From Paracoccaceae bacterium (GTDB taxonomy: Bacteria; Pseudomonadota; Alphaproteobacteria; Rhodobacterales; Rhodobacteraceae), in the NCBI GenBank assembly GCA_965247915.1, contig OZ252048.1, positions 2,859,740-2,923,739 on the forward strand: a DNA stretch of 64,000 nt. Reading direction: 5' to 3'. The notes below the pieces were generated by a model. That model was not told the origin of the DNA, searched no databases, and saw only the letters and a list, made by a program, of their open reading frames with translations. A program made the translations under genes and the position numbers. Of this stretch, positions 1 through 64,000 are shown piece after piece; position 1 is the first letter of the stretch, and every line of letters begins with the position of its first letter.

Positions 1-2
1 AA

Positions 3-479
3 CTGGCCCGCGGTGAGTTCATAGACCGGCGCGAGAATATCATCGCATTGGGGCCAGGCGGCACAGGTAAAACCCATATCGCCCTGGGATTGGGTCTGGC
101 GGCCTGCCAGAAGGGCAGGAAAGTACGCTTCACCACTGCCGCTGCTCTCGTCCATGAACTCATCGGGGCCGTCGACGAACGCCGCCTGCAGCGCTTGCAG
201 AAACAACTGGTCAGCCAGGACCTGCTGATCATTGATGAGCTGGGTTTTGTGCCACTGAGCAAGACCGGGGCCGAGCTTCTCTTCGAGATCATCTCGCAGC
301 GCTACGAACGTGGCTCCATCATCATCACATCCAACCTGCCGTTCGATGAATGGACCGAGGTCTTCGGCGCAGAACGCCTCACAGGCGCCATTCTCGATCG
401 CCTAACCCACCACGTCCATATCCTCGAGATGAACGGCGAAAGCTACCGGTTGCGCCAGAGCAAAATCGCCAAACCGTAA
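3..479 (+). CDS. istB: IS21-family helper ATPase IstB, 5' end cut by the window edge
   Basis: The frame is open from nt 3. It has Walker A GPGGTGKTH, Walker B LLIIDELG, and the typical IstB tail ILDRLTHHVHILEMNGESYR. Confidence 0.85.
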   Translation: MARGEFIDRRENIIALGPGGTGKTHIALGLGLAACQKGRKVRFTTAAALVHELIGAVDERRLQRLQKQLVSQDLLIIDELGFVPLSKTGAELLFEIISQRYERGSIIITSNLPFDEWTEVFGAERLTGAILDRLTHHVHILEMNGESYRLRQSKIAKP

Positions 480-699
480 TCGTGAAAAGGGCTTCTCCCT
501 TTGCTTCCGGTCACACCAGATGTTGATCGGCCTTCTACGTTTCAGGCACGGTTCCTGGACCGTGCCGGGCGATGTGCGGGAGCTTTTGGACTTGGGGAAG
601 TTGGTTTCGAGTGCTGTCGGGCAGGCTGGAGGGCCGGCACTCGGCCCTGATTGAGGTGGATCGGAGGGCGGGCGGTGGCTGGCGCCCGGCCTGCCGGGA

Positions 700-1638
700 T
701 CAGCCGCGTTGTCCGACGATGTCGCGGTAGTCGGCGGGTCGGAGGCGCGTGCCGATGCCGAGCAGGGTGTCGAAGGCCGTTGCGGTGTGGCGGCGGCGGT
801 TCCAGCGGAACACGAACTCGTCGAGATAGCGGCGCAGATGGGCGCGGCGCAGGCCATGGAAGGTTCCGAGCGCCCAGCGCTTCAGGTTCGAGAACACACG
901 ATGGATCCACGTCAGCACGAGATTGGCGAGCGTTGCACCGACGACCTTGGGCTGGTGGTCGTGGTCGGGCAGGCCGCAATAACCGCTCCAGCCATCGGTG
1001 ATTACCCGCGCGCCCGGCGCCGAGGTCCCGGCAACGAAGGCATGAAGGCTGCGCGCGGAGAAATCCCCGATCGGCGCCAGCCGGATGCGACGTGGCTCGC
1101 CCTCGGGCGATAGCTCGACCGCGCCGGCAATGCGCATCTTGCCTTGCGGGCTGCGACCTTGCCCGCCTGCGGTCGGGTCTTTTACGGTGCGGAACGGTAG
1201 GGTGGCCTCATCGATCTCGACCAGGTCCTCAAGCAGGCTGCGATCCGGATCGACCATGGCACGGCGCAGCTTGTGCAGCAGGAGCCAGGCACTCTTGTAA
1301 CTGCCGAGCCCGAGCTGGGCCTGGAGTTGCAGGGCGGAGATACCGTTCGAGTGGCTGGTCACGATGTGAACGGCCATGAACCAGGTCTTCAGGGGCAAGT
1401 GGCTGCGGTGCATGATCGTGCCTGCGGTCACCGAAGTCTCCTTCCCGCAGGCCGCACATTCCCAGCTCGCCCGGCGACGCTTCAGTCCCCAGCCCCTGGC
1501 ATGGCCGCAGGCGGGGCAGACGAAGCCGTCGGGCCAGCGCTTGGCTGCGAGATGCCGGGCGCAGGAGGCTTCATCGGGAAAGCGCGCCTCGAAGGCGGCG
1601 CGGGACATCGGGCGGTCGTATTTCCAGCGGCTGGGCAT
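700..1638 (-). CDS. IS1595-family transposase (N-terminal zinc ribbon plus DDE domain)
   Basis: 312-aa ORF with paired Cys motifs (CPACG, CAACG) near the N-terminus. The overall pattern is recognised from memory as ISXO2/IS1595-like. Element ends were not determined. Confidence 0.75.
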   Translation of the reverse strand: MPSRWKYDRPMSRAAFEARFPDEASCARHLAAKRWPDGFVCPACGHARGWGLKRRRASWECAACGKETSVTAGTIMHRSHLPLKTWFMAVHIVTSHSNGISALQLQAQLGLGSYKSAWLLLHKLRRAMVDPDRSLLEDLVEIDEATLPFRTVKDPTAGGQGRSPQGKMRIAGAVELSPEGEPRRIRLAPIGDFSARSLHAFVAGTSAPGARVITDGWSGYCGLPDHDHQPKVVGATLANLVLTWIHRVFSNLKRWALGTFHGLRRAHLRRYLDEFVFRWNRRRHTATAFDTLLGIGTRLRPADYRDIVGQRG

Positions 1639-1881
1639 GACAGAACATTAGGCGAACATCCTGCCGATGGCAACCGCAAACCCAACATGTCGTCAAACCG
1701 GGTTCAGAGGGATAAGCCTCTCGTGAAAATACCAAAACTGCGAAAAGGTTGGCCTGCGGCCAACGCACCCTGGCACGCATCAGCTATTTGGAAAGCACAC
1801 GCACCAGGGTGCGCACCTAAATCAAACCAGGTGTCCAGTTTTGCACCGGGACATTGACCCTTTTTACTCCGGGATTGACAG

Positions 1882-3042
1882 TTGAATATCACGGTTGAGG
1901 GCAAGCGCGATTTTGGTGGTTGGGAAGAATTCAAGCAAGGTGTCACCCTTGCAGCCGAGGCCGGAACCGCCCCCAATATAGTTGTCACCAGCCACCTTGA
2001 TATCGCACCATGGAGCCAAGCTGGCTACATCGTGCCGGTTGAGGACTATTTGGATTTTGATACTTGGCCACTTAATGACATCTATCCAAATCTGCTGGAA
2101 ATCGCGGCCTATAACAGCGTGCAGTGGGGCGTTCCGCAGGACGCCGAAAGCCGACCTTTCTTTTTCTGGAAAGATACAATGCGCGGCATTGGGTATTCGG
2201 ACGAAGACATTGCTGCCTTGCCGGGTAATGTCGCATCTGGTGCGTATACATTGCAAGACGTGCTGGCGGACGCAAAAAAAGCCGTAGATATGGGGCTGGT
2301 CGCTGAGGGGTATGGGTTTTATCCACGAACATCGAACGGACCGGATTGGGGCCAGTTCTATCAGGCATTCGGCGGCGTCCTGCAGGATCCGGAAACTGGC
2401 AAACTTGTTTTGGACAAATCGGCAATGCAGGGTTTTTACCAGTTCTTCGCTGACGCCGTTGCAGCGGGCGTGACCCGCAAGAACCACATCGGCACGGACT
2501 TTGGCCAGTGGTACAGTGAAGTCGCAAATGGCAAGGCCGCGTTATGGCATGGCGGTACCTGGCACTATGCACGCTACACGGGCAAAGAAGGTAACACTGA
2601 TTTCTTTGGAACGATCGAGTTTTCACTGATCCCGGCGGGTGATGCAAATGGGCGTCCAAACACGATCACCCATCCATTGGTCTATCTTGTAACCAACCAG
2701 GCCGATGACCAGGACGAAGAGATTGCCGCACAGCTGATCAAGATTGCATCTGAGCCAAGGTTGAATTCGCTTCATGCCATCAAGTCGGCGCATCTTGGCA
2801 TTACCGCGCAGCAGTCAAATATTGAGCTCTATGCCAATGACAGATGGGCATCCGAAGCAACTGAACGCTTGCTTGGAAGTGCCAACGCCCAGCCAAACCA
2901 CTTGCAATACGGTGTTTATTCCGAAGCAATGTGGGCGGGACTAGAGGTCTCCTGGACCGGCATTAAGACCCCGGCAGAAGCTGTTGCAGAACTGGAAGCA
3001 GAACTAACCGCCAAACTGGGCGATGATCTGATCCTCCGCTAA
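1882..3042 (+). pseudogene. Periplasmic solute-binding protein of a sugar-type ABC transporter, missing its N-terminus and signal peptide
   Basis: 386-aa ORF with a family-1 SBP-like sequence. It begins at TTG directly in the mature domain, with no hydrophobic leader. It lies next to the IS1595 copy. Confidence 0.55.
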
Positions 3043-3093
3043 GCATCTTGGCGGGGGCATTTGCCCCCGCCCGTTTTTCGCAAAAGGTGTGCT

Positions 3094-3297
3094 ATGCGAC
3101 ACATTAACTCCCTCGGATTTGCATTTCTTACGCCGGCGTTGATCATTGTCGTGTTGTTTTTTCTGGCGCCTGTCGTCCTGACAATATTTTTCGCATTTTC
3201 AAATATGTCTACTCGGCTTTGGCGGAACCTACCGTCAGGGCGATTTCGCGCTATCGGGCGCCGCACAGGCGAATGGCGTCGATTCGGGGAACACTGA
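3094..3297 (+). pseudogene. N-terminal stub of an ABC transporter permease
   Basis: MRHINSLGFAFLTPALIIVVLFFLAPVVLTIFFAFSN resembles a MalF/UgpA-type first transmembrane segment. Recognisable sequence is lost after about 45 codons. Confidence 0.4.
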
Positions 3298-3364
3298 GTA
3301 CAGCGTCCGACTCAATCTCCAGATAGCATTCTAGACTGAACCGTACCGGGTTTCCCGGAGCGGT

Positions 3365-3559
3365 TCACTCGGCCAGCTCATACAGGCACTGGGCGAAATC
3401 GTGAGCCGTTTTGCGCTCGGTCACCTTCACGTGCCGCCACGGCTGATGGGCGTCGAGGAACACAAAAAGGTTCGCGGACGGGAGGCCGAGGCCGTGCTCT
3501 ATGCTGGAGGCTGACACGGGACGAAGTCGGCATTCGGTTGAAGAGCGAGGACGGCGCAT
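3365..3559 (-). pseudogene. Internal fragment of an IS630-family transposase
   Basis: 64-aa ORF. The motif ...TERKTAHDFAQCLYELAE resembles the mid-region of IS630/DDE_3 transposases. It has no start and no catalytic C-terminus. Confidence 0.35.
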
Positions 3560-3600
3560 CGGAAGGTGCCGCGCCGCGCGACCGGCTTCGGCCTTGGGCC

Positions 3601-5612
3601 CTACCAGCTTACCTGTAGGCGCAGCATCACGCCGTGCTCCGCGGCGTCGTCGTTGGCCGGCTCGCGCCGCGCGCCCTCGAAGCTCAGGTCGAACGCAGGC
3701 GCGATCTCGAAGCGAATACCGATCCGGTAACGTCGCGACCCTTCGCCCGCCAGCGAGAACCCGCCATAGGGCGTCAGCAGCCCGCGTCCGCCGAACGCGC
3801 CGAAGCCATAGCCGAGCTCGCTGTCCAGCCGCATCTGCGGGACGTTGTCATTGGCCGCCCCATCGTCGGTCGCCAGTTTGGCGACGTCCTGATCCCACAG
3901 CCGATCCACCCCGCTCGATATCTCGCCCCAGGTCGGGAAGAGGCTGAACGACAGTCCCCGCCCGCCGGCGCCCGGGTCGAGCCGGACCGAGCCGCCGAGG
4001 CCCCATTCCCGGTAATCGCTCTGCCCCGCCAGCACCCGACCGTTGACCTCGATCGTCAGGCCCGCGGCCGGATCCCGATAACGCAAGCTTCCGCCGATCT
4101 CGATGCCGGTGCCGGTGATCCCGTCGCCCCCGTCATGGCGCAGACCCAGCTCCAGGGACGGCGTCAGGGAGGAGCCCGAGGCCAGCGCCTGCTCGTGGCT
4201 GCCCTCCAGCGCCAGCCGCAGGCGGTTGGCGTTCACTGTCTGCTTGTCGATCAGGTCATCGTCGCCCTCGACCTCGACTTGCGCAACCGACGCCTCGCCC
4301 TTGAGCATGAGCGTCGTCCTGCCGCCCTCGATCAGCGACCCGCTCGCGCCCATTGCTGCGGTCTTCAAGCTGGTATCGCTCGTCTGCCGGCCGGCCTGCT
4401 CGTCGTCGATCCCGATCTCGCCCTGGCCGTAGCCCAGCGTCGCCCAGAGACCGAGACCCTGCGGTGAGGTCCAGCCGAGATAGGGATGCACGCTGGTCAT
4501 GCGGCTCTTATAGTCGCCGCTCACCGGCACCGGCCCGGTCGCGGCGGTATAGTCGAATTCACCGACTGAGCGCGACAGCGCGAGCCCGGTCAGGAGATCG
4601 TCGCGCAGACAACCATCGATGCCGATCTGGCCGGTCAGCACCGTGCCGTCCCAGGCAAGGGCGGACTCCGTGCTTTCGAGCGTGTGCCGCTCGCCACGGC
4701 CCCACACCACAGGCCCGCCACCCGTTCTGTCGCCGCTCGCCGTCGCGAGCGGCAGCCGGAAGGACGAGCCCGCCAGTACATCGTCGAGGGTGAGCGTGCC
4801 GTCCTCGAGGGCCTGGGCCTTGGCGTGCAGCGCACCATGGATCCTCGATCCCCCGGCCAGCGTGTAGGCGGCCGCCTGTTTGCCGCACGCCTCGTCCATG
4901 CGCGCACCGATCGCCCGGTTGGTGACATCGGCGATGGTCAGCGCGTGTTTGGAGAGGATCTCGGCGTTGAGTCGCCCGAAGCGCGCCAAAAGCCCCGGCG
5001 TGGCGGTCACGGTGGATGACGCGCTGATGATATCGGAGCCGCTCACGGCGCCGCTTACCCCCAGCACCGTGAAGGTGTATTCGGTGCCGTTGGTCAACCC
5101 GGTAATGGCAGCGGTCGTCTTCGACCCCGATCCGGACTGGACGAACTGGGTCACAGGCGTCGCGCCACCCTGGATTTGGACCGAATAATGGTTGATCTCG
5201 GGGTTCCTGTCCCACTGTAGCGCAACCTGGCTGTCGCCCGGGGTCGCCGCCAAATTGGGCGGCGCGGGCCACAGTGCTATGGCGGTCGTTTCGGCTGCGT
5301 CGCTGACACGAAAGTCGTTCGCCGAACGCAGCTGGAAGGTGTACAGGGTGCCAAATGTCAGGCCGGTGATGACGTAACTGGTGGTGCTCGCGTTGCTACC
5401 GGGGATTGTGGTCCAATCCGGGTTCCACGTTACGCCGTCGTCGTCGGAGACGCGGTATTGGTAGTATTCGAGCCCAGCAAGATCGGCGGGGGGCTCCACC
5501 TCAGCGTTACCGCGGCCCCTTCAGCCGCGTCCGCCGACGCCGGAAAACCGAGCAGCAGCACGGCGGCGGCGAGGACTGCGCCGATGATTGCCAGCCGTGG
5601 AAAAAGTCTCAC
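3601..5612 (-). pseudogene. Autotransporter AT1 (signal peptide, 2-3 FN3 modules, C-terminal beta-domain), split by a frameshift
   Basis: The 632-aa ORF 3601..5499 carries FN3-like modules and a barrel ending GVMLRLQVSW. The signal peptide (VRLFPRLAIIGAVLAAAVLLLGFPASADA, GTG at 5612 after an AGGGGG RBS-like motif) is in another frame and stops at 5430. The frames overlap around a G6 run at 5488..5493. Confidence 0.75.
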
Positions 5613-5897
5613 GGAAACTGTCCCCCTGCACGCGCCCGTTCGATACAACACCGGGCTACTGGCGCTTTCGGTGTCTATAATGTCGTTATTCATGCTCGTC
5701 TGCTTGTGGTCAAGCTCTACTCTTCGCCGGCCGCGGACCTCGCCAGTGGTCCCCGGTCCGTGATCATCATACAGGGAGCACCCTTTCGACAACCCGTCGG
5801 ACCGCCGCTCCTCGTGTCGTACCACCCGGGTCCGGCAATGGGGAGCATTTCGCCGGCCGCGGCAGCGTCCGCCGCGCGACCGGTTTCCGCCTCGGCC

Positions 5898-8800
5898 CTA
5901 CCAGCTTGCCTGCATGCGCAGCATCACGCCGTGCTCCGCGGCGTCGTCGTTGGCCGGCTCGCGCCGCGCGCCCTCGAAGCTCAGGTCGAACGCAGGCGCG
6001 ATCTCGAAGCGAATACCGATCCGGTAACGTCGCGACCCTTCGCCGGCCAGCGAGAACCCGCCATAGGGCGTCAGCAGCCCGTGCCCGCCGAGTGTGCTGA
6101 AGCCATAGCCAAGCTCGCTGTCCAGCCGCATCTGCGGGACGTTGTCATTGGCCGCCCCATCGTCGGTCGCCAGTTCTGCGACGTCCTGATCCCACAACCG
6201 CGCAGTCCCGCTCGTCGCATCGCCGTAAACCAGCGCCATGCTCAACGACAGGCCGTGGCCGCTGGGGCCGGGATCAACCCGGACCAGTCCGCCAACGCCC
6301 CATTCCTCGTATTCGTCCTCATGCGCAAGCAGAACCCGGCCGTGGCCTTCCAGCGTCACCCCGTTCGATGGGTCGAAGTAACGCAAGCTGCCGCCAAGCT
6401 CATACCCGTTCCCGGTCACTCCGTCGCCACCGTCATGGCGAACGCCAACTTCCAGCGCCGGCGTCAGCGATGCGCCCGAGGCCAGCTCATGCGCATGGCT
6501 GCCCTCCAGCGACAGCCGAAGCCGCTGGATATCCGTGGTCAGCGGGTTGATCTGCAGGCCGTTGCCCTCCAGCTCGATCCGCGACAGCGCGCCCTCGCCC
6601 TTGAGCTTCAGCGTTGTCGTGCCGCCCGCGATCAGACCATCGTCGGAGAGCAGCGTGCCGCTCGCGCCCGCCGCCACCATCTTCAGCGTCGTATCGCTCG
6701 ACTGCGGCGCCAGCAGATCGTCGTCGATCTCCACCTCGCCCTGGCCGTAGCCGACCGTCGCCCACATCCCGAGACCCTGCGGTGAGGTCCAGCCGAGATA
6801 GGGATGCACGCTGGTCATGCGGCTCTTATAGTCGCCGCTCACCGTCAAGCCGCCTCCCTGCGCCGTCGAGGTCCGGTCGGTATAGTCGAACGATCCCCGG
6901 GACCACGATACCGACATCCCGGCCAGAACCTTCTCGTTCAGCCGTGTGTCCGCGCCCAGATGAGCGGTCACTATATTGCCTTCCCATTCCACCAGGCTGT
7001 CCGGACGGCCCTTAAGGCTGGTGTAATCGCCGCTGCCCCAGATCGCCAGGCCGCCGAGACCGCCCGGCACATTGTTCCCGTCTTCGGCGGCATGGAGCGG
7101 TAGCACGAAGGAGCGGCCATCCAGCAGCGCCTTCAGGTCGAACGTGCCTTGCTCAAGCGAGCGCTCGTTGGCCTTAAGCAAGCGATAAATAGAGGACTGA
7201 TCGGCCAGGTTGACCGCGCCTGCAGGCGGCACGCCGGACGCCACCGCATCGATGCGCCCGGTGATCGCTGTCAGCGTGCTCGCCACCATCGCCTGCGCCA
7301 CCCGAGGCACGATCTCCTCGTTCACCCGGCCGATCCGCGCCGTCGCCGCGTCCTCCGCGTTGTCGAGGATTGTCCCCGTCGCCGGCGAATTCGAGGCAAG
7401 CGACACGGGTACCGTACTGGTCACATTCGAGAGCCGCACCACGAAGGTCTCTGTCCCCTCGGCCACGGCGTCGCGAATCGTCTGAACCTCAACGGTCTGT
7501 ACGAACGAGCTGGCGGTCTGCTCGAAAATCAGCGTGCCCGACCCGTGCGTGTAGTCGTCCGGTGTCTTCGCGGTGCCGTCTTCCGTCGACCAGTCCACTG
7601 TCACGTTGCTCGCGACGGCACCCGACAGCTTTACCGTGAAACGCGCCGTGCCGCCTTCATCTATCACCCTGTCCGACACGGACAAATTTCGCGCATCCTC
7701 GTCGTCGGTCAGCGTCAGGGTCTGATCGGAAGGCGCCGTGACCCCCTGGGTGTTGGCCGCCGTCGCCGACACCGTCACCGTCTTGTCCGGCGCGTCGACG
7801 CTGTTGTCGACCCCGGTGATGGTCACCACGCCGGTGCTCGTCGTGGCGCCGGCCGCGATCGTCAGCGTGGTGTTGGTGCTCAGCGCGAAGTCGCCGGCCA
7901 CCGCCGGGGAGACCGCCGTCGCCGACACCGTCACCGTGGTCGCCTGGCTCGACGCCCCGCTCAGCGTCGCCGTCACCGTGCTGACCCCGCCGTTCTCGCT
8001 CACCGAGGCCGGGCTCAGCGCCAGCGTCACGCTCGGCGTCGCCTCGTCGTCGGTCAGCGTCAGGGTCTGATCGGAAGGCGCCGTGACCCCCTGGGTGTTG
8101 GCCGCCGTCGCCGACACCGTCACCGTCTTGTCCGGCGCGTCGACGCTGTTGTCGACCCCGGTGATGGTCACCACGCCGGTGCTCGTCGTGGCGTTGGCCG
8201 CGATCGTCAGCGTGGTGTTGGTGCTCAGCGCGAAGTCGCCGGCCACCGCCGGGGAGACCGCCGTCGCCGACACCGTCACCGTGGTCGCCTGGCTCGACGC
8301 CCCGCTCAGCGTCGCCGTCACCGTGCTGACCCCGCCGTTCTCGCTCACCGAGGCCGGGCTCAGCGCCAGCGTCACGCTCGGCGTCGCCTCGTCGTCGGTC
8401 AGCGTCAGGGTCTGATTGGAAGGCGCCGTGACCCCCTGGGTGTTGGCCGCCGTCGCCGACACCGTCACCGTCTTGTCCGGCGCGTCGACGCTGTTGTCGA
8501 CCCCGGTGATGGTCACCACGCCGGTGCTCGTCGTGGCGCCGGCCGCGATCGTCAGCGTGGTGTTGGTGCTCAGCGCAAAGTCGCCGGCCACCGCCGGGGA
8601 GACCGCCGTCGCCGACACCGTCACCGTGGTCGCCTGGCTCGACGCCCCGCTCAGCGTCGCCGTCACCGTGCTGACCCCGCCGTTCTCGCTCACCGAGGCC
8701 GGGCTCAGCGCCAGCGTCACGCTCGGCGTCGCCTCGTCGTCGGTCAGCGTCAGGGTCTGATCGGAAGGCGCCGTGACCCCCTGGGTGTTGGCCGCCGTCG

Positions 8801-11800
8801 CCGACACCGTCACCGTCTTGTCCGGCGCGTCGACGCTGTTGTCGACCCCGGTGATGGTCACCACGCCGGTGCTCGTCGTGGCGCCGGCCGCGAAGCTCAG
8901 CGTGGTGTTGGTGCTCAGCGCAAAGTCGCCGGCCACCGCCGGGGAGACCGCCGTCGCCGACACCGTCACCGTGGTCGCCTGGCTCGACGCCCCGCTCAGC
9001 GTCGCCGTCACCGTGCTGACCCCGCCGTTCTCGCTCACCGAGGCCGGGCTCAGCGCCAGCGTCACGCTCGGCGTCGCCTCGTCGTCGGTCAGCGTCAGGG
9101 TCTGATCGGAAGGCGCCGTGACCCCCTGGGTGTTGGCCGCCGTCGCCGACACCGTCACCGACTTGTCCGGCGCGTCGACGCTGTTGTCGACCCCGGTGAT
9201 GGTCACCACGCCGGTGCTCGTCGTGGCGTTGGCCGCGATCGTCAGCGTGGTGTTGGTGCTCAGCGCGAAGTCGCCGGCCACCGCCGGGGAGACCGCCGTC
9301 GCCGACACCGTCACCGTGGTCGCCTGGCTCGACGCCCCGCTCAGCGTCGCCGTCACCGTGCTGACCCCGCCGTTCTCGCTCACCGAGGCCGGGCTCAGCG
9401 CCAGCGTCACGCTCGGCGTCGCCTCGTCGTCGGTCAGCGTCAGGGTCTGATCGGAAGGCGCCGTGACCCCCTGGGTGTTGGCCGCCGTCGCCGACACCGT
9501 CACCGACTTGTCCGGCGCGTCGACGCTGTTGTCGACCCCGGTGATGGTCACCACGCCGGTGCTCGTCGTGGCGCCGGCCGCGATCGTCAGCGTGGTGTTG
9601 GTGCTCAGCGCGAAGTCGCCGGCCACCGCCGGCGCCACCGCCGTCGCCGACACCGTCACCGTGGTCGCCTGGCTCGACGCCCCGCTCAGCGTCGCCGTCA
9701 CCGTGCTGACCCCGCCGTTCTCGCTCACCGAGGCCGGGCTCAGCGCCAGCGTCACGCTCGGCGTCGCCTCGTCGTCGGTCAGCGTCAGGGTCTGATCGGA
9801 AGGCGCCGTGACCCCCTGGGTGTTGGCCGCCGTCGCCGACACCGTCACCGTCTTGTCCGGCGCGTCGACGCTGTTGTCGACCCCGGTGATGGTCACCACG
9901 CCGGTGCTCGTCGTGGCGCCGGCCGCGAAGCTCAGCGTGGTGTTGGTGCTCAGCGCAGAGTCGCCGGCCACCGCCGGGGAGACCGCCGTCGCCGACACCG
10001 TCACCGTGGTCGCCTGGCTCGACGCCCCGCTCAGCGTCGCCGTCACCGTGCTGACCCCGCCGTTCTCGCTCACCGAGGCCGGGCTCAGCGCCAGCGTCAC
10101 GCTCGGCGTCGCCTCGTCGTCGGTCAGCGTCAGGGTCTGATCGGAAGGCGCCGTGACCCCCTGGGTGTTGGCCGCCGTCGCCGACACCGTCACCGACTTG
10201 TCCGGCGCGTCGACGCTGTTGTCGACCCCGGTGATGGTCACCACGCCGGTGCTCGTCGTGGCGTTGGCCGCGATCGTCAGCGTGGTGTTGGTGCTCAGCG
10301 CGAAGTCGCCGGCCACCGCCGGGGAGACCGCCGTCGCCGACACCGTCACCGTGGTCGCCTGGCTCGACGCCCCGCTCAGCGTCGCCGTCACCGTGCTGAC
10401 CCCGCCGTTCTCGCTCACCGAGGCCGGGCTCAGCGCCAGCGTCACGCTCGGCGTCGCCTCGTCGTCGGTCAGCGTCAGGGTCTGATCGGAAGGCGCCGTG
10501 ACCCCCTGGGTGTTGGCCGCCGTCGCCGACACCGTCACCGACTTGTCCGGCGCGTCGACGCTGTTGTCGACCCCGGTGATGGTCACCACGCCGGTGCTCG
10601 TCGTGGCGCCGGCCGCGATCGTCAGCGTGGTGTTGGTGCTCAGCGCGAAGTCGCCGGCCACCGCCGGCGCCACCGCCGTCGCCGACACCGTCACCGTGGT
10701 CGCCTGGCTCGACGCCCCGCTCAGCGTCGCCGTCACCGTGCTGACCCCGCCGTTCTCGCTCACCGAGGCCGGGCTCAGCGCCAGCGTCACGCTCGGCGTC
10801 GCCTCGTCGTCGGTCAGCGTCAGGGTCTGATTGGAAGGCGCCGTGACCCCCTGGGTGTTGGCCGCCGTCGCCGACACCGTCACCGTCTTGTCCGGCGCGT
10901 CGACGCTGTTGTCGACCCCGGTGATGGTCACCACGCCGGTGCTCGTCGTGGCGCCGGCCGCGATCGTCAGCGTGGTGTTGGTGCTCAGCGCGAAGTCGCC
11001 GGCCACCGCCGGGGAGACCGCCGTCGCCGACACCGTCACCGTGGTCGCCTGGCTCGACGCCCCGCTCAGCGTCGCCGTCACCGTGCTGACCCCGCCGTTC
11101 TCGCTCACCGAGGCCGGGCTCAGCGCCAGCGTCACGCTCGGCGTCGCCTCGTCGTCGGTCAGCGTCAGGGTCTGATCGGAAGGCGCCGTGACCCCCTGGG
11201 TGTTGGCCGCCGTCGCCGACACCGTCACCGTCTTGTCCGGCGCGTCGACGCTGTTGTCGACCCCGGTGATGGTCACCACGCCGGTGCTCGTCGTGGCGCC
11301 GGCCGCGATCGTCAGCGTGGTGTTGGTGCTCAGCGCAAAGTCGCCGGCCACCGCCGGGGAGACCGCCGTCGCCGACACCGTCACCGTGGTCGCCTGGCTC
11401 GACGCCCCGCTCAGCGTCGCCGTCACCGTGCTGACCCCGCCGTTCTCGCTCACCGAGGCCGGGCTCAGCGCCAGCGTCACGCTCGGCGTCGCCTCGTCGT
11501 CGGTCAGCGTCAGGGTCTGATCGGAAGGCGCCGTGACCCCCTGGGTGTTGGCCGCCGTCGCCGACACCGTCACCGTCTTGTCCGGCGCGTCGACGCTGTT
11601 GTCGACCCCGGTGATGGTCACCACGCCGGTGCTCGTCGTGGCGCCGGCCGCGATCGTCAGCGTGGTGTTGGTGCTCAGCGCAAAGTCGCCGGCCACCGCC
11701 GGGGAGACCGCCGTCGCCGACACCGTCACCGTGGTCGCCTGGCTCGACGCCCCGCTCAGCGTCGCCGTCACCGTGCTGACCCCGCCGTTCTCGCTCACCG

Positions 11801-13748
11801 AGGCCGGGCTCAGCGCCAGCGTCACGCTCGGCGTCGCCTCGTCGTCGGTCAGCGTCAGGGTCTGATCGGAAGGCGCCGTGACCCCCTGGGTGTTGGCCGC
11901 CGTCGCCGACACCGTCACCGTCTTGTCCGGCGCGTCGACGCTGTTGTCGACCCCGGTGATGGTCACCACGCCGGTGCTCGTCGTGGCGCCGGCCGCGATC
12001 GTCAGCGTGGTGTTGGTGCTCAGCGCGAAGTCGCCGGCCACCGCCGGGGAGACCGCCGTCGCCGACACCGTCACCGTGGTCGCCTGGCTCGACGCCCCGC
12101 TCAGCGTCGCCGTCACCGTGCTGACCCCGCCGTTCTCGCTCACCGAGGCCGGGCTCAGCGCCAGCGTCACGCTCGGCGTCGCCTCGTCGTCGGTCAGCGT
12201 CAGGGTCTGATTGGAAGGCGCCGTGACCCCCTGGGTGTTGGCCGCCGTCGCCGACACCGTCACCGTCTTGTCCGGCGCGTCGACGCTGTTGTCGACCCCG
12301 GTGATGGTCACCACGCCGGTGCTCGTCGTGGCGCCGGCCGCGATCGTCAGCGTGGTGTTGGTGCTCAGCGCAAAGTCGCCGGCCACCGCCGGGGAGACCG
12401 CCGTCGCCGACACCGTCACCGTGGTCGCCTGGCTCGACGCCCCGCTCAGCGTCGCCGTCACCGTGCTGACCCCGCCGTTCTCGCTCACCGAGGCCGGGCT
12501 CAGCGCCAGCGTCACGCTCGGCGTCGCCTCGTCGTCGGTCAGCGTCAGGGTCTGATTGGAAGGCGCCGTGACCCCCTGGGTGTTGGCCGCCGTCGCCGAC
12601 ACCGTCACCGTCTTGTCCGGCGCGTCGACGCTGTTGTCGACCCCGGTGATGGTCACCACGCCGGTGCTCGTCGTGGCGCCGGCCGCGATCGTCAGCGTGG
12701 TGTTGGTGCTCAGCGCAAAGTCGCCGGCCACCGCCGGGGAGACCGCCGTCGCCGACACCGTCACCGTGGTCGCCTGGCTCGACGCCCCGCTCAGCGTCGC
12801 CGTCACCGTGCTGACCCCGCCGTTCTCGCTCACCGAGGCCGGGCTCAGCGCCAGCGTCACGCTCGGCGTCGCCTCGTCGTCGGTCAGCGTCAGGGTCTGA
12901 TTGGAAGGCGCCGTGACCCCTTGGGTGTTGGCCGCCGTCGCCGACACCGTCACCGTCTTGTCCGGCGCGTCGACGCTGTTGTCGACCCCGGTGATGGTCA
13001 CCACGCCGGTGCTCGTCGTGGCGCCGGCCGCGATCGTCAGCGTGGTGTTGGTGCTCAGCGCAAAGTCGCCGGCCACCGCCGGGGAGACCGCCGTCGCCGA
13101 CACCGTCACCGTGGTCGCCTGGCTCGACGCCCCGCTCAGCGTCGCCGTCACCGTGCTGACCCCGCCGTTCTCGCTCACCGAGGCCGGGCTCAGCGCCAGC
13201 GTCACGCTCGGCGTCGCCTCGTCGTCGGTCAGCGTCAGGGTCTGATTGGAAGGCGCCGTGACCCCCGTGCCGCCGGTCACCGTCCCCGACACCGTCACCG
13301 TCTTGTCCGGCGCGTCGACGCTGTTGTCGACCCCGGTGATGGTCACCACGCCGGTGCTCGCCGTGGCGTTGGCCGCGATCGTCAGCGTGGTGTTGGTGCT
13401 CAGCGCGAAGTCGCCGGCCACCGCCGGGGCCACCGCCGTCGCCCCCACCGTCACCGTAAACGCCGTAGTCGACGCGGGGGCCACGGTTGCCGTCACCGTG
13501 CTGACCCCGCCGTTCTCGCTCACCGAGGCCGGGCTCAGCGCCAGCGTCACCGTCTGCGCGCTGGCGCTGGTTGGCAGAGCCAGAAACGCGGAGGCCGCTA
13601 TCAGAAACGCCGCGATTGCGCCGGGCGCTGCCTTGGTGATAGTATTGCTGAGTCGAGAAACGCCGCCCCGGCTTAGGGATACGCGATGTGCATTTGCGCG
13701 GCGGAGCGCGCGCCATGCCTTGATTTTTGAGAGAATCACAAACGTCAC
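5898..13748 (-). CDS. Giant autotransporter AT2 with 17 Calx-beta-like repeats, one canonical Calx-beta domain and a C-terminal beta-domain
   Basis: 2616-aa ORF. Features in order: signal-like AAFLIAASAFLALPTSASA; 17 repeats of 115 aa; a Calx-beta motif (DWSTEDGTAKTPDDY...ETFVVRL); a barrel ending GVMLRMQASW. The true start is uncertain and may be internal. Confidence 0.85.
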   Translation of the reverse strand: MTFVILSKIKAWRALRRANAHRVSLSRGGVSRLSNTITKAAPGAIAAFLIAASAFLALPTSASAQTVTLALSPASVSENGGVSTVTATVAPASTTAFTVTVGATAVAPAVAGDFALSTNTTLTIAANATASTGVVTITGVDNSVDAPDKTVTVSGTVTGGTGVTAPSNQTLTLTDDEATPSVTLALSPASVSENGGVSTVTATLSGASSQATTVTVSATAVSPAVAGDFALSTNTTLTIAAGATTSTGVVTITGVDNSVDAPDKTVTVSATAANTQGVTAPSNQTLTLTDDEATPSVTLALSPASVSENGGVSTVTATLSGASSQATTVTVSATAVSPAVAGDFALSTNTTLTIAAGATTSTGVVTITGVDNSVDAPDKTVTVSATAANTQGVTAPSNQTLTLTDDEATPSVTLALSPASVSENGGVSTVTATLSGASSQATTVTVSATAVSPAVAGDFALSTNTTLTIAAGATTSTGVVTITGVDNSVDAPDKTVTVSATAANTQGVTAPSNQTLTLTDDEATPSVTLALSPASVSENGGVSTVTATLSGASSQATTVTVSATAVSPAVAGDFALSTNTTLTIAAGATTSTGVVTITGVDNSVDAPDKTVTVSATAANTQGVTAPSDQTLTLTDDEATPSVTLALSPASVSENGGVSTVTATLSGASSQATTVTVSATAVSPAVAGDFALSTNTTLTIAAGATTSTGVVTITGVDNSVDAPDKTVTVSATAANTQGVTAPSDQTLTLTDDEATPSVTLALSPASVSENGGVSTVTATLSGASSQATTVTVSATAVSPAVAGDFALSTNTTLTIAAGATTSTGVVTITGVDNSVDAPDKTVTVSATAANTQGVTAPSDQTLTLTDDEATPSVTLALSPASVSENGGVSTVTATLSGASSQATTVTVSATAVSPAVAGDFALSTNTTLTIAAGATTSTGVVTITGVDNSVDAPDKTVTVSATAANTQGVTAPSNQTLTLTDDEATPSVTLALSPASVSENGGVSTVTATLSGASSQATTVTVSATAVAPAVAGDFALSTNTTLTIAAGATTSTGVVTITGVDNSVDAPDKSVTVSATAANTQGVTAPSDQTLTLTDDEATPSVTLALSPASVSENGGVSTVTATLSGASSQATTVTVSATAVSPAVAGDFALSTNTTLTIAANATTSTGVVTITGVDNSVDAPDKSVTVSATAANTQGVTAPSDQTLTLTDDEATPSVTLALSPASVSENGGVSTVTATLSGASSQATTVTVSATAVSPAVAGDSALSTNTTLSFAAGATTSTGVVTITGVDNSVDAPDKTVTVSATAANTQGVTAPSDQTLTLTDDEATPSVTLALSPASVSENGGVSTVTATLSGASSQATTVTVSATAVAPAVAGDFALSTNTTLTIAAGATTSTGVVTITGVDNSVDAPDKSVTVSATAANTQGVTAPSDQTLTLTDDEATPSVTLALSPASVSENGGVSTVTATLSGASSQATTVTVSATAVSPAVAGDFALSTNTTLTIAANATTSTGVVTITGVDNSVDAPDKSVTVSATAANTQGVTAPSDQTLTLTDDEATPSVTLALSPASVSENGGVSTVTATLSGASSQATTVTVSATAVSPAVAGDFALSTNTTLSFAAGATTSTGVVTITGVDNSVDAPDKTVTVSATAANTQGVTAPSDQTLTLTDDEATPSVTLALSPASVSENGGVSTVTATLSGASSQATTVTVSATAVSPAVAGDFALSTNTTLTIAAGATTSTGVVTITGVDNSVDAPDKTVTVSATAANTQGVTAPSNQTLTLTDDEATPSVTLALSPASVSENGGVSTVTATLSGASSQATTVTVSATAVSPAVAGDFALSTNTTLTIAANATTSTGVVTITGVDNSVDAPDKTVTVSATAANTQGVTAPSDQTLTLTDDEATPSVTLALSPASVSENGGVSTVTATLSGASSQATTVTVSATAVSPAVAGDFALSTNTTLTIAAGATTSTGVVTITGVDNSVDAPDKTVTVSATAANTQGVTAPSDQTLTLTDDEDARNLSVSDRVIDEGGTARFTVKLSGAVASNVTVDWSTEDGTAKTPDDYTHGSGTLIFEQTASSFVQTVEVQTIRDAVAEGTETFVVRLSNVTSTVPVSLASNSPATGTILDNAEDAATARIGRVNEEIVPRVAQAMVASTLTAITGRIDAVASGVPPAGAVNLADQSSIYRLLKANERSLEQGTFDLKALLDGRSFVLPLHAAEDGNNVPGGLGGLAIWGSGDYTSLKGRPDSLVEWEGNIVTAHLGADTRLNEKVLAGMSVSWSRGSFDYTDRTSTAQGGGLTVSGDYKSRMTSVHPYLGWTSPQGLGMWATVGYGQGEVEIDDDLLAPQSSDTTLKMVAAGASGTLLSDDGLIAGGTTTLKLKGEGALSRIELEGNGLQINPLTTDIQRLRLSLEGSHAHELASGASLTPALEVGVRHDGGDGVTGNGYELGGSLRYFDPSNGVTLEGHGRVLLAHEDEYEEWGVGGLVRVDPGPSGHGLSLSMALVYGDATSGTARLWDQDVAELATDDGAANDNVPQMRLDSELGYGFSTLGGHGLLTPYGGFSLAGEGSRRYRIGIRFEIAPAFDLSFEGARREPANDDAAEHGVMLRMQASW
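7697..13550. repeat. Tandem array of 17 near-identical 345-bp units, in frame inside AT2
   Basis: Complementary-strand ORFs recur at exact 345-bp spacing (7738, 8083, 8428 ... 13258). Units differ by only a few substitutions. The promoter-proximal unit (13258-13550) is the most divergent. Confidence 0.95.
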
Positions 13749-14138
13749 AGCACGATCCTCAATCCAACAAGTCTACTCCAGACACCGGGAATTACTACAT
13801 CCCCGCCACCACGCTCAGCCACAAAAGGCGTGTATACCAGAACAATATGCCAGAGCAATGGTGAATGCTAGGGTTAGGGTTGCGGGGCCACCACCTCGCT
13901 CGCACACGATCAACGATCCGGTGAAGCATTGCAGGTCCCTCATGCCCCTTGGCTTTCGCCACCGGTGAGCCAATGCGGAAGAACCCGGGAACGACCACGG
14001 GGCGGGGCCATGTTCGTTTTTCTCCCGCGGGTCCCCGGCAGTTTCTGCGCCTCACCTAGGCCGCCAGCATGTACACGTAAGCGCGTTTGCTGGGATGGGT
14101 CGACGCGAAGCGCGAGGCAAGTGGAAAATCGATGGTGA

Positions 14139-14330
14139 GGCAGGCGCGGCCTACTGACGCCCTATAGCGGTCTCTCGCTCGCCGGCGAAGGCACACAACG
14201 CTACCGGATCGGCGGTCGCTTCGAGATCGGGTCGGCACTTCAGCTCAGCCTCGAAGGCGAGCGCCGCGAGCCGGCCACCGACGCTGCTGCGGACCATGAC
14301 GTCATGCTGCGGGGACAGTTGCGATTCTGA
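14139..14330 (+). pseudogene. Orphan remnant of an autotransporter beta-domain C-terminus
   Basis: My + strand translation is GRRGLLTPYSGLSLAGEGTQRYRIGGRFEIGSALQLSLEGERREPATDAAADHDVMLRGQLRF*. This aligns with GGRGLLTPYGGFSLAGEGSRRYRIGIRFEIAPAFDLSFEGARREPANDDAAEHGVMLRLQVSW* of AT1. A TGA lies immediately upstream at 14136. Confidence 0.6.
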
Positions 14331-14502
14331 CGACTCTAGCATGCCGGCCCTTGACGGGTTGCTCCGCTGTTCCTCAGCGGCGATTCATTCATCGATGCGA
14401 CGTCGGCGTCCGGCTCGCGTGCCGGACCGCTGTTGAGGACAGACGAATTGCGCTGCGACCCTGACCGGGCTCGCAGCGATGTACAGTCGGATGAGGACGA
14501 CA

Positions 14503-14724
14503 ATGGACGAACGCATGAAGACTCATGGCGACCTCGGGTGGTGCGAGCTGATGACCGACGAGGTCGAGACGGCGCGCGAGTTCTATACCGGCGTGATCGG
14601 ATGGAGCAGCGAAGTTATGGACGTCGGGAAAGGCCCCTGCACGATGTTCAAGATCGGTGATCGTCCGGTCGCCGGCCTGATGGCCGAACCACCGGCGGCC
14701 GCCGGGTACCGCCCCCGGGTCCGA
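14503..14724 (+). pseudogene. VOC/glyoxalase-fold protein, C-terminally truncated
   Basis: HGDLGWCELMTDEVETAREFYTGVIGWSS...FKIGDRPVAGLM matches the VOC-family N-terminal half from memory. Similarity is lost near 14720 and the ORF runs on into unrelated sequence. Confidence 0.4.
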
Positions 14725-15034
14725 TCCGCTTATTACGGGCGCGTTTATCGCCATATTTCCCGAAGGAACGGGGCAGATATACGCGCCTCGGCCACAAAAT
14801 TCCAGTGTGCAGACGAAACATTTGCGATCAAATCGCTAAAATTCATCCCACCAGGCACCGAAAAATTCCTCAAAAATGAGAGTAAGCAAATCCTTAAAAG
14901 ACCCCCTTATTGCAGAAGTCCTGACATAGTCTTGCCGGAATTCATCTGTCTAAAGCGGTTTGCGTTTGATGTGAATCGAAAGGGGATTCCCAAAGTGTTG
15001 TTTGTCTGATTCATTTCCCGTGAGGAGGTGGAGC

Positions 15035-15576
15035 ATGGGCAAACCGTATTCTTTGGATCTTCGGCAGCGGATATGCGGGTATATTGCGGCCGGAAACTCT
15101 TGTCGCGCTGCGGGGCGGGTTTATGGCGTCAGTGCAGCGACGGCGGTGCGTTATGCGGCGGATCAACGTGAGCGGGGCGAGGTCACACCCAAGCCACAGG
15201 GCAGGCCAGCGGGCCGGTTTGGCAAGCTGGCACCGCATGCGGGTTTCCTGATCGAGATTGTCCGGGCTGAACCGGACATAACATTGCAGGAACTTGCGGG
15301 TGCGCTTGCGGAGACGCACGGCGTGAGCGTTCAGCTCTCCTCAATCCACCGGGCTCTGGAACGCGCAGGGTTTTCATATAAAAAAAGGACTTGTCGCGCA
15401 GGAACGTGACCGGCCCGCCCTGCATAAGGCGCGAAGGGAATGGATCAGCCGCCGCCAGCCGCGCATGCGCGCCGAACCGCACAGGCTGGTATTCATCGAT
15501 GAAACCGCCGTCAAAACCAACCTCACCCGGTTGCGCGGGCGCAGCTTCAGGGGTGAGCGGCTTTATGGCACCGCAC
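15035..15576 (+). pseudogene. IS630-family transposase, 5' part, frameshifted at an A7 run and truncated by the IS903-group insertion
   Basis: ATG at 15035 follows GAGGAGG. The HTH region is MGKPYSLDLRQRI...GVSAATAVRY. After the A run at 15380-15386 the +1 frame reads KKGLVAQERDRPALHKARREWISRRQ...LVFIDETAVKT (start of the DDE domain). This ends at the IS boundary at 15577. Confidence 0.7.
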
Positions 15577-16677
15577 GGCGTTGTTGCACGGATCGGGTGT
15601 CAAGTGTTAACACAGGCTTTTGCCACGACCACGGATATGCTTAATGCCGCATAAATTCAACACCTCCCGCCGGCACAAGTTTGCGAAGAAGAAATATCGG
15701 GTGACGAACTGGTGCGGGTATAATGAAAGCCTGCGAAATCGTGGTGATTTGACGGTCTGGATCACAGGGGATGCGCGAAAGCACTGGGCTGCACCACGGC
15801 GCAGGTCGCGCGGCGGCCAGCCGCGATACTCGGATCTGGCGATCACGATGTGCCTGACGCTGGGCATGGTTTACAGGTTGCCGCTGCGCCAGACCCAAGG
15901 GCTGATACGCAGCATATCAAAGCTGATGCTGCTGGAAATTTCAGTTCCTGATTTCTCGACCCTGTCGCGCCGAGGGCGTGGTCTGAGCCTTCCGGCAAGG
16001 CCCAAAATCAAAATAACAGATCCGGTCCACTTGGCCATCGACAGTACGGGTTTGAAGGTTTTCGATGAGGGTGAGTGGCTGCAAAGCAAGTATAATGTAA
16101 AGGCCAAACGCAAACGGTGGCGTAAACTTCACCTTGGTCTGAACCTTGTGACTGGCGATATCGTTTGTTCGGATTTAACGCTGGATGACGTTGGCGATCC
16201 AACAGTGCTGCCTGATCTATTAAATCAGATTGGCACTCCGGTCTCCCGGTTTATAGCGGACGGTGCCTACGACGGCGCACCGACCAGTGACTTGCTTAAG
16301 GCACGATTTGGCGAGGCGGTTGAAATCATTATTCCTCCACCGAAGAACGCCATTCCAAGCCCGCAATCCAAGTGTTTTCCCTCACTTCGAGACCGACATA
16401 TTGTTAAAATTCAAACTCATGGCCGCATGGCCTGGCAATCTGGCAGTGGCTACAATCAGCGCAGTAGAATTGAGACACAGATGGGGCGCTGGAAGGCTAT
16501 TATCGGGCCAAAACTGAAAGCCCGCTGTTTCGAAAATCAGCAAACGGAGGCCAAAATCGGCGTCGCCATTCTCAACAAAATGACCGAACTCGGCCGACCC
16601 GTGTTCAAACAAATCTCATAGCCTGTATCACGGGTAAGGGCGGCTTGCGACTATTGTCTGATCCATGCAACAACGCC
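15577..16677 (+). mobile_element. IS5-family (IS903-group-like) element, copy A, 1101 bp
   Basis: Terminal inverted repeats are GGCGTTGTTGCACGGATC and GATCCATGCAACAACGCC, reminiscent of the IS903 IR GGCTTTGTTGAATAAATC. It is one of four copies. I saw no 9-bp target duplication. Confidence 0.85.
15620..16621 (+). CDS. IS5-family DDE transposase (copy A)
   Basis: 333-aa ORF, identical to copy B apart from one residue (E vs V) in the ORF track. The likely true start is MPHKFNTSRRHKF a few codons in. Confidence 0.85.
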   Translation: MPRPRICLMPHKFNTSRRHKFAKKKYRVTNWCGYNESLRNRGDLTVWITGDARKHWAAPRRRSRGGQPRYSDLAITMCLTLGMVYRLPLRQTQGLIRSISKLMLLEISVPDFSTLSRRGRGLSLPARPKIKITDPVHLAIDSTGLKVFDEGEWLQSKYNVKAKRKRWRKLHLGLNLVTGDIVCSDLTLDDVGDPTVLPDLLNQIGTPVSRFIADGAYDGAPTSDLLKARFGEAVEIIIPPPKNAIPSPQSKCFPSLRDRHIVKIQTHGRMAWQSGSGYNQRSRIETQMGRWKAIIGPKLKARCFENQQTEAKIGVAILNKMTELGRPVFKQIS

Positions 16678-16703
16678 CCGCGCGACCGGTTTCCGCCTCG
16701 GCC

Positions 16704-19700
16704 CTACCAGCTTGCCTGCATGCGCAGCATCACGCCGTGCTCCGCTGCCGCATCGTTGGCCGGCTCACGGCGCGCGCCCTCGAAGCTCAGGTCGAACGCA
16801 GGCGCGATCTCGAAGCGAATACCGATCCGGTAACGTCGCGACCCTTCGCCCGCCAGCGAGAACCCGCCATAGGGCGTCAGCAGCCCGTGCCCGCCGAGTG
16901 TGCTGAAGCCATAGCCAAGCTCGCTGTCCAGCCGCATCTGCGGGACGTTGTCATTGGCCGCCCCATCGTCGGTCGCCAGTTCTGCGACGTCCTGATCCCA
17001 CAACCGCGCAGTCCCGCTCGTCGCATCGCCGTAAACCAGCGCCATGCTCAACGACAGGCCGTGGCCGCTGGGGCCGGGATCAACCCGGACCAGTCCGCCA
17101 ACGCCCCATTCCTCGTATTCGTCCTCATGCGCAAGCAGAACCCGGCCGTGGCCTTCCAGCGTCACCCCGTTCGATGGGTCGAAGTAACGCAAGCTGCCGC
17201 CAAGCTCATACCCGTTCCCGGTCACTCCGTCGCCACCGTCATGGCGAACGCCAACTTCCAGCGCCGGCGTCAGCGATGCGCCCGAGGCCAGCTCATGCGC
17301 ATGGCTGCCCTCCAGCGACAGCCGAAGCCGCCAGGCGTTCACCGTCTGCTGCGCGATCAGGCCGTCGTCGCCCTCGACCTCGACCTGCGCCCACGAGGCC
17401 TCGCTCCGGAGCTCGAGCGCCATCGTGCCGCCCGCGATCGGCGATTCATCGGTCATCAAGGGACCGCTCGCGCCCATTGCCGCGGTCTTCAAGCTGGTAT
17501 CGCTCGTCTGCCGGCCGGCCTGCTCGTCGTCGATCTCCACCTCGCCCTGGCCGTAGCCGACCGTCGCCCACATCCCGAGACCCTGCGGTGAGGTCCAGCC
17601 GAGATAGGGATGCACGCTGGTCATGCGGCTCTTATAGTCGCCGCTCACCGGCACCGGCCCGGTCGCGGCGGTATAGTCGAATTCACCGACTGAGCGCGAC
17701 AGCGCGAGCCCGGTCAGGAGATCGTCGCGCAGACAACCATCGATGCCGATCTGGCCGGTCAGCACCGTGCCGTCCCAGGCAAGGGCGGACTCCGTGCTTT
17801 CGAGCGTGTGCCGCTCGCCACGGCCCCACACCACAGGCCCGCCACCCGTTCTGTCGCCGCTCGCCGCCGCGAGCGGCAGCCGGAAGGACGAGCCCGCCAG
17901 TACATCGTCGAGGGTGAGCGTGCCGTCCTCGAGGGCCTGGGCCTTGGCGTGCAGCGCACCATGGATCGTCGATCCCCCGGCCAGCGTGTAGGCGGCCGCC
18001 CGCTTGCCGCACGGATCGTCCATGCGCGCGCCGATCGCCCGGTTGGTGACATCGGCGATGGTCAGCGCGTGTTTGGAGAGGATCTCGGCGTTCAGGCGCC
18101 CGAAGCGCGCCTGGACCACGGCGCCTTCAGCGTCGACGATGGTCAGCGTGGCCGCGGCCGGCGCGCCTTTCGCCACGTTCGCGGGCAGCGTCCCGAATCT
18201 CAGCGCCACCCTCACGTCATGGAAATTGTCGTCTTGTTGGGCCTCTTCCGTGGCCTCGATGGTGAAGCTCCTGGTGGTGTCGCCCATCTCCTCGAATTTG
18301 AGCGTGACGGTCCCGGTCGCAGGATCCAAGACATCCGGATCCGTAACCGTAACCGTATAGTCGGCCGCCACGGTCCGGCCCCGCGGGGTCACCGTGATCG
18401 GGATCTCCAGCGCGTCGGCCGCTTGCTTGCTCAGCGTCACCGTCACCCTTACCGGATCGCCGCCCTCTTCGACCGCATAGGCCGCGGCGCCGAAGCGCAC
18501 CGAATACACCCGCACCACTTTAATGGCCATGGCGTACGCCACCACGCTGTCGCTCTCGCCGTCACTGACCTTGAACTCGAACGTCGCGAAAGGATCGCCG
18601 TGCGCGTTCTCCGGCGGAGTGTAGAGGAGGTTGCCCGCTTCGAGGTCGGCCGGCGTCACCTGCCGGGGTAGGGTGTCGCTGGTGATGGCCGCGCCGTTAA
18701 GCGACAGCGTCCCCCGGTCATTCCCCTCGTCATCCACGGGCGGCGAGGCGATCTTCACGTGGTGCAGCGTGTCCTCTTCGTCGTCTGAATAGGCGAAGTC
18801 TTTCATCGTAAAGCGGTACGGTTCGTTGTCGTACGTGGACACCTCTTTGCTGGAACCCGTGGGGGGGTTGTTGAACGGCGTGGCGTTCGCGGCGGATGCG
18901 TCGCCCTCGCCGGCATCGTTCATCGCGCGCACTGCCAACGTGTACTCGGTGCCGTTTTTCAGGCCGGGAACGGTGTATCCGGTGGCATTGGTCTGGCCAT
19001 GGGCGCTGCTGGGGATGTTGGTGAAGCTATCGTCACCGTTGATGCTGACCTGGTAGCCGGTGATGGTGCTGTCGTTCGGATCGGCCCACTCAAGCTCGAC
19101 CTGGCGGTAACCCGGTCCGACCGAGGAAATCTCCGGGGCGGCCGGCGGCGCAATCGGCCTGGCGGTCACGGTGGATGCCGGGCCGTTACCGGGATCGTTT
19201 ACCGCGCGCACCGCCAACGTGTACTCGGTGCCGTTGGTCAGGCCGGTCACGGTGTATCCGGTGGGGGGCGCATTGGGGTCGGTTACGGGGATGTTCGCCC
19301 AGTCAGTGTAGGTATTGTCGTCGCTGTTCCTCACCTTCGAGCGGACCTGGTACTTGGTGATCGATCTGTCGCTCGGATCGTTCCACGCAAGCACCACCTG
19401 GCCGTCGCCCGGCGTGGCCGAGGAAATCGTCGGGGCGTCCGGCACCGCAATCGGCGTGGCCCCCACGCTGGAGGCTTCGCCGTCACCGGAAGCGTTCACC
19501 GCGCGCAGCTCAAACCCGTACGCGCTGCCGTTAGTCAGGCCGGTCACGGTGTAGGTGGTGGTGGTCGCACTGCTGCCGACGATGTCGCTCCAGTCGCCGA
19601 AATCGGCGCCGCTCACCCTCTGCCGGACCTGGTACTTGGTGATGCTGCTGTCGTTCGGATCGTCCCAGGTCAGCACAGCCTGCCCGTTAGCCGCCATGGC

Positions 19701-22700
19701 CGCGAGGTTCGCCGGGGCGGCCGGCACCGGCACCGGCGTGGCGGCCACGCTGGATGGCCGGCCGGTGTCGGTGCTCCCGGACGTATCCACCGCCTGCACC
19801 GTGAAGGTGTAGTCGGTGCGGTTGGTCAAGCCGGGAATGAGCAGGGTCGTCTGATCCCCCGAGCCGGGCGAGAGCACCGTATTCAAATACGTATTCCCGG
19901 TGCTGGTGTACGTGGTGCTGACCTTATAACGGGCGATCCCGGTGTCGCCCGTGTCCCACGTCAGCACGACCTGGCCGTCGCCCGGCGCCGGCGTCAGATT
20001 GTCCGGTGCGGGCCACAGAGGCGTGGCGGTCGCGTCAGGGGACGCCGCGCCGGCACCGGACGCGTTCACCGCGCGCACCGCCAACGTGTACTCGGTGCCG
20101 TTGGTCAGGCCGGTCACGGTGTATTCGAGGGTGTTGCCCGTATCGCCTTCGCTGATGTCAGCGCCGGCGATGTCGGTGAAGGTCGTGCCGCCGTCGGTGC
20201 TGACCTGGTATCCGGTGATCGTGTCGTTATCCGGATCGTCCCATCTCAGCGCCACCTCGCCCCCGCCGCTATCCCGCGCGGCCTCGAAATTCGTCGGGGC
20301 GGCCGGTCGCATCGTGGCGGTCACGGTGGTCGCCGCGCCCACACCGGAAGCGTTCACCGCGCGCAGCGCCAACGTGTACTCGGTGCCGTTGGTCAGGCCG
20401 GTCACGGTGTAGGCGAGGGTGTTGTCCGTATCGTTTTCGCTGATGTCGGTGTCGTCGATATCGGCGAACGTCTCGCCGCCGTCGGTGCTGACCTGGTACC
20501 CGGTGATTGTGTCGTCGTCCGGATCGTCCCAGGTCAGCGCAACCTGGCGGTCGCCCGGCGTGACCGAGGAAATCGTCGGGGCGGCCGGCACCGCAATCGG
20601 CCTGGCGGTTACGGTGGCTGCGAGGCCTTTACCCGCATCGTTTTCTGCGCGCAGCGCAAGCGTGTACTCAGTGCCGTTGTTCAGGCCCATGACCGTGTGT
20701 GCAGTGGTGGTCGCACTGCTGCCCTCGATCTCGGCGAAGGTCGTACCGCCGTCGGTGCTGACCTCATAGGTATAGTTGCCGATGGTTGCATCGTTGCTCG
20801 GCTTGTCCCAGGACAGCGCCACCTGGCCGTCGCCCGGCGCGGCCGAGAGGTTCTCCGGGGCGTCCGGGACCGCAATCGGCATGGCGTCCACGGTGGACGC
20901 CGGGCCCTCACCGGTACCGTTCCCCGCGCGCACCTCAAACGTGTAGGTCGTGCCGTTGGTCAGGCCGGTCGCGGTGTATGTGGTGGGGGGCGTGGGGGGC
21001 GTCGCAAAGGGGTTGGGGCTGGTGATGTCCGCCCAGGGGGTGTAGGTGCTGTCGTTGCTGTCCTTCTCCTTCCAGCGGACCTGGTACTTGGTGATCGTGA
21101 TATTGCCCGGATCGTCCCAGGACAGCACGACCCGGCTGTCACCCGGCGTGGCCGAGGAAATCGTCGGGGCGGCTGGCAGCGGCGGCGCCACCGGTGTGGC
21201 TTTCACGCTGGCTTTCACGCTGGTTTGGGTGCCGCCGGCTGTGGTCGACCACACCGTGAAAGTGTATTCGGTGCCGTTGGCCAACGGATTATTGGGATCG
21301 AGGCCAATGGAATCGTCAACCTTCGACGGCGATGCGCCAAAGGAGAGGAAAGATGACCAATTTACTCCGGGGCCTTTGGTTGTGAGCGTATAGTCTTTGG
21401 CTCCGGGGACGCCCGTCCACTCCAGATGGACCCGGCCGTGGTCCGGCGTCGCCACAAGATTCGGCGCGGGCCAGAGCGGCGTGGCTTTATCGCTGGACGC
21501 CGTGCCCTCGCCGGAAGCGTTCACCGCCCGCAGCTCGACCGTGTGCTGCCTGCCGTTGCTCAGGCCGGTCACGGTGTGTGAGACGGTGGTCGCACCGCTG
21601 CCGTCGATGTCGGTCCAGTCGCCGAAAGCGCCGCTGCCCCTCTTCTGCCGGTATTGGTATTTGGTGATCGTGTCGTTGTCCGGATCGTCCCAGGTCAGCG
21701 CCACCTCGCCCCCGTCGCTGCCCCGCGTGGCCGCGAAGTTCGCCGGGGCGGCCGGTTTCGCAATCGGCGTGGCAGTCACGTTGTCGGACCATGGGCCTTT
21801 ACCGGAAGCGTTCTCCGCGCGCAGCGCCAGGGTGTACTCGGTGTCGTTGGTCAGGCCGGTAATGGTGTATGAGGTCGGGGCCTCGGTGAGGCCGGTGATG
21901 GAAGTGGAGGTCGTGCCGCCGTCGGTGCTGTAATCGTAGCCGGTGAGTGTGAGGTCGTTCGGATCGTCCCAGGACAGGGTGACCTGGCGGTCACCCGCCG
22001 TGGGCGTGAGGCCCGTCGGCGCGGCCGGCAAAGCCAGCTCCGGCGTGGCGGTCACGGTGGATGCCACGCTGGTGAATGTGGCATTCGCAGGGTCGGTCCC
22101 CAACGCCGCCCGCACCGTGAAGGTGTATTCGGCGCCGTTGGTCAGGCCGGTATCTGTAACGGTCGTCTTCGTCCCCGATCCGGCCGGGGCCAACGTGTTA
22201 ATGTCGTTGCCGGGTCCCTCGGTCAGGACGTGATACTTGGTGATTCCGGGAACGCCCCTATCCCACTGGAGTGTGACCTGGCCGTTGTCCGGCGCCGCCA
22301 CCAGACCGGTCGGCGCGGGCCACAGCGGCGTGGCAGTCACGCGGGGCGCCGCGCTCTCGCCGGAATCGTTCACCGCGCGCACCGCCAACGTGTACGCGGT
22401 GCCGTTGATCAGGCCGGTCACGGTGGTGGCGGTGGTGGCCGCGCTGCTGCCCTCGATATCGGCGAAGTTCGTGCCGCTGTCGGTGCTGACCTGGTATTTG
22501 GTGATGCTGCTGTCGTCCGGATCGTCCCAGGTGAGCCCAACCTCCTGGCTGCGCGCCGTGGGCGAGAGGTTCGCCGGGCCGTCCGGCACCGGCGCCGGCG
22601 TCGCGGTCGCGCTGGAGGGCAGGCCCGTGATCACGGCGGTGCTGCCGGACGTATCCACCGCCTGCACCGTGAAGGTGTATTCGGTGCCGTTGGTCAGGGG

Positions 22701-24632
22701 GAAAATGGTGGTGGTCGTCGTGTTCCCCGATCCGGCCCCGACGTCCGAGATCTCATGCGTCGCGCCGCTGTTTGTGGCCTGCCAGTGGACCCGATAATCG
22801 GTGATCGAGGCGTCGCCCGTATCCCACTGCAATATGGCTTGGCCGTTGCCCGGATCCGCCGCCAGATTGGTCGGCGCGGGCCACAGTGGCGTGGCGGTAA
22901 TGGCGGCGGCCGTGCCGCCAGCTAAATCGTTAGCTGCGCGCAGCGCCAACGTGTACGTGATGCCGTTGCTCAGGCGGGTAGCGGGGTCGCCGCTCAGGTG
23001 GGTAACGGTGGTGGTGGTGGTGTCCGCACCGCTGCCGCTGATATCGGTGAAGGTAGCGCCGCCGTCGGTGCTCACCTGGTACTTGGTGATTGTGGAGTCG
23101 TCCGGATCGGTCCAGGTCAGCGTCACCTGGCGGTCGCCCGGCGTGGCCGAGAGGTTGGCCGGGGCACCCCACAGCGGCCTGGCGTTCGCGGTGGATGCCG
23201 GGCCCTCACCGATAGCGTTCACCGCGCGCAGCGCCAACGTGTACGCGGTGCCGTTGCTCAGGCCGGTCACGATGTGTGTGGTGGTGGTGTAACTGCTGCC
23301 ATTCATATGGTTGAAGGTACCGCCGCCGTCGGTGCTGTACTGGTACTTCCTGATGGTGTTGTCGCCCGGATTGGTCCAGGACAGCGTGACTTGGCCGTCA
23401 CCCGCCGTAGCCGAGAGGCCCGTCGGGGCGGCCGGTGGCGCGCGCGGCGTGGCGGTCGCGGTGGATGCCCGGCCGGGGCCGGAATTGTTCCTCGCGCGCA
23501 GCTTGAACGTGTACTCGGTGTGGTTGTCCAGGCCGGGAACGGTGTATCCGGTGGCATTGGTCTGGCCATGGGCGCTGTTGGGGATATCGCTGAAGGTCGT
23601 GCCGCCGTCGGTGCTGACCTCGTGGCTCGTGATCGTGTCGCCGCCCGGATTGGTCCAGGACAGCGTGACCTCGCGGTCACCCGGCACGGGCAAGAGGTTC
23701 GTCGGGGCGGCCGGGAGCGTCGCGGCGGTCACGGTGGCTGCGGCGCCGTTGCCGCCAACATTCTTCGCACGCACCGCAAACGTGTACGTGGTGCCGCTGG
23801 TGAGGCCGGTCACGGTGTAGCTGTCGGTGCTCGCACCGCTGCCGCCGATATCGGTCCAGTTGCCGTAGTCGCCCGCGCCTGTTTTCCGGCGATACTGGTA
23901 CTTGGTGATCGTGTTGTTGGCCGGATCGTCCCAGGTCAGCGCCACCTGGGTTTCACCCGGCGCGGCCGAGAGGTTCGGGGCGGCCGGGGCCAAGGTGTTC
24001 CCCTGGACCCTGATTTGTATCGAAGTCGAGTACACACCGCCATCACCCTCCCAGCCCCCGGTTCCGTCAGACCGGCGCGTGTAGCGGTGATTGCCGATGC
24101 TCCACCCTATGGCCTTGCCGGAATCTTGGTTGTCGTTAGCCGTCAGGTTCCAACGAGGTCTGGTTCCGCTACCGTCAAACGTCATGTGCACGAAGTATTG
24201 GGTGTTTCGATTCAGACGGGCCCCGCCGGGGGCGGTGAATGTCTGGAGTCCCGTCCCCACGTTGGACGGGTTGGTCAGGGTGTATAAGACCGCGTTGCTC
24301 GGTTGACCCGATCCGGTGGCGGCCCTCACCGTGACCGTCAGGGTTCCACTACCCGGAGCCCTCTGCGTGTCCAACTGGATACTCGATAGGTCGTAGCCCC
24401 GCGTATTCTGGCCCGTGGTGAACCCCTGAGCACAGTCTAGTAGTTCAGAACCATCGACACATGCTGTGTAACCGTGAGTGGTTTGGCCCGTGTTGCTCAC
24501 GAGGGTTTGGGCGTGCGCCGGCGCCGAAAAACCGAGCAGCAGCGCCGCGGTGGCGAGGAATGCGCCGATGACTGCCAGCCGTAGGAAAGGTCTCACGGAA
24601 ACTGTCCTCCTACGCGCGCCTGTTCGACACAA
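16704..24632 (-). CDS. Giant autotransporter AT3
   Basis: 2642-aa ORF. Modules in order: signal peptide; an unassigned N-terminal module; about 18 FN3 modules; a cadherin-like module; Calx-beta; a C-terminal beta-domain. The likely start is GTG at 24596 after AGGAGG (MRPFLRLAVIGAFLATAALLLGFSAPAHA). I counted 18 recurrences of the FN3 opening motif (e.g. LSATPGDRQVTLTWTD). The Calx-beta-like segment is YSVRFGAAAYAVEEGGDPVRV. The barrel ends GVMLRMQASW. Confidence 0.85.
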   Translation of the reverse strand: MCRTGARRRTVSVRPFLRLAVIGAFLATAALLLGFSAPAHAQTLVSNTGQTTHGYTACVDGSELLDCAQGFTTGQNTRGYDLSSIQLDTQRAPGSGTLTVTVRAATGSGQPSNAVLYTLTNPSNVGTGLQTFTAPGGARLNRNTQYFVHMTFDGSGTRPRWNLTANDNQDSGKAIGWSIGNHRYTRRSDGTGGWEGDGGVYSTSIQIRVQGNTLAPAAPNLSAAPGETQVALTWDDPANNTITKYQYRRKTGAGDYGNWTDIGGSGASTDSYTVTGLTSGTTYTFAVRAKNVGGNGAAATVTAATLPAAPTNLLPVPGDREVTLSWTNPGGDTITSHEVSTDGGTTFSDIPNSAHGQTNATGYTVPGLDNHTEYTFKLRARNNSGPGRASTATATPRAPPAAPTGLSATAGDGQVTLSWTNPGDNTIRKYQYSTDGGGTFNHMNGSSYTTTTHIVTGLSNGTAYTLALRAVNAIGEGPASTANARPLWGAPANLSATPGDRQVTLTWTDPDDSTITKYQVSTDGGATFTDISGSGADTTTTTVTHLSGDPATRLSNGITYTLALRAANDLAGGTAAAITATPLWPAPTNLAADPGNGQAILQWDTGDASITDYRVHWQATNSGATHEISDVGAGSGNTTTTTIFPLTNGTEYTFTVQAVDTSGSTAVITGLPSSATATPAPVPDGPANLSPTARSQEVGLTWDDPDDSSITKYQVSTDSGTNFADIEGSSAATTATTVTGLINGTAYTLAVRAVNDSGESAAPRVTATPLWPAPTGLVAAPDNGQVTLQWDRGVPGITKYHVLTEGPGNDINTLAPAGSGTKTTVTDTGLTNGAEYTFTVRAALGTDPANATFTSVASTVTATPELALPAAPTGLTPTAGDRQVTLSWDDPNDLTLTGYDYSTDGGTTSTSITGLTEAPTSYTITGLTNDTEYTLALRAENASGKGPWSDNVTATPIAKPAAPANFAATRGSDGGEVALTWDDPDNDTITKYQYRQKRGSGAFGDWTDIDGSGATTVSHTVTGLSNGRQHTVELRAVNASGEGTASSDKATPLWPAPNLVATPDHGRVHLEWTGVPGAKDYTLTTKGPGVNWSSFLSFGASPSKVDDSIGLDPNNPLANGTEYTFTVWSTTAGGTQTSVKASVKATPVAPPLPAAPTISSATPGDSRVVLSWDDPGNITITKYQVRWKEKDSNDSTYTPWADITSPNPFATPPTPPTTYTATGLTNGTTYTFEVRAGNGTGEGPASTVDAMPIAVPDAPENLSAAPGDGQVALSWDKPSNDATIGNYTYEVSTDGGTTFAEIEGSSATTTAHTVMGLNNGTEYTLALRAENDAGKGLAATVTARPIAVPAAPTISSVTPGDRQVALTWDDPDDDTITGYQVSTDGGETFADIDDTDISENDTDNTLAYTVTGLTNGTEYTLALRAVNASGVGAATTVTATMRPAAPTNFEAARDSGGGEVALRWDDPDNDTITGYQVSTDGGTTFTDIAGADISEGDTGNTLEYTVTGLTNGTEYTLAVRAVNASGAGAASPDATATPLWPAPDNLTPAPGDGQVVLTWDTGDTGIARYKVSTTYTSTGNTYLNTVLSPGSGDQTTLLIPGLTNRTDYTFTVQAVDTSGSTDTGRPSSVAATPVPVPAAPANLAAMAANGQAVLTWDDPNDSSITKYQVRQRVSGADFGDWSDIVGSSATTTTYTVTGLTNGSAYGFELRAVNASGDGEASSVGATPIAVPDAPTISSATPGDGQVVLAWNDPSDRSITKYQVRSKVRNSDDNTYTDWANIPVTDPNAPPTGYTVTGLTNGTEYTLAVRAVNDPGNGPASTVTARPIAPPAAPEISSVGPGYRQVELEWADPNDSTITGYQVSINGDDSFTNIPSSAHGQTNATGYTVPGLKNGTEYTLAVRAMNDAGEGDASAANATPFNNPPTGSSKEVSTYDNEPYRFTMKDFAYSDDEEDTLHHVKIASPPVDDEGNDRGTLSLNGAAITSDTLPRQVTPADLEAGNLLYTPPENAHGDPFATFEFKVSDGESDSVVAYAMAIKVVRVYSVRFGAAAYAVEEGGDPVRVTVTLSKQAADALEIPITVTPRGRTVAADYTVTVTDPDVLDPATGTVTLKFEEMGDTTRSFTIEATEEAQQDDNFHDVRVALRFGTLPANVAKGAPAAATLTIVDAEGAVVQARFGRLNAEILSKHALTIADVTNRAIGARMDDPCGKRAAAYTLAGGSTIHGALHAKAQALEDGTLTLDDVLAGSSFRLPLAAASGDRTGGGPVVWGRGERHTLESTESALAWDGTVLTGQIGIDGCLRDDLLTGLALSRSVGEFDYTAATGPVPVSGDYKSRMTSVHPYLGWTSPQGLGMWATVGYGQGEVEIDDEQAGRQTSDTSLKTAAMGASGPLMTDESPIAGGTMALELRSEASWAQVEVEGDDGLIAQQTVNAWRLRLSLEGSHAHELASGASLTPALEVGVRHDGGDGVTGNGYELGGSLRYFDPSNGVTLEGHGRVLLAHEDEYEEWGVGGLVRVDPGPSGHGLSLSMALVYGDATSGTARLWDQDVAELATDDGAANDNVPQMRLDSELGYGFSTLGGHGLLTPYGGFSLAGEGSRRYRIGIRFEIAPAFDLSFEGARREPANDAAAEHGVMLRMQASW

Positions 24633-25053
24633 CGCCCGGGGGATTGGCGTTTTCGGTATCGATCGTGCCGTCAGTCATGTTCGTCTCTTGCTTGCAGTCA
24701 CGCTGTCCTACTCGCCGGTTGCTGGGTCTCGCCAGTGGCCTTCGGCTTGTAATCGTACCAAAGGGAGCATTCTCTGGACAGTCCCTTTTCGAACCCGACC
24801 CCCTTGCCGACTCCGCCGGGTCCGGCGATAGGGAGGAATTCGCCGGCGAGCGACGCGTTCGGCGATGCGCCGCCGGAAATACTCGGCCTCGCGTCTTCGC
24901 GGGAAGTGAATCGCACTGGGCCCTGGTTCGGTGAGCTTGAGCCGGGCGCGGAGCACACCCTTGGCCGCATAAACGCCGATGACGAACCTGCAGGATCTTG
25001 CCTTCGTGGGTGCGGCACGGCGGTCGGCGGAGGCCAGACGGTTACTTCAGAAC

Positions 25054-26154
25054 GGCGTTGTTGCATGGATCAGACAATAGTCGCAAGCCGCCCTTACCCG
25101 TGATACAGGCTATGAGATTTGTTTGAACACGGGTCGGCCGAGTTCGGTCATTTTGTTGAGAATGGCGACGCCGATTTTGGCCTCCGTTTGCTGATTTTCG
25201 AAACAGCGGGCTTTCAGTTTTGGCCCGATAATAGCCTTCCAGCGCCCCATCTGTGTCTCAATTCTACTGCGCTGATTGTAGCCACTGCCAGATTGCCAGG
25301 CCATGCGGCCATGAGTTTGAATTTTAACAATATGTCGGTCTCGAAGTGAGGGAAAACACTTGGATTGCGGGCTTGGAATGGCGTTCTTCGGTGGAGGAAT
25401 AATGATTACAACCGCCTCGCCAAATCGTGCCTTAAGCAAGTCACTGGTCGGTGCGCCGTCGTAGGCACCGTCCGCTATAAACCGGGAGACCGGAGTGCCA
25501 ATCTGATTTAATAGATCAGGCAGCACTGTTGGATCGCCAACGTCATCCAGCGTTAAATCCGAACAAACGATATCGCCAGTCACAAGGTTCAGACCAAGGT
25601 GAAGTTTACGCCACCGTTTGCGTTTGGCCTTTACATTATACTTGCTTTGCAGCCACTCACCCTCATCGAAAACCTTCAAACCCGTACTGTCGATGGCCAA
25701 GTGGACCGGATCTGTTATTTTGATTTTGGGCCTTGCCGGAAGGCTCAGACCACGCCCTCGGCGCGACAGGGTCGAGAAATCAGGAACTGAAATTTCCAGC
25801 AGCATCAGCTTTGATATGCTGCGTATCAGCCCTTGGGTCTGGCGCAGCGGCAACCTGTAAACCATGCCCAGCGTCAGGCACATCGTGATCGCCAGATCCG
25901 AGTATCGCGGCTGGCCGCCGCGCGACCTGCGCCGTGGTGCAGCCCAGTGCTTTCGCGCATCCCCTGTGATCCAGACCGTCAAATCACCACGATTTCGCAG
26001 GCTTTCATTATACCCGCACCAGTTCGTCACCCGATATTTCTTCTTCGCAAACTTGTGCCGGCGGGAGGTGTTGAATTTATGCGGCATTAAGCATATCCGT
26101 GGTCGTGGCAAAAGCCTGTGTTAACACTTGACACCCGATCCGAGCAACAACGCC
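25054..26154 (-). mobile_element. IS5-family (IS903-group-like) element, copy B, 1101 bp, inverted relative to copy A
   Basis: Same length and termini as copy A, with one IR mismatch (GCTCGG vs GCACGG). The flanks do not form a target duplication. Confidence 0.85.
25110..26111 (-). CDS. IS5-family DDE transposase (copy B)
   Basis: 333-aa ORF, one residue different from copy A. Confidence 0.85.
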   Translation of the reverse strand: MPRPRICLMPHKFNTSRRHKFAKKKYRVTNWCGYNESLRNRGDLTVWITGDARKHWAAPRRRSRGGQPRYSDLAITMCLTLGMVYRLPLRQTQGLIRSISKLMLLEISVPDFSTLSRRGRGLSLPARPKIKITDPVHLAIDSTGLKVFDEGEWLQSKYNVKAKRKRWRKLHLGLNLVTGDIVCSDLTLDDVGDPTVLPDLLNQIGTPVSRFIADGAYDGAPTSDLLKARFGEAVVIIIPPPKNAIPSPQSKCFPSLRDRHIVKIQTHGRMAWQSGSGYNQRSRIETQMGRWKAIIGPKLKARCFENQQTEAKIGVAILNKMTELGRPVFKQIS

Positions 26155-26163
26155 CCTGGTTAA

Positions 26164-26653
26164 CGCCCCTGGTTATCGCTTCGCTGCAATGAACTGGGCA
26201 TCCGCGCGCACCCTGACCAGAAGGATCAAACGATTGATGCTATATTTGCGATGGAGCAGGCAGAGCTGCGCCCGATCGGGATTGGTTTTGACGGATATGT
26301 AGAAAAGGCGGTGCGCGTGCGTTCCACTTGCCTTGTTCAGTATCGCAGCAATCGTTACAGCGTTCCGGCCCAATATGCAGGCCGCCATATCTCGTTGCGC
26401 GCCTATGCCGGGCGGATTGTTCTGGTTGCTGATCAAAAGATCATAGCCGAACACAAACGCCAGTTTACAAAGAATATCAGTTACTTCGAACCGTGGCACT
26501 ATGTGCCACTTCTGTTGCTCAAACCCGGAGCCTTGCGAGATGGTGCACCGTTTATGGAGTGGGAATTACCGACATCCATGAACCGGATCAGGTCTAGCTA
26601 CATGATGGTAAAGGGTGGTGACCGTGACTTTGTCGAGCTTCTGATGCTGGTTC
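26164..26653 (+). pseudogene. istA: IstA transposase, C-terminal region, part 1
   Basis: ...FDGYVEKAVRVRSTCLVQYRSNRYSVPAQYAGRHISLRAY...HYVPLLLLKPGALRDGAPF...GGDRDFVELLMLV matches the conserved IstA C-terminal pattern. It is cut at 26653 by the IS3-family insertion. Confidence 0.7.
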
Positions 26654-26713
26654 TGACCTGCCCCCAATTTGAGGGCCACTTTTAGGTAGACTCTGTTCCT
26701 CTTTTGTTTGCCA

Positions 26714-27580
26714 TTATTCGGCGGCGTGAGCAATGGGCGGTGGCGCGGAGCCTTCAGATAGCTCAAGCGTCGCTGCCCATTGCGGTTTATGGAAAGGCCT
26801 GTTTGCGGCAAATTCTTCCGGGGTTTGATAGTTCAGCGAAGAGTGGGGCCGGTTTTGATTGTAATCGATCCGCCAGTCCTCGATGATCCTTTCTGCCTCG
26901 GCCAGCGAGGTGAACCAGTTCAAGTTCAGGCATTCTTCGCGAAACCGGCCGTTGAAACTTTCGATGTAGGCGTTCTGGGTCGGCTTGCCCGGGTCGATGA
27001 AGTAGAGCTGCACGCCGTGATCATCTGCCCAGCCATCAAGCGCGCGGCCTCGTAGTTCAGGCCCATTGTCAACGGTCAGAACATCCGGGTACCCCCGCTC
27101 ACGAGCCACCCGTTCCAGCATTTCCACCACGCGGGAGCCGGGGATCGACAGGGCCACATCAATCGCCGGACATTCCCGTGTGCAGTCGTCTTTCAGATTG
27201 ACGGTGCGGAACTTCCTGCCGTTGGCGAGCGCATCCATGGTGAAGTCCAGGCTCCACCGCTGGTTGGCGGCGATCGGGCACCAGGCGCCTTCGCGCACGC
27301 CCTTGGGGATTTTCTTGCGATTGTGGCGGCGCAGGGTCAGGCGCTCCTCTCGGTAAAGTCGCTCCACCACTTTCACGTTCACCTTGAAACCCTCCTGGCC
27401 AAGCTTGGCATGCAACATGCGATAGCCATAGCGTCGGTGTTTGCCGGAAAGCGTGACCAGCCGTTCCCGTATCCTCGCATGGCGATCCGGCCTTCCTCTG
27501 TATTCATTACTCGATCTGGAAAACCCAATCAGCCCACAGGCCCGCCGAGTTGAAAACTGATAGTCACGGCAAAGAACCAT
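26714..27580 (-). CDS. IS3-family transposase OrfB (integrase core)
   Basis: 288-aa ORF with an rve-type core (...LTVDNGPELRG...FIDPGKPTQNAYIESFNGRFREECLN...). Confidence 0.85.
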   Translation of the reverse strand: MVLCRDYQFSTRRACGLIGFSRSSNEYRGRPDRHARIRERLVTLSGKHRRYGYRMLHAKLGQEGFKVNVKVVERLYREERLTLRRHNRKKIPKGVREGAWCPIAANQRWSLDFTMDALANGRKFRTVNLKDDCTRECPAIDVALSIPGSRVVEMLERVARERGYPDVLTVDNGPELRGRALDGWADDHGVQLYFIDPGKPTQNAYIESFNGRFREECLNLNWFTSLAEAERIIEDWRIDYNQNRPHSSLNYQTPEEFAANRPFHKPQWAATLELSEGSAPPPIAHAAE

Positions 27581-27606
27581 GACTGCTTCCCGGCGGCTTG
27601 CAGGCT

Positions 27607-27873
27607 TCAGAAGTTTTTTGCCAGAAGCCCTTTCAGGCCAGCATTATCAAGCATGGTTTCGGCCAGCAGCTTCTTCAGCTTGCCGTTCTCCGATTCCAGG
27701 TCTTTCAGCCGCCTGACATCGGAAATCTGAAGGCCGCCATACCTAGCTTTCCATTTGTAAAAGGTGGCATCCGACATACCGTGCTTACGGCACAACTCGG
27801 ACACTTTCGCACCCGCCGCATACTCCTGAATGATCCGAACAATCTGCTCTTCGCTAAACCGTGACTTGCGCAT
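27607..27873 (-). CDS. IS3-family transposase OrfA (HTH)
   Basis: The 88-aa ORF MRKSRFSEEQIVRIIQEY...ATFYKWKARYGG is a typical IS3 OrfA. Confidence 0.85.
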   Translation of the reverse strand: MRKSRFSEEQIVRIIQEYAAGAKVSELCRKHGMSDATFYKWKARYGGLQISDVRRLKDLESENGKLKKLLAETMLDNAGLKGLLAKNF

Positions 27874-27952
27874 TCTCTGTTCTCCTCGTTCTCGTGAACA
27901 TTAAGCGAACAGATCCTCCTTTCAAATGGACCAGTTTTCGGGGAGCAGGTCA

Positions 27953-28174
27953 GTTCAGGAACATGGGATCGATGTTGTCGGAATGGCTTGCGATATGGCG
28001 GTCGAACAAAATACACTTCGGCTTCCGGCTATAATCAACCTGATTAATCAACTGGTCGAGCCCGTTATAGAGCCGCTGCCTGAAGCCCATTTCTATCCGT
28101 CCTTACAGGTGGCACCAGAGGCTGACTGCAAACGATATGAGGTGTTGTATGCGGCGCGAGGAAGTATGGCATGA
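27953..28174 (+). pseudogene. istA: IstA transposase, C-terminal region, part 2
   Basis: Joining 26653 to 27957 restores ...ELLMLVQEHGIDVVGMACDMAVEQ.... The stop overlaps the istB ATG (ATGA at 28171). Confidence 0.65.
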
Positions 28175-28902
28175 ATGCTCTTATTGAAGGGCTCAAGGCC
28201 CTGCGACTGCATGGAATGGCCAGCTGTGCCCATGATCTTCTGGCCAGCCGCACTCCGCCAAACCTGACCACCGTGCTCAAACAGCTGATTGAGGCGGAAA
28301 CTGTCGAGCGACGTGTCCGGTCCATCGAATATCAGATGCGCGTTGCAAGGTTCCCCCATCACAAAGATTTTGCCACGTTTGATTATGGTATATCTGCCGT
28401 GAAAAAGCCGGAGGTTGAGCAGCTCTGCACCGGACAATTTACAGCGGATGCCCACAATCTAATTCTTGTCGGCGGCACCGGAACCGGCAAAACCCACATC
28501 GCCATTGCTCTGGGCACGGCGCTCATCAATCAGGGTAAGAAGGCACGCTTCCACAATGCTGTCGATCTCATCAATGCCCTGATCCGGGAACAGGCGGAAG
28601 GAAACGCTGGCAAAATTATTCGCCAGCTGACCCAGATGGATTGTGTGATCATTGATGAACTGGGATACATCCCGTTCCCTAAATCCGGCGGGGCGCTGCT
28701 GTTCCACCTCATCAGTAAGCTTTATGAGCAAACCAGCGTCATCATCACAACCAATCTGGAGTTCGGAGAGTGGGTGTCGGTCTTTGGCGATGCCAAGATG
28801 ACAACCGCATTGCTCGACAGAGTAACGCATCACTGTTCAATCATCGAGACCGGCAACAACTCGTTCCGCTTCGCACAGAGCAAAAACAGCCGCGTTCAAT
28901 AA
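28171..28902 (+). CDS. istB: IS21-family helper ATPase IstB
   Basis: 243-aa ORF with Walker [10 protein letters not shown], Walker [10 protein letters not shown], and the tail [20 protein letters not shown]. Confidence 0.9.
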
Positions 28903-29064
28903 GCCGCAGCGCAAACAAAGCCAATAGGCGAGCTCGCTATATGAGGGCATCTCGCCTATTGGCTTTGCAACTCAAAGGCGGGTCACTTTTAAATGCCAAA
29001 ACCGGGTCAACTTTAAATGCTCATTGACAGTAGGGATAATCAAAATAGCAACACGCGAGCATAA

Positions 29065-39429: not shown

Positions 39430-40181
39430 ATTTAATAGATCAGGCAGCACTGTTGGATCGCCAACGTCATCCAGCGTTAAATCCGAACAAACGATATCGC
39501 CAGTCACAAGGTTCAGACCAAGGTGAAGTTTACGCCACCGTTTGCGTTTGGCCTTTACATTATACTTGCTTTGCAGCCACTCACCCTCATCGAAAACCTT
39601 CAAACCCGTACTGTCGATGGCCAAGTGGACCGGATCTGTTATTTTGATTTTGGGCCTTGCCGGAAGGCTCAGACCACGCCCTCGGCGCGACAGGGTCGAG
39701 AAATCAGGAACTGAAATTTCCAGCAGCATCAGCTTTGATATGCTGCGTATCAGCCCTTGGGTCTGGCGCAGCGGCAACCTGTAAACCATGCCCAGCGTCA
39801 GGCACATCGTGATCGCCAGATCCGAGTATCGCGGCTGGCCGCCGCGTGACCTGCGCCGTGGTGCAGCCCAGTGCTTTCGCGCATCCCCTGTGATCCAGAC
39901 CGTCAAATCACCACGATTTCGCAGGCTTTCATTATACCCGCACCAGTTCGTCACCCGATATTTCTTCTTCGCAAACTTGTGCCGGCGGGAGGTGTTGAAT
40001 TTATGCGGCATTAAGCATATCCGTGGTCGTGGCAAAAGCCTGTGTTAACACTTGACACCCGATCCGTGCAACAACGCCGATCGACATGGATACCCAAACC
40101 ACTCAATTTCCACGGCGATGAAATGAGCAGCATCAACGGTCCGGTGAGGAGCCACCCGACCGCAAAAGCCAGCGTCAAAAT

Positions 40182-41003
40182 CTAGGTTTGATCTGTAAGA
40201 CGTTGGACAATGACCCGAGCAATCGGCGTGTCCAGCATCTCGAGTTCTTCCACGATGATAGGGTGCAACGCTTCGTTTTGCATCGCGCATCTGCCGAGAT
40301 GCCGTATGACATCCTCATCAGCGATGGCCACCAGAGCAAAGACAATTTCGCTGGTGGGATTCCTGTTCAGTTCAGCAAGCAACCCCGGTCGTGCCCCCTT
40401 ATGGCCAAGGTTACCCATCGCAACCAGGGCAGACCGGCGCACCAAAGCATACGGGTCCGTGAGACCCGCTTCCAACACATGCGCGGGGGGCTGTGTGCGC
40501 TGCGCCAGTGTAAATGCCGGAGCGCGCACCATAGGATCTTCGTGCTCCAGCCACGGCAGGACCAACCGCAGGGGCACGTGCAGTCTGGAGGTAACGGCTG
40601 CCTGCAGAGCGTGCGGAAACAGGCAGGCCGGCAAATCTTTGGCATCAATGACCCTTTGGATCACGTCCCGAGCCGGCCCGCCGCCTATGCTACCCAATGT
40701 GTTCAATGCAAGAAGCTGTTCTATCAACGGACTGGTAATCCCAAACCCCCTGAAGCGAAGCCAGAGAGCCTCAAGAGCGGGAACTGCCGCATCTCCGAGA
40801 CCCCGCTGAGTAACCTGCTCGCACAGAGCGTGGACATTGGACAGGGTCGCCTTTGGAAGTTGCTCGATGAGCTCGTGGTCATCAAGTTCGGTGGGATCAA
40901 TGTCCTCTCTGGGTGAACTGGCATCGGCGACGTCATGACCGCGCTCGCCAAACAGATCCCACTGTTCAGGCTTCTTCTGCCGTGTCTTCCCCGTGCCTGC
41001 CAT
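40182..41003 (-). CDS. HEAT/PBS-lyase-repeat protein of unknown function
   Basis: 273-aa ORF with repeated units of the type EDPMVRAPAFTLA and DPYALVRRSALVAMGNLG. The N-terminus carries KKPEQWDLFG. Confidence 0.5.
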   Translation of the reverse strand: MAGTGKTRQKKPEQWDLFGERGHDVADASSPREDIDPTELDDHELIEQLPKATLSNVHALCEQVTQRGLGDAAVPALEALWLRFRGFGITSPLIEQLLALNTLGSIGGGPARDVIQRVIDAKDLPACLFPHALQAAVTSRLHVPLRLVLPWLEHEDPMVRAPAFTLAQRTQPPAHVLEAGLTDPYALVRRSALVAMGNLGHKGARPGLLAELNRNPTSEIVFALVAIADEDVIRHLGRCAMQNEALHPIIVEELEMLDTPIARVIVQRLTDQT

Positions 41004-41262
41004 GTTGCCTCGTCTCTATACGCCTCCGTGCGGTCAATGGACCTGTCCCGCTTTCGTTCCGCTCCGGTTGCCCATTCAAGCGGCGATCCTTCATCGTGAC
41101 GCTGGATTATCCCGTCATTTTGCGCGTTACTTCCGCGACTCCAAGATTTTCTCATCACCCTTGATAAGGTTCAGTTTTATCACGTCTGTTGATTGTCGCG
41201 TAATTTTGTCTCTAGTTTGCACGAGAATCGGGGGACCCCCCTGCCCCTCTATTGTGTGAAAT

Positions 41263-41286
41263 TAGCAGCTACAAAAACAGCTGCTA
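41263..41286 (-). terminator. Candidate intrinsic terminator after the TA operon
   Basis: There is an 8-bp perfect stem TAGCAGCT/AGCTGCTA with an 8-nt loop. On the coding (-) strand it is followed by ATTT, about 30 nt downstream of the antitoxin stop. Confidence 0.35.
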
Positions 41287-41314
41287 GCACGTCTTTGCTC
41301 TCTGTAGACGCGCC

Positions 41315-41608
41315 CTACTGCAATTCCAGGCGTATGCTACGCCCGACAATCTGAGCTGCACGGGACAGAACACTCAGCGTCACCCCATCGTTCTGCGGAT
41401 CAAGGAGACGGTCCAGTTGCGAGCGACTGGTTTCAAGCCTTTTGGCCATCTCAACCTTTGTGATCTTCTGTTCTTTCATCGCCTGGGCAAGTTGAAAGGC
41501 CAGAACACGCTTTACAGCCTGTTCAGTGGTGGCCTCATAGGTGCTTTGATCTTTGAGAAAATCCTGAAAGAGAGCTCCGGCTTTGCCTTTTTCTACGTCT
41601 GTGGTCAT
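41315..41608 (-). CDS. higA: XRE-family HTH antitoxin (HigA-like)
   Basis: 97-aa ORF with HTH ITKVEMAKRLETSRSQLDRLL. It overlaps the upstream toxin gene by 4 nt. Confidence 0.65.
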   Translation of the reverse strand: MTTDVEKGKAGALFQDFLKDQSTYEATTEQAVKRVLAFQLAQAMKEQKITKVEMAKRLETSRSQLDRLLDPQNDGVTLSVLSRAAQIVGRSIRLELQ

Positions 41609-41958
41609 TTCAGGCCTCTCATTCTCCTGTCTGCAACGTTCAGCTCCCTGGGCGGCGTCTTCTGTGTTTTCTTGATGAACCCATGCAAGAGCACCATGGC
41701 GCCTTCATGCGCGCAGAAAAAAACGCGGGCGATCCGGCCATCACTTAAGTTCGTCCTGATCTCCCACAAACTTTTGTGGCCCTTGAGCGATCGGCAAAGC
41801 GGCATACCTATCGGCCATCCGAACTCTGCGGTGCGTATATCGTCACCAATCGCCTTTCGATCTTCCGAGCGTAACTCTAAGAGCCATTCACGTACCGGCA
41901 CCCTGCCCGTTTCAGTCTCGAAAAACCGCGCCGACAGTCGCTTTTCTGTTTCTACCAT
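41605..41958 (-). CDS. higB: RelE/ParE-superfamily toxin, Gp49/HigB-like
   Basis: 117-aa ORF. The motifs FETETGRVPVREWL, LWEIR and ARVFFCAHEGAMVLLHGFIKKTQKTP match Gp49-like toxins. The toxin-first gene order is typical of HigBA. Confidence 0.65.
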   Translation of the reverse strand: MVETEKRLSARFFETETGRVPVREWLLELRSEDRKAIGDDIRTAEFGWPIGMPLCRSLKGHKSLWEIRTNLSDGRIARVFFCAHEGAMVLLHGFIKKTQKTPPRELNVADRRMRGLK

Positions 41959-41963
41959 GATAT

Positions 41964-41979
41964 GTACCTTACAAGGTAC
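41964..41979. promoter_or_regulatory. Candidate antitoxin operator
   Basis: Perfect palindrome GTACCTT-AC-AAGGTAC, 6 nt upstream of the toxin start codon. Confidence 0.4.
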
Positions 41980-42472
41980 GTTTTCGCAAGCATTGTTTTC
42001 TCAAATCCTTTGAGGGCCGCCATTTGGGGTCGTGCGCCACACCATAGCCGCCGCAGACGCGCCCCGTGTCGGATCGCAAACTTAATCCGAGATATCAATT
42101 TCTTTACCGACCATCGGGCTGACAGTACCCATTAGATCAACAATTACAAACTAGGATCGTTGTTGGCTCGGTCCAAAAGAAACCCATCGGAAACGACGTT
42201 CCTACTTTAGTTTTAGTCGGCCCCCAATTGCATGGTTTCGTAGTTTAACAGGGATAGGGACGCAACTTGGGTGTTCATTTGGTAGCCTACCCTACTCTAC
42301 TTTTGGAATTCCAAAGCAACCAACTGGAAGATACTTACCTTAGTATACCACTATATGTTGTGGTATCATTGGCATACCATGGCTACTCTACCTTATGGAA
42401 CTCATCCATTGCCATGACACGGCCTGTCTGACATACTCATAGGCAGGCAAAAACAATAAAAGTAGAGCAGAC

Positions 42473-43153
42473 ATGCCGGTAATTTCATTCGCGTCGTCTA
42501 AAGGCGGCGCTGGCAAAACTACATCCACAATCGTTCTCGGAACTGAACTTGCACAGGGCACAGGCGTTGTCATGATTGACGCTGACCCGGCGGCCAGGCT
42601 ATATCGCTGGTCGCAAATCATTAATCTACCCACAAATGTGAGGGTAATCAAATCCGAGGGGGAAAGATCTATCCTCGACGAAATCGAAGACGCTGCTTCG
42701 AGCGCTGCATTTGTCTTAATCGACCTCGAAGGGTCGGCCTCGCGCTTAGCTTCCTTTGCGATTGGAGAGTCAGATTTGGTGATCATACCCTCTGGCGAAG
42801 AGCAGCAAGACGCAGATGCAGCCATCGATACACTCGCCGAGGTCTCGCGTGAAGGCAGGGCACGGCGGCGGGAAGTCCCGGCGGCCGTATTGTTTTGTCG
42901 GACAAACGCTGCTGTGAAATCGCGCCTTGAGAAGCACATCCATAAGCAGCTTGACACAGCAACCAGGGTATTTGAGACAGAGTTGCATCGCAGAACCGCG
43001 TTCTCTGCGCTGCATAACGCGGGGGCAGGTCTAAGACAGCTCGATCGAAGCGAATTCAATGGCGTTGCGAAAGCAATCGATAACGCCCAAGCATTCGCAA
43101 TCGAAGTTGTCGATATGTTGACAGAAAGAAAGGCGGTCAGCGATGCCGCGTGA
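42473..43153 (+). CDS. parA: ParA-family partition ATPase (small, type Ib-like)
   Basis: 226-aa ORF with the deviant Walker A SSKGGAGKTT, then VMIDADP and LIDLEG. Confidence 0.8.
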   Translation: MPVISFASSKGGAGKTTSTIVLGTELAQGTGVVMIDADPAARLYRWSQIINLPTNVRVIKSEGERSILDEIEDAASSAAFVLIDLEGSASRLASFAIGESDLVIIPSGEEQQDADAAIDTLAEVSREGRARRREVPAAVLFCRTNAAVKSRLEKHIHKQLDTATRVFETELHRRTAFSALHNAGAGLRQLDRSEFNGVAKAIDNAQAFAIEVVDMLTERKAVSDAA

Positions 43154-43445
43154 ACTTGATGTTTCGAAACTGTCGCAGTTTGAGCCTAGGGAGCGCAGGA
43201 GTGGCTCAGAAAGAGCCCAGGAGCTCCCACAAGCAGCGGTAGATCAACCAGCTAGACCATGGTCTTCTAGGGAGCCCATGGTGGATGGGCAGATCTCAGT
43301 AAAGGCGCCGGTGCAGACGATCGACCGCTTTAAAAAGTTGTGCAAAGACGATCGGCGCACGTATGCCGACATGCTGGGAATCTTGATGGATTCCTTTGAA
43401 AAGAACGAAGGTAGTGAGACTGTCCGATCTTCTGTGTATGAGTAA
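43143..43445 (+). CDS. Small partition partner protein (ParG/RHH-like candidate)
   Basis: 100-aa ORF overlapping the parA stop. Its position and size fit a centromere-binding partner. The fold is not verifiable by eye. Confidence 0.4.
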   Translation: MPRELDVSKLSQFEPRERRSGSERAQELPQAAVDQPARPWSSREPMVDGQISVKAPVQTIDRFKKLCKDDRRTYADMLGILMDSFEKNEGSETVRSSVYE

Positions 43446-43474
43446 TTTGGTCCATGCTTCACCAATGAAGGAGC

Positions 43475-44200
43475 ATGATGACAATGACGATTTCCAAGGA
43501 ACTACTGGACGAGTTGCTTAACGGCGTTGAACGGCCCGAAGATTTGCTGGGCGACAAAGGCCTGATGAAGGAGCTGAAAGTCCGGCTGATGGAGCGGATG
43601 CTGGGCGCCGAGTTGACTGAGCACCTGGGCTATGAGCCGCACGGGGAGCCTGCCAGCCAGCAATCCAACCGCCGGAACGGGGCCACTCGCAAGGTGCTGA
43701 AGGGCAATGACGGGGCGGTGCCGATTGACATCCCGCGCGACCGAGCTGGTCGTTTTGAGCCGGAACTGATCCAGAAAGGCCAGACCCGGATCGACGGGAT
43801 GGACGACAAGATCATCGGGCTTTATGCCGCCGGTCTGTCGACCCGTGATATCCGTGCCCACCTTGAAGAGGTCTACGGCCTGCGGATTTCAGCGGACCTT
43901 ATCAGCCGCGTGACGGACGCAGTTTTGGAGGAGGTTTCAGACTGGCAAAACCGGGCTCTGGAGCCAGTATATCCTCTCGTATTCCTTGATGCCCTTCGGG
44001 TCAAAATTCGCGACGCTGAGAGCCGCCAGGTCAAAAACAAGGCCGTTTATGTAGCTCTGGGGGTCACGCCAGAAGGCGAGCGGGAGGTTCTGGGCTTGTG
44101 GATTGCCAATAATGAGGGTGCCAAATTCTGGCTTTCAATCATGAATAATCTGAAGAACAGAGGCGTTGAGGATACCCTGATTGCCGTCGTGGACGGTCTC
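43475..44200 (+). pseudogene. IS256-family transposase, N-terminal about 240 aa only
   Basis: ...NRRNGATRKVLKG...PRDRAGRFEPELI...VFLDALRVKIRD...IAVVDGL matches the complete IS256-type gene at 53575..54777. Similarity stops after VVDGL. Confidence 0.75.
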
Positions 44201-44283
44201 ATACCAACGGCCCCCAGATTTGACTCAAGGGGATTCCCACGAGCGGCGTGATCTGATTCAGTGGCATCAAGGCAAGGGAGGCT

Positions 44284-44566
44284 TTGATGGCAGTAAGGAT
44301 TACGCGCAAAGACAAGTCCGCAGGCGAGCTTCGCCAGGAAGCGGCGCGGTGCCGGGATGGGAAAGCGGTGCGACGGATGTTGGCGATTGCCCTGGTTCTG
44401 GATGGGGTTGACCGCAAGACGGCGGCAGAAAACTGCGGCATGGATCGGCAGACGTTGCGGGATTGGGCCCACCGTTACAATGCGGAGGGCGTGTCGGGGC
44501 ACTGTCAGAAGAAAACTGGTTGAGGCGGGCAGGGCGGACGCCTAGCGTCGCCGGATGATAAAAAAA
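44284..44566 (+). pseudogene. IS630-family transposase N-terminal HTH fragment, cut by IS481 copy 2
   Basis: MAVRITRKDKSAGELRQEAARCRD...AAENCGMDRQTLRDWAHRYNAEGVSG is a typical IS630 leader region. The frame degenerates before 44566. Confidence 0.65.
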
Positions 44567-45799
44567 TGTATTAGTTCCGATTTGATCTGACACCGCCCCC
44601 AATCTTTTAGATTGAATTGGGGGCGGTGCATCTCTTGAAAGAGACTGCGGTTATCCGTTTTGATGGTGGTGCAAACCAAACCACAAAACGAGGAAACCAC
44701 GATGTTGAATACTACAGACAAGATCATCAAACACAAAGTCGGCTTGCTGAACCTGGCCGACGAATTGGGTAATGTGTCCAAAGCCTGTCAGGTCATGGGC
44801 ATGTCGCGGGATACATTCTATCGCTATAAATCAGCCGTCGATGATGGCGGCGTTGAAGCTCTTTTTGAACGCACCCGGCGCAAGCCCAATCTGGCCAACC
44901 GGGTGGACGAGGCGACCGAACAGGCGGTCATAAAATCGGCCACGGACTTCCCGGCCTACGGTCAGGCCCGCACCTCCAATGAGCTGCGCAAGCTGGGGGT
45001 CTTCGTCTCGCCCTCCGGCGTGCGATCCATCTGGTTGCGGCATGATCTGGCGAACTTCAAAACCCGCCTGAAGGCGCTGGAAGCCAAGGTGGCAGAGGAA
45101 GGTGGCATTCTTACCGAAGCTCAGGTTCAGGCCCTTGAGAAGAAGAAGCTGGACGATGAAGCCTGTGGCGAGATTGAGACCGCGCACCCTGGCTATCTGG
45201 GCTCTCAGGACACGTTCTATGTTGGCACTCTCAAGGGTGTCGGGCGGGTCTATCAGCAGACCTATGTGGACACCTATTGCAAGGTGGCACATGCCAAGCT
45301 CTACACCACCAAAACGCCGATAACTGCGGCTGATCTGCTCAACGATCGGGTGCTGCCTTTCCATGAGGAACACGACCTTCCGGTGCTGCGCATTCTGACC
45401 GACCGCGGAACCGAATACTGCGGCCGGGTCGACAAACACGACTACCAGCTCTTCCTGGCAATCAACGACATTGACCACACCAAGACCAAGGTTAAATCGC
45501 CCCAAACCAACGGGATTTGCGAACGCTTCCACAAAACAATCCTGCAGGAGTTTTATCAGATCACATTCCGCAAGAAGCTCTACGAAACTGTCGAAGCCTT
45601 GCAGGCCGATCTGGATCAATGGATCGACTTCTACAACACCGAACGAACTCATCAGGGCAAAATGTGTTGCGGTCGCACCCCAATTGAGACCATGATCGAG
45701 GGCAAGAAGATTTGGAAGGAAAAGTTCGTGAACTGAATGTGACCTGACAAATGCCGCCTGAAAAACGCGTAACTGTCAGATCAAGTCTGAACCACTACA
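44567..45799 (+). mobile_element. IS481-family element, copy 2, 1233 bp
   Basis: The transposase protein is identical to copy 1 in the ORF track, with the same termini and length. The flanks (GATAAAAAAA / CATTATCAC) do not form a direct repeat. Confidence 0.85.
44660..45736 (+). CDS. IS481-family transposase
   Basis: Identical 358-aa ORF to 38290..39366. Confidence 0.85.
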   Translation: MMVVQTKPQNEETTMLNTTDKIIKHKVGLLNLADELGNVSKACQVMGMSRDTFYRYKSAVDDGGVEALFERTRRKPNLANRVDEATEQAVIKSATDFPAYGQARTSNELRKLGVFVSPSGVRSIWLRHDLANFKTRLKALEAKVAEEGGILTEAQVQALEKKKLDDEACGEIETAHPGYLGSQDTFYVGTLKGVGRVYQQTYVDTYCKVAHAKLYTTKTPITAADLLNDRVLPFHEEHDLPVLRILTDRGTEYCGRVDKHDYQLFLAINDIDHTKTKVKSPQTNGICERFHKTILQEFYQITFRKKLYETVEALQADLDQWIDFYNTERTHQGKMCCGRTPIETMIEGKKIWKEKFVN

Positions 45800-45899
45800 C
45801 ATTATCACTCGCATAATCCGCGCGGTTCTCTTTGAAAAGCCGAACGCCGCGCGCGCGGAATTCAGATGTATAGGACGGGGTCGATTTCTTCTCTGTCAT
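45800..45899 (-). pseudogene. IS3-family OrfA N-terminal stub
   Basis: My minus-strand translation is MTEKKSTPSYTSEFRARGVRLFKENRADYASDN, ending at the IS481 boundary. Confidence 0.45.
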
Positions 45900-45990
45900 A
45901 GGGTTCATCCTTTGAGAGTTTTACCCTCCGGTAAACCCGGGGCGGTTCATCTTGCGCGCGGCCTCTCGCAAAAAGCGCCGGTTTTGTCGG

Positions 45991-48222
45991 CTATCGTCTT
46001 TCCGTGCCGGCCGAAGCGCCATCATCCTGATCGCCGAGCCATTCGTCCAGCTTCGACCAACGTCGCCGCCCCGAGACGTTGCGCACGGCGATGGCCACCG
46101 CCTTCTTCTGGCCGGCCAGCACCACCAGCCGTTTGCCGCGTGTCACGCCGGTGTAAAGCAGGTTCCGCTGCAACATCGCGTAATGCTGCGTCAGAACGGG
46201 GATGACGACGGCGGGGTATTCCGAGCCCTGGCTCTTATGAACGGTCGCGGCGTAGGCCGGCACCAGCGTATCAAGCTCGCCATAGCCATAGGTGACGGCG
46301 CGGCCGTCGAACCCGGCCGTCAACTCGCCGGCATCGGGATCGACATCCTCGACATAGCCGATGTCGCCGTTATAGACCTCCTTGTCGTAATCGTTTTCGA
46401 TCTGCATCACCTTGTCGCCGGGCGCGAAGGTCCAGCCGAAACGCTCGACCTTGCGCTCGCCGGGCGGGTTGAGCGCGGCTTGCAATTCGATGTTGAGAGA
46501 GCGGGCACCGATGCCGCCGCGGTTCATGGGGCACAGCACCTGGATGTCGCGGACCGGATCGAGCCCAAAGCGTCGCGGGATGTGTGTCTTCACCAAGTCG
46601 ACAATCCGCGCCACCGCGGTTTCCGGATCGTCCGCCGGCACGAAATAGAAGTCGCTGTCGCCCTCGGGCTTCGTGAGATCGGGAATGACGCCTCGGTTGA
46701 TCTTGTGCGCGCTGTCGACGATCCGGCTCAGCGCCGCCTGGCGGAAGACCTCGGTCAAGCGCACGACGGGGACCGCGCCCGAGGCGATGATGTCGGCCAG
46801 CACCTGCCCCGGACCGACAGAGGGCAGCTGGTCGATGTCGCCGACGATCAGCAAGGCGGCGGTGTCGGGTACGGCCTTGAGCAAGGCCTGCATCAGCATG
46901 ACGTCCACCATCGAGGCCTCGTCGACCACCAGCAGGTCGCAATCGAGTGGGTTGTCGCCGTCGCGCTTGAACCCACCCCTCTTGGGGTCCATCTCAAGTA
47001 ACCGGTGTATCGTCTTGGCCTCGAAACCGGTGGCCTCGCTCATCCGCTTGGCGGCCCGGCCCGTCGGTGCGCAGAGCACGATGTCCACGCCCTTGGCGGC
47101 CAGAATGCGCAGGATGGCGTTGACGAGGGTCGTCTTGCCCACGCCCGGCCCGCCGGTGATGACCATTGCCTTCGACGTCAGGGCCAGGCGAATGGCGTCG
47201 GCCTGGCTTGCCGCCAACGACAAGCCGGTCTTCCGCTCGACCCAGGGCAGCGCCTTCCCGGCATCGATACCCGGCCACGGGTGCTGCCCGCCCGCGATCC
47301 GCAGAAACCGTTCCGCGATGACCCGTTCGGCCCGGTACAGGCCGGCCAGGAATATGCAGGCGGTCCCCGCGACCGCCCCCGCGACGACCGTTCCTTCGGC
47401 CAGCTCGAGGTTCAGCGCGGTCTGGACGAGTTCCCCCGGCACGTCCAGCAATTCGACGGCGAGAGGCGCGAGATCTTCGCCCGGCAGCCCGCAATGACCG
47501 TCGTCCATCGCCTCGGTCAGCGCGTACGCGATCCCCGCGCGCACCCGGATCATCGCGGTCTTCTCGATGCCGAGCTTCATCGCGATCGCATCGGCGGTCT
47601 TGAACCCGATGCCGCGAATGTCTCGAGCAAGGCGGTACGGGTTCTCGGTCATGACCTGAACCGCATCCACGCCATAGGTCTTGTAGATACGGACGGCCCG
47701 CACCGTGCCGACGCCGTTGGCGTGCAAAAACACCATGATCTCGCGAATGACCTTCTGTTCCGCCCAGGCGTCGGTGATGCGTTTGGCGCGCACGCGGCCA
47801 ATGCCGGTCACCTCGCGCAGCCGCTCCGGCTCGGCCTCTATGATGTCGAACACCGTCTCGCCGAACGCCTCGATCATTTTCTTCGCATAGACCGGCCCAA
47901 TGCCGCGGATCATGCCGGAGCCGAGGTATTTCTCGATACCGTCGATCGACGTCGGCGCCGAGGTACGCATGAACCGCGCCTTGAACTGGTGGCCATGGGT
48001 GCGGTCGTTGATCCATTCCCCCGATGCCGTCACCCACTCCCCGGCCGAGATGACGGCGGCATGGCCGACGACCGTCACCAGATCGCGGTGGCCCCTGGCC
48101 TTCGCCCTCAATACGCAAAACCCGTTATCGCCGTTATGAAAGGTGACGCGCTCGACGAGGCCGGCCAGCACTTCCTGGGCCGGCGCGTCCGGTTGTGGCC
48201 TGGCTTGGCTGTAGCGGCTCAC
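45991..48222 (-). CDS. recD2: RecD2-type SF1B DNA helicase
   Basis: 743-aa ORF with an OB/HhH-rich N-terminus (GIGPVYAKKMIEAFG, GIGRVRAKRI, GIGFKTADAIA), Walker A GGPGVGKTT, DEASMVD, and the tail YAATVHKSQGSEYP. The GTG start overlaps the upstream stop (GTGA). Confidence 0.8.
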   Translation of the reverse strand: MSRYSQARPQPDAPAQEVLAGLVERVTFHNGDNGFCVLRAKARGHRDLVTVVGHAAVISAGEWVTASGEWINDRTHGHQFKARFMRTSAPTSIDGIEKYLGSGMIRGIGPVYAKKMIEAFGETVFDIIEAEPERLREVTGIGRVRAKRITDAWAEQKVIREIMVFLHANGVGTVRAVRIYKTYGVDAVQVMTENPYRLARDIRGIGFKTADAIAMKLGIEKTAMIRVRAGIAYALTEAMDDGHCGLPGEDLAPLAVELLDVPGELVQTALNLELAEGTVVAGAVAGTACIFLAGLYRAERVIAERFLRIAGGQHPWPGIDAGKALPWVERKTGLSLAASQADAIRLALTSKAMVITGGPGVGKTTLVNAILRILAAKGVDIVLCAPTGRAAKRMSEATGFEAKTIHRLLEMDPKRGGFKRDGDNPLDCDLLVVDEASMVDVMLMQALLKAVPDTAALLIVGDIDQLPSVGPGQVLADIIASGAVPVVRLTEVFRQAALSRIVDSAHKINRGVIPDLTKPEGDSDFYFVPADDPETAVARIVDLVKTHIPRRFGLDPVRDIQVLCPMNRGGIGARSLNIELQAALNPPGERKVERFGWTFAPGDKVMQIENDYDKEVYNGDIGYVEDVDPDAGELTAGFDGRAVTYGYGELDTLVPAYAATVHKSQGSEYPAVVIPVLTQHYAMLQRNLLYTGVTRGKRLVVLAGQKKAVAIAVRNVSGRRRWSKLDEWLGDQDDGASAGTERR

Positions 48223-48596
48223 GACGTGCCAAGTTGCGTCACGGTCAACAAGTCCTTGACGAGGTTGAATTGCCGCGCCCGCTCCGCCACCGCCTCCGGA
48301 TCTTCGAAGTCCAAGCCGCCGTCTTCCACGGCGGCCAGGTCGCTCTCATGGCGCTCGCGCTCGATGCGCGCGAGGTGCGCCTGTATCTCTTGCGGCGTGA
48401 ACATACTCCGCACCCGGGAAACGAAGCGGGGCAGCTCGCTCGCGAATTCGGGATGCAGGGCGGCGGCTTCGGCGAAGTTCAACAGTTTCTCGGCGACCAC
48501 GTAATCGAAGGCCGATTTAAGCCCGTATCGCAGCCTGATGGTCTCGGCGGCCTCGCACTGCTGCACCCAGATATGATGCCAATCCCGCTCCGTCAT
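48219..48596 (-). CDS. Hypothetical protein, translationally coupled to the helicase
   Basis: 125-aa ORF with no motif I recognise. It has a 4-nt overlap with the downstream helicase start. Confidence 0.45.
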   Translation of the reverse strand: MTERDWHHIWVQQCEAAETIRLRYGLKSAFDYVVAEKLLNFAEAAALHPEFASELPRFVSRVRSMFTPQEIQAHLARIERERHESDLAAVEDGGLDFEDPEAVAERARQFNLVKDLLTVTQLGTS

Positions 48597-48662
48597 GCGC
48601 CGCTGAATTCCCGGAAGTTGAGTCGGATCTTCGAGATGGCTAGGGTAGATATCATCCCTCTC

Positions 48663-49370
48663 TCAGTTCGTCTGGCTCTCGCAGACATTCGCCCTTGGCG
48701 TTGCTCCGATTCGCCGTGCCGCCGCCTTCCACAGCGGTCCATGACCCGCCTCCCGTCCCGCGATTGCGTGTGCGATCTCGTGCAGCACCGTGTCCCGAAT
48801 CTGCTCAGCGCTCCCTTCCAGAGCATGACCGCGGCTGATCCGGATCACGCGGCCTTTGAAAGCGCAGTCCCCGAGGCGCCTTTCGGCCTCGACGAACGCG
48901 AGGGTCCAGCCGGTGAGCCCATGCTCGTCCATCAGCCGCCGAGCCATTCCCGCGACGCCGTTCAGCCGCGCCGCGCCATTCCTCGCGCCCTCCTCGCCGG
49001 CCACGCGGAGCAGGTTGTAGGAGACTTTCCAGAATGTCTCACCGCAGCGCACTTTCGCACTCTTCGGGTTGAGCTTCACGATCTCGCCGCGCCTCGGTCC
49101 GTGGGAGCTTGCGAACGTCACCTCGTCGCCCAAGCGGTAGTCGGCTCGTGCTTCGTCGTGCCGCGTCATCATCGTGGTCAGCCGCGCTTCTCCAGAGTCC
49201 TCCAAGACCTGCTCCGGGACGTTCCAGGTCCTCTCCTCGGAATCGATCACTTTGGCGAAGCGGCGCCGTCCCTGCCGTTGGAGGAGATGCCCGCGGATCG
49301 TCTCCCCCTGGTGGGTGAACCGCACGGCGGACCCGATGGAAAAGGAGCGTTCTTCCCCGCGATCCGACAT
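48663..49370 (-). CDS. SprT-like zinc-metalloprotease-domain protein with two N-terminal SH3/KOW-like repeats
   Basis: 235-aa ORF with HExxH (LHEIAHAI) near the C-terminus. It has two similar modules of about 45 aa (IGSAVRFTHQGETIRGHLL...TWNVP and LGDEVTFASSHGPRRGEIVKL...FWKVSY). Confidence 0.6.
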   Translation of the reverse strand: MSDRGEERSFSIGSAVRFTHQGETIRGHLLQRQGRRRFAKVIDSEERTWNVPEQVLEDSGEARLTTMMTRHDEARADYRLGDEVTFASSHGPRRGEIVKLNPKSAKVRCGETFWKVSYNLLRVAGEEGARNGAARLNGVAGMARRLMDEHGLTGWTLAFVEAERRLGDCAFKGRVIRISRGHALEGSAEQIRDTVLHEIAHAIAGREAGHGPLWKAAARRIGATPRANVCESQTN

Positions 49371-49621
49371 TCAAAATTCTCCTCTGTCCCTGGGCCTTCC
49401 GGCGAAGGCACCCGCGGCATCCTCGGCGGCACCGACATCGGCGGCTGCATGTACCGCCACCGCTGTAAGATGTTTGTTCGTTTCCTTGATGCGGGCGAAA
49501 CCTTGTTCTCTGCCCACTGACACCCCACAAAAGTGGCAGTTTGAATTCGTTCTGGAATTTTGCCAATTTTATTATATTTTGCAGCCGGGATCAACGGCTC
49601 GATCAAAAGGCGGTGCGAGCG

Positions 49622-49828
49622 ATGACCGACGTCATGACCGTGCGCGAGGTGGCCGAATACCTCAAGGTCAAGGACCGTACGATTTACCGGCGGGTTGCCA
49701 ATCGGGAGATACCGGGGTTTAAGGTCGGCGGCTCGTGGCGGTTCCGGAAAACAGAGATCGACCAATGGACCGAATCGAACGCGGTCGGGCCGAATAACCT
49801 GGGAGAGCGGGTGGAGCAAAAACAATGA
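49622..49828 (+). CDS. Excisionase/MerR-type HTH DNA-binding protein
   Basis: MTDVMTVREVAEYLKVKDRTIYRRVANREIPGFKVGGSWRFRKTEIDQW is the classic excisionase-family HTH. Confidence 0.7.
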   Translation: MTDVMTVREVAEYLKVKDRTIYRRVANREIPGFKVGGSWRFRKTEIDQWTESNAVGPNNLGERVEQKQ

Positions 49829-49879
49829 CGATCCCCACGATTTTCGAGACTTGCCGGCCGCGCGCAGACGTCCTAGAGG
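49825..49879 (+). pseudogene. 18-codon 5' stub of a gene destroyed by IS5 copy D (possibly a DUF499-type ATPase)
   Basis: An ATGA overlap with the HTH gene is followed by MTIPTIFETCRPRADVLE, then the IS terminus. The ..PR.DVLEG.. opening resembles DUF499-family N-termini from memory only. Confidence 0.3.
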
Positions 49880-50980
49880 GGCGTTGTTGCATGGATCAGA
49901 CAATAGTCGCAAGCCGCCCTTACCCGTGATACAGGCTATGAGATTTGTTTGAACACGGGTCGGCCGAGTTCGGTCATTTTGTTGAGAATGGCGACGCCGA
50001 TTTTGGCCTCCGTTTGCTGATTTTCGAAACAGCGGGCTTTCAGTTTTGGCCCGATAATAGCCTTCCAGCGCCCCATCTGTGTCTCAATTCTACTGCGCTG
50101 ATTGTAGCCACTGCCAGATTGCCAGGCCATGCGGCCATGAGTTTGAATTTTAACAATATGTCGGTCTCGAAGTGAGGGAAAACACTTGGATTGCGGGCTT
50201 GGAATGGCGTTCTTCGGTGGAGGAATAATGATTACAACCGCCTCGCCAAATCGTGCCTTAAGCAAGTCACTGGTCGGTGCGCCGTCGTAGGCACCGTCCG
50301 CTATAAACCGGGAGACCGGAGTGCCAATCTGATTTAATAGATCAGGCAGCACTGTTGGATCGCCAACGTCATCCAGCGTTAAATCCGAACAAACGATATC
50401 GCCAGTCACAAGGTTCAGACCAAGGTGAAGTTTACGCCACCGTTTGCGTTTGGCCTTTACATTATACTTGCTTTGCAGCCACTCACCCTCATCGAAAACC
50501 TTCAAACCCGTACTGTCGATGGCCAAGTGGACCGGATCTGTTATTTTGATTTTGGGCCTTGCCGGAAGGCTCAGACCACGCCCTCGGCGCGACAGGGTCG
50601 AGAAATCAGGAACTGAAATTTCCAGCAGCATCAGCTTTGATATGCTGCGTATCAGCCCTTGGGTCTGGCGCAGCGGCAACCTGTAAACCATGCCCAGCGT
50701 CAGGCACATCGTGATCGCCAGATCCGAGTATCGCGGCTGGCCGCCGCGCGACCTGCGCCGTGGTGCAGCCTAGTGCTTTCGCGCATCCCCTGTGATCCAG
50801 ACCGTCAAATCACCACGATTTCGCAGGCTTTCATTATACCCGCACCAGTTCGTCACCCGATATTTCTTCTTCGCAAACTTGTGCCGGCGGGAGGTGTTGA
50901 ATTTATGCGGCATTAAGCATATCCGTGGTCGTGGCAAAAGCCTGTGTTAACACTTGACACCCGATCCGTGCAACAACGCC
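49880..50980 (-). mobile_element. IS5-family element, copy D, 1101 bp, transposase inactivated
   Basis: Same termini and length as copies A and B. I saw no target duplication. Confidence 0.85.
49936..50937 (-). pseudogene. IS5-family transposase with a nonsense mutation
   Basis: At 50771 the + strand reads CCTAGTG where the other copies read CCCAGTG. This changes TGG (W in KHWAAPRR) to TAG. The ORF track therefore starts only at 50709. Confidence 0.8.
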
Positions 50981-51026
50981 CTTAGGATGCCAGAGATTCT
51001 AACCGAAAATCCCTTATGATACGATT

Positions 51027-51632
51027 TTGCCCCCTACCGGACTCGACCCCGAGGCCGACAAGCTGGACAGCATCATCGACAAATTCGGGACCACGTTCCC
51101 GAAGACAGCCGAGTTCTCCGATCTTGCCCGGCTGTCACTGCCGGAGGTCCATGCAGAGGATGATCCTGACGCCGCATTGATTGATTGGCTGGATCACGAG
51201 GAAGCCCTGTTCAGGCGGCTGGAACGCCGGGTTGTATCATCCCGGATCGAGGCAGGCTTTGTGAATGAGGAAGCGGTTGTGGATCGCGGGTGGATCCATC
51301 TGATTGCAGAAAGCAGCAAGGCAATCGCAGGTGAACCGATCAACATCGTCCAGCATCCTGGTGGAGAGCGCCAGCAGATCGCCATCCGCGAAAACCGGAT
51401 CATCGGCCCCGACGACGATTTCCTGATCTATACGACCGACACAAAGCGCGGTTTATCAGGCTCACCGGCATTGAATGACCAATGGCAACTTGCGGCGCTC
51501 CATCATGCAGGCGTTCCAGAAGAGGATGCGGCAGGCAACTGGCTGCGGAAAGATGGCGGTGTCTACTTGTCGCTGCATGTGCGCCTATGGCCAAAGATGC
51601 GCTCAACAACGCTCGCGTGTTTCCCAGACTAG
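51027..51632 (+). pseudogene. Fragmentary ORF containing the Ser-region of a trypsin-like peptidase
   Basis: INIVQHPGGERQQIAI...YTTDTKRGLSGSPALNDQWQLAALHHAGV carries the GxSGSP catalytic-serine motif, but I saw no upstream His/Asp region. The N-terminal part (LDSIIDKFGTTF) looks like the tail of a different protein. The C-terminus degenerates. Confidence 0.4.
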
Positions 51633-51675
51633 AAAATGGCAGTAGGTTGATGGTATGTTAAAATGACCAGAAAAT

Positions 51676-51712
51676 ACCATAATGGTGCCTCTTGATAAAA
51701 CACCATAATGGT
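51676..51712. promoter_or_regulatory. Two palindromic candidate MqsA operators
   Basis: ACCAT-A-ATGGT occurs twice (51676-51686 and 51702-51712), 26 bp apart. The second lies 16 nt upstream of the mqsR GTG. Confidence 0.5.
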
Positions 51713-51727
51713 GCTATGTGAGTTATT

Positions 51728-52045
51728 GTGACTGAAAAACGCAAACCGACCTATGACTTGGATGCTATCAAATCGACCTTCAGTACGGCAAGGGGCCTTA
51801 ATGCGACGGGCTCTGCCATCCGTTCGGCCGCCGCGCTCGGTTTAGGAAGTGCTGAAATCGTTGAGGTAATCCAGTCGATTGAGCGCCGCGATTTTCAGAA
51901 GTCGATGACGTCCTATGCTGATCATCGTGTCTGGCAGGATGTCTACTATGTGCCTTCGGAAGTGGGCGCTCTTTATGTGAAATTCACGGCAGATGTCGTG
52001 AGTGAGTTTTTATTGTTGTCCTTCAAGGAGAAAGACAATGGCTAG
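51728..52045 (+). CDS. mqsR: MqsR-family type II toxin
   Basis: In this 105-aa ORF, RDFQKSMTSYADHRVWQDVYYV...LYVKF...LLLSFKEK parallels E. coli MqsR (DFYKSMTTYSDHTIWQDVY...IVSFKEK). Confidence 0.8.
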   Translation: MTEKRKPTYDLDAIKSTFSTARGLNATGSAIRSAAALGLGSAEIVEVIQSIERRDFQKSMTSYADHRVWQDVYYVPSEVGALYVKFTADVVSEFLLLSFKEKDNG

Positions 52046-52460
52046 CCCAATCTGCCCGGAAACCGGGACTCCGATGGTTCGAGATGCGCGACCCATGACG
52101 ATTACCTATAAAGGGGAGTCGGTTACCTTCGATATGCCCGGATGGTATTGCGATACAAGCGACGAGAGCATCCATGACGGTTCCGATCTGAAAGTCTCTG
52201 ACAGAGCGCTCACGGAATTGAAAGCCAAGGTGGAAGGCCGATTGGCACCCAAGGCTGTCAAACGCATTCGCAAACGGCTGAAGCTGACTCAGAAAGACGC
52301 AGGACGCTTGATCGGCGGCGGACCGAATGCATTTCAAAAATATGAGAGCGGCGACATCCTGGTCAGCCATGCGATCATGAGCGCCCTGCTATTGCTCGAC
52401 CGAGATCCTACTGGTCTGGAAGTGCTTCAAGAGAAAAACAAGGCAACGCACGACTCCTAA
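52038..52460 (+). CDS. mqsA: MqsA-family antitoxin (zinc ribbon plus HTH)
   Basis: ATG at 52038 overlaps the mqsR end. The ribbon is CPETG...GWYCDTSDE and the HTH is LKLTQKDAGRLIGGGPNAFQKYESG. Confidence 0.8.
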   Translation: MASPICPETGTPMVRDARPMTITYKGESVTFDMPGWYCDTSDESIHDGSDLKVSDRALTELKAKVEGRLAPKAVKRIRKRLKLTQKDAGRLIGGGPNAFQKYESGDILVSHAIMSALLLLDRDPTGLEVLQEKNKATHDS

Positions 52461-52474
52461 CAGGACTCCCTCTC

Positions 52475-53540
52475 GTGTCAGAAATTCTCCGAAGAATGAT
52501 GGAAGACGAGCAACGGCAGCAAAAGCTGGCCAATCCGCTCGGCAATCTGGACCAGGTCCTCAATCCAACGGGCGGCGCGGCAGCGCAACTTGCCGCTGCG
52601 AGTGCTACACGAGGATTATTTGAGAAAACTGGCATCCATGAAAAACTTCTCGCCGATATTTATGGCACCACATCATTTGATCGCCTTTTTGATGATTTGG
52701 AGAACCACCGCAGAATGCTGGACGGGCCACTCGCTGAAGCGAAACGAATCGGTCTATTTGATGCTGGTTCGGACATCCACAAAGCCATAGCTGCGGCTAC
52801 GGAGGCTCAAAGCCGGTATCACAAGATGTTCCGCCTGCCTGAACTCTCCGAACTCACAAAACTGACAGAACAGGCGGGTGAAGCTTTTAAGATTGCCAAC
52901 GCGCTGACCGCTGACTTTGAAAGGGCCAACGCTGTACGTTCAGCTATGGAGCGCATGACGCAGCCTTGGCTAAACATTGAGCATGCCAGACCATCCGCAA
53001 CAGCCTTTGCAAATCTTGTCGATCTCGGAGACGGCATTACACGCATGCCCCCATTTGATTCCAAGTTGGTTGACCATCTGCGGCCAAGCCTCGGTGACTG
53101 GCGCCATCCAATCAGCCTGGACGTTGAAGCGATCATCAATCCAATGGCTCGCTCGGAACTCTATGCAGCGCAAGGCGTCGACCCCGCTCTGACGGGGTTT
53201 ACAGTCCCAGCGTTCCATGAGGGTACGGTCATTGTTGGTCTTGAAACCCCTGAAGATGCTTCTGACACAAAGACTTCGACCGATGATGCAGATGACGAGA
53301 TAGAATTTGTACGCGCCGAAAAGGCCTTTGCGCAACTGCGCCGGTTCGAAGTCACCGTACGCAAGTTCATCGTCGAGGTCATGGAAGACACGTTTGGTGA
53401 GCACTGGATGAGACGGCAATTGCCCAAAGACATGTGCGATAAATGGGCCGACAAGCGCCAGGTTGAGATCGACGCCGGCCGACAGGGTCGGTCACTGATC
53501 GAATATTCTGATTTCTCAGACTACAAAATGATCATCGAAC
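52475..53540 (+). pseudogene. Coiled-coil protein with a Swt1-like HEPN C-terminal domain, 3' end cut by IS256
   Basis: The GTG start lies 14 nt after the mqsA stop. The C-terminal part FEVTVRKFIVEVMEDTFGEHWMRRQLPKDMCDKWADKR...RSLIEYSDFSDYKMIIER fits the first half of the Swt1-HEPN pattern from memory. The expected R-x4-H motif is missing because the IS starts near 53541. Confidence 0.45.
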
Positions 53541-54831
53541 GAGGGTGTTCAGAATTCCGTGTCACGGGGTTAGTCTAGATGTCCAAGACATCGTCTAACC
53601 TTCCCTCAAAATAGATGGAAAGTTGGGACAAAGTCAAATTCCAGTTTTGCAATGGCATGGTCCATTTTTTTGAAGCGTTCTGGATCCCCATATACAGCAG
53701 TTTGAGCAAACTGTTTTCATTGGGAAACGCGCCCTTGGTTTTGGTCAGTTTTCGGAACTGGCGATGCACGGCCTCGATTGCGTTGGTGGTGTAAATTACC
53801 CGCCGAATGTCAGCTGGATATTTGAAGTAGATCGACAAATTGGGCCATTTTTTACGCCATGATTTAATGACGATTGGGTATTTAGTTCCCCATTTTTCTT
53901 CTAACGCATCCAACGCGATTTCAGCCGCTTTCACAGTTTCAGCCTTATAAACCGGCTTTAGATCAGCCATGAATTCCTTCTGGTTTTTGCTGGCTACATA
54001 TTTCAGAGAATTGCGGATTTGGTGGATGACACAAAGCTGGACTTCGGTCTGGGGAAAGGTCGCGTTGATCGCCTCTGGAAAGCCCGTGAGGCCATCGACA
54101 CAAGCAATCAGGATGTCTTGCAGGCCGCGATTGTTCAGGTCCGTCAGCACCGAGAGCCAGAAGTTTGCACCTTCGGTTTCAGATAGATACAGGCCAAGAA
54201 TTTCCTTCCTGCCCTCAAGATTAAGCCCCAGAACCGTGTAAACCGCTTTGGCTGCGTAGCGCCCGTCTTGCTTAACCTTGTAGTGAATAGCATCAAGCCA
54301 AACAAACGGGTAATGGCTGTCCAGGGGCCGCTGCTGCCAGAGCTTGATTTCAGGGATCAATTTATCAGTGACGGCGCTGATCGTGGCGTTTGAAACATCC
54401 AGACCGTAGATTTCCGAGATGTGTCCAGCGATGTCCAGATAGCTCATTCCAAGCCCGAACATTGAAATAATCTTGCATTCGATCTCGTCGCTCATGTGGG
54501 TCTGGTGTTTTTTCACCAGTTGCGGCTCAAACGATCCAGCCCGATCTCGTGGCGTTGCCAGTTCGAAACTTCCAGACGTGGATTTGATGGTCTTACGGCC
54601 AGCTCCGTTCCTGCGGTTGCTGGACTTGTCGGCCTTTAAATGCGCCTCCAGTTCAGCCTGTAATGCAGCTTCGGTCAGTTGCTTGACTAACGGCGTCAGA
54701 ATACCGTCCTTGCCTGTAAGGCCCTGGCCATCTTGCAAAGCCGCCAAAGCTACATCAAAATCAAATTCTTCTCGCATGTGTCATTCCTTTTCTTCAGTTT
54801 ACAGAAATGACACGGAATTTCTAACGCTCCC
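53541..54831 (-). mobile_element. IS256-family element (boundaries approximate)
   Basis: Imperfect IRs contain (A/G)AATTCCGTGTCA at both ends (53551-53564 and the complement at 54808-54820). I found no clear 8-9-bp duplication. Confidence 0.65.
53575..54777 (-). CDS. IS256-family (mutator-type) transposase
   Basis: 400-aa ORF with the conserved blocks NRRNGAGRKT, PRDRAGSFEP, VWLDAIHYKV, ACVDGLTGFPEAI, CVIHQIRN and TTNAIE. Confidence 0.9.
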   Translation of the reverse strand: MREEFDFDVALAALQDGQGLTGKDGILTPLVKQLTEAALQAELEAHLKADKSSNRRNGAGRKTIKSTSGSFELATPRDRAGSFEPQLVKKHQTHMSDEIECKIISMFGLGMSYLDIAGHISEIYGLDVSNATISAVTDKLIPEIKLWQQRPLDSHYPFVWLDAIHYKVKQDGRYAAKAVYTVLGLNLEGRKEILGLYLSETEGANFWLSVLTDLNNRGLQDILIACVDGLTGFPEAINATFPQTEVQLCVIHQIRNSLKYVASKNQKEFMADLKPVYKAETVKAAEIALDALEEKWGTKYPIVIKSWRKKWPNLSIYFKYPADIRRVIYTTNAIEAVHRQFRKLTKTKGAFPNENSLLKLLYMGIQNASKKWTMPLQNWNLTLSQLSIYFEGRLDDVLDI

Positions 54832-54905
54832 TTTAAAAATCGCTGACGCTTCAATGAAATCGCTTTTTTCATTTAGGATTATTGCGATCGCAATAATCGC
54901 TGCTT

Positions 54906-55628
54906 CTACTGTTCTGTGATCAGCGAAACAATTTGGTTTCCAGTGCTATCCGCGCGTAAGTCGATGTCAGGTGCGGAAGACAGGACAAAACCAATGTTCT
55001 CGCCAAGTCCAAATGGATAAATCACCGGTTGCGCATCCAATGTCCCGAGCCCGACAGGACGCCCAACAGATTTAAGCACCGCCTTGGTCATCCAGCGCAC
55101 CAGATCCGGCCCTTCCAGAGCGACGATTTTCTTTCGGGTGAGTGTCTTGCCGTTGTCACTGCGATCGAGGGCTTCCCAATCGATTTGAGATTGAAGTACC
55201 ATGTTGGTCATCCTTCTTGTCCCTTCACGTTCTCCGTAGATTTCGGCCATCCGACGATGCACCTCAGCTGTGGTGCAGTCGCCCTGAAGCGAGGTCAATC
55301 GCCCGACGATTTCAGCCACTTTGGCGAAGAAGGGATAGGTCACGATTGCCATCCCCCATGTGAGAGCGGCTGGCGGCGTGGACGGCACTGATTGAAAAAG
55401 TTCAACGGCTCTTTGCGCAAATGGCTCAATTTCTTTCCGCGGCTCAAGCCAAAGTCGGTTCAGTACAGTTTTGGTCTTCTTTTTGGCCGCTAGTCCTGAA
55501 TGCGCTTCATCCAACATGGCTTCAAGTTCGTCGGTCTCCGCGAGACCCGCTCTGACTTCCATCGCTTTTCTCGCCCAGTCGAGTCGAATAAAACGGTCAA
55601 ATCCAATCTGAGGTGCTGTCGGTCTCAT
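54906..55628 (-). CDS. Small protein immediately downstream of pglZ (possibly BrxA-like)
   Basis: 240-aa ORF beginning 2 nt after the PglZ fragment's stop. Its position matches brxA in the type 3 BREX gene order as I recall it. DUF1819 membership cannot be confirmed by eye. Confidence 0.3.
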   Translation of the reverse strand: MRPTAPQIGFDRFIRLDWARKAMEVRAGLAETDELEAMLDEAHSGLAAKKKTKTVLNRLWLEPRKEIEPFAQRAVELFQSVPSTPPAALTWGMAIVTYPFFAKVAEIVGRLTSLQGDCTTAEVHRRMAEIYGEREGTRRMTNMVLQSQIDWEALDRSDNGKTLTRKKIVALEGPDLVRWMTKAVLKSVGRPVGLGTLDAQPVIYPFGLGENIGFVLSSAPDIDLRADSTGNQIVSLITEQ

Positions 55629-55629
55629 G

Positions 55630-56369
55630 TTATTCTTTCTTCATTTTAATCTTCACGAACGGCACAATCAGTACCTCTAACGCCATCCCTCCGTGAGCAA
55701 CAATCTTGTTTCCTTTGGGCACAAACGCGCCGCGTCCACCTGCATATAGCGGCAGGAAGTCGGTCGGAAGCCCAGGTCCGCCGAACTGAAATGCATCAAT
55801 CCCAGGCGGAACAGATGACGCAAGGTCTTCGCTTCGATAGGCTCTGACTCGCTCACCCTTCATTTCGGATACAACACCCTGGCTGAGCCGTCCAATGCCC
55901 TCAGCATCAACGTTGCCGTGGTCCGCAGTCAGGTAGATATGATAGCCGTGCTTACTGAGCATGAGAAACAGCTTTTCGATGAAGCCGGTATCGCACCATT
56001 CGCGAATTTGGCCTGCGATCCCGCGTTTGCCGAGCATTGCTCCGTGGACGATTTCATCGATCATGTCGACAACAAGACCGGCCACTTTTGTCGTTGGCTT
56101 CGAGAGAGCCTCCTCTAGCGCCTCCAGTTGTTCGGAGCGCTTGAGCCCTTTCTGAAAGATGATTTCGGGCTGTCGAAGCCCATTCTCTTGCCAGAACTTC
56201 GTCCAGAGTGAGGGCTCTTGAGCCGTCGTGGCCATTGATTTCTGGAATTCTCGGGGTTTAAGTCCAGAAAAAAGCGCTTGACGAGAGATAGATGTCAGCG
56301 TTGGTAACCAAGCGAAACAGCCGCCTTCCTCAGCGGAAAACTCGGGGGACCTGGCCGACAAGTCCTCCC
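55630..56369 (-). pseudogene. pglZ: PglZ-domain protein, C-terminal about 245 aa only, 5' part removed by IS6
   Basis: ...PTLTSISRQALFSG...LVVDMIDEIVHG...IYLTADHGNVDA...VAHGGMALEVLIVPFV is the alkaline-phosphatase-like PglZ core. The open frame runs up to the IS6 inverted repeat at 56370. Confidence 0.65.
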
Positions 56370-57173
56370 GGCATTGTCACGTTAACGCCGTGGCTTCGGC
56401 ACGGCCGGTGCTTTAGCGTCTCTGAATGTGCAAGATATCTTACCGTCGTCACCGCTTTCCGCCGATCATCATCCAGCATGCCGTCTGGCTGTATTGCCGT
56501 TTCACGCTGAGCTATCGGGACGTTGAGGACCTGCTTGCCGAGCGTGGTCTCGACCTCTCGTATGAGACGGTTCGAAGATGGGTCTTGAAATTCGGCCGGG
56601 CATATGCGCGGCGGATTCAACGTCGGCGGCCACGACCGACCGAACGATGGAACTTGGACGAGATGGTCGTGGTGATCCGGGGAAGGCGGTACTTTCTCTG
56701 GCGTGCCGTGGACAGCGAAGGCGAAGTCTTGGATTTCCTGATTCAGTCCCGCAGGAACACGAAGGCCGCGATTCGGTTGATGCGCAAACTGTTGAAGAAG
56801 CAGGGTTTTGCGCCATCGACAATCGTCACCGATAAACTTCGTTCCTACGGCTCAGCGATCCGCAAGCTCGGCCTTTGCGCAGAGCATGAGCAGGGCTTAC
56901 GGAAGAACAATCGAGCCGAAAACTCCCATCAGCCGGTACGACGACGAGAGCGAAAGATGCAGCGCTTCAAATCGCCAAAGTCTGCCCAGAGATTCCTCGC
57001 CATCCACGCTGCCGTCTACAATCTCTTCAACGTCCAGCGCCACCTGATTTCACGCCGGACGCTTCGCCGATTTCGCACCTCAGCCATGGCGGAATGGCGG
57101 GTAACAACAACGGTCGCTTAACGAACGCAATCGGGGAAAGCCTTTCACCCGCCGCCATTAAGTTGACAGTGCC
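56370..57173 (+). mobile_element. IS6-family element, 804 bp
   Basis: The IRs are GGCATTGTCACGTTAACGCCG (left) and GGCACTGTCAACTTAATGGCG (right, complement). The size is typical of IS6/IS26-like elements. Confidence 0.8.
56426..57121 (+). CDS. IS6-family transposase
   Basis: The 231-aa ORF YRRHRFPPIIIQHAVWLYCRF.LSYRDVEDLLAERG...DEM...WRAVD...TDKLRSYG...NNRAENSH matches the IS6-family pattern. Confidence 0.9.
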   Translation: MCKISYRRHRFPPIIIQHAVWLYCRFTLSYRDVEDLLAERGLDLSYETVRRWVLKFGRAYARRIQRRRPRPTERWNLDEMVVVIRGRRYFLWRAVDSEGEVLDFLIQSRRNTKAAIRLMRKLLKKQGFAPSTIVTDKLRSYGSAIRKLGLCAEHEQGLRKNNRAENSHQPVRRRERKMQRFKSPKSAQRFLAIHAAVYNLFNVQRHLISRRTLRRFRTSAMAEWRVTTTVA

Positions 57174-57306
57174 ATCCAAGGGATCATAACCCGGCTGTCG
57201 ATGAACTCATTTTTATTGAAGGGTTGGAGTGTCATCGTAGTGGCTGCGGTTAGGAAACTAGCTGCGCGCGGCGCTATTGCTTATGCGAAAATTAAATTTC
57301 GCACCA

Positions 57307-58803
57307 TTATTTCGGCAGCAAGTAATCAGGAACGTTCTGGAAACAAACGGGCCGTAGGAAACGTCTGATTGCCATTGTTCCAACTGATGTCGCGCCGAAA
57401 TTTGTCGATGCGGGATAGGGTCCTCCATGCACCATACTGTCGCATACTTCAACACCGGTCGGAAAACTGTTTGCCAAAATACGTCCCGCCTTGCGCTCGA
57501 GCACTGACATCAGTTTCCTGGAGATATCCTGGTCGGCATCGTCCATGTGAATCGTGCAGGTCAGCTGCCCTTCTAGTGACCTGGCCAGATCCAGCATTTG
57601 CGCCGAATCTCTTGCGATCACAATTAAGCCAAGCGGGCCAAAAACTTCCTCGCCAAGAACACTGTTTTCCAGCCATTCGTCGCCGCTAGTCTGAAACAGT
57701 TGCGGCATTGCCTGCCTTTGACCACATGGTGCCGTCAAAAGCGGGCCTACATTGGCGGCCTTAGCAATTCTATCTCGTCCGGCGCAGTAGGACCTGGCGA
57801 TCCCATCGGTCAGCATTGTCTGTGTCGGAATATTTCTTAACGCTTTGACAGAAGCGCTGGCAAATCTGTCCGCGTACGGACCTTCGACAACGATCGCGAT
57901 TCCGGGCTTTGTGCAGAATTGACCTGCACCCATGCTAAGCGATACTGCCCACCCGGAGGCGATGTCATCGCCGCGTGAAGCCACGGCCGACGGAAGCAGG
58001 AACATCGGATTGACAGAACCAAGCTCACCAAAAAATGGGATAGGGTCCGGGCGAGCGGCGCAGAGGTCGAACAGAGCCCGACCGCCGGACAAAGAACCCG
58101 TGAACCCGACTGCACAGATCAGAGGATGCCGGACCACCGCCTGGCCAACCGCCCGGTTTCCCCCCTGGATCTGACTGAACACGCCGGGATGCAGCCCGTT
58201 GGCACTGATAGCGGCATCAATTGCCTGTGACACGATATCGGCGGTGCCGGGATGCGCGGAATGACCCTTTGCTACAACGGGACACCCCGCTGCCAGTGCA
58301 GCCGCAGTGTCACCCCCGGCTGTCGAAAAAGCCAGCGGGAAGTTGGAGGCGCCAAAGACGGCAACCGGTCCGATCGGCCGCTTGATCAGCTTCAGATCCG
58401 GCCGGGGTAACGGCAGCCGGTCGGGCAATGCCGGGTCATGCCGATAATCGAGGTGCTCACCATTCTCGATGTGATCTGTGAACAGGTTCAGCTGTCCTAT
58501 GGTGCGGTTCAGTTCACCGTCCAGACGCGCCTCGGGCAAACCGGTTTCCCTACAGCCCATTTGAACAATATCGGCGCGCCGGATATCCAGTTCCGCAGAA
58601 ATTGTCCGCAGGAACGCTGCCCGCTCCCCGGCGGTGCTACGACCGTAGCTTTCAAACGCGGCATCGGCGGCCCTGGCCGCCTGATCGACAAGCTCCGCTG
58701 TGCCAACCGGGAATTCGTCAGCAGCACCGGTAACGGGTTCATTTGAGAACTTGTCCTGAGAGGCAATCCATTCGCCAGCAATAAGGTGTTTTCCGGTCAG
58801 CAT
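57307..58803 (-). CDS. NAD(P)-dependent aldehyde dehydrogenase, probably 2,5-dioxovalerate (alpha-ketoglutarate semialdehyde) dehydrogenase
   Basis: 498-aa ALDH-family ORF (FGASNFPLAFS, ELGSVNP, GAGQFCT). The function is inferred from the neighbouring uronate-pathway genes. Confidence 0.65.
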   Translation of the reverse strand: MLTGKHLIAGEWIASQDKFSNEPVTGAADEFPVGTAELVDQAARAADAAFESYGRSTAGERAAFLRTISAELDIRRADIVQMGCRETGLPEARLDGELNRTIGQLNLFTDHIENGEHLDYRHDPALPDRLPLPRPDLKLIKRPIGPVAVFGASNFPLAFSTAGGDTAAALAAGCPVVAKGHSAHPGTADIVSQAIDAAISANGLHPGVFSQIQGGNRAVGQAVVRHPLICAVGFTGSLSGGRALFDLCAARPDPIPFFGELGSVNPMFLLPSAVASRGDDIASGWAVSLSMGAGQFCTKPGIAIVVEGPYADRFASASVKALRNIPTQTMLTDGIARSYCAGRDRIAKAANVGPLLTAPCGQRQAMPQLFQTSGDEWLENSVLGEEVFGPLGLIVIARDSAQMLDLARSLEGQLTCTIHMDDADQDISRKLMSVLERKAGRILANSFPTGVEVCDSMVHGGPYPASTNFGATSVGTMAIRRFLRPVCFQNVPDYLLPK

Positions 58804-59014
58804 GAGATAATCCTTTGTCTGTAGAGCTTTAGAGATCTCGGGAAGCCGGTTTTTCCGGCAATTGCATCACGTCGGACACATCTGGTGCATTCTGCCTCAC
58901 AAAAATTATCGCGGAAGCGCACAAGAGCGGCATCAACCGAAGGAGAGTACAATCGCACCAAAAACCAGATGCTCTGCCCGATCTCGACGAGGCCCCGCTT
59001 CATTTCGGTCATTG

Positions 59015-60499
59015 TCACCGGTCGAGCAGCCAGTTGTCCTCGGTATTCAGTTTCCATCGGAACTGGTCTGCCGGACTGCTCCTGGCCGCCCATTCACGCA
59101 GAAGCAGTTTTCGTAATTTTCGCGCTTCCATGGTTGTGGCGATAGATTTTGGGCGCCAACCAGCCAGAAGTTTGCTCGTTAGCGATGCAAGAACGGCTGA
59201 ATATTTGGCATCCTGGACAAGATTGTTAACTTCCTGCGGGTCGTCATCGAGATTGAAGAGCTGCATCGGATAGCCCTCGAAATAAACGGCTTTCCAGGGA
59301 CCTGAGCGGATCATCCGCTGTTGTTCCGCGTCTGACATTCCCTCGATCAGGCCATCGGTGCAATATTCCGAATAGGTCTCATCGATCCACGGCGCATTCC
59401 TGTCTTTGAGAATTCCGGACAGGCTTCGGCCGTCAATTGCCGGGAGTTCCGGCGCGCCGGTTAGGTCGAGGAAGGTTGGCGTCAGATCGACAAGGTTGAT
59501 GACTTGCGAGCGCCTTTCCCCGGCCGGAATGACCCCGGGCCAGGACATCACCACCGGAACACGGACCGAATGTTCATAAAATGAATGCTTCCACCACAGC
59601 CCACGCTCACCGATTTGATCGCCGTGATCCGAGCAATAGATTACGAGAGTATTGTCCAAAAGTCCGTGGTCTCGGAACGCATCAAGCATAGAGCCGATCA
59701 TGCGGTCCATAGTTTCGGTTAGGGCATAGTAGGCCGCGCGCGCGCGCCGGACCTCATCCGCGCCGACCGAGGTGATATCCATCGCTGCCTTCCAAACGCG
59801 ATGGTATGGGTGTTCCTGCTCTTGCTCCCGGGCTGGGATCTGCGGATCCGGTACTCGTTCATAGTAGTATTTGAACAGCTCCTGATCCGCTACGTAAGGC
59901 TGATGCGGCAACATTAAGCCGACGTGCACGAAGAGCGGCTCATCTGCGCCTGCCTCTTGTTCATCTGCCAACCTGGCAGCCAAACGCACTGTTTCTTCAA
60001 CGACATCGAGATCATGCAACTCGTAGGCAGATTGTCCGGCACCCGCCAACTCAACACTTTGACGGCCCGGTCCGGTTGTGCCGATTAATTGTCCCATAGA
60101 AATGCGAGGGGACCCTTCGTGGTTCGGGCTGTGATCACCGACAAACCGTTCGGAAAAACCTCGGAGTTGGTCTGGCCCCAGGGAGTGCATTCGACCCACA
60201 ACAATTGGTTTCAGGCCAGCGGCGGCAAGCGCGTGCGCATAAGTTGGGCGGTCCGAGGCAAGAACATCGGTATTGGTCCAGCAGTCTTGCCGGTGCGGAA
60301 AACATCCGGTCAGGAGCGACATCCGGGCAGGAACACAGACGGGCGCGGCCGTATACGCGGCATCGAATACGATGCCTTCAGCGGCTAGACGATCCAGTTC
60401 GGGGGTGCGTACAACTTTGTCGCCATAACACCCGGTCACAAACGGCGTGTGCTGGTCTGACAGGATATAGAGGATATTGGGGCGCTGGGTCCTGGACAT
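59015..60499 (-). CDS. Formylglycine-dependent sulfatase
   Basis: 494-aa ORF with N-terminal NILYILSDQH and the C-x-P-x-R signature CVPARMSLLTG. Confidence 0.8.
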   Translation of the reverse strand: MSRTQRPNILYILSDQHTPFVTGCYGDKVVRTPELDRLAAEGIVFDAAYTAAPVCVPARMSLLTGCFPHRQDCWTNTDVLASDRPTYAHALAAAGLKPIVVGRMHSLGPDQLRGFSERFVGDHSPNHEGSPRISMGQLIGTTGPGRQSVELAGAGQSAYELHDLDVVEETVRLAARLADEQEAGADEPLFVHVGLMLPHQPYVADQELFKYYYERVPDPQIPAREQEQEHPYHRVWKAAMDITSVGADEVRRARAAYYALTETMDRMIGSMLDAFRDHGLLDNTLVIYCSDHGDQIGERGLWWKHSFYEHSVRVPVVMSWPGVIPAGERRSQVINLVDLTPTFLDLTGAPELPAIDGRSLSGILKDRNAPWIDETYSEYCTDGLIEGMSDAEQQRMIRSGPWKAVYFEGYPMQLFNLDDDPQEVNNLVQDAKYSAVLASLTSKLLAGWRPKSIATTMEARKLRKLLLREWAARSSPADQFRWKLNTEDNWLLDR

Positions 60500-60506
60500 C
60501 AGATCA

Positions 60507-61484
60507 TTAACTCACCGGTTCGGGTTGTGTTACGCGCTCGATAAGATCGCTCAGCATCTCTCGCTCCTGTCCGGTCAGATCCATAAGAGGCGGTCGGACC
60601 GGCCCTGTTTCGAAACCGCGCAGCGAGACTCCTGCCTTGATGGCCGAAACCGCATAGCCCTCTTTCCGATCACGAATCCTAGCAAACGGATAGTAGAACT
60701 CGCGTAAAAGATGATCACAGGACGTGTCGTCACTGGCCTGGAAGGCAGCAAAGAACCTGAGCGCGATATCCGGAACGAAGTTAAAGACAGCGGATGAATA
60801 GGTATCGACTCCGGCACCCCGATAAGCCTGAGCGAAAAGTTCGTGGGTTGGCATACCACCGACGTAAGCCAACCGATCCCCAAGGCCAATTGTGATCTTC
60901 TTGACGGTATCAACATCTCCGGTCCCGTCTTTGAAACCGATGAGGTTCGGGCAATCGTCTGCGATCCGGGCCAGGGTATCCACCTTTACCACACATTGAC
61001 CTCGATTGTAGACGATCACACCCATTCGTGTGGCGGAGCAGACGGCTCTAATATGCTCTTCTATCCCGTCCTGTGGCGCGTCGATCAGATAGTGTGGCAG
61101 AAGCAGAATTCCATCGGCCCCTGCCGCCTCGATTTCCCGTGCCATCTGCACTGCAAGGCGTGCTCCATATCCGCAACCCGCGATCACGGGACTTCGCGGT
61201 TGCACAGCGCGGGCCGTCCTGACCACGTTAACCACTTCGCTGGGGGTTAAGGAAAACAACTCTCCGGTTCCGCCGGCCACGATCAGACCTGCTATATCGT
61301 AGTTCGACAGCCACTCCAGGTGTCTGCGGTAGGCGGCAGTGTTGAATTCGCCGTCCATACCAAATGGTGTGATTGGAAAGGATAATAGCCCTGCACGCAG
61401 TATGTCCCGCAAAGAGGTTGGATCAATCATGGCGTTGCCTTCCTTAGTAATTCGCATCCATGCGCTTTTCTTGAACAATGTCAT
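60507..61484 (-). CDS. kdgD: 5-dehydro-4-deoxyglucarate dehydratase (DapA/NAL family)
   Basis: Motifs seen are LLSFPITPF, VAGGTGE, GFKDG and MPTHE. The likely start is MIDPTS (about 61430) rather than the ORF-track start. Confidence 0.7.
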   Translation of the reverse strand: MTLFKKSAWMRITKEGNAMIDPTSLRDILRAGLLSFPITPFGMDGEFNTAAYRRHLEWLSNYDIAGLIVAGGTGELFSLTPSEVVNVVRTARAVQPRSPVIAGCGYGARLAVQMAREIEAAGADGILLLPHYLIDAPQDGIEEHIRAVCSATRMGVIVYNRGQCVVKVDTLARIADDCPNLIGFKDGTGDVDTVKKITIGLGDRLAYVGGMPTHELFAQAYRGAGVDTYSSAVFNFVPDIALRFFAAFQASDDTSCDHLLREFYYPFARIRDRKEGYAVSAIKAGVSLRGFETGPVRPPLMDLTGQEREMLSDLIERVTQPEPVS

Positions 61485-61505
61485 TCCTGTGTGCTGTCGG
61501 CGGCA

Positions 61506-62306
61506 TCAAAGCTTGATTTCCTCTTCGCAGCACGCTCCGCCTTGAAAAACGGTGCCCACGCCTTGCCCCTCGGATGAACGGGAAACGTCGTCATGATGGT
61601 CCTGCGCATTATCCTTAGGAATCCACCCAACGTGAGCGGATAGTCGGTTGTCCCACCAGGACCGGTCGTTGTTCGACGCGCCATAGATAACCGGACAACC
61701 AAGGTGAGGAACTTTGAACACACGCTCAATCAGGCGAATAAGATCGTCATGCGACAGCCAGGTTGACAACATGCGTTCATTGCTCGGTCTGGGAAAGCAC
61801 GAGCCGATCCGAACGCAGGCGGTCTCGATTCCAAACCTGTCAAAATAGAGCCGCGCTACTCCCTCGCCGAATATCTTGGAAACACCATATAACCCGTCAG
61901 GTCGGACTGGCACGGACGCATCAAGCCGATCGGTCTGTTTATAAAAACCGGTGGCGTGGTTGGAGCTGGCAAAGAATATGCGCCGCACACCGTGAGACCG
62001 ACAGGCTTCATAAAGGTTGAGCGTTCCATTGATATTAGCGTTCTGAATGATCTCCCAGGGGCCTTCGGTGGACTTTCCGCCCATGTGGATAACGCCATCG
62101 CAATCTTTGACCAGATCATGCACGGCGGCCGGGGTTCCGAGGTCACACGGCACAAGCTCTTCATCGTCCGCCGCACTGCCCAGATCGGCTATGTCGGAAA
62201 GGCGCAGGACATCGGCCATATGAGTCAGGCGCGCCCGGCAGACCTTTCCCAGCTTGCCCGAGGCACCTGTGATTAACAGTCTATTCATATTCCAATCCTC
62301 ACCCAA
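61506..62306 (-). CDS. udh: Uronate dehydrogenase (NAD-dependent SDR/epimerase fold)
   Basis: LLITGASGKLG, then YGVSK and CVRIGS, resemble Udh. The likely start is MNRLL at 62288. Confidence 0.65.
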   Translation of the reverse strand: MGEDWNMNRLLITGASGKLGKVCRARLTHMADVLRLSDIADLGSAADDEELVPCDLGTPAAVHDLVKDCDGVIHMGGKSTEGPWEIIQNANINGTLNLYEACRSHGVRRIFFASSNHATGFYKQTDRLDASVPVRPDGLYGVSKIFGEGVARLYFDRFGIETACVRIGSCFPRPSNERMLSTWLSHDDLIRLIERVFKVPHLGCPVIYGASNNDRSWWDNRLSAHVGWIPKDNAQDHHDDVSRSSEGQGVGTVFQGGACCEEEIKL

Positions 62307-62327
62307 ATCCAGGCAACCAGCATGGCT

Positions 62328-63197
62328 TCAACCGGCAAACCTAGCTTGCGGAACGCCGCACGCGCCGAGGCCCGTTATCGCGAGAAGCGCACCGGCAAGT
62401 GGTTGGTCGCTTGCGGGATCGAGGTTCTCACTTATGCTGGTGACATAGAGAACGTCCAGATTCTGCCCGCCGAACATCGGCTTCGTTGGCTTTTCGATCG
62501 GCAGATCGATCGTTTGATCGACCGCCCCGGCCGGCGTAATCCGGTATAGCTGCCAGCCGGAAACGCCCGCTTGCCAGTAGCATCCGTCAGCATCCACCGT
62601 ACCGCCATCCGGACGACCCGCGACCTGGCTCGTATCAAAGAAAACGTGCGGCTCTGAGGGGGTTCCGGTCACGATGTCGTAGTCGCAGGCCCAGATTGTG
62701 CGAACATCAGGATTACTATCTGAGAAATACATGGTCGTACCGTCAGGAGAAAATGCCAGACCGTTTGTCGTGAATACCGCATCAAAATGCCGCGAGATCG
62801 CGCCATCCAGATCGTAGCGGTAGAAACGACCTGTCCGCTCGGGCGGTCGGCCGTCCTTCATGGTGCCGGCCCAAAATCTCCCCGCAGGGTCGGTAGTGCC
62901 ATCGTTAAACCGGTTCCCGAGTATGTCGGCTTCGGGATCGGCCAACGCATTCCTTTTGCCGGTCTCGGGATCATAGAAGTAGAAGCCGGTTTTTGCCGCT
63001 ACGATCAGTCCCAGGTCGCATCGGGCAACTGCGCCAACCGGCTCTCCGAAGTCGAAACTCGCGGTTTCACCGCTTTCCAGCGTCCTGTGAATTAGGCCTG
63101 CCGTGATATCGACCCACCACAGTGCTTGGTCGACGACATCCCAGACGGCGCCTTCACCAACGCGCGCGGGCTTCTTGTCGACAACCTCCAACCTCAA
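62328..63197 (-). CDS. SMP-30/gluconolactonase/LRE-family lactonase
   Basis: 289-aa ORF with GEGAVWD, NRFNDGTTDPAGRFWAGTM and TNGLAFSPDG. Confidence 0.75.
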   Translation of the reverse strand: MRLEVVDKKPARVGEGAVWDVVDQALWWVDITAGLIHRTLESGETASFDFGEPVGAVARCDLGLIVAAKTGFYFYDPETGKRNALADPEADILGNRFNDGTTDPAGRFWAGTMKDGRPPERTGRFYRYDLDGAISRHFDAVFTTNGLAFSPDGTTMYFSDSNPDVRTIWACDYDIVTGTPSEPHVFFDTSQVAGRPDGGTVDADGCYWQAGVSGWQLYRITPAGAVDQTIDLPIEKPTKPMFGGQNLDVLYVTSISENLDPASDQPLAGALLAITGLGACGVPQARFAG

Positions 63198-63997
63198 GAC
63201 TCCGCTCCCTTAAAAACCCGACGCTCCGAGTTTAGGACGTGCTCGGTCATCGCATCTCGTGCAGCGGCGCGATTACCTTCCTCAATCGCACTGAGGATTC
63301 GAGAATGCTCGTCAAAGATGCTCCGCTTACCCTTTCCATAGGCGGTATTTGCTAGGCTCCGCACGAATTTCCCGATGAAAAACCAGTGCGGTCGCAACAG
63401 CGACAGACTCTCAACAAGAAAGCGGTTGTCAGACAAATCCGCGATCAACATGTGAAATTCAAAATCAACATCCACGCTTGAAGTACCTTCATCCAGCCGA
63501 TCGCCAAGCAATTCAACACTGCGCCGCAGCTGTAAAAACGGCGCACCATCAGACCGTGCCGCCGCGCGCTCGGCAGTCTCCGCTTCGATCAGTTTGCGGT
63601 ACTCAAAATACCGGCCAATATCGTCGATGCTGCTAAGCGGGCCGAATGTCGAATCAGATTGTTCCGCGCCGCTGACGTATGATCCGGCACCATGTCGCGA
63701 AACAACGAGCCCGTCATTTCTAAGTTTTGCTAGGGCGGCGCGTATGACCGGCCTGGATACGCCAAGCTCCGACGCGAGCTGGTTCTCGCTGGGCAGTCGC
63801 TCGCCAAGCCCGTAACGCCCAAGGCGAATTTCGTTCAGAAGGCTTGAATAAATACGGTCTTCCAGTCGGCCCCCATTGGATTGCGTCCTGAAATTCTGCT
63901 TCGGATTATGTGCGCCCGTCGAGTCCATGTGAACGACCATATAGCACTGACCGGTATTTACAACATTCGTAAATTTGTTTGACATATCGTAATTCAA
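63194..63997 (-). CDS. GntR/FadR-family transcriptional regulator
   Basis: It has a winged HTH (LPSENQLASELGVSRPVIRAALAKLRNDGLV) followed by an FCD-type C-terminal domain. The true start is probably internal to the ORF-track start. Confidence 0.75.
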   Translation of the reverse strand: MNYDMSNKFTNVVNTGQCYMVVHMDSTGAHNPKQNFRTQSNGGRLEDRIYSSLLNEIRLGRYGLGERLPSENQLASELGVSRPVIRAALAKLRNDGLVVSRHGAGSYVSGAEQSDSTFGPLSSIDDIGRYFEYRKLIEAETAERAAARSDGAPFLQLRRSVELLGDRLDEGTSSVDVDFEFHMLIADLSDNRFLVESLSLLRPHWFFIGKFVRSLANTAYGKGKRSIFDEHSRILSAIEEGNRAAARDAMTEHVLNSERRVFKGAES

Positions 63998-64000
63998 ATG

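Follow-up and report, generated by a model that had tools for sequence, protein, structure and literature searches.

The closest known concept for AT2, the gene described here, is that of the Periscope Proteins (Whelan et al., 2021, PMC8201768; reviewed in PMC9704523), a set exemplified by SasG/Aap, Rib/alpha-C and Sgo_0707 SHIRT, in which the repeats are folded and highly identical at the DNA level and their number varies among close strains. Homologous recombination has been proposed as the source of these changes in repeat number, and long reads are needed for counting (PMC8201768, PMC9704523). The set includes inverse autotransporters with 2-47 BIg repeats, and the autotransporters named in the two papers are the inverse (type Ve) proteins, which have BIg stalks, and the classical ShdA, whose repeats are beta-helical PATR repeats (PMC8201768, PMC9704523). 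From sponge symbionts, giant ORFs for eukaryote-like proteins, made of Ig, cadherin or LRR-type repeats and ending in an autotransporter beta-domain, have been described (Rubin-Blum et al., 2019, PMC6474228).

The window analyzed in this study, a stretch of 64,000 nucleotides from a Paracoccaceae bacterium, contains the complete gene AT2 (5898..13748, minus strand), whose 2616-aa product, as judged from ORF translation and Pfam, consists of a signal region, 17 repeat units, a canonical Calx-beta domain, a helix and an outer-membrane barrel, with Pfam matches to Calx-beta (1.9e-30) and Autotransporter (4.8e-10). AT2 resembles the Periscope Proteins in that it is a single-chain, predicted surface protein whose stalk is made of tandem folded domains with very high DNA identity; 16 of its units are 98.9% identical and the unit is modeled with a pLDDT of 95. 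The anchor is different, being a C-terminal autotransporter-type barrel in the classical orientation and neither sortase/LPXTG nor inverse (type Ve), as is the Calx-beta fold of the stalk, which is absent from the main text of PMC8201768 and PMC9704523. Typical Periscope and fibrillar adhesins also have a distinct distal adhesive domain, whereas no distinct N-terminal or distal adhesive domain was found in AT2, unit 1 beginning right after the signal region (aa 63). Furthermore, the variation known for Periscope repeats is among close strains, whereas the lengths of AT2 are known from paralogues of one genome (17, 46 and 0 units). With the giant proteins of sponge symbionts AT2 shares repeated modules and a terminal autotransporter beta-domain, but PMC6474228 describes neither near-identical DNA repeats nor Calx-beta stalks. 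New here are the 46-unit paralogue with within-locus-like identity, its central indel cluster and the truncated third copy; the AT2 array itself represents a clean case of a homogenized stalk, following the Periscope logic, on an autotransporter-type anchor and with a Calx-beta-fold module.

Tandem Repeats Finder (TRF) reported one array at 7697-13550 with a period of 345, 17.0 copies, 98% matches, 0% indels and a score of 11230. In the coding register, on the minus strand, the 17 units occupy 13562 to 7698, each of exactly 345 nt or 115 aa, and all of them are in frame within ORF 5898-13748 (-), which confirms the in-frame tandem array of 345-bp, 115-aa units inside AT2 that had been proposed in a sequence-only reading of the window. 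That reading had also taken all 17 units to be near-identical, and this holds for units 2-17 (7698..13217, minus strand; 16 x 345 bp, each a 115-aa Calx-beta-fold module by TRF, unit comparison and fold), which are 0-5 of 345 nt away from their own consensus and have a mean pairwise identity of 98.93%, but it does not hold for the edge unit, unit 1 (13218..13562, minus strand), which has diverged by 40 of 345 nt from the consensus in the unit comparison. In the mature protein, unit 1 forms the distal tip.

A single unit was modeled by AF2 as a beta-sandwich with a pLDDT of 95.1, and the top Foldseek matches in the PDB were the CBD1/CBD2 domains of NCX1/CALX (11 of the 15 best matches, including all of the top 11; TM 0.71-0.75, probability 1.00), so that the Calx-beta-like nature first suggested for the module is borne out by its fold. 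The unit is like the Calx-beta domains (PF03160; NCX1, Drosophila CALX; PDB 2DPK, 3GIN and 3EAD) in its beta-sandwich and in its acidic C-terminus, a ...DDE tail, but it is only 12-19% identical to them and lies below the Pfam gathering threshold; moreover, its context in AT2 is bacterial and predicted to be extracellular, whereas the NCX1/CALX domains are located in the cytoplasmic loop of an exchanger. The best Pfam match for one unit is LapA (PF20579; 22.5 bits, 1.6e-4), with Calx-beta at 16.7 bits (E 7.8e-3), and both scores are under the cut-off of 27. A search of PDB sequences with the unit profile found no significant relatives, the best being a protein-asparaginase C-terminal domain (E 0.0017). 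Calx-beta domains coordinate Ca2+ by acidic residues of the loops and the C-terminus, and in the alignment of the unit family E16, D51, N80, D113 and D114 show little or no variation. Giant proteins of this family number at least 1753 (50-70% identity), most of them with PF20579/PF03160 matches, and the family is very large in uncultured bacteria; its barrel-ended members with homogenized arrays include P0003, P0041, P0075 and P0012, and the P0003 locus carries a 351-bp array of 22.8 copies. Behind the array, AT2 encodes a canonical Calx-beta domain (aa 2028-2130; 7359..7667, minus strand; Pfam PF03160 at 105.7 bits, cut-off 27), which is not similar to the units at the nucleotide level and to which the unit profile was aligned by hhalign with a probability of 70% (E 4e-5).

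In its long run of near-identical, Ig-like extender modules of the Ca2+ type, with PF20579 as the best Pfam match of the unit, AT2 is also like the LapA/RTX adhesins. Region II of MpIBP, for example, is made of about 120 identical 104-aa repeats. A LapA-type T1SS adhesin was ruled out because the C-terminus of AT2 is a beta-barrel, and AT2 contains no RTX nonapeptide, RTX Pfam match or T1SS C-terminal signal; the outer-membrane barrel together with the lack of an RTX/T1SS signal points to export by a type V-like route and not by type I. The C-terminal 482 aa (5898..7346, minus strand; PF03797 and AF2) form a long alpha-helix followed by the barrel and end in ...LRMQASW. Scanned alone, this region matched PF03797 at 40.1 bits (E 4.8e-10; cut-off 26), whereas PF03797 was absent from the scan of the whole protein at E<=0.01. 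The AF2 model of the region, built with a 12-row alignment, has a pLDDT of 74.7, a helix at 2-37 and ~18 strands. Foldseek found the barrels of BrkA, EstA, NalP and AIDA-I among the matches of this model and no close match in the PDB (TMq <= 0.43); BrkA, the best of the solved autotransporter barrels, aligned over just 265 columns (TMt 0.61). AT2 is like the type Va autotransporters (PF03797; BrkA, EstA, NalP, AIDA-I) in its layout of putative signal, passenger and beta-domain and in the long helix before the barrel, but its passenger is a chain of beta-sandwiches rather than a beta-helix and, at moderate confidence, its barrel is modeled with ~18 strands instead of the canonical 12, so that the mechanism of secretion may differ from that of classical type Va proteins.

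At the other end of the gene, a Shine-Dalgarno-like GAGGA (13756..13760, minus strand; read from the sequence) precedes the GTG start (13748) by 7 nt. The first 64 aa (13557..13748, minus strand; translation, judged by eye) comprise a long basic leader of 40 aa, a hydrophobic core AAPGAIAAFLIAASAFLALP and ASA|Q, which resembles a Sec-type signal with an extended N-region. It is on this signal-like N-terminus, recognized by eye, and on the PF03797 barrel that the surface display of AT2 is predicted. A simple scan found neither a sigma-70-like promoter nor an intrinsic terminator at AT2, a result that says little, since the promoter rules of this bacterium may differ. The neighborhood is rich in transposases (IS1595, DDE_Tnp_1 and IS3-type rve).

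We consider it likely that the array encodes an extracellular stalk, with units homogenized by recombination, and that the protein which bears it is a surface protein of the outer membrane and of the autotransporter type. Once the protein has been exported by Sec, its C-terminal helix and barrel would insert into the outer membrane and display a passenger consisting of the chain of 17 Calx-beta-fold modules and the one canonical Calx-beta domain, presumably as a rod that Ca2+ at the acidic junctions between modules (...TDDE) would probably stiffen. The passenger lacks a tip domain of its own, so that its modules would have to serve as interaction surface or as spacer in what is presumably an adhesin. 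Units 2-17 would be kept alike via homologous recombination, by unequal crossing-over that involves one or several units and by short-tract gene conversion, from which unit 1 at the edge would have escaped because a partner is absent on one side. The length of the stalk should then shift, perhaps still today and in the manner of the Periscope Proteins, in steps of 345 bp or 115 aa, which by analogy with other Ig-like domains would be very roughly 4 nm per module. Exchange between units, or else a very recent segmental duplication, would tie AT2 to a 46-unit paralogue and to a truncated third copy.

Both of these copies lie in the same genome but outside the window, and the genome has 17 (window, copy A), 46 (B) and 0 (C) units, copy C being truncated at its 5' end. 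These counts are consistent with the variation in copy number that the sequence-only reading had predicted. Paralogue B is a whole-gene paralogue outside the window, 1.65 Mb away, with an array of 15.7 kb (C1:1211004-1226663). The flanks of A and B are 97.6-99.3% identical: upstream, a segment of 835 bp (13879..14713, minus strand) was duplicated with the gene and is 99.3% identical to the segment upstream of B, and downstream 1.35 kb (4552..5897, minus strand), the 5' part of the neighboring gene AT1, was co-duplicated at locus B, the copies of the AT1 5' region differing in a C6/C7 homopolymer. We ruled out that A and B are one locus assembled twice, as the outer flanks differ and the shared flanks diverge by 0.7-3%. 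Units are as similar between the loci (A-B 98.83%) as within them (A-A 98.93%, B-B 98.77%), and 5 unit haplotypes are common to A and B. This equality would make the genome, given reads, well suited to measuring gene conversion among adhesin repeats both within and between loci; it is also expected from a very recent duplication of an already homogenized gene. In paralogue B an IS-like insertion of 2.3 kb sits 130 bp ahead of the start, and the frame is broken by ~15 small and large indels, all of which fall within 3.3 kb at the center of the array (C1:1217950-1221200), 5.5-7 kb from either array edge. The center of B is probably mis-assembled or decayed.

Within the array of the window there are 11 informative variant sites, and the variant pattern of units 9-10-11 (9768..10802, minus strand) recurs in units 12-13-14 (8733..9767, minus strand), the first and second copies of a 3-unit higher-order repeat of 1035 bp, which differ only between unit 11 and unit 14, at the neighboring sites 155 (a variant confined to unit 11) and 156. 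Multi-unit duplications were also found in paralogue B, where B17-18 equals B23-24 and B04-05 is close to B20-21. The 22 unit haplotypes are mosaics in which variant combinations are shuffled, and in the four-gamete test 3 of 55 site pairs in A alone and 31 of 105 in A and B together were incompatible, at sites 24-184 nt apart. Taken together, the 3-unit duplication, the four-gamete incompatibilities and the shared haplotypes indicate repeated recombination between units and not one burst of duplication, and the recent expansion or ongoing concerted evolution that had been deduced from unit identity is upheld by these three lines of evidence. The amino acid is altered at 14 of the 18 polymorphic codons, so that individual units show no sign of purifying selection.

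Arrays of 345-bp units with 99% identity are a classic hazard for collapse or expansion during assembly, and the copy number, the identity or both could in part be an artifact of assembly or polishing, with a different true number of units or with units that are more diverse. Polishing with multi-mapped reads could have homogenized some units artificially, and the indels of paralogue B sit where reads anchored in the unique flanks would run out; if indels were spread evenly across the gene of 17.7 kb, the chance of such clustering would be ~(3.25/17.7)^14, or about 5e-11. The C6/C7 difference in the AT1 5' region likewise hints at long-read indel noise. Against this, the array of the window is just 5.9 kb long, perfectly periodic, free of indels and in frame, with unique sequence on both sides; its 11 informative sites and the 3-unit super-repeat survive, both of which a collapsed consensus would blur; and the genome is a single contig of 3.93 Mb that is 100% complete, which implies long reads that normally span 6 kb. 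An artifact of this kind is in our view unlikely for the array of the window. The warning of an assembly hazard was nevertheless a fair one, given the central indel cluster in the 15.7-kb array of B as against the clean 5.9-kb array of the window, and the number of 17 copies has to be taken as provisional.

The same unit patterns bear on whether recombination has been repeated at all, for a single very recent burst followed by whole-gene duplication to B would need no ongoing concerted evolution and no functional variation in length. The divergence of the A and B flanks (0.7-3%) is indeed similar to that of the units (~1.1%), as such a history would predict. The four-gamete incompatibilities (31/105), however, need recombination or recurrent mutation, both arrays contain multi-unit duplications (A9-11 = A12-14; B17-18 = B23-24; B04-05 ~ B20-21), and the almost three-fold difference between 17 and 46 units means that units have been gained or lost after the separation of A and B, which makes a single burst improbable.

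A further and quite improbable extension is that the three copies form a recombinational variation system, in which A is expressed while B, its upstream region cut off by the IS-like insertion and its frame broken, serves as a silent archive with which A exchanges unit cassettes and whole blocks by gene conversion. Such a system would tune the length and surface of the stalk, which, if the bacterium is a sponge symbiont, could engage host matrix rich in Calx-beta, for instance the sponge aggregation factor. That AT2 is instead, like its paralogues, a relic that is decaying or silent within an island riddled with IS elements, its repeats being neutral, satellite-like DNA with no working stalk, is very improbable, since in spite of the transposase-filled surroundings, the broken frame and IS-like insertion of copy B, the 5' truncation of copy C, the mostly non-synonymous unit polymorphisms and the simple scan that returned no promoter or terminator, the 7851-nt frame is open with start context, signal, 17 units, Calx-beta domain and barrel all intact, every length change among the kept units is a multiple of 3, and the module family is structurally conserved across >1700 proteins.

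For a comparison of copy number, we also searched for close orthologues and further strains. Among 5.8 billion proteins there was no orthologue with >70% identity to the C-terminal region, the best match being 67%, and a scan of GTDB genomes for close orthologues gave matches of at most 60%. A scan of JGI metagenome proteins gave no match, an exact 39-mer of the unit had no match in metagenomes, and exact-protein look-up returned no identical record. The sole genome of the same genus contains neither the unit nor the barrel, and no close strain was present in the collections that were searched. The passengers of the barrel relatives, one of which comes from a Methylococcales symbiont of the sponge Iophon, consist of FN3-like repeats that are just 71-88% identical and are thus uninformative on the Calx-beta array.

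Finally, the array had been expected to generate long spurious ORFs, and two such frames are indeed open: one of 2175 aa in antisense (7149..13676, plus strand; 33% Arg) and one of 2019 aa in another frame of the coding strand (7657..13716, minus strand; Gly 25%, Arg 18%, Asp 14%), both from the ORF list. They were ruled out as genes because their products are Arg/Gly-rich sequences of low complexity, a composition that marks them as frame artifacts of a GC-rich repeat; the antisense frame is open because this repeat is free of stops. Gene callers will consequently output long false ORFs on the array.

The 345-bp array of AT2 (gene A, window 5898-13748, minus strand) is genuine and in frame, and it encodes the recombination-homogenised stalk, of Calx-beta fold, of a predicted autotransporter-type surface protein; its main interest lies in a homogenisation that spans two loci, together with an assembly caveat. 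Tandem Repeats Finder returned it as the dominant repeat of the window (7697-13550; period 345, 17.0 copies, 98% matches, 0 indels, score 11230), enclosed by the 2616-aa AT2 ORF. In the coding register it resolves into 17 units of exactly 345 nt (115 aa) apiece, running from 13562 down to 7698. The array reported in the sequence-only reading is thus borne out, and its provisional count of 17 is internally consistent; the description of seventeen near-identical units held for units 2-17, which lie 0-5 nt off their own consensus, but not for the N-terminal edge unit, unit 1 (40 of 345 nt off consensus). Two further open frames cross the array, at 7149-13676 (plus strand) and 7657-13716 (minus strand). 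Both translate to Arg/Gly-rich low-complexity products and were rejected as genes, being the spurious ORFs anticipated from the sequence and artefacts of a stop-poor repeat with a GC content of 72-73%.

The genome is a single contig (C1) of 3,928,576 bp, with the window at C1:2859740-2923739, and it holds a whole-gene paralogue of AT2 with the same 345-bp repeat, locus B (C1:1210676-1229806, plus strand), whose 46-unit array (C1:1211004-1226663) lies on the strand opposite to that of the window gene. The two loci are 99.3% identical over an 835-bp upstream segment, 97.6% in the start region and 96.8% in unit 1, and have in common the Calx-beta domain, the barrel and 1.35 kb downstream (99.1%). 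Among the 51 units of A and B classed as homogeneous, mean identity was 98.93% inside the A array, 98.77% inside the B array and 98.83% for pairs across the two, and 5 of the 22 unit haplotypes occur at both loci. The locus B array also contains three 339-nt copies of a unit-1-like variant as well as multi-unit duplications.

The pattern of variation argues for repeated recombination between units, not a single burst, because of a higher-order duplication, shuffled variants and the diverged edge unit. Units 9-10-11 and 12-13-14 carry identical ordered variant patterns, a 1035-bp duplication whose blocks differ solely at adjacent sites 155 and 156 (unit 11 vs. unit 14). Rare unit variants come in shuffled combinations, with all four gametes present at 3 of 55 informative site pairs among the 16 window units and at 31 of 105 once locus B is added. 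A diverged N-terminal edge unit is as expected if homogenisation works on interior units. The duplication, the four-gamete pairs and the edge unit lend support to the earlier proposal of recent expansion or concerted evolution. With 14 of the 18 polymorphic codons amino-acid changing, single units show no sign of purifying selection over so brief a period, and counts this low would not sustain a claim of diversifying selection.

Locus B is not intact, with approximately 15 indels (-1, -2, -4, -3, +1, +1, -1, -43, -14, -3, -1, -5, -133, +4, +11), all of which fall within C1:1217950-1221200 at the array centre, while no frame-breaking indels were found in the remaining 12 kb of the array or in the 1.8-kb 3' region. 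We lean towards an assembly defect, as indels confined to the array centre have the look of a poorly supported consensus beyond the reach of unique-flank anchoring. Real local decay is the somewhat less favoured reading; the clustering departs from what would be expected of uniform pseudogene decay. A 2.3-kb insertion that carries transposase-like ORFs sits 130 bp upstream of the locus B start; locus B also has a P4-type integrase gene 5 kb upstream (C1:1205164-1206393) and an IS3-type orfB downstream. A third, 5'-truncated copy, C (C1:1968504-1970131, plus strand; 98.6% identical to window 7395-5768), has been cut back to the barrel plus the end of the Calx-beta domain; an unrelated low-complexity open frame precedes it. 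Because the copies A, B and C carry 17, 46 and 0 units, the predicted variation in stalk length is plausible.

A single unit gave only sub-threshold matches to Pfam (LapA PF20579, 22.5 bits; Calx-beta PF03160, 16.7 bits; cut-off 27), and a PDB search by sequence only returned no significant match. Used as a query among 5.8 billion proteins, units 1-2 recovered giant proteins of 1.4-4.6 kaa that match at 50-70% identity, at least 1753 in all; the majority have precomputed PF20579/PF03160 matches alongside LRR, cadherin, FN3 and other modules. AF2, run on an alignment of 31 diverged units taken from five giant relatives, modelled one unit as an all-beta sandwich (pLDDT 95.1, pTM 0.86), whose top PDB matches were the Ca2+-binding Calx-beta domains CBD1/CBD2 of NCX1 and Drosophila CALX (TM 0.71-0.75, probability 1.00). 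Judged by this model, "Calx-beta-like" is the correct name at fold level. The unit profile also aligned with AT2's own canonical Calx-beta domain (hhalign probability 70%, E 4e-5), which lies 3' of unit 17 at aa 2028-2130 (PF03160, 105.7 bits). Acidic positions conserved in the family alignment (E16, D51, D113, D114) are compatible with Ca2+ binding by the unit.

AT2 starts at a GTG at 13748 with GAGGA 7 nt 5' of it, and residues 1-64 run from a basic leader through a hydrophobic core to ASA|Q, by eye a Sec signal whose N-region is extended. Unit 1 follows directly, so that AT2 is without a separate tip domain. Its last 482 aa, scanned alone, match the Autotransporter beta-domain (PF03797, 40.1 bits vs. 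a curated cut-off of 26). The AF2 model of this region (12-sequence alignment, pLDDT 74.7) has a 36-residue helix followed by approximately 18 beta-strands, whereas classical autotransporters have 12; the barrel (window 5898-7346, minus strand) is large, with approximately 380 aa past the helix and linker. As Foldseek found no close solved structure (TMq <= 0.43) and matched both 12-strand autotransporter barrels (BrkA, EstA, NalP, AIDA-I) and larger ones, we label the predicted anchor only "autotransporter-type", leaving strand number aside.

The nearest known counterpart is the class of Periscope Proteins, surface proteins with a stalk built of folded domains that are highly identical and arrayed in tandem, in which the repeat number shifts by homologous recombination and is countable with long reads only; among Gram-negatives, the known examples are ShdA and the inverse autotransporters that carry BIg repeats (PMC8201768; PMC9704523). 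The term "Calx" is absent from the main text of PMC8201768 and of a fibrillar-adhesin survey (PMC8286594). Other members of the unit family also have homogenised arrays (P0003, 351 bp, 22.8 copies; P0041 alike). Another, much larger homogenised array lies in a same-order genome, where an open frame of 13,207 aa (G025:C4:1805113-1838226) holds dozens of unit-family copies, 37-43% identical to the AT2 unit, at a spacing of exactly 345 bp and with recurring identical scores. The sole same-genus genome contained neither unit nor barrel, and none of the collections searched (5.8 billion proteins, GTDB genomes, metagenomes) yielded an AT2 orthologue of more than 70% identity. At 38-60% identity, relatives of the barrel were found in MAGs labelled Alphaproteobacteria, Rhodospirillales, Nitrospira and Gammaproteobacteria, with FN3-like repeats (71-88% identity) as passengers; a Methylococcales symbiont of the sponge Iophon harbours one of them. 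Giant proteins that combine eukaryote-like domains with autotransporter beta-domains have been described from sponge symbionts (PMC6474228). Two FN3-passenger autotransporters from other MAGs, P0162 and P0159, are ~59% identical to the AT2 barrel overall and, by eye, ~90% identical over their last ~100 aa (...RRYRIGIRFEIAPAFDLSFEGARREPAN..HGVMLRMQASW), which suggests that barrel segments are exchanged mosaic-wise across genomes.

Within the window, the barrels of the flanking FN3-type autotransporter genes AT3 (16678-17653) and AT1 (3572-4529) match the AT2-type barrel at 92% and 81% DNA identity, which fits patchwise exchange between the barrels of paralogous genes. A 60-aa remnant just upstream of AT2 on the opposite strand (14139-14318, plus strand) is 70% identical to the last barrel strands, with equivalents at C1:1207962-1208141, upstream of locus B, and C1:1137470-1137649. 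AT1 is split by a C6/G6 homopolymer at 5488-5493 that is C7 in the copy beside locus B (C1:~1228855), a difference that may stem from phase-variable slippage or, alternatively, from homopolymer error in long reads; the same duplicate is without 12 nt (TCGGCGCAGTCC) in its signal region. Transposase genes (IS1595-like, DDE_Tnp_1 and IS3/rve, with several near-identical pairs) are dense around the three autotransporter genes, at 700-1638, 15620-16621, 25110-26111, 26714-27580, 34969-35835 and 38290-39366.
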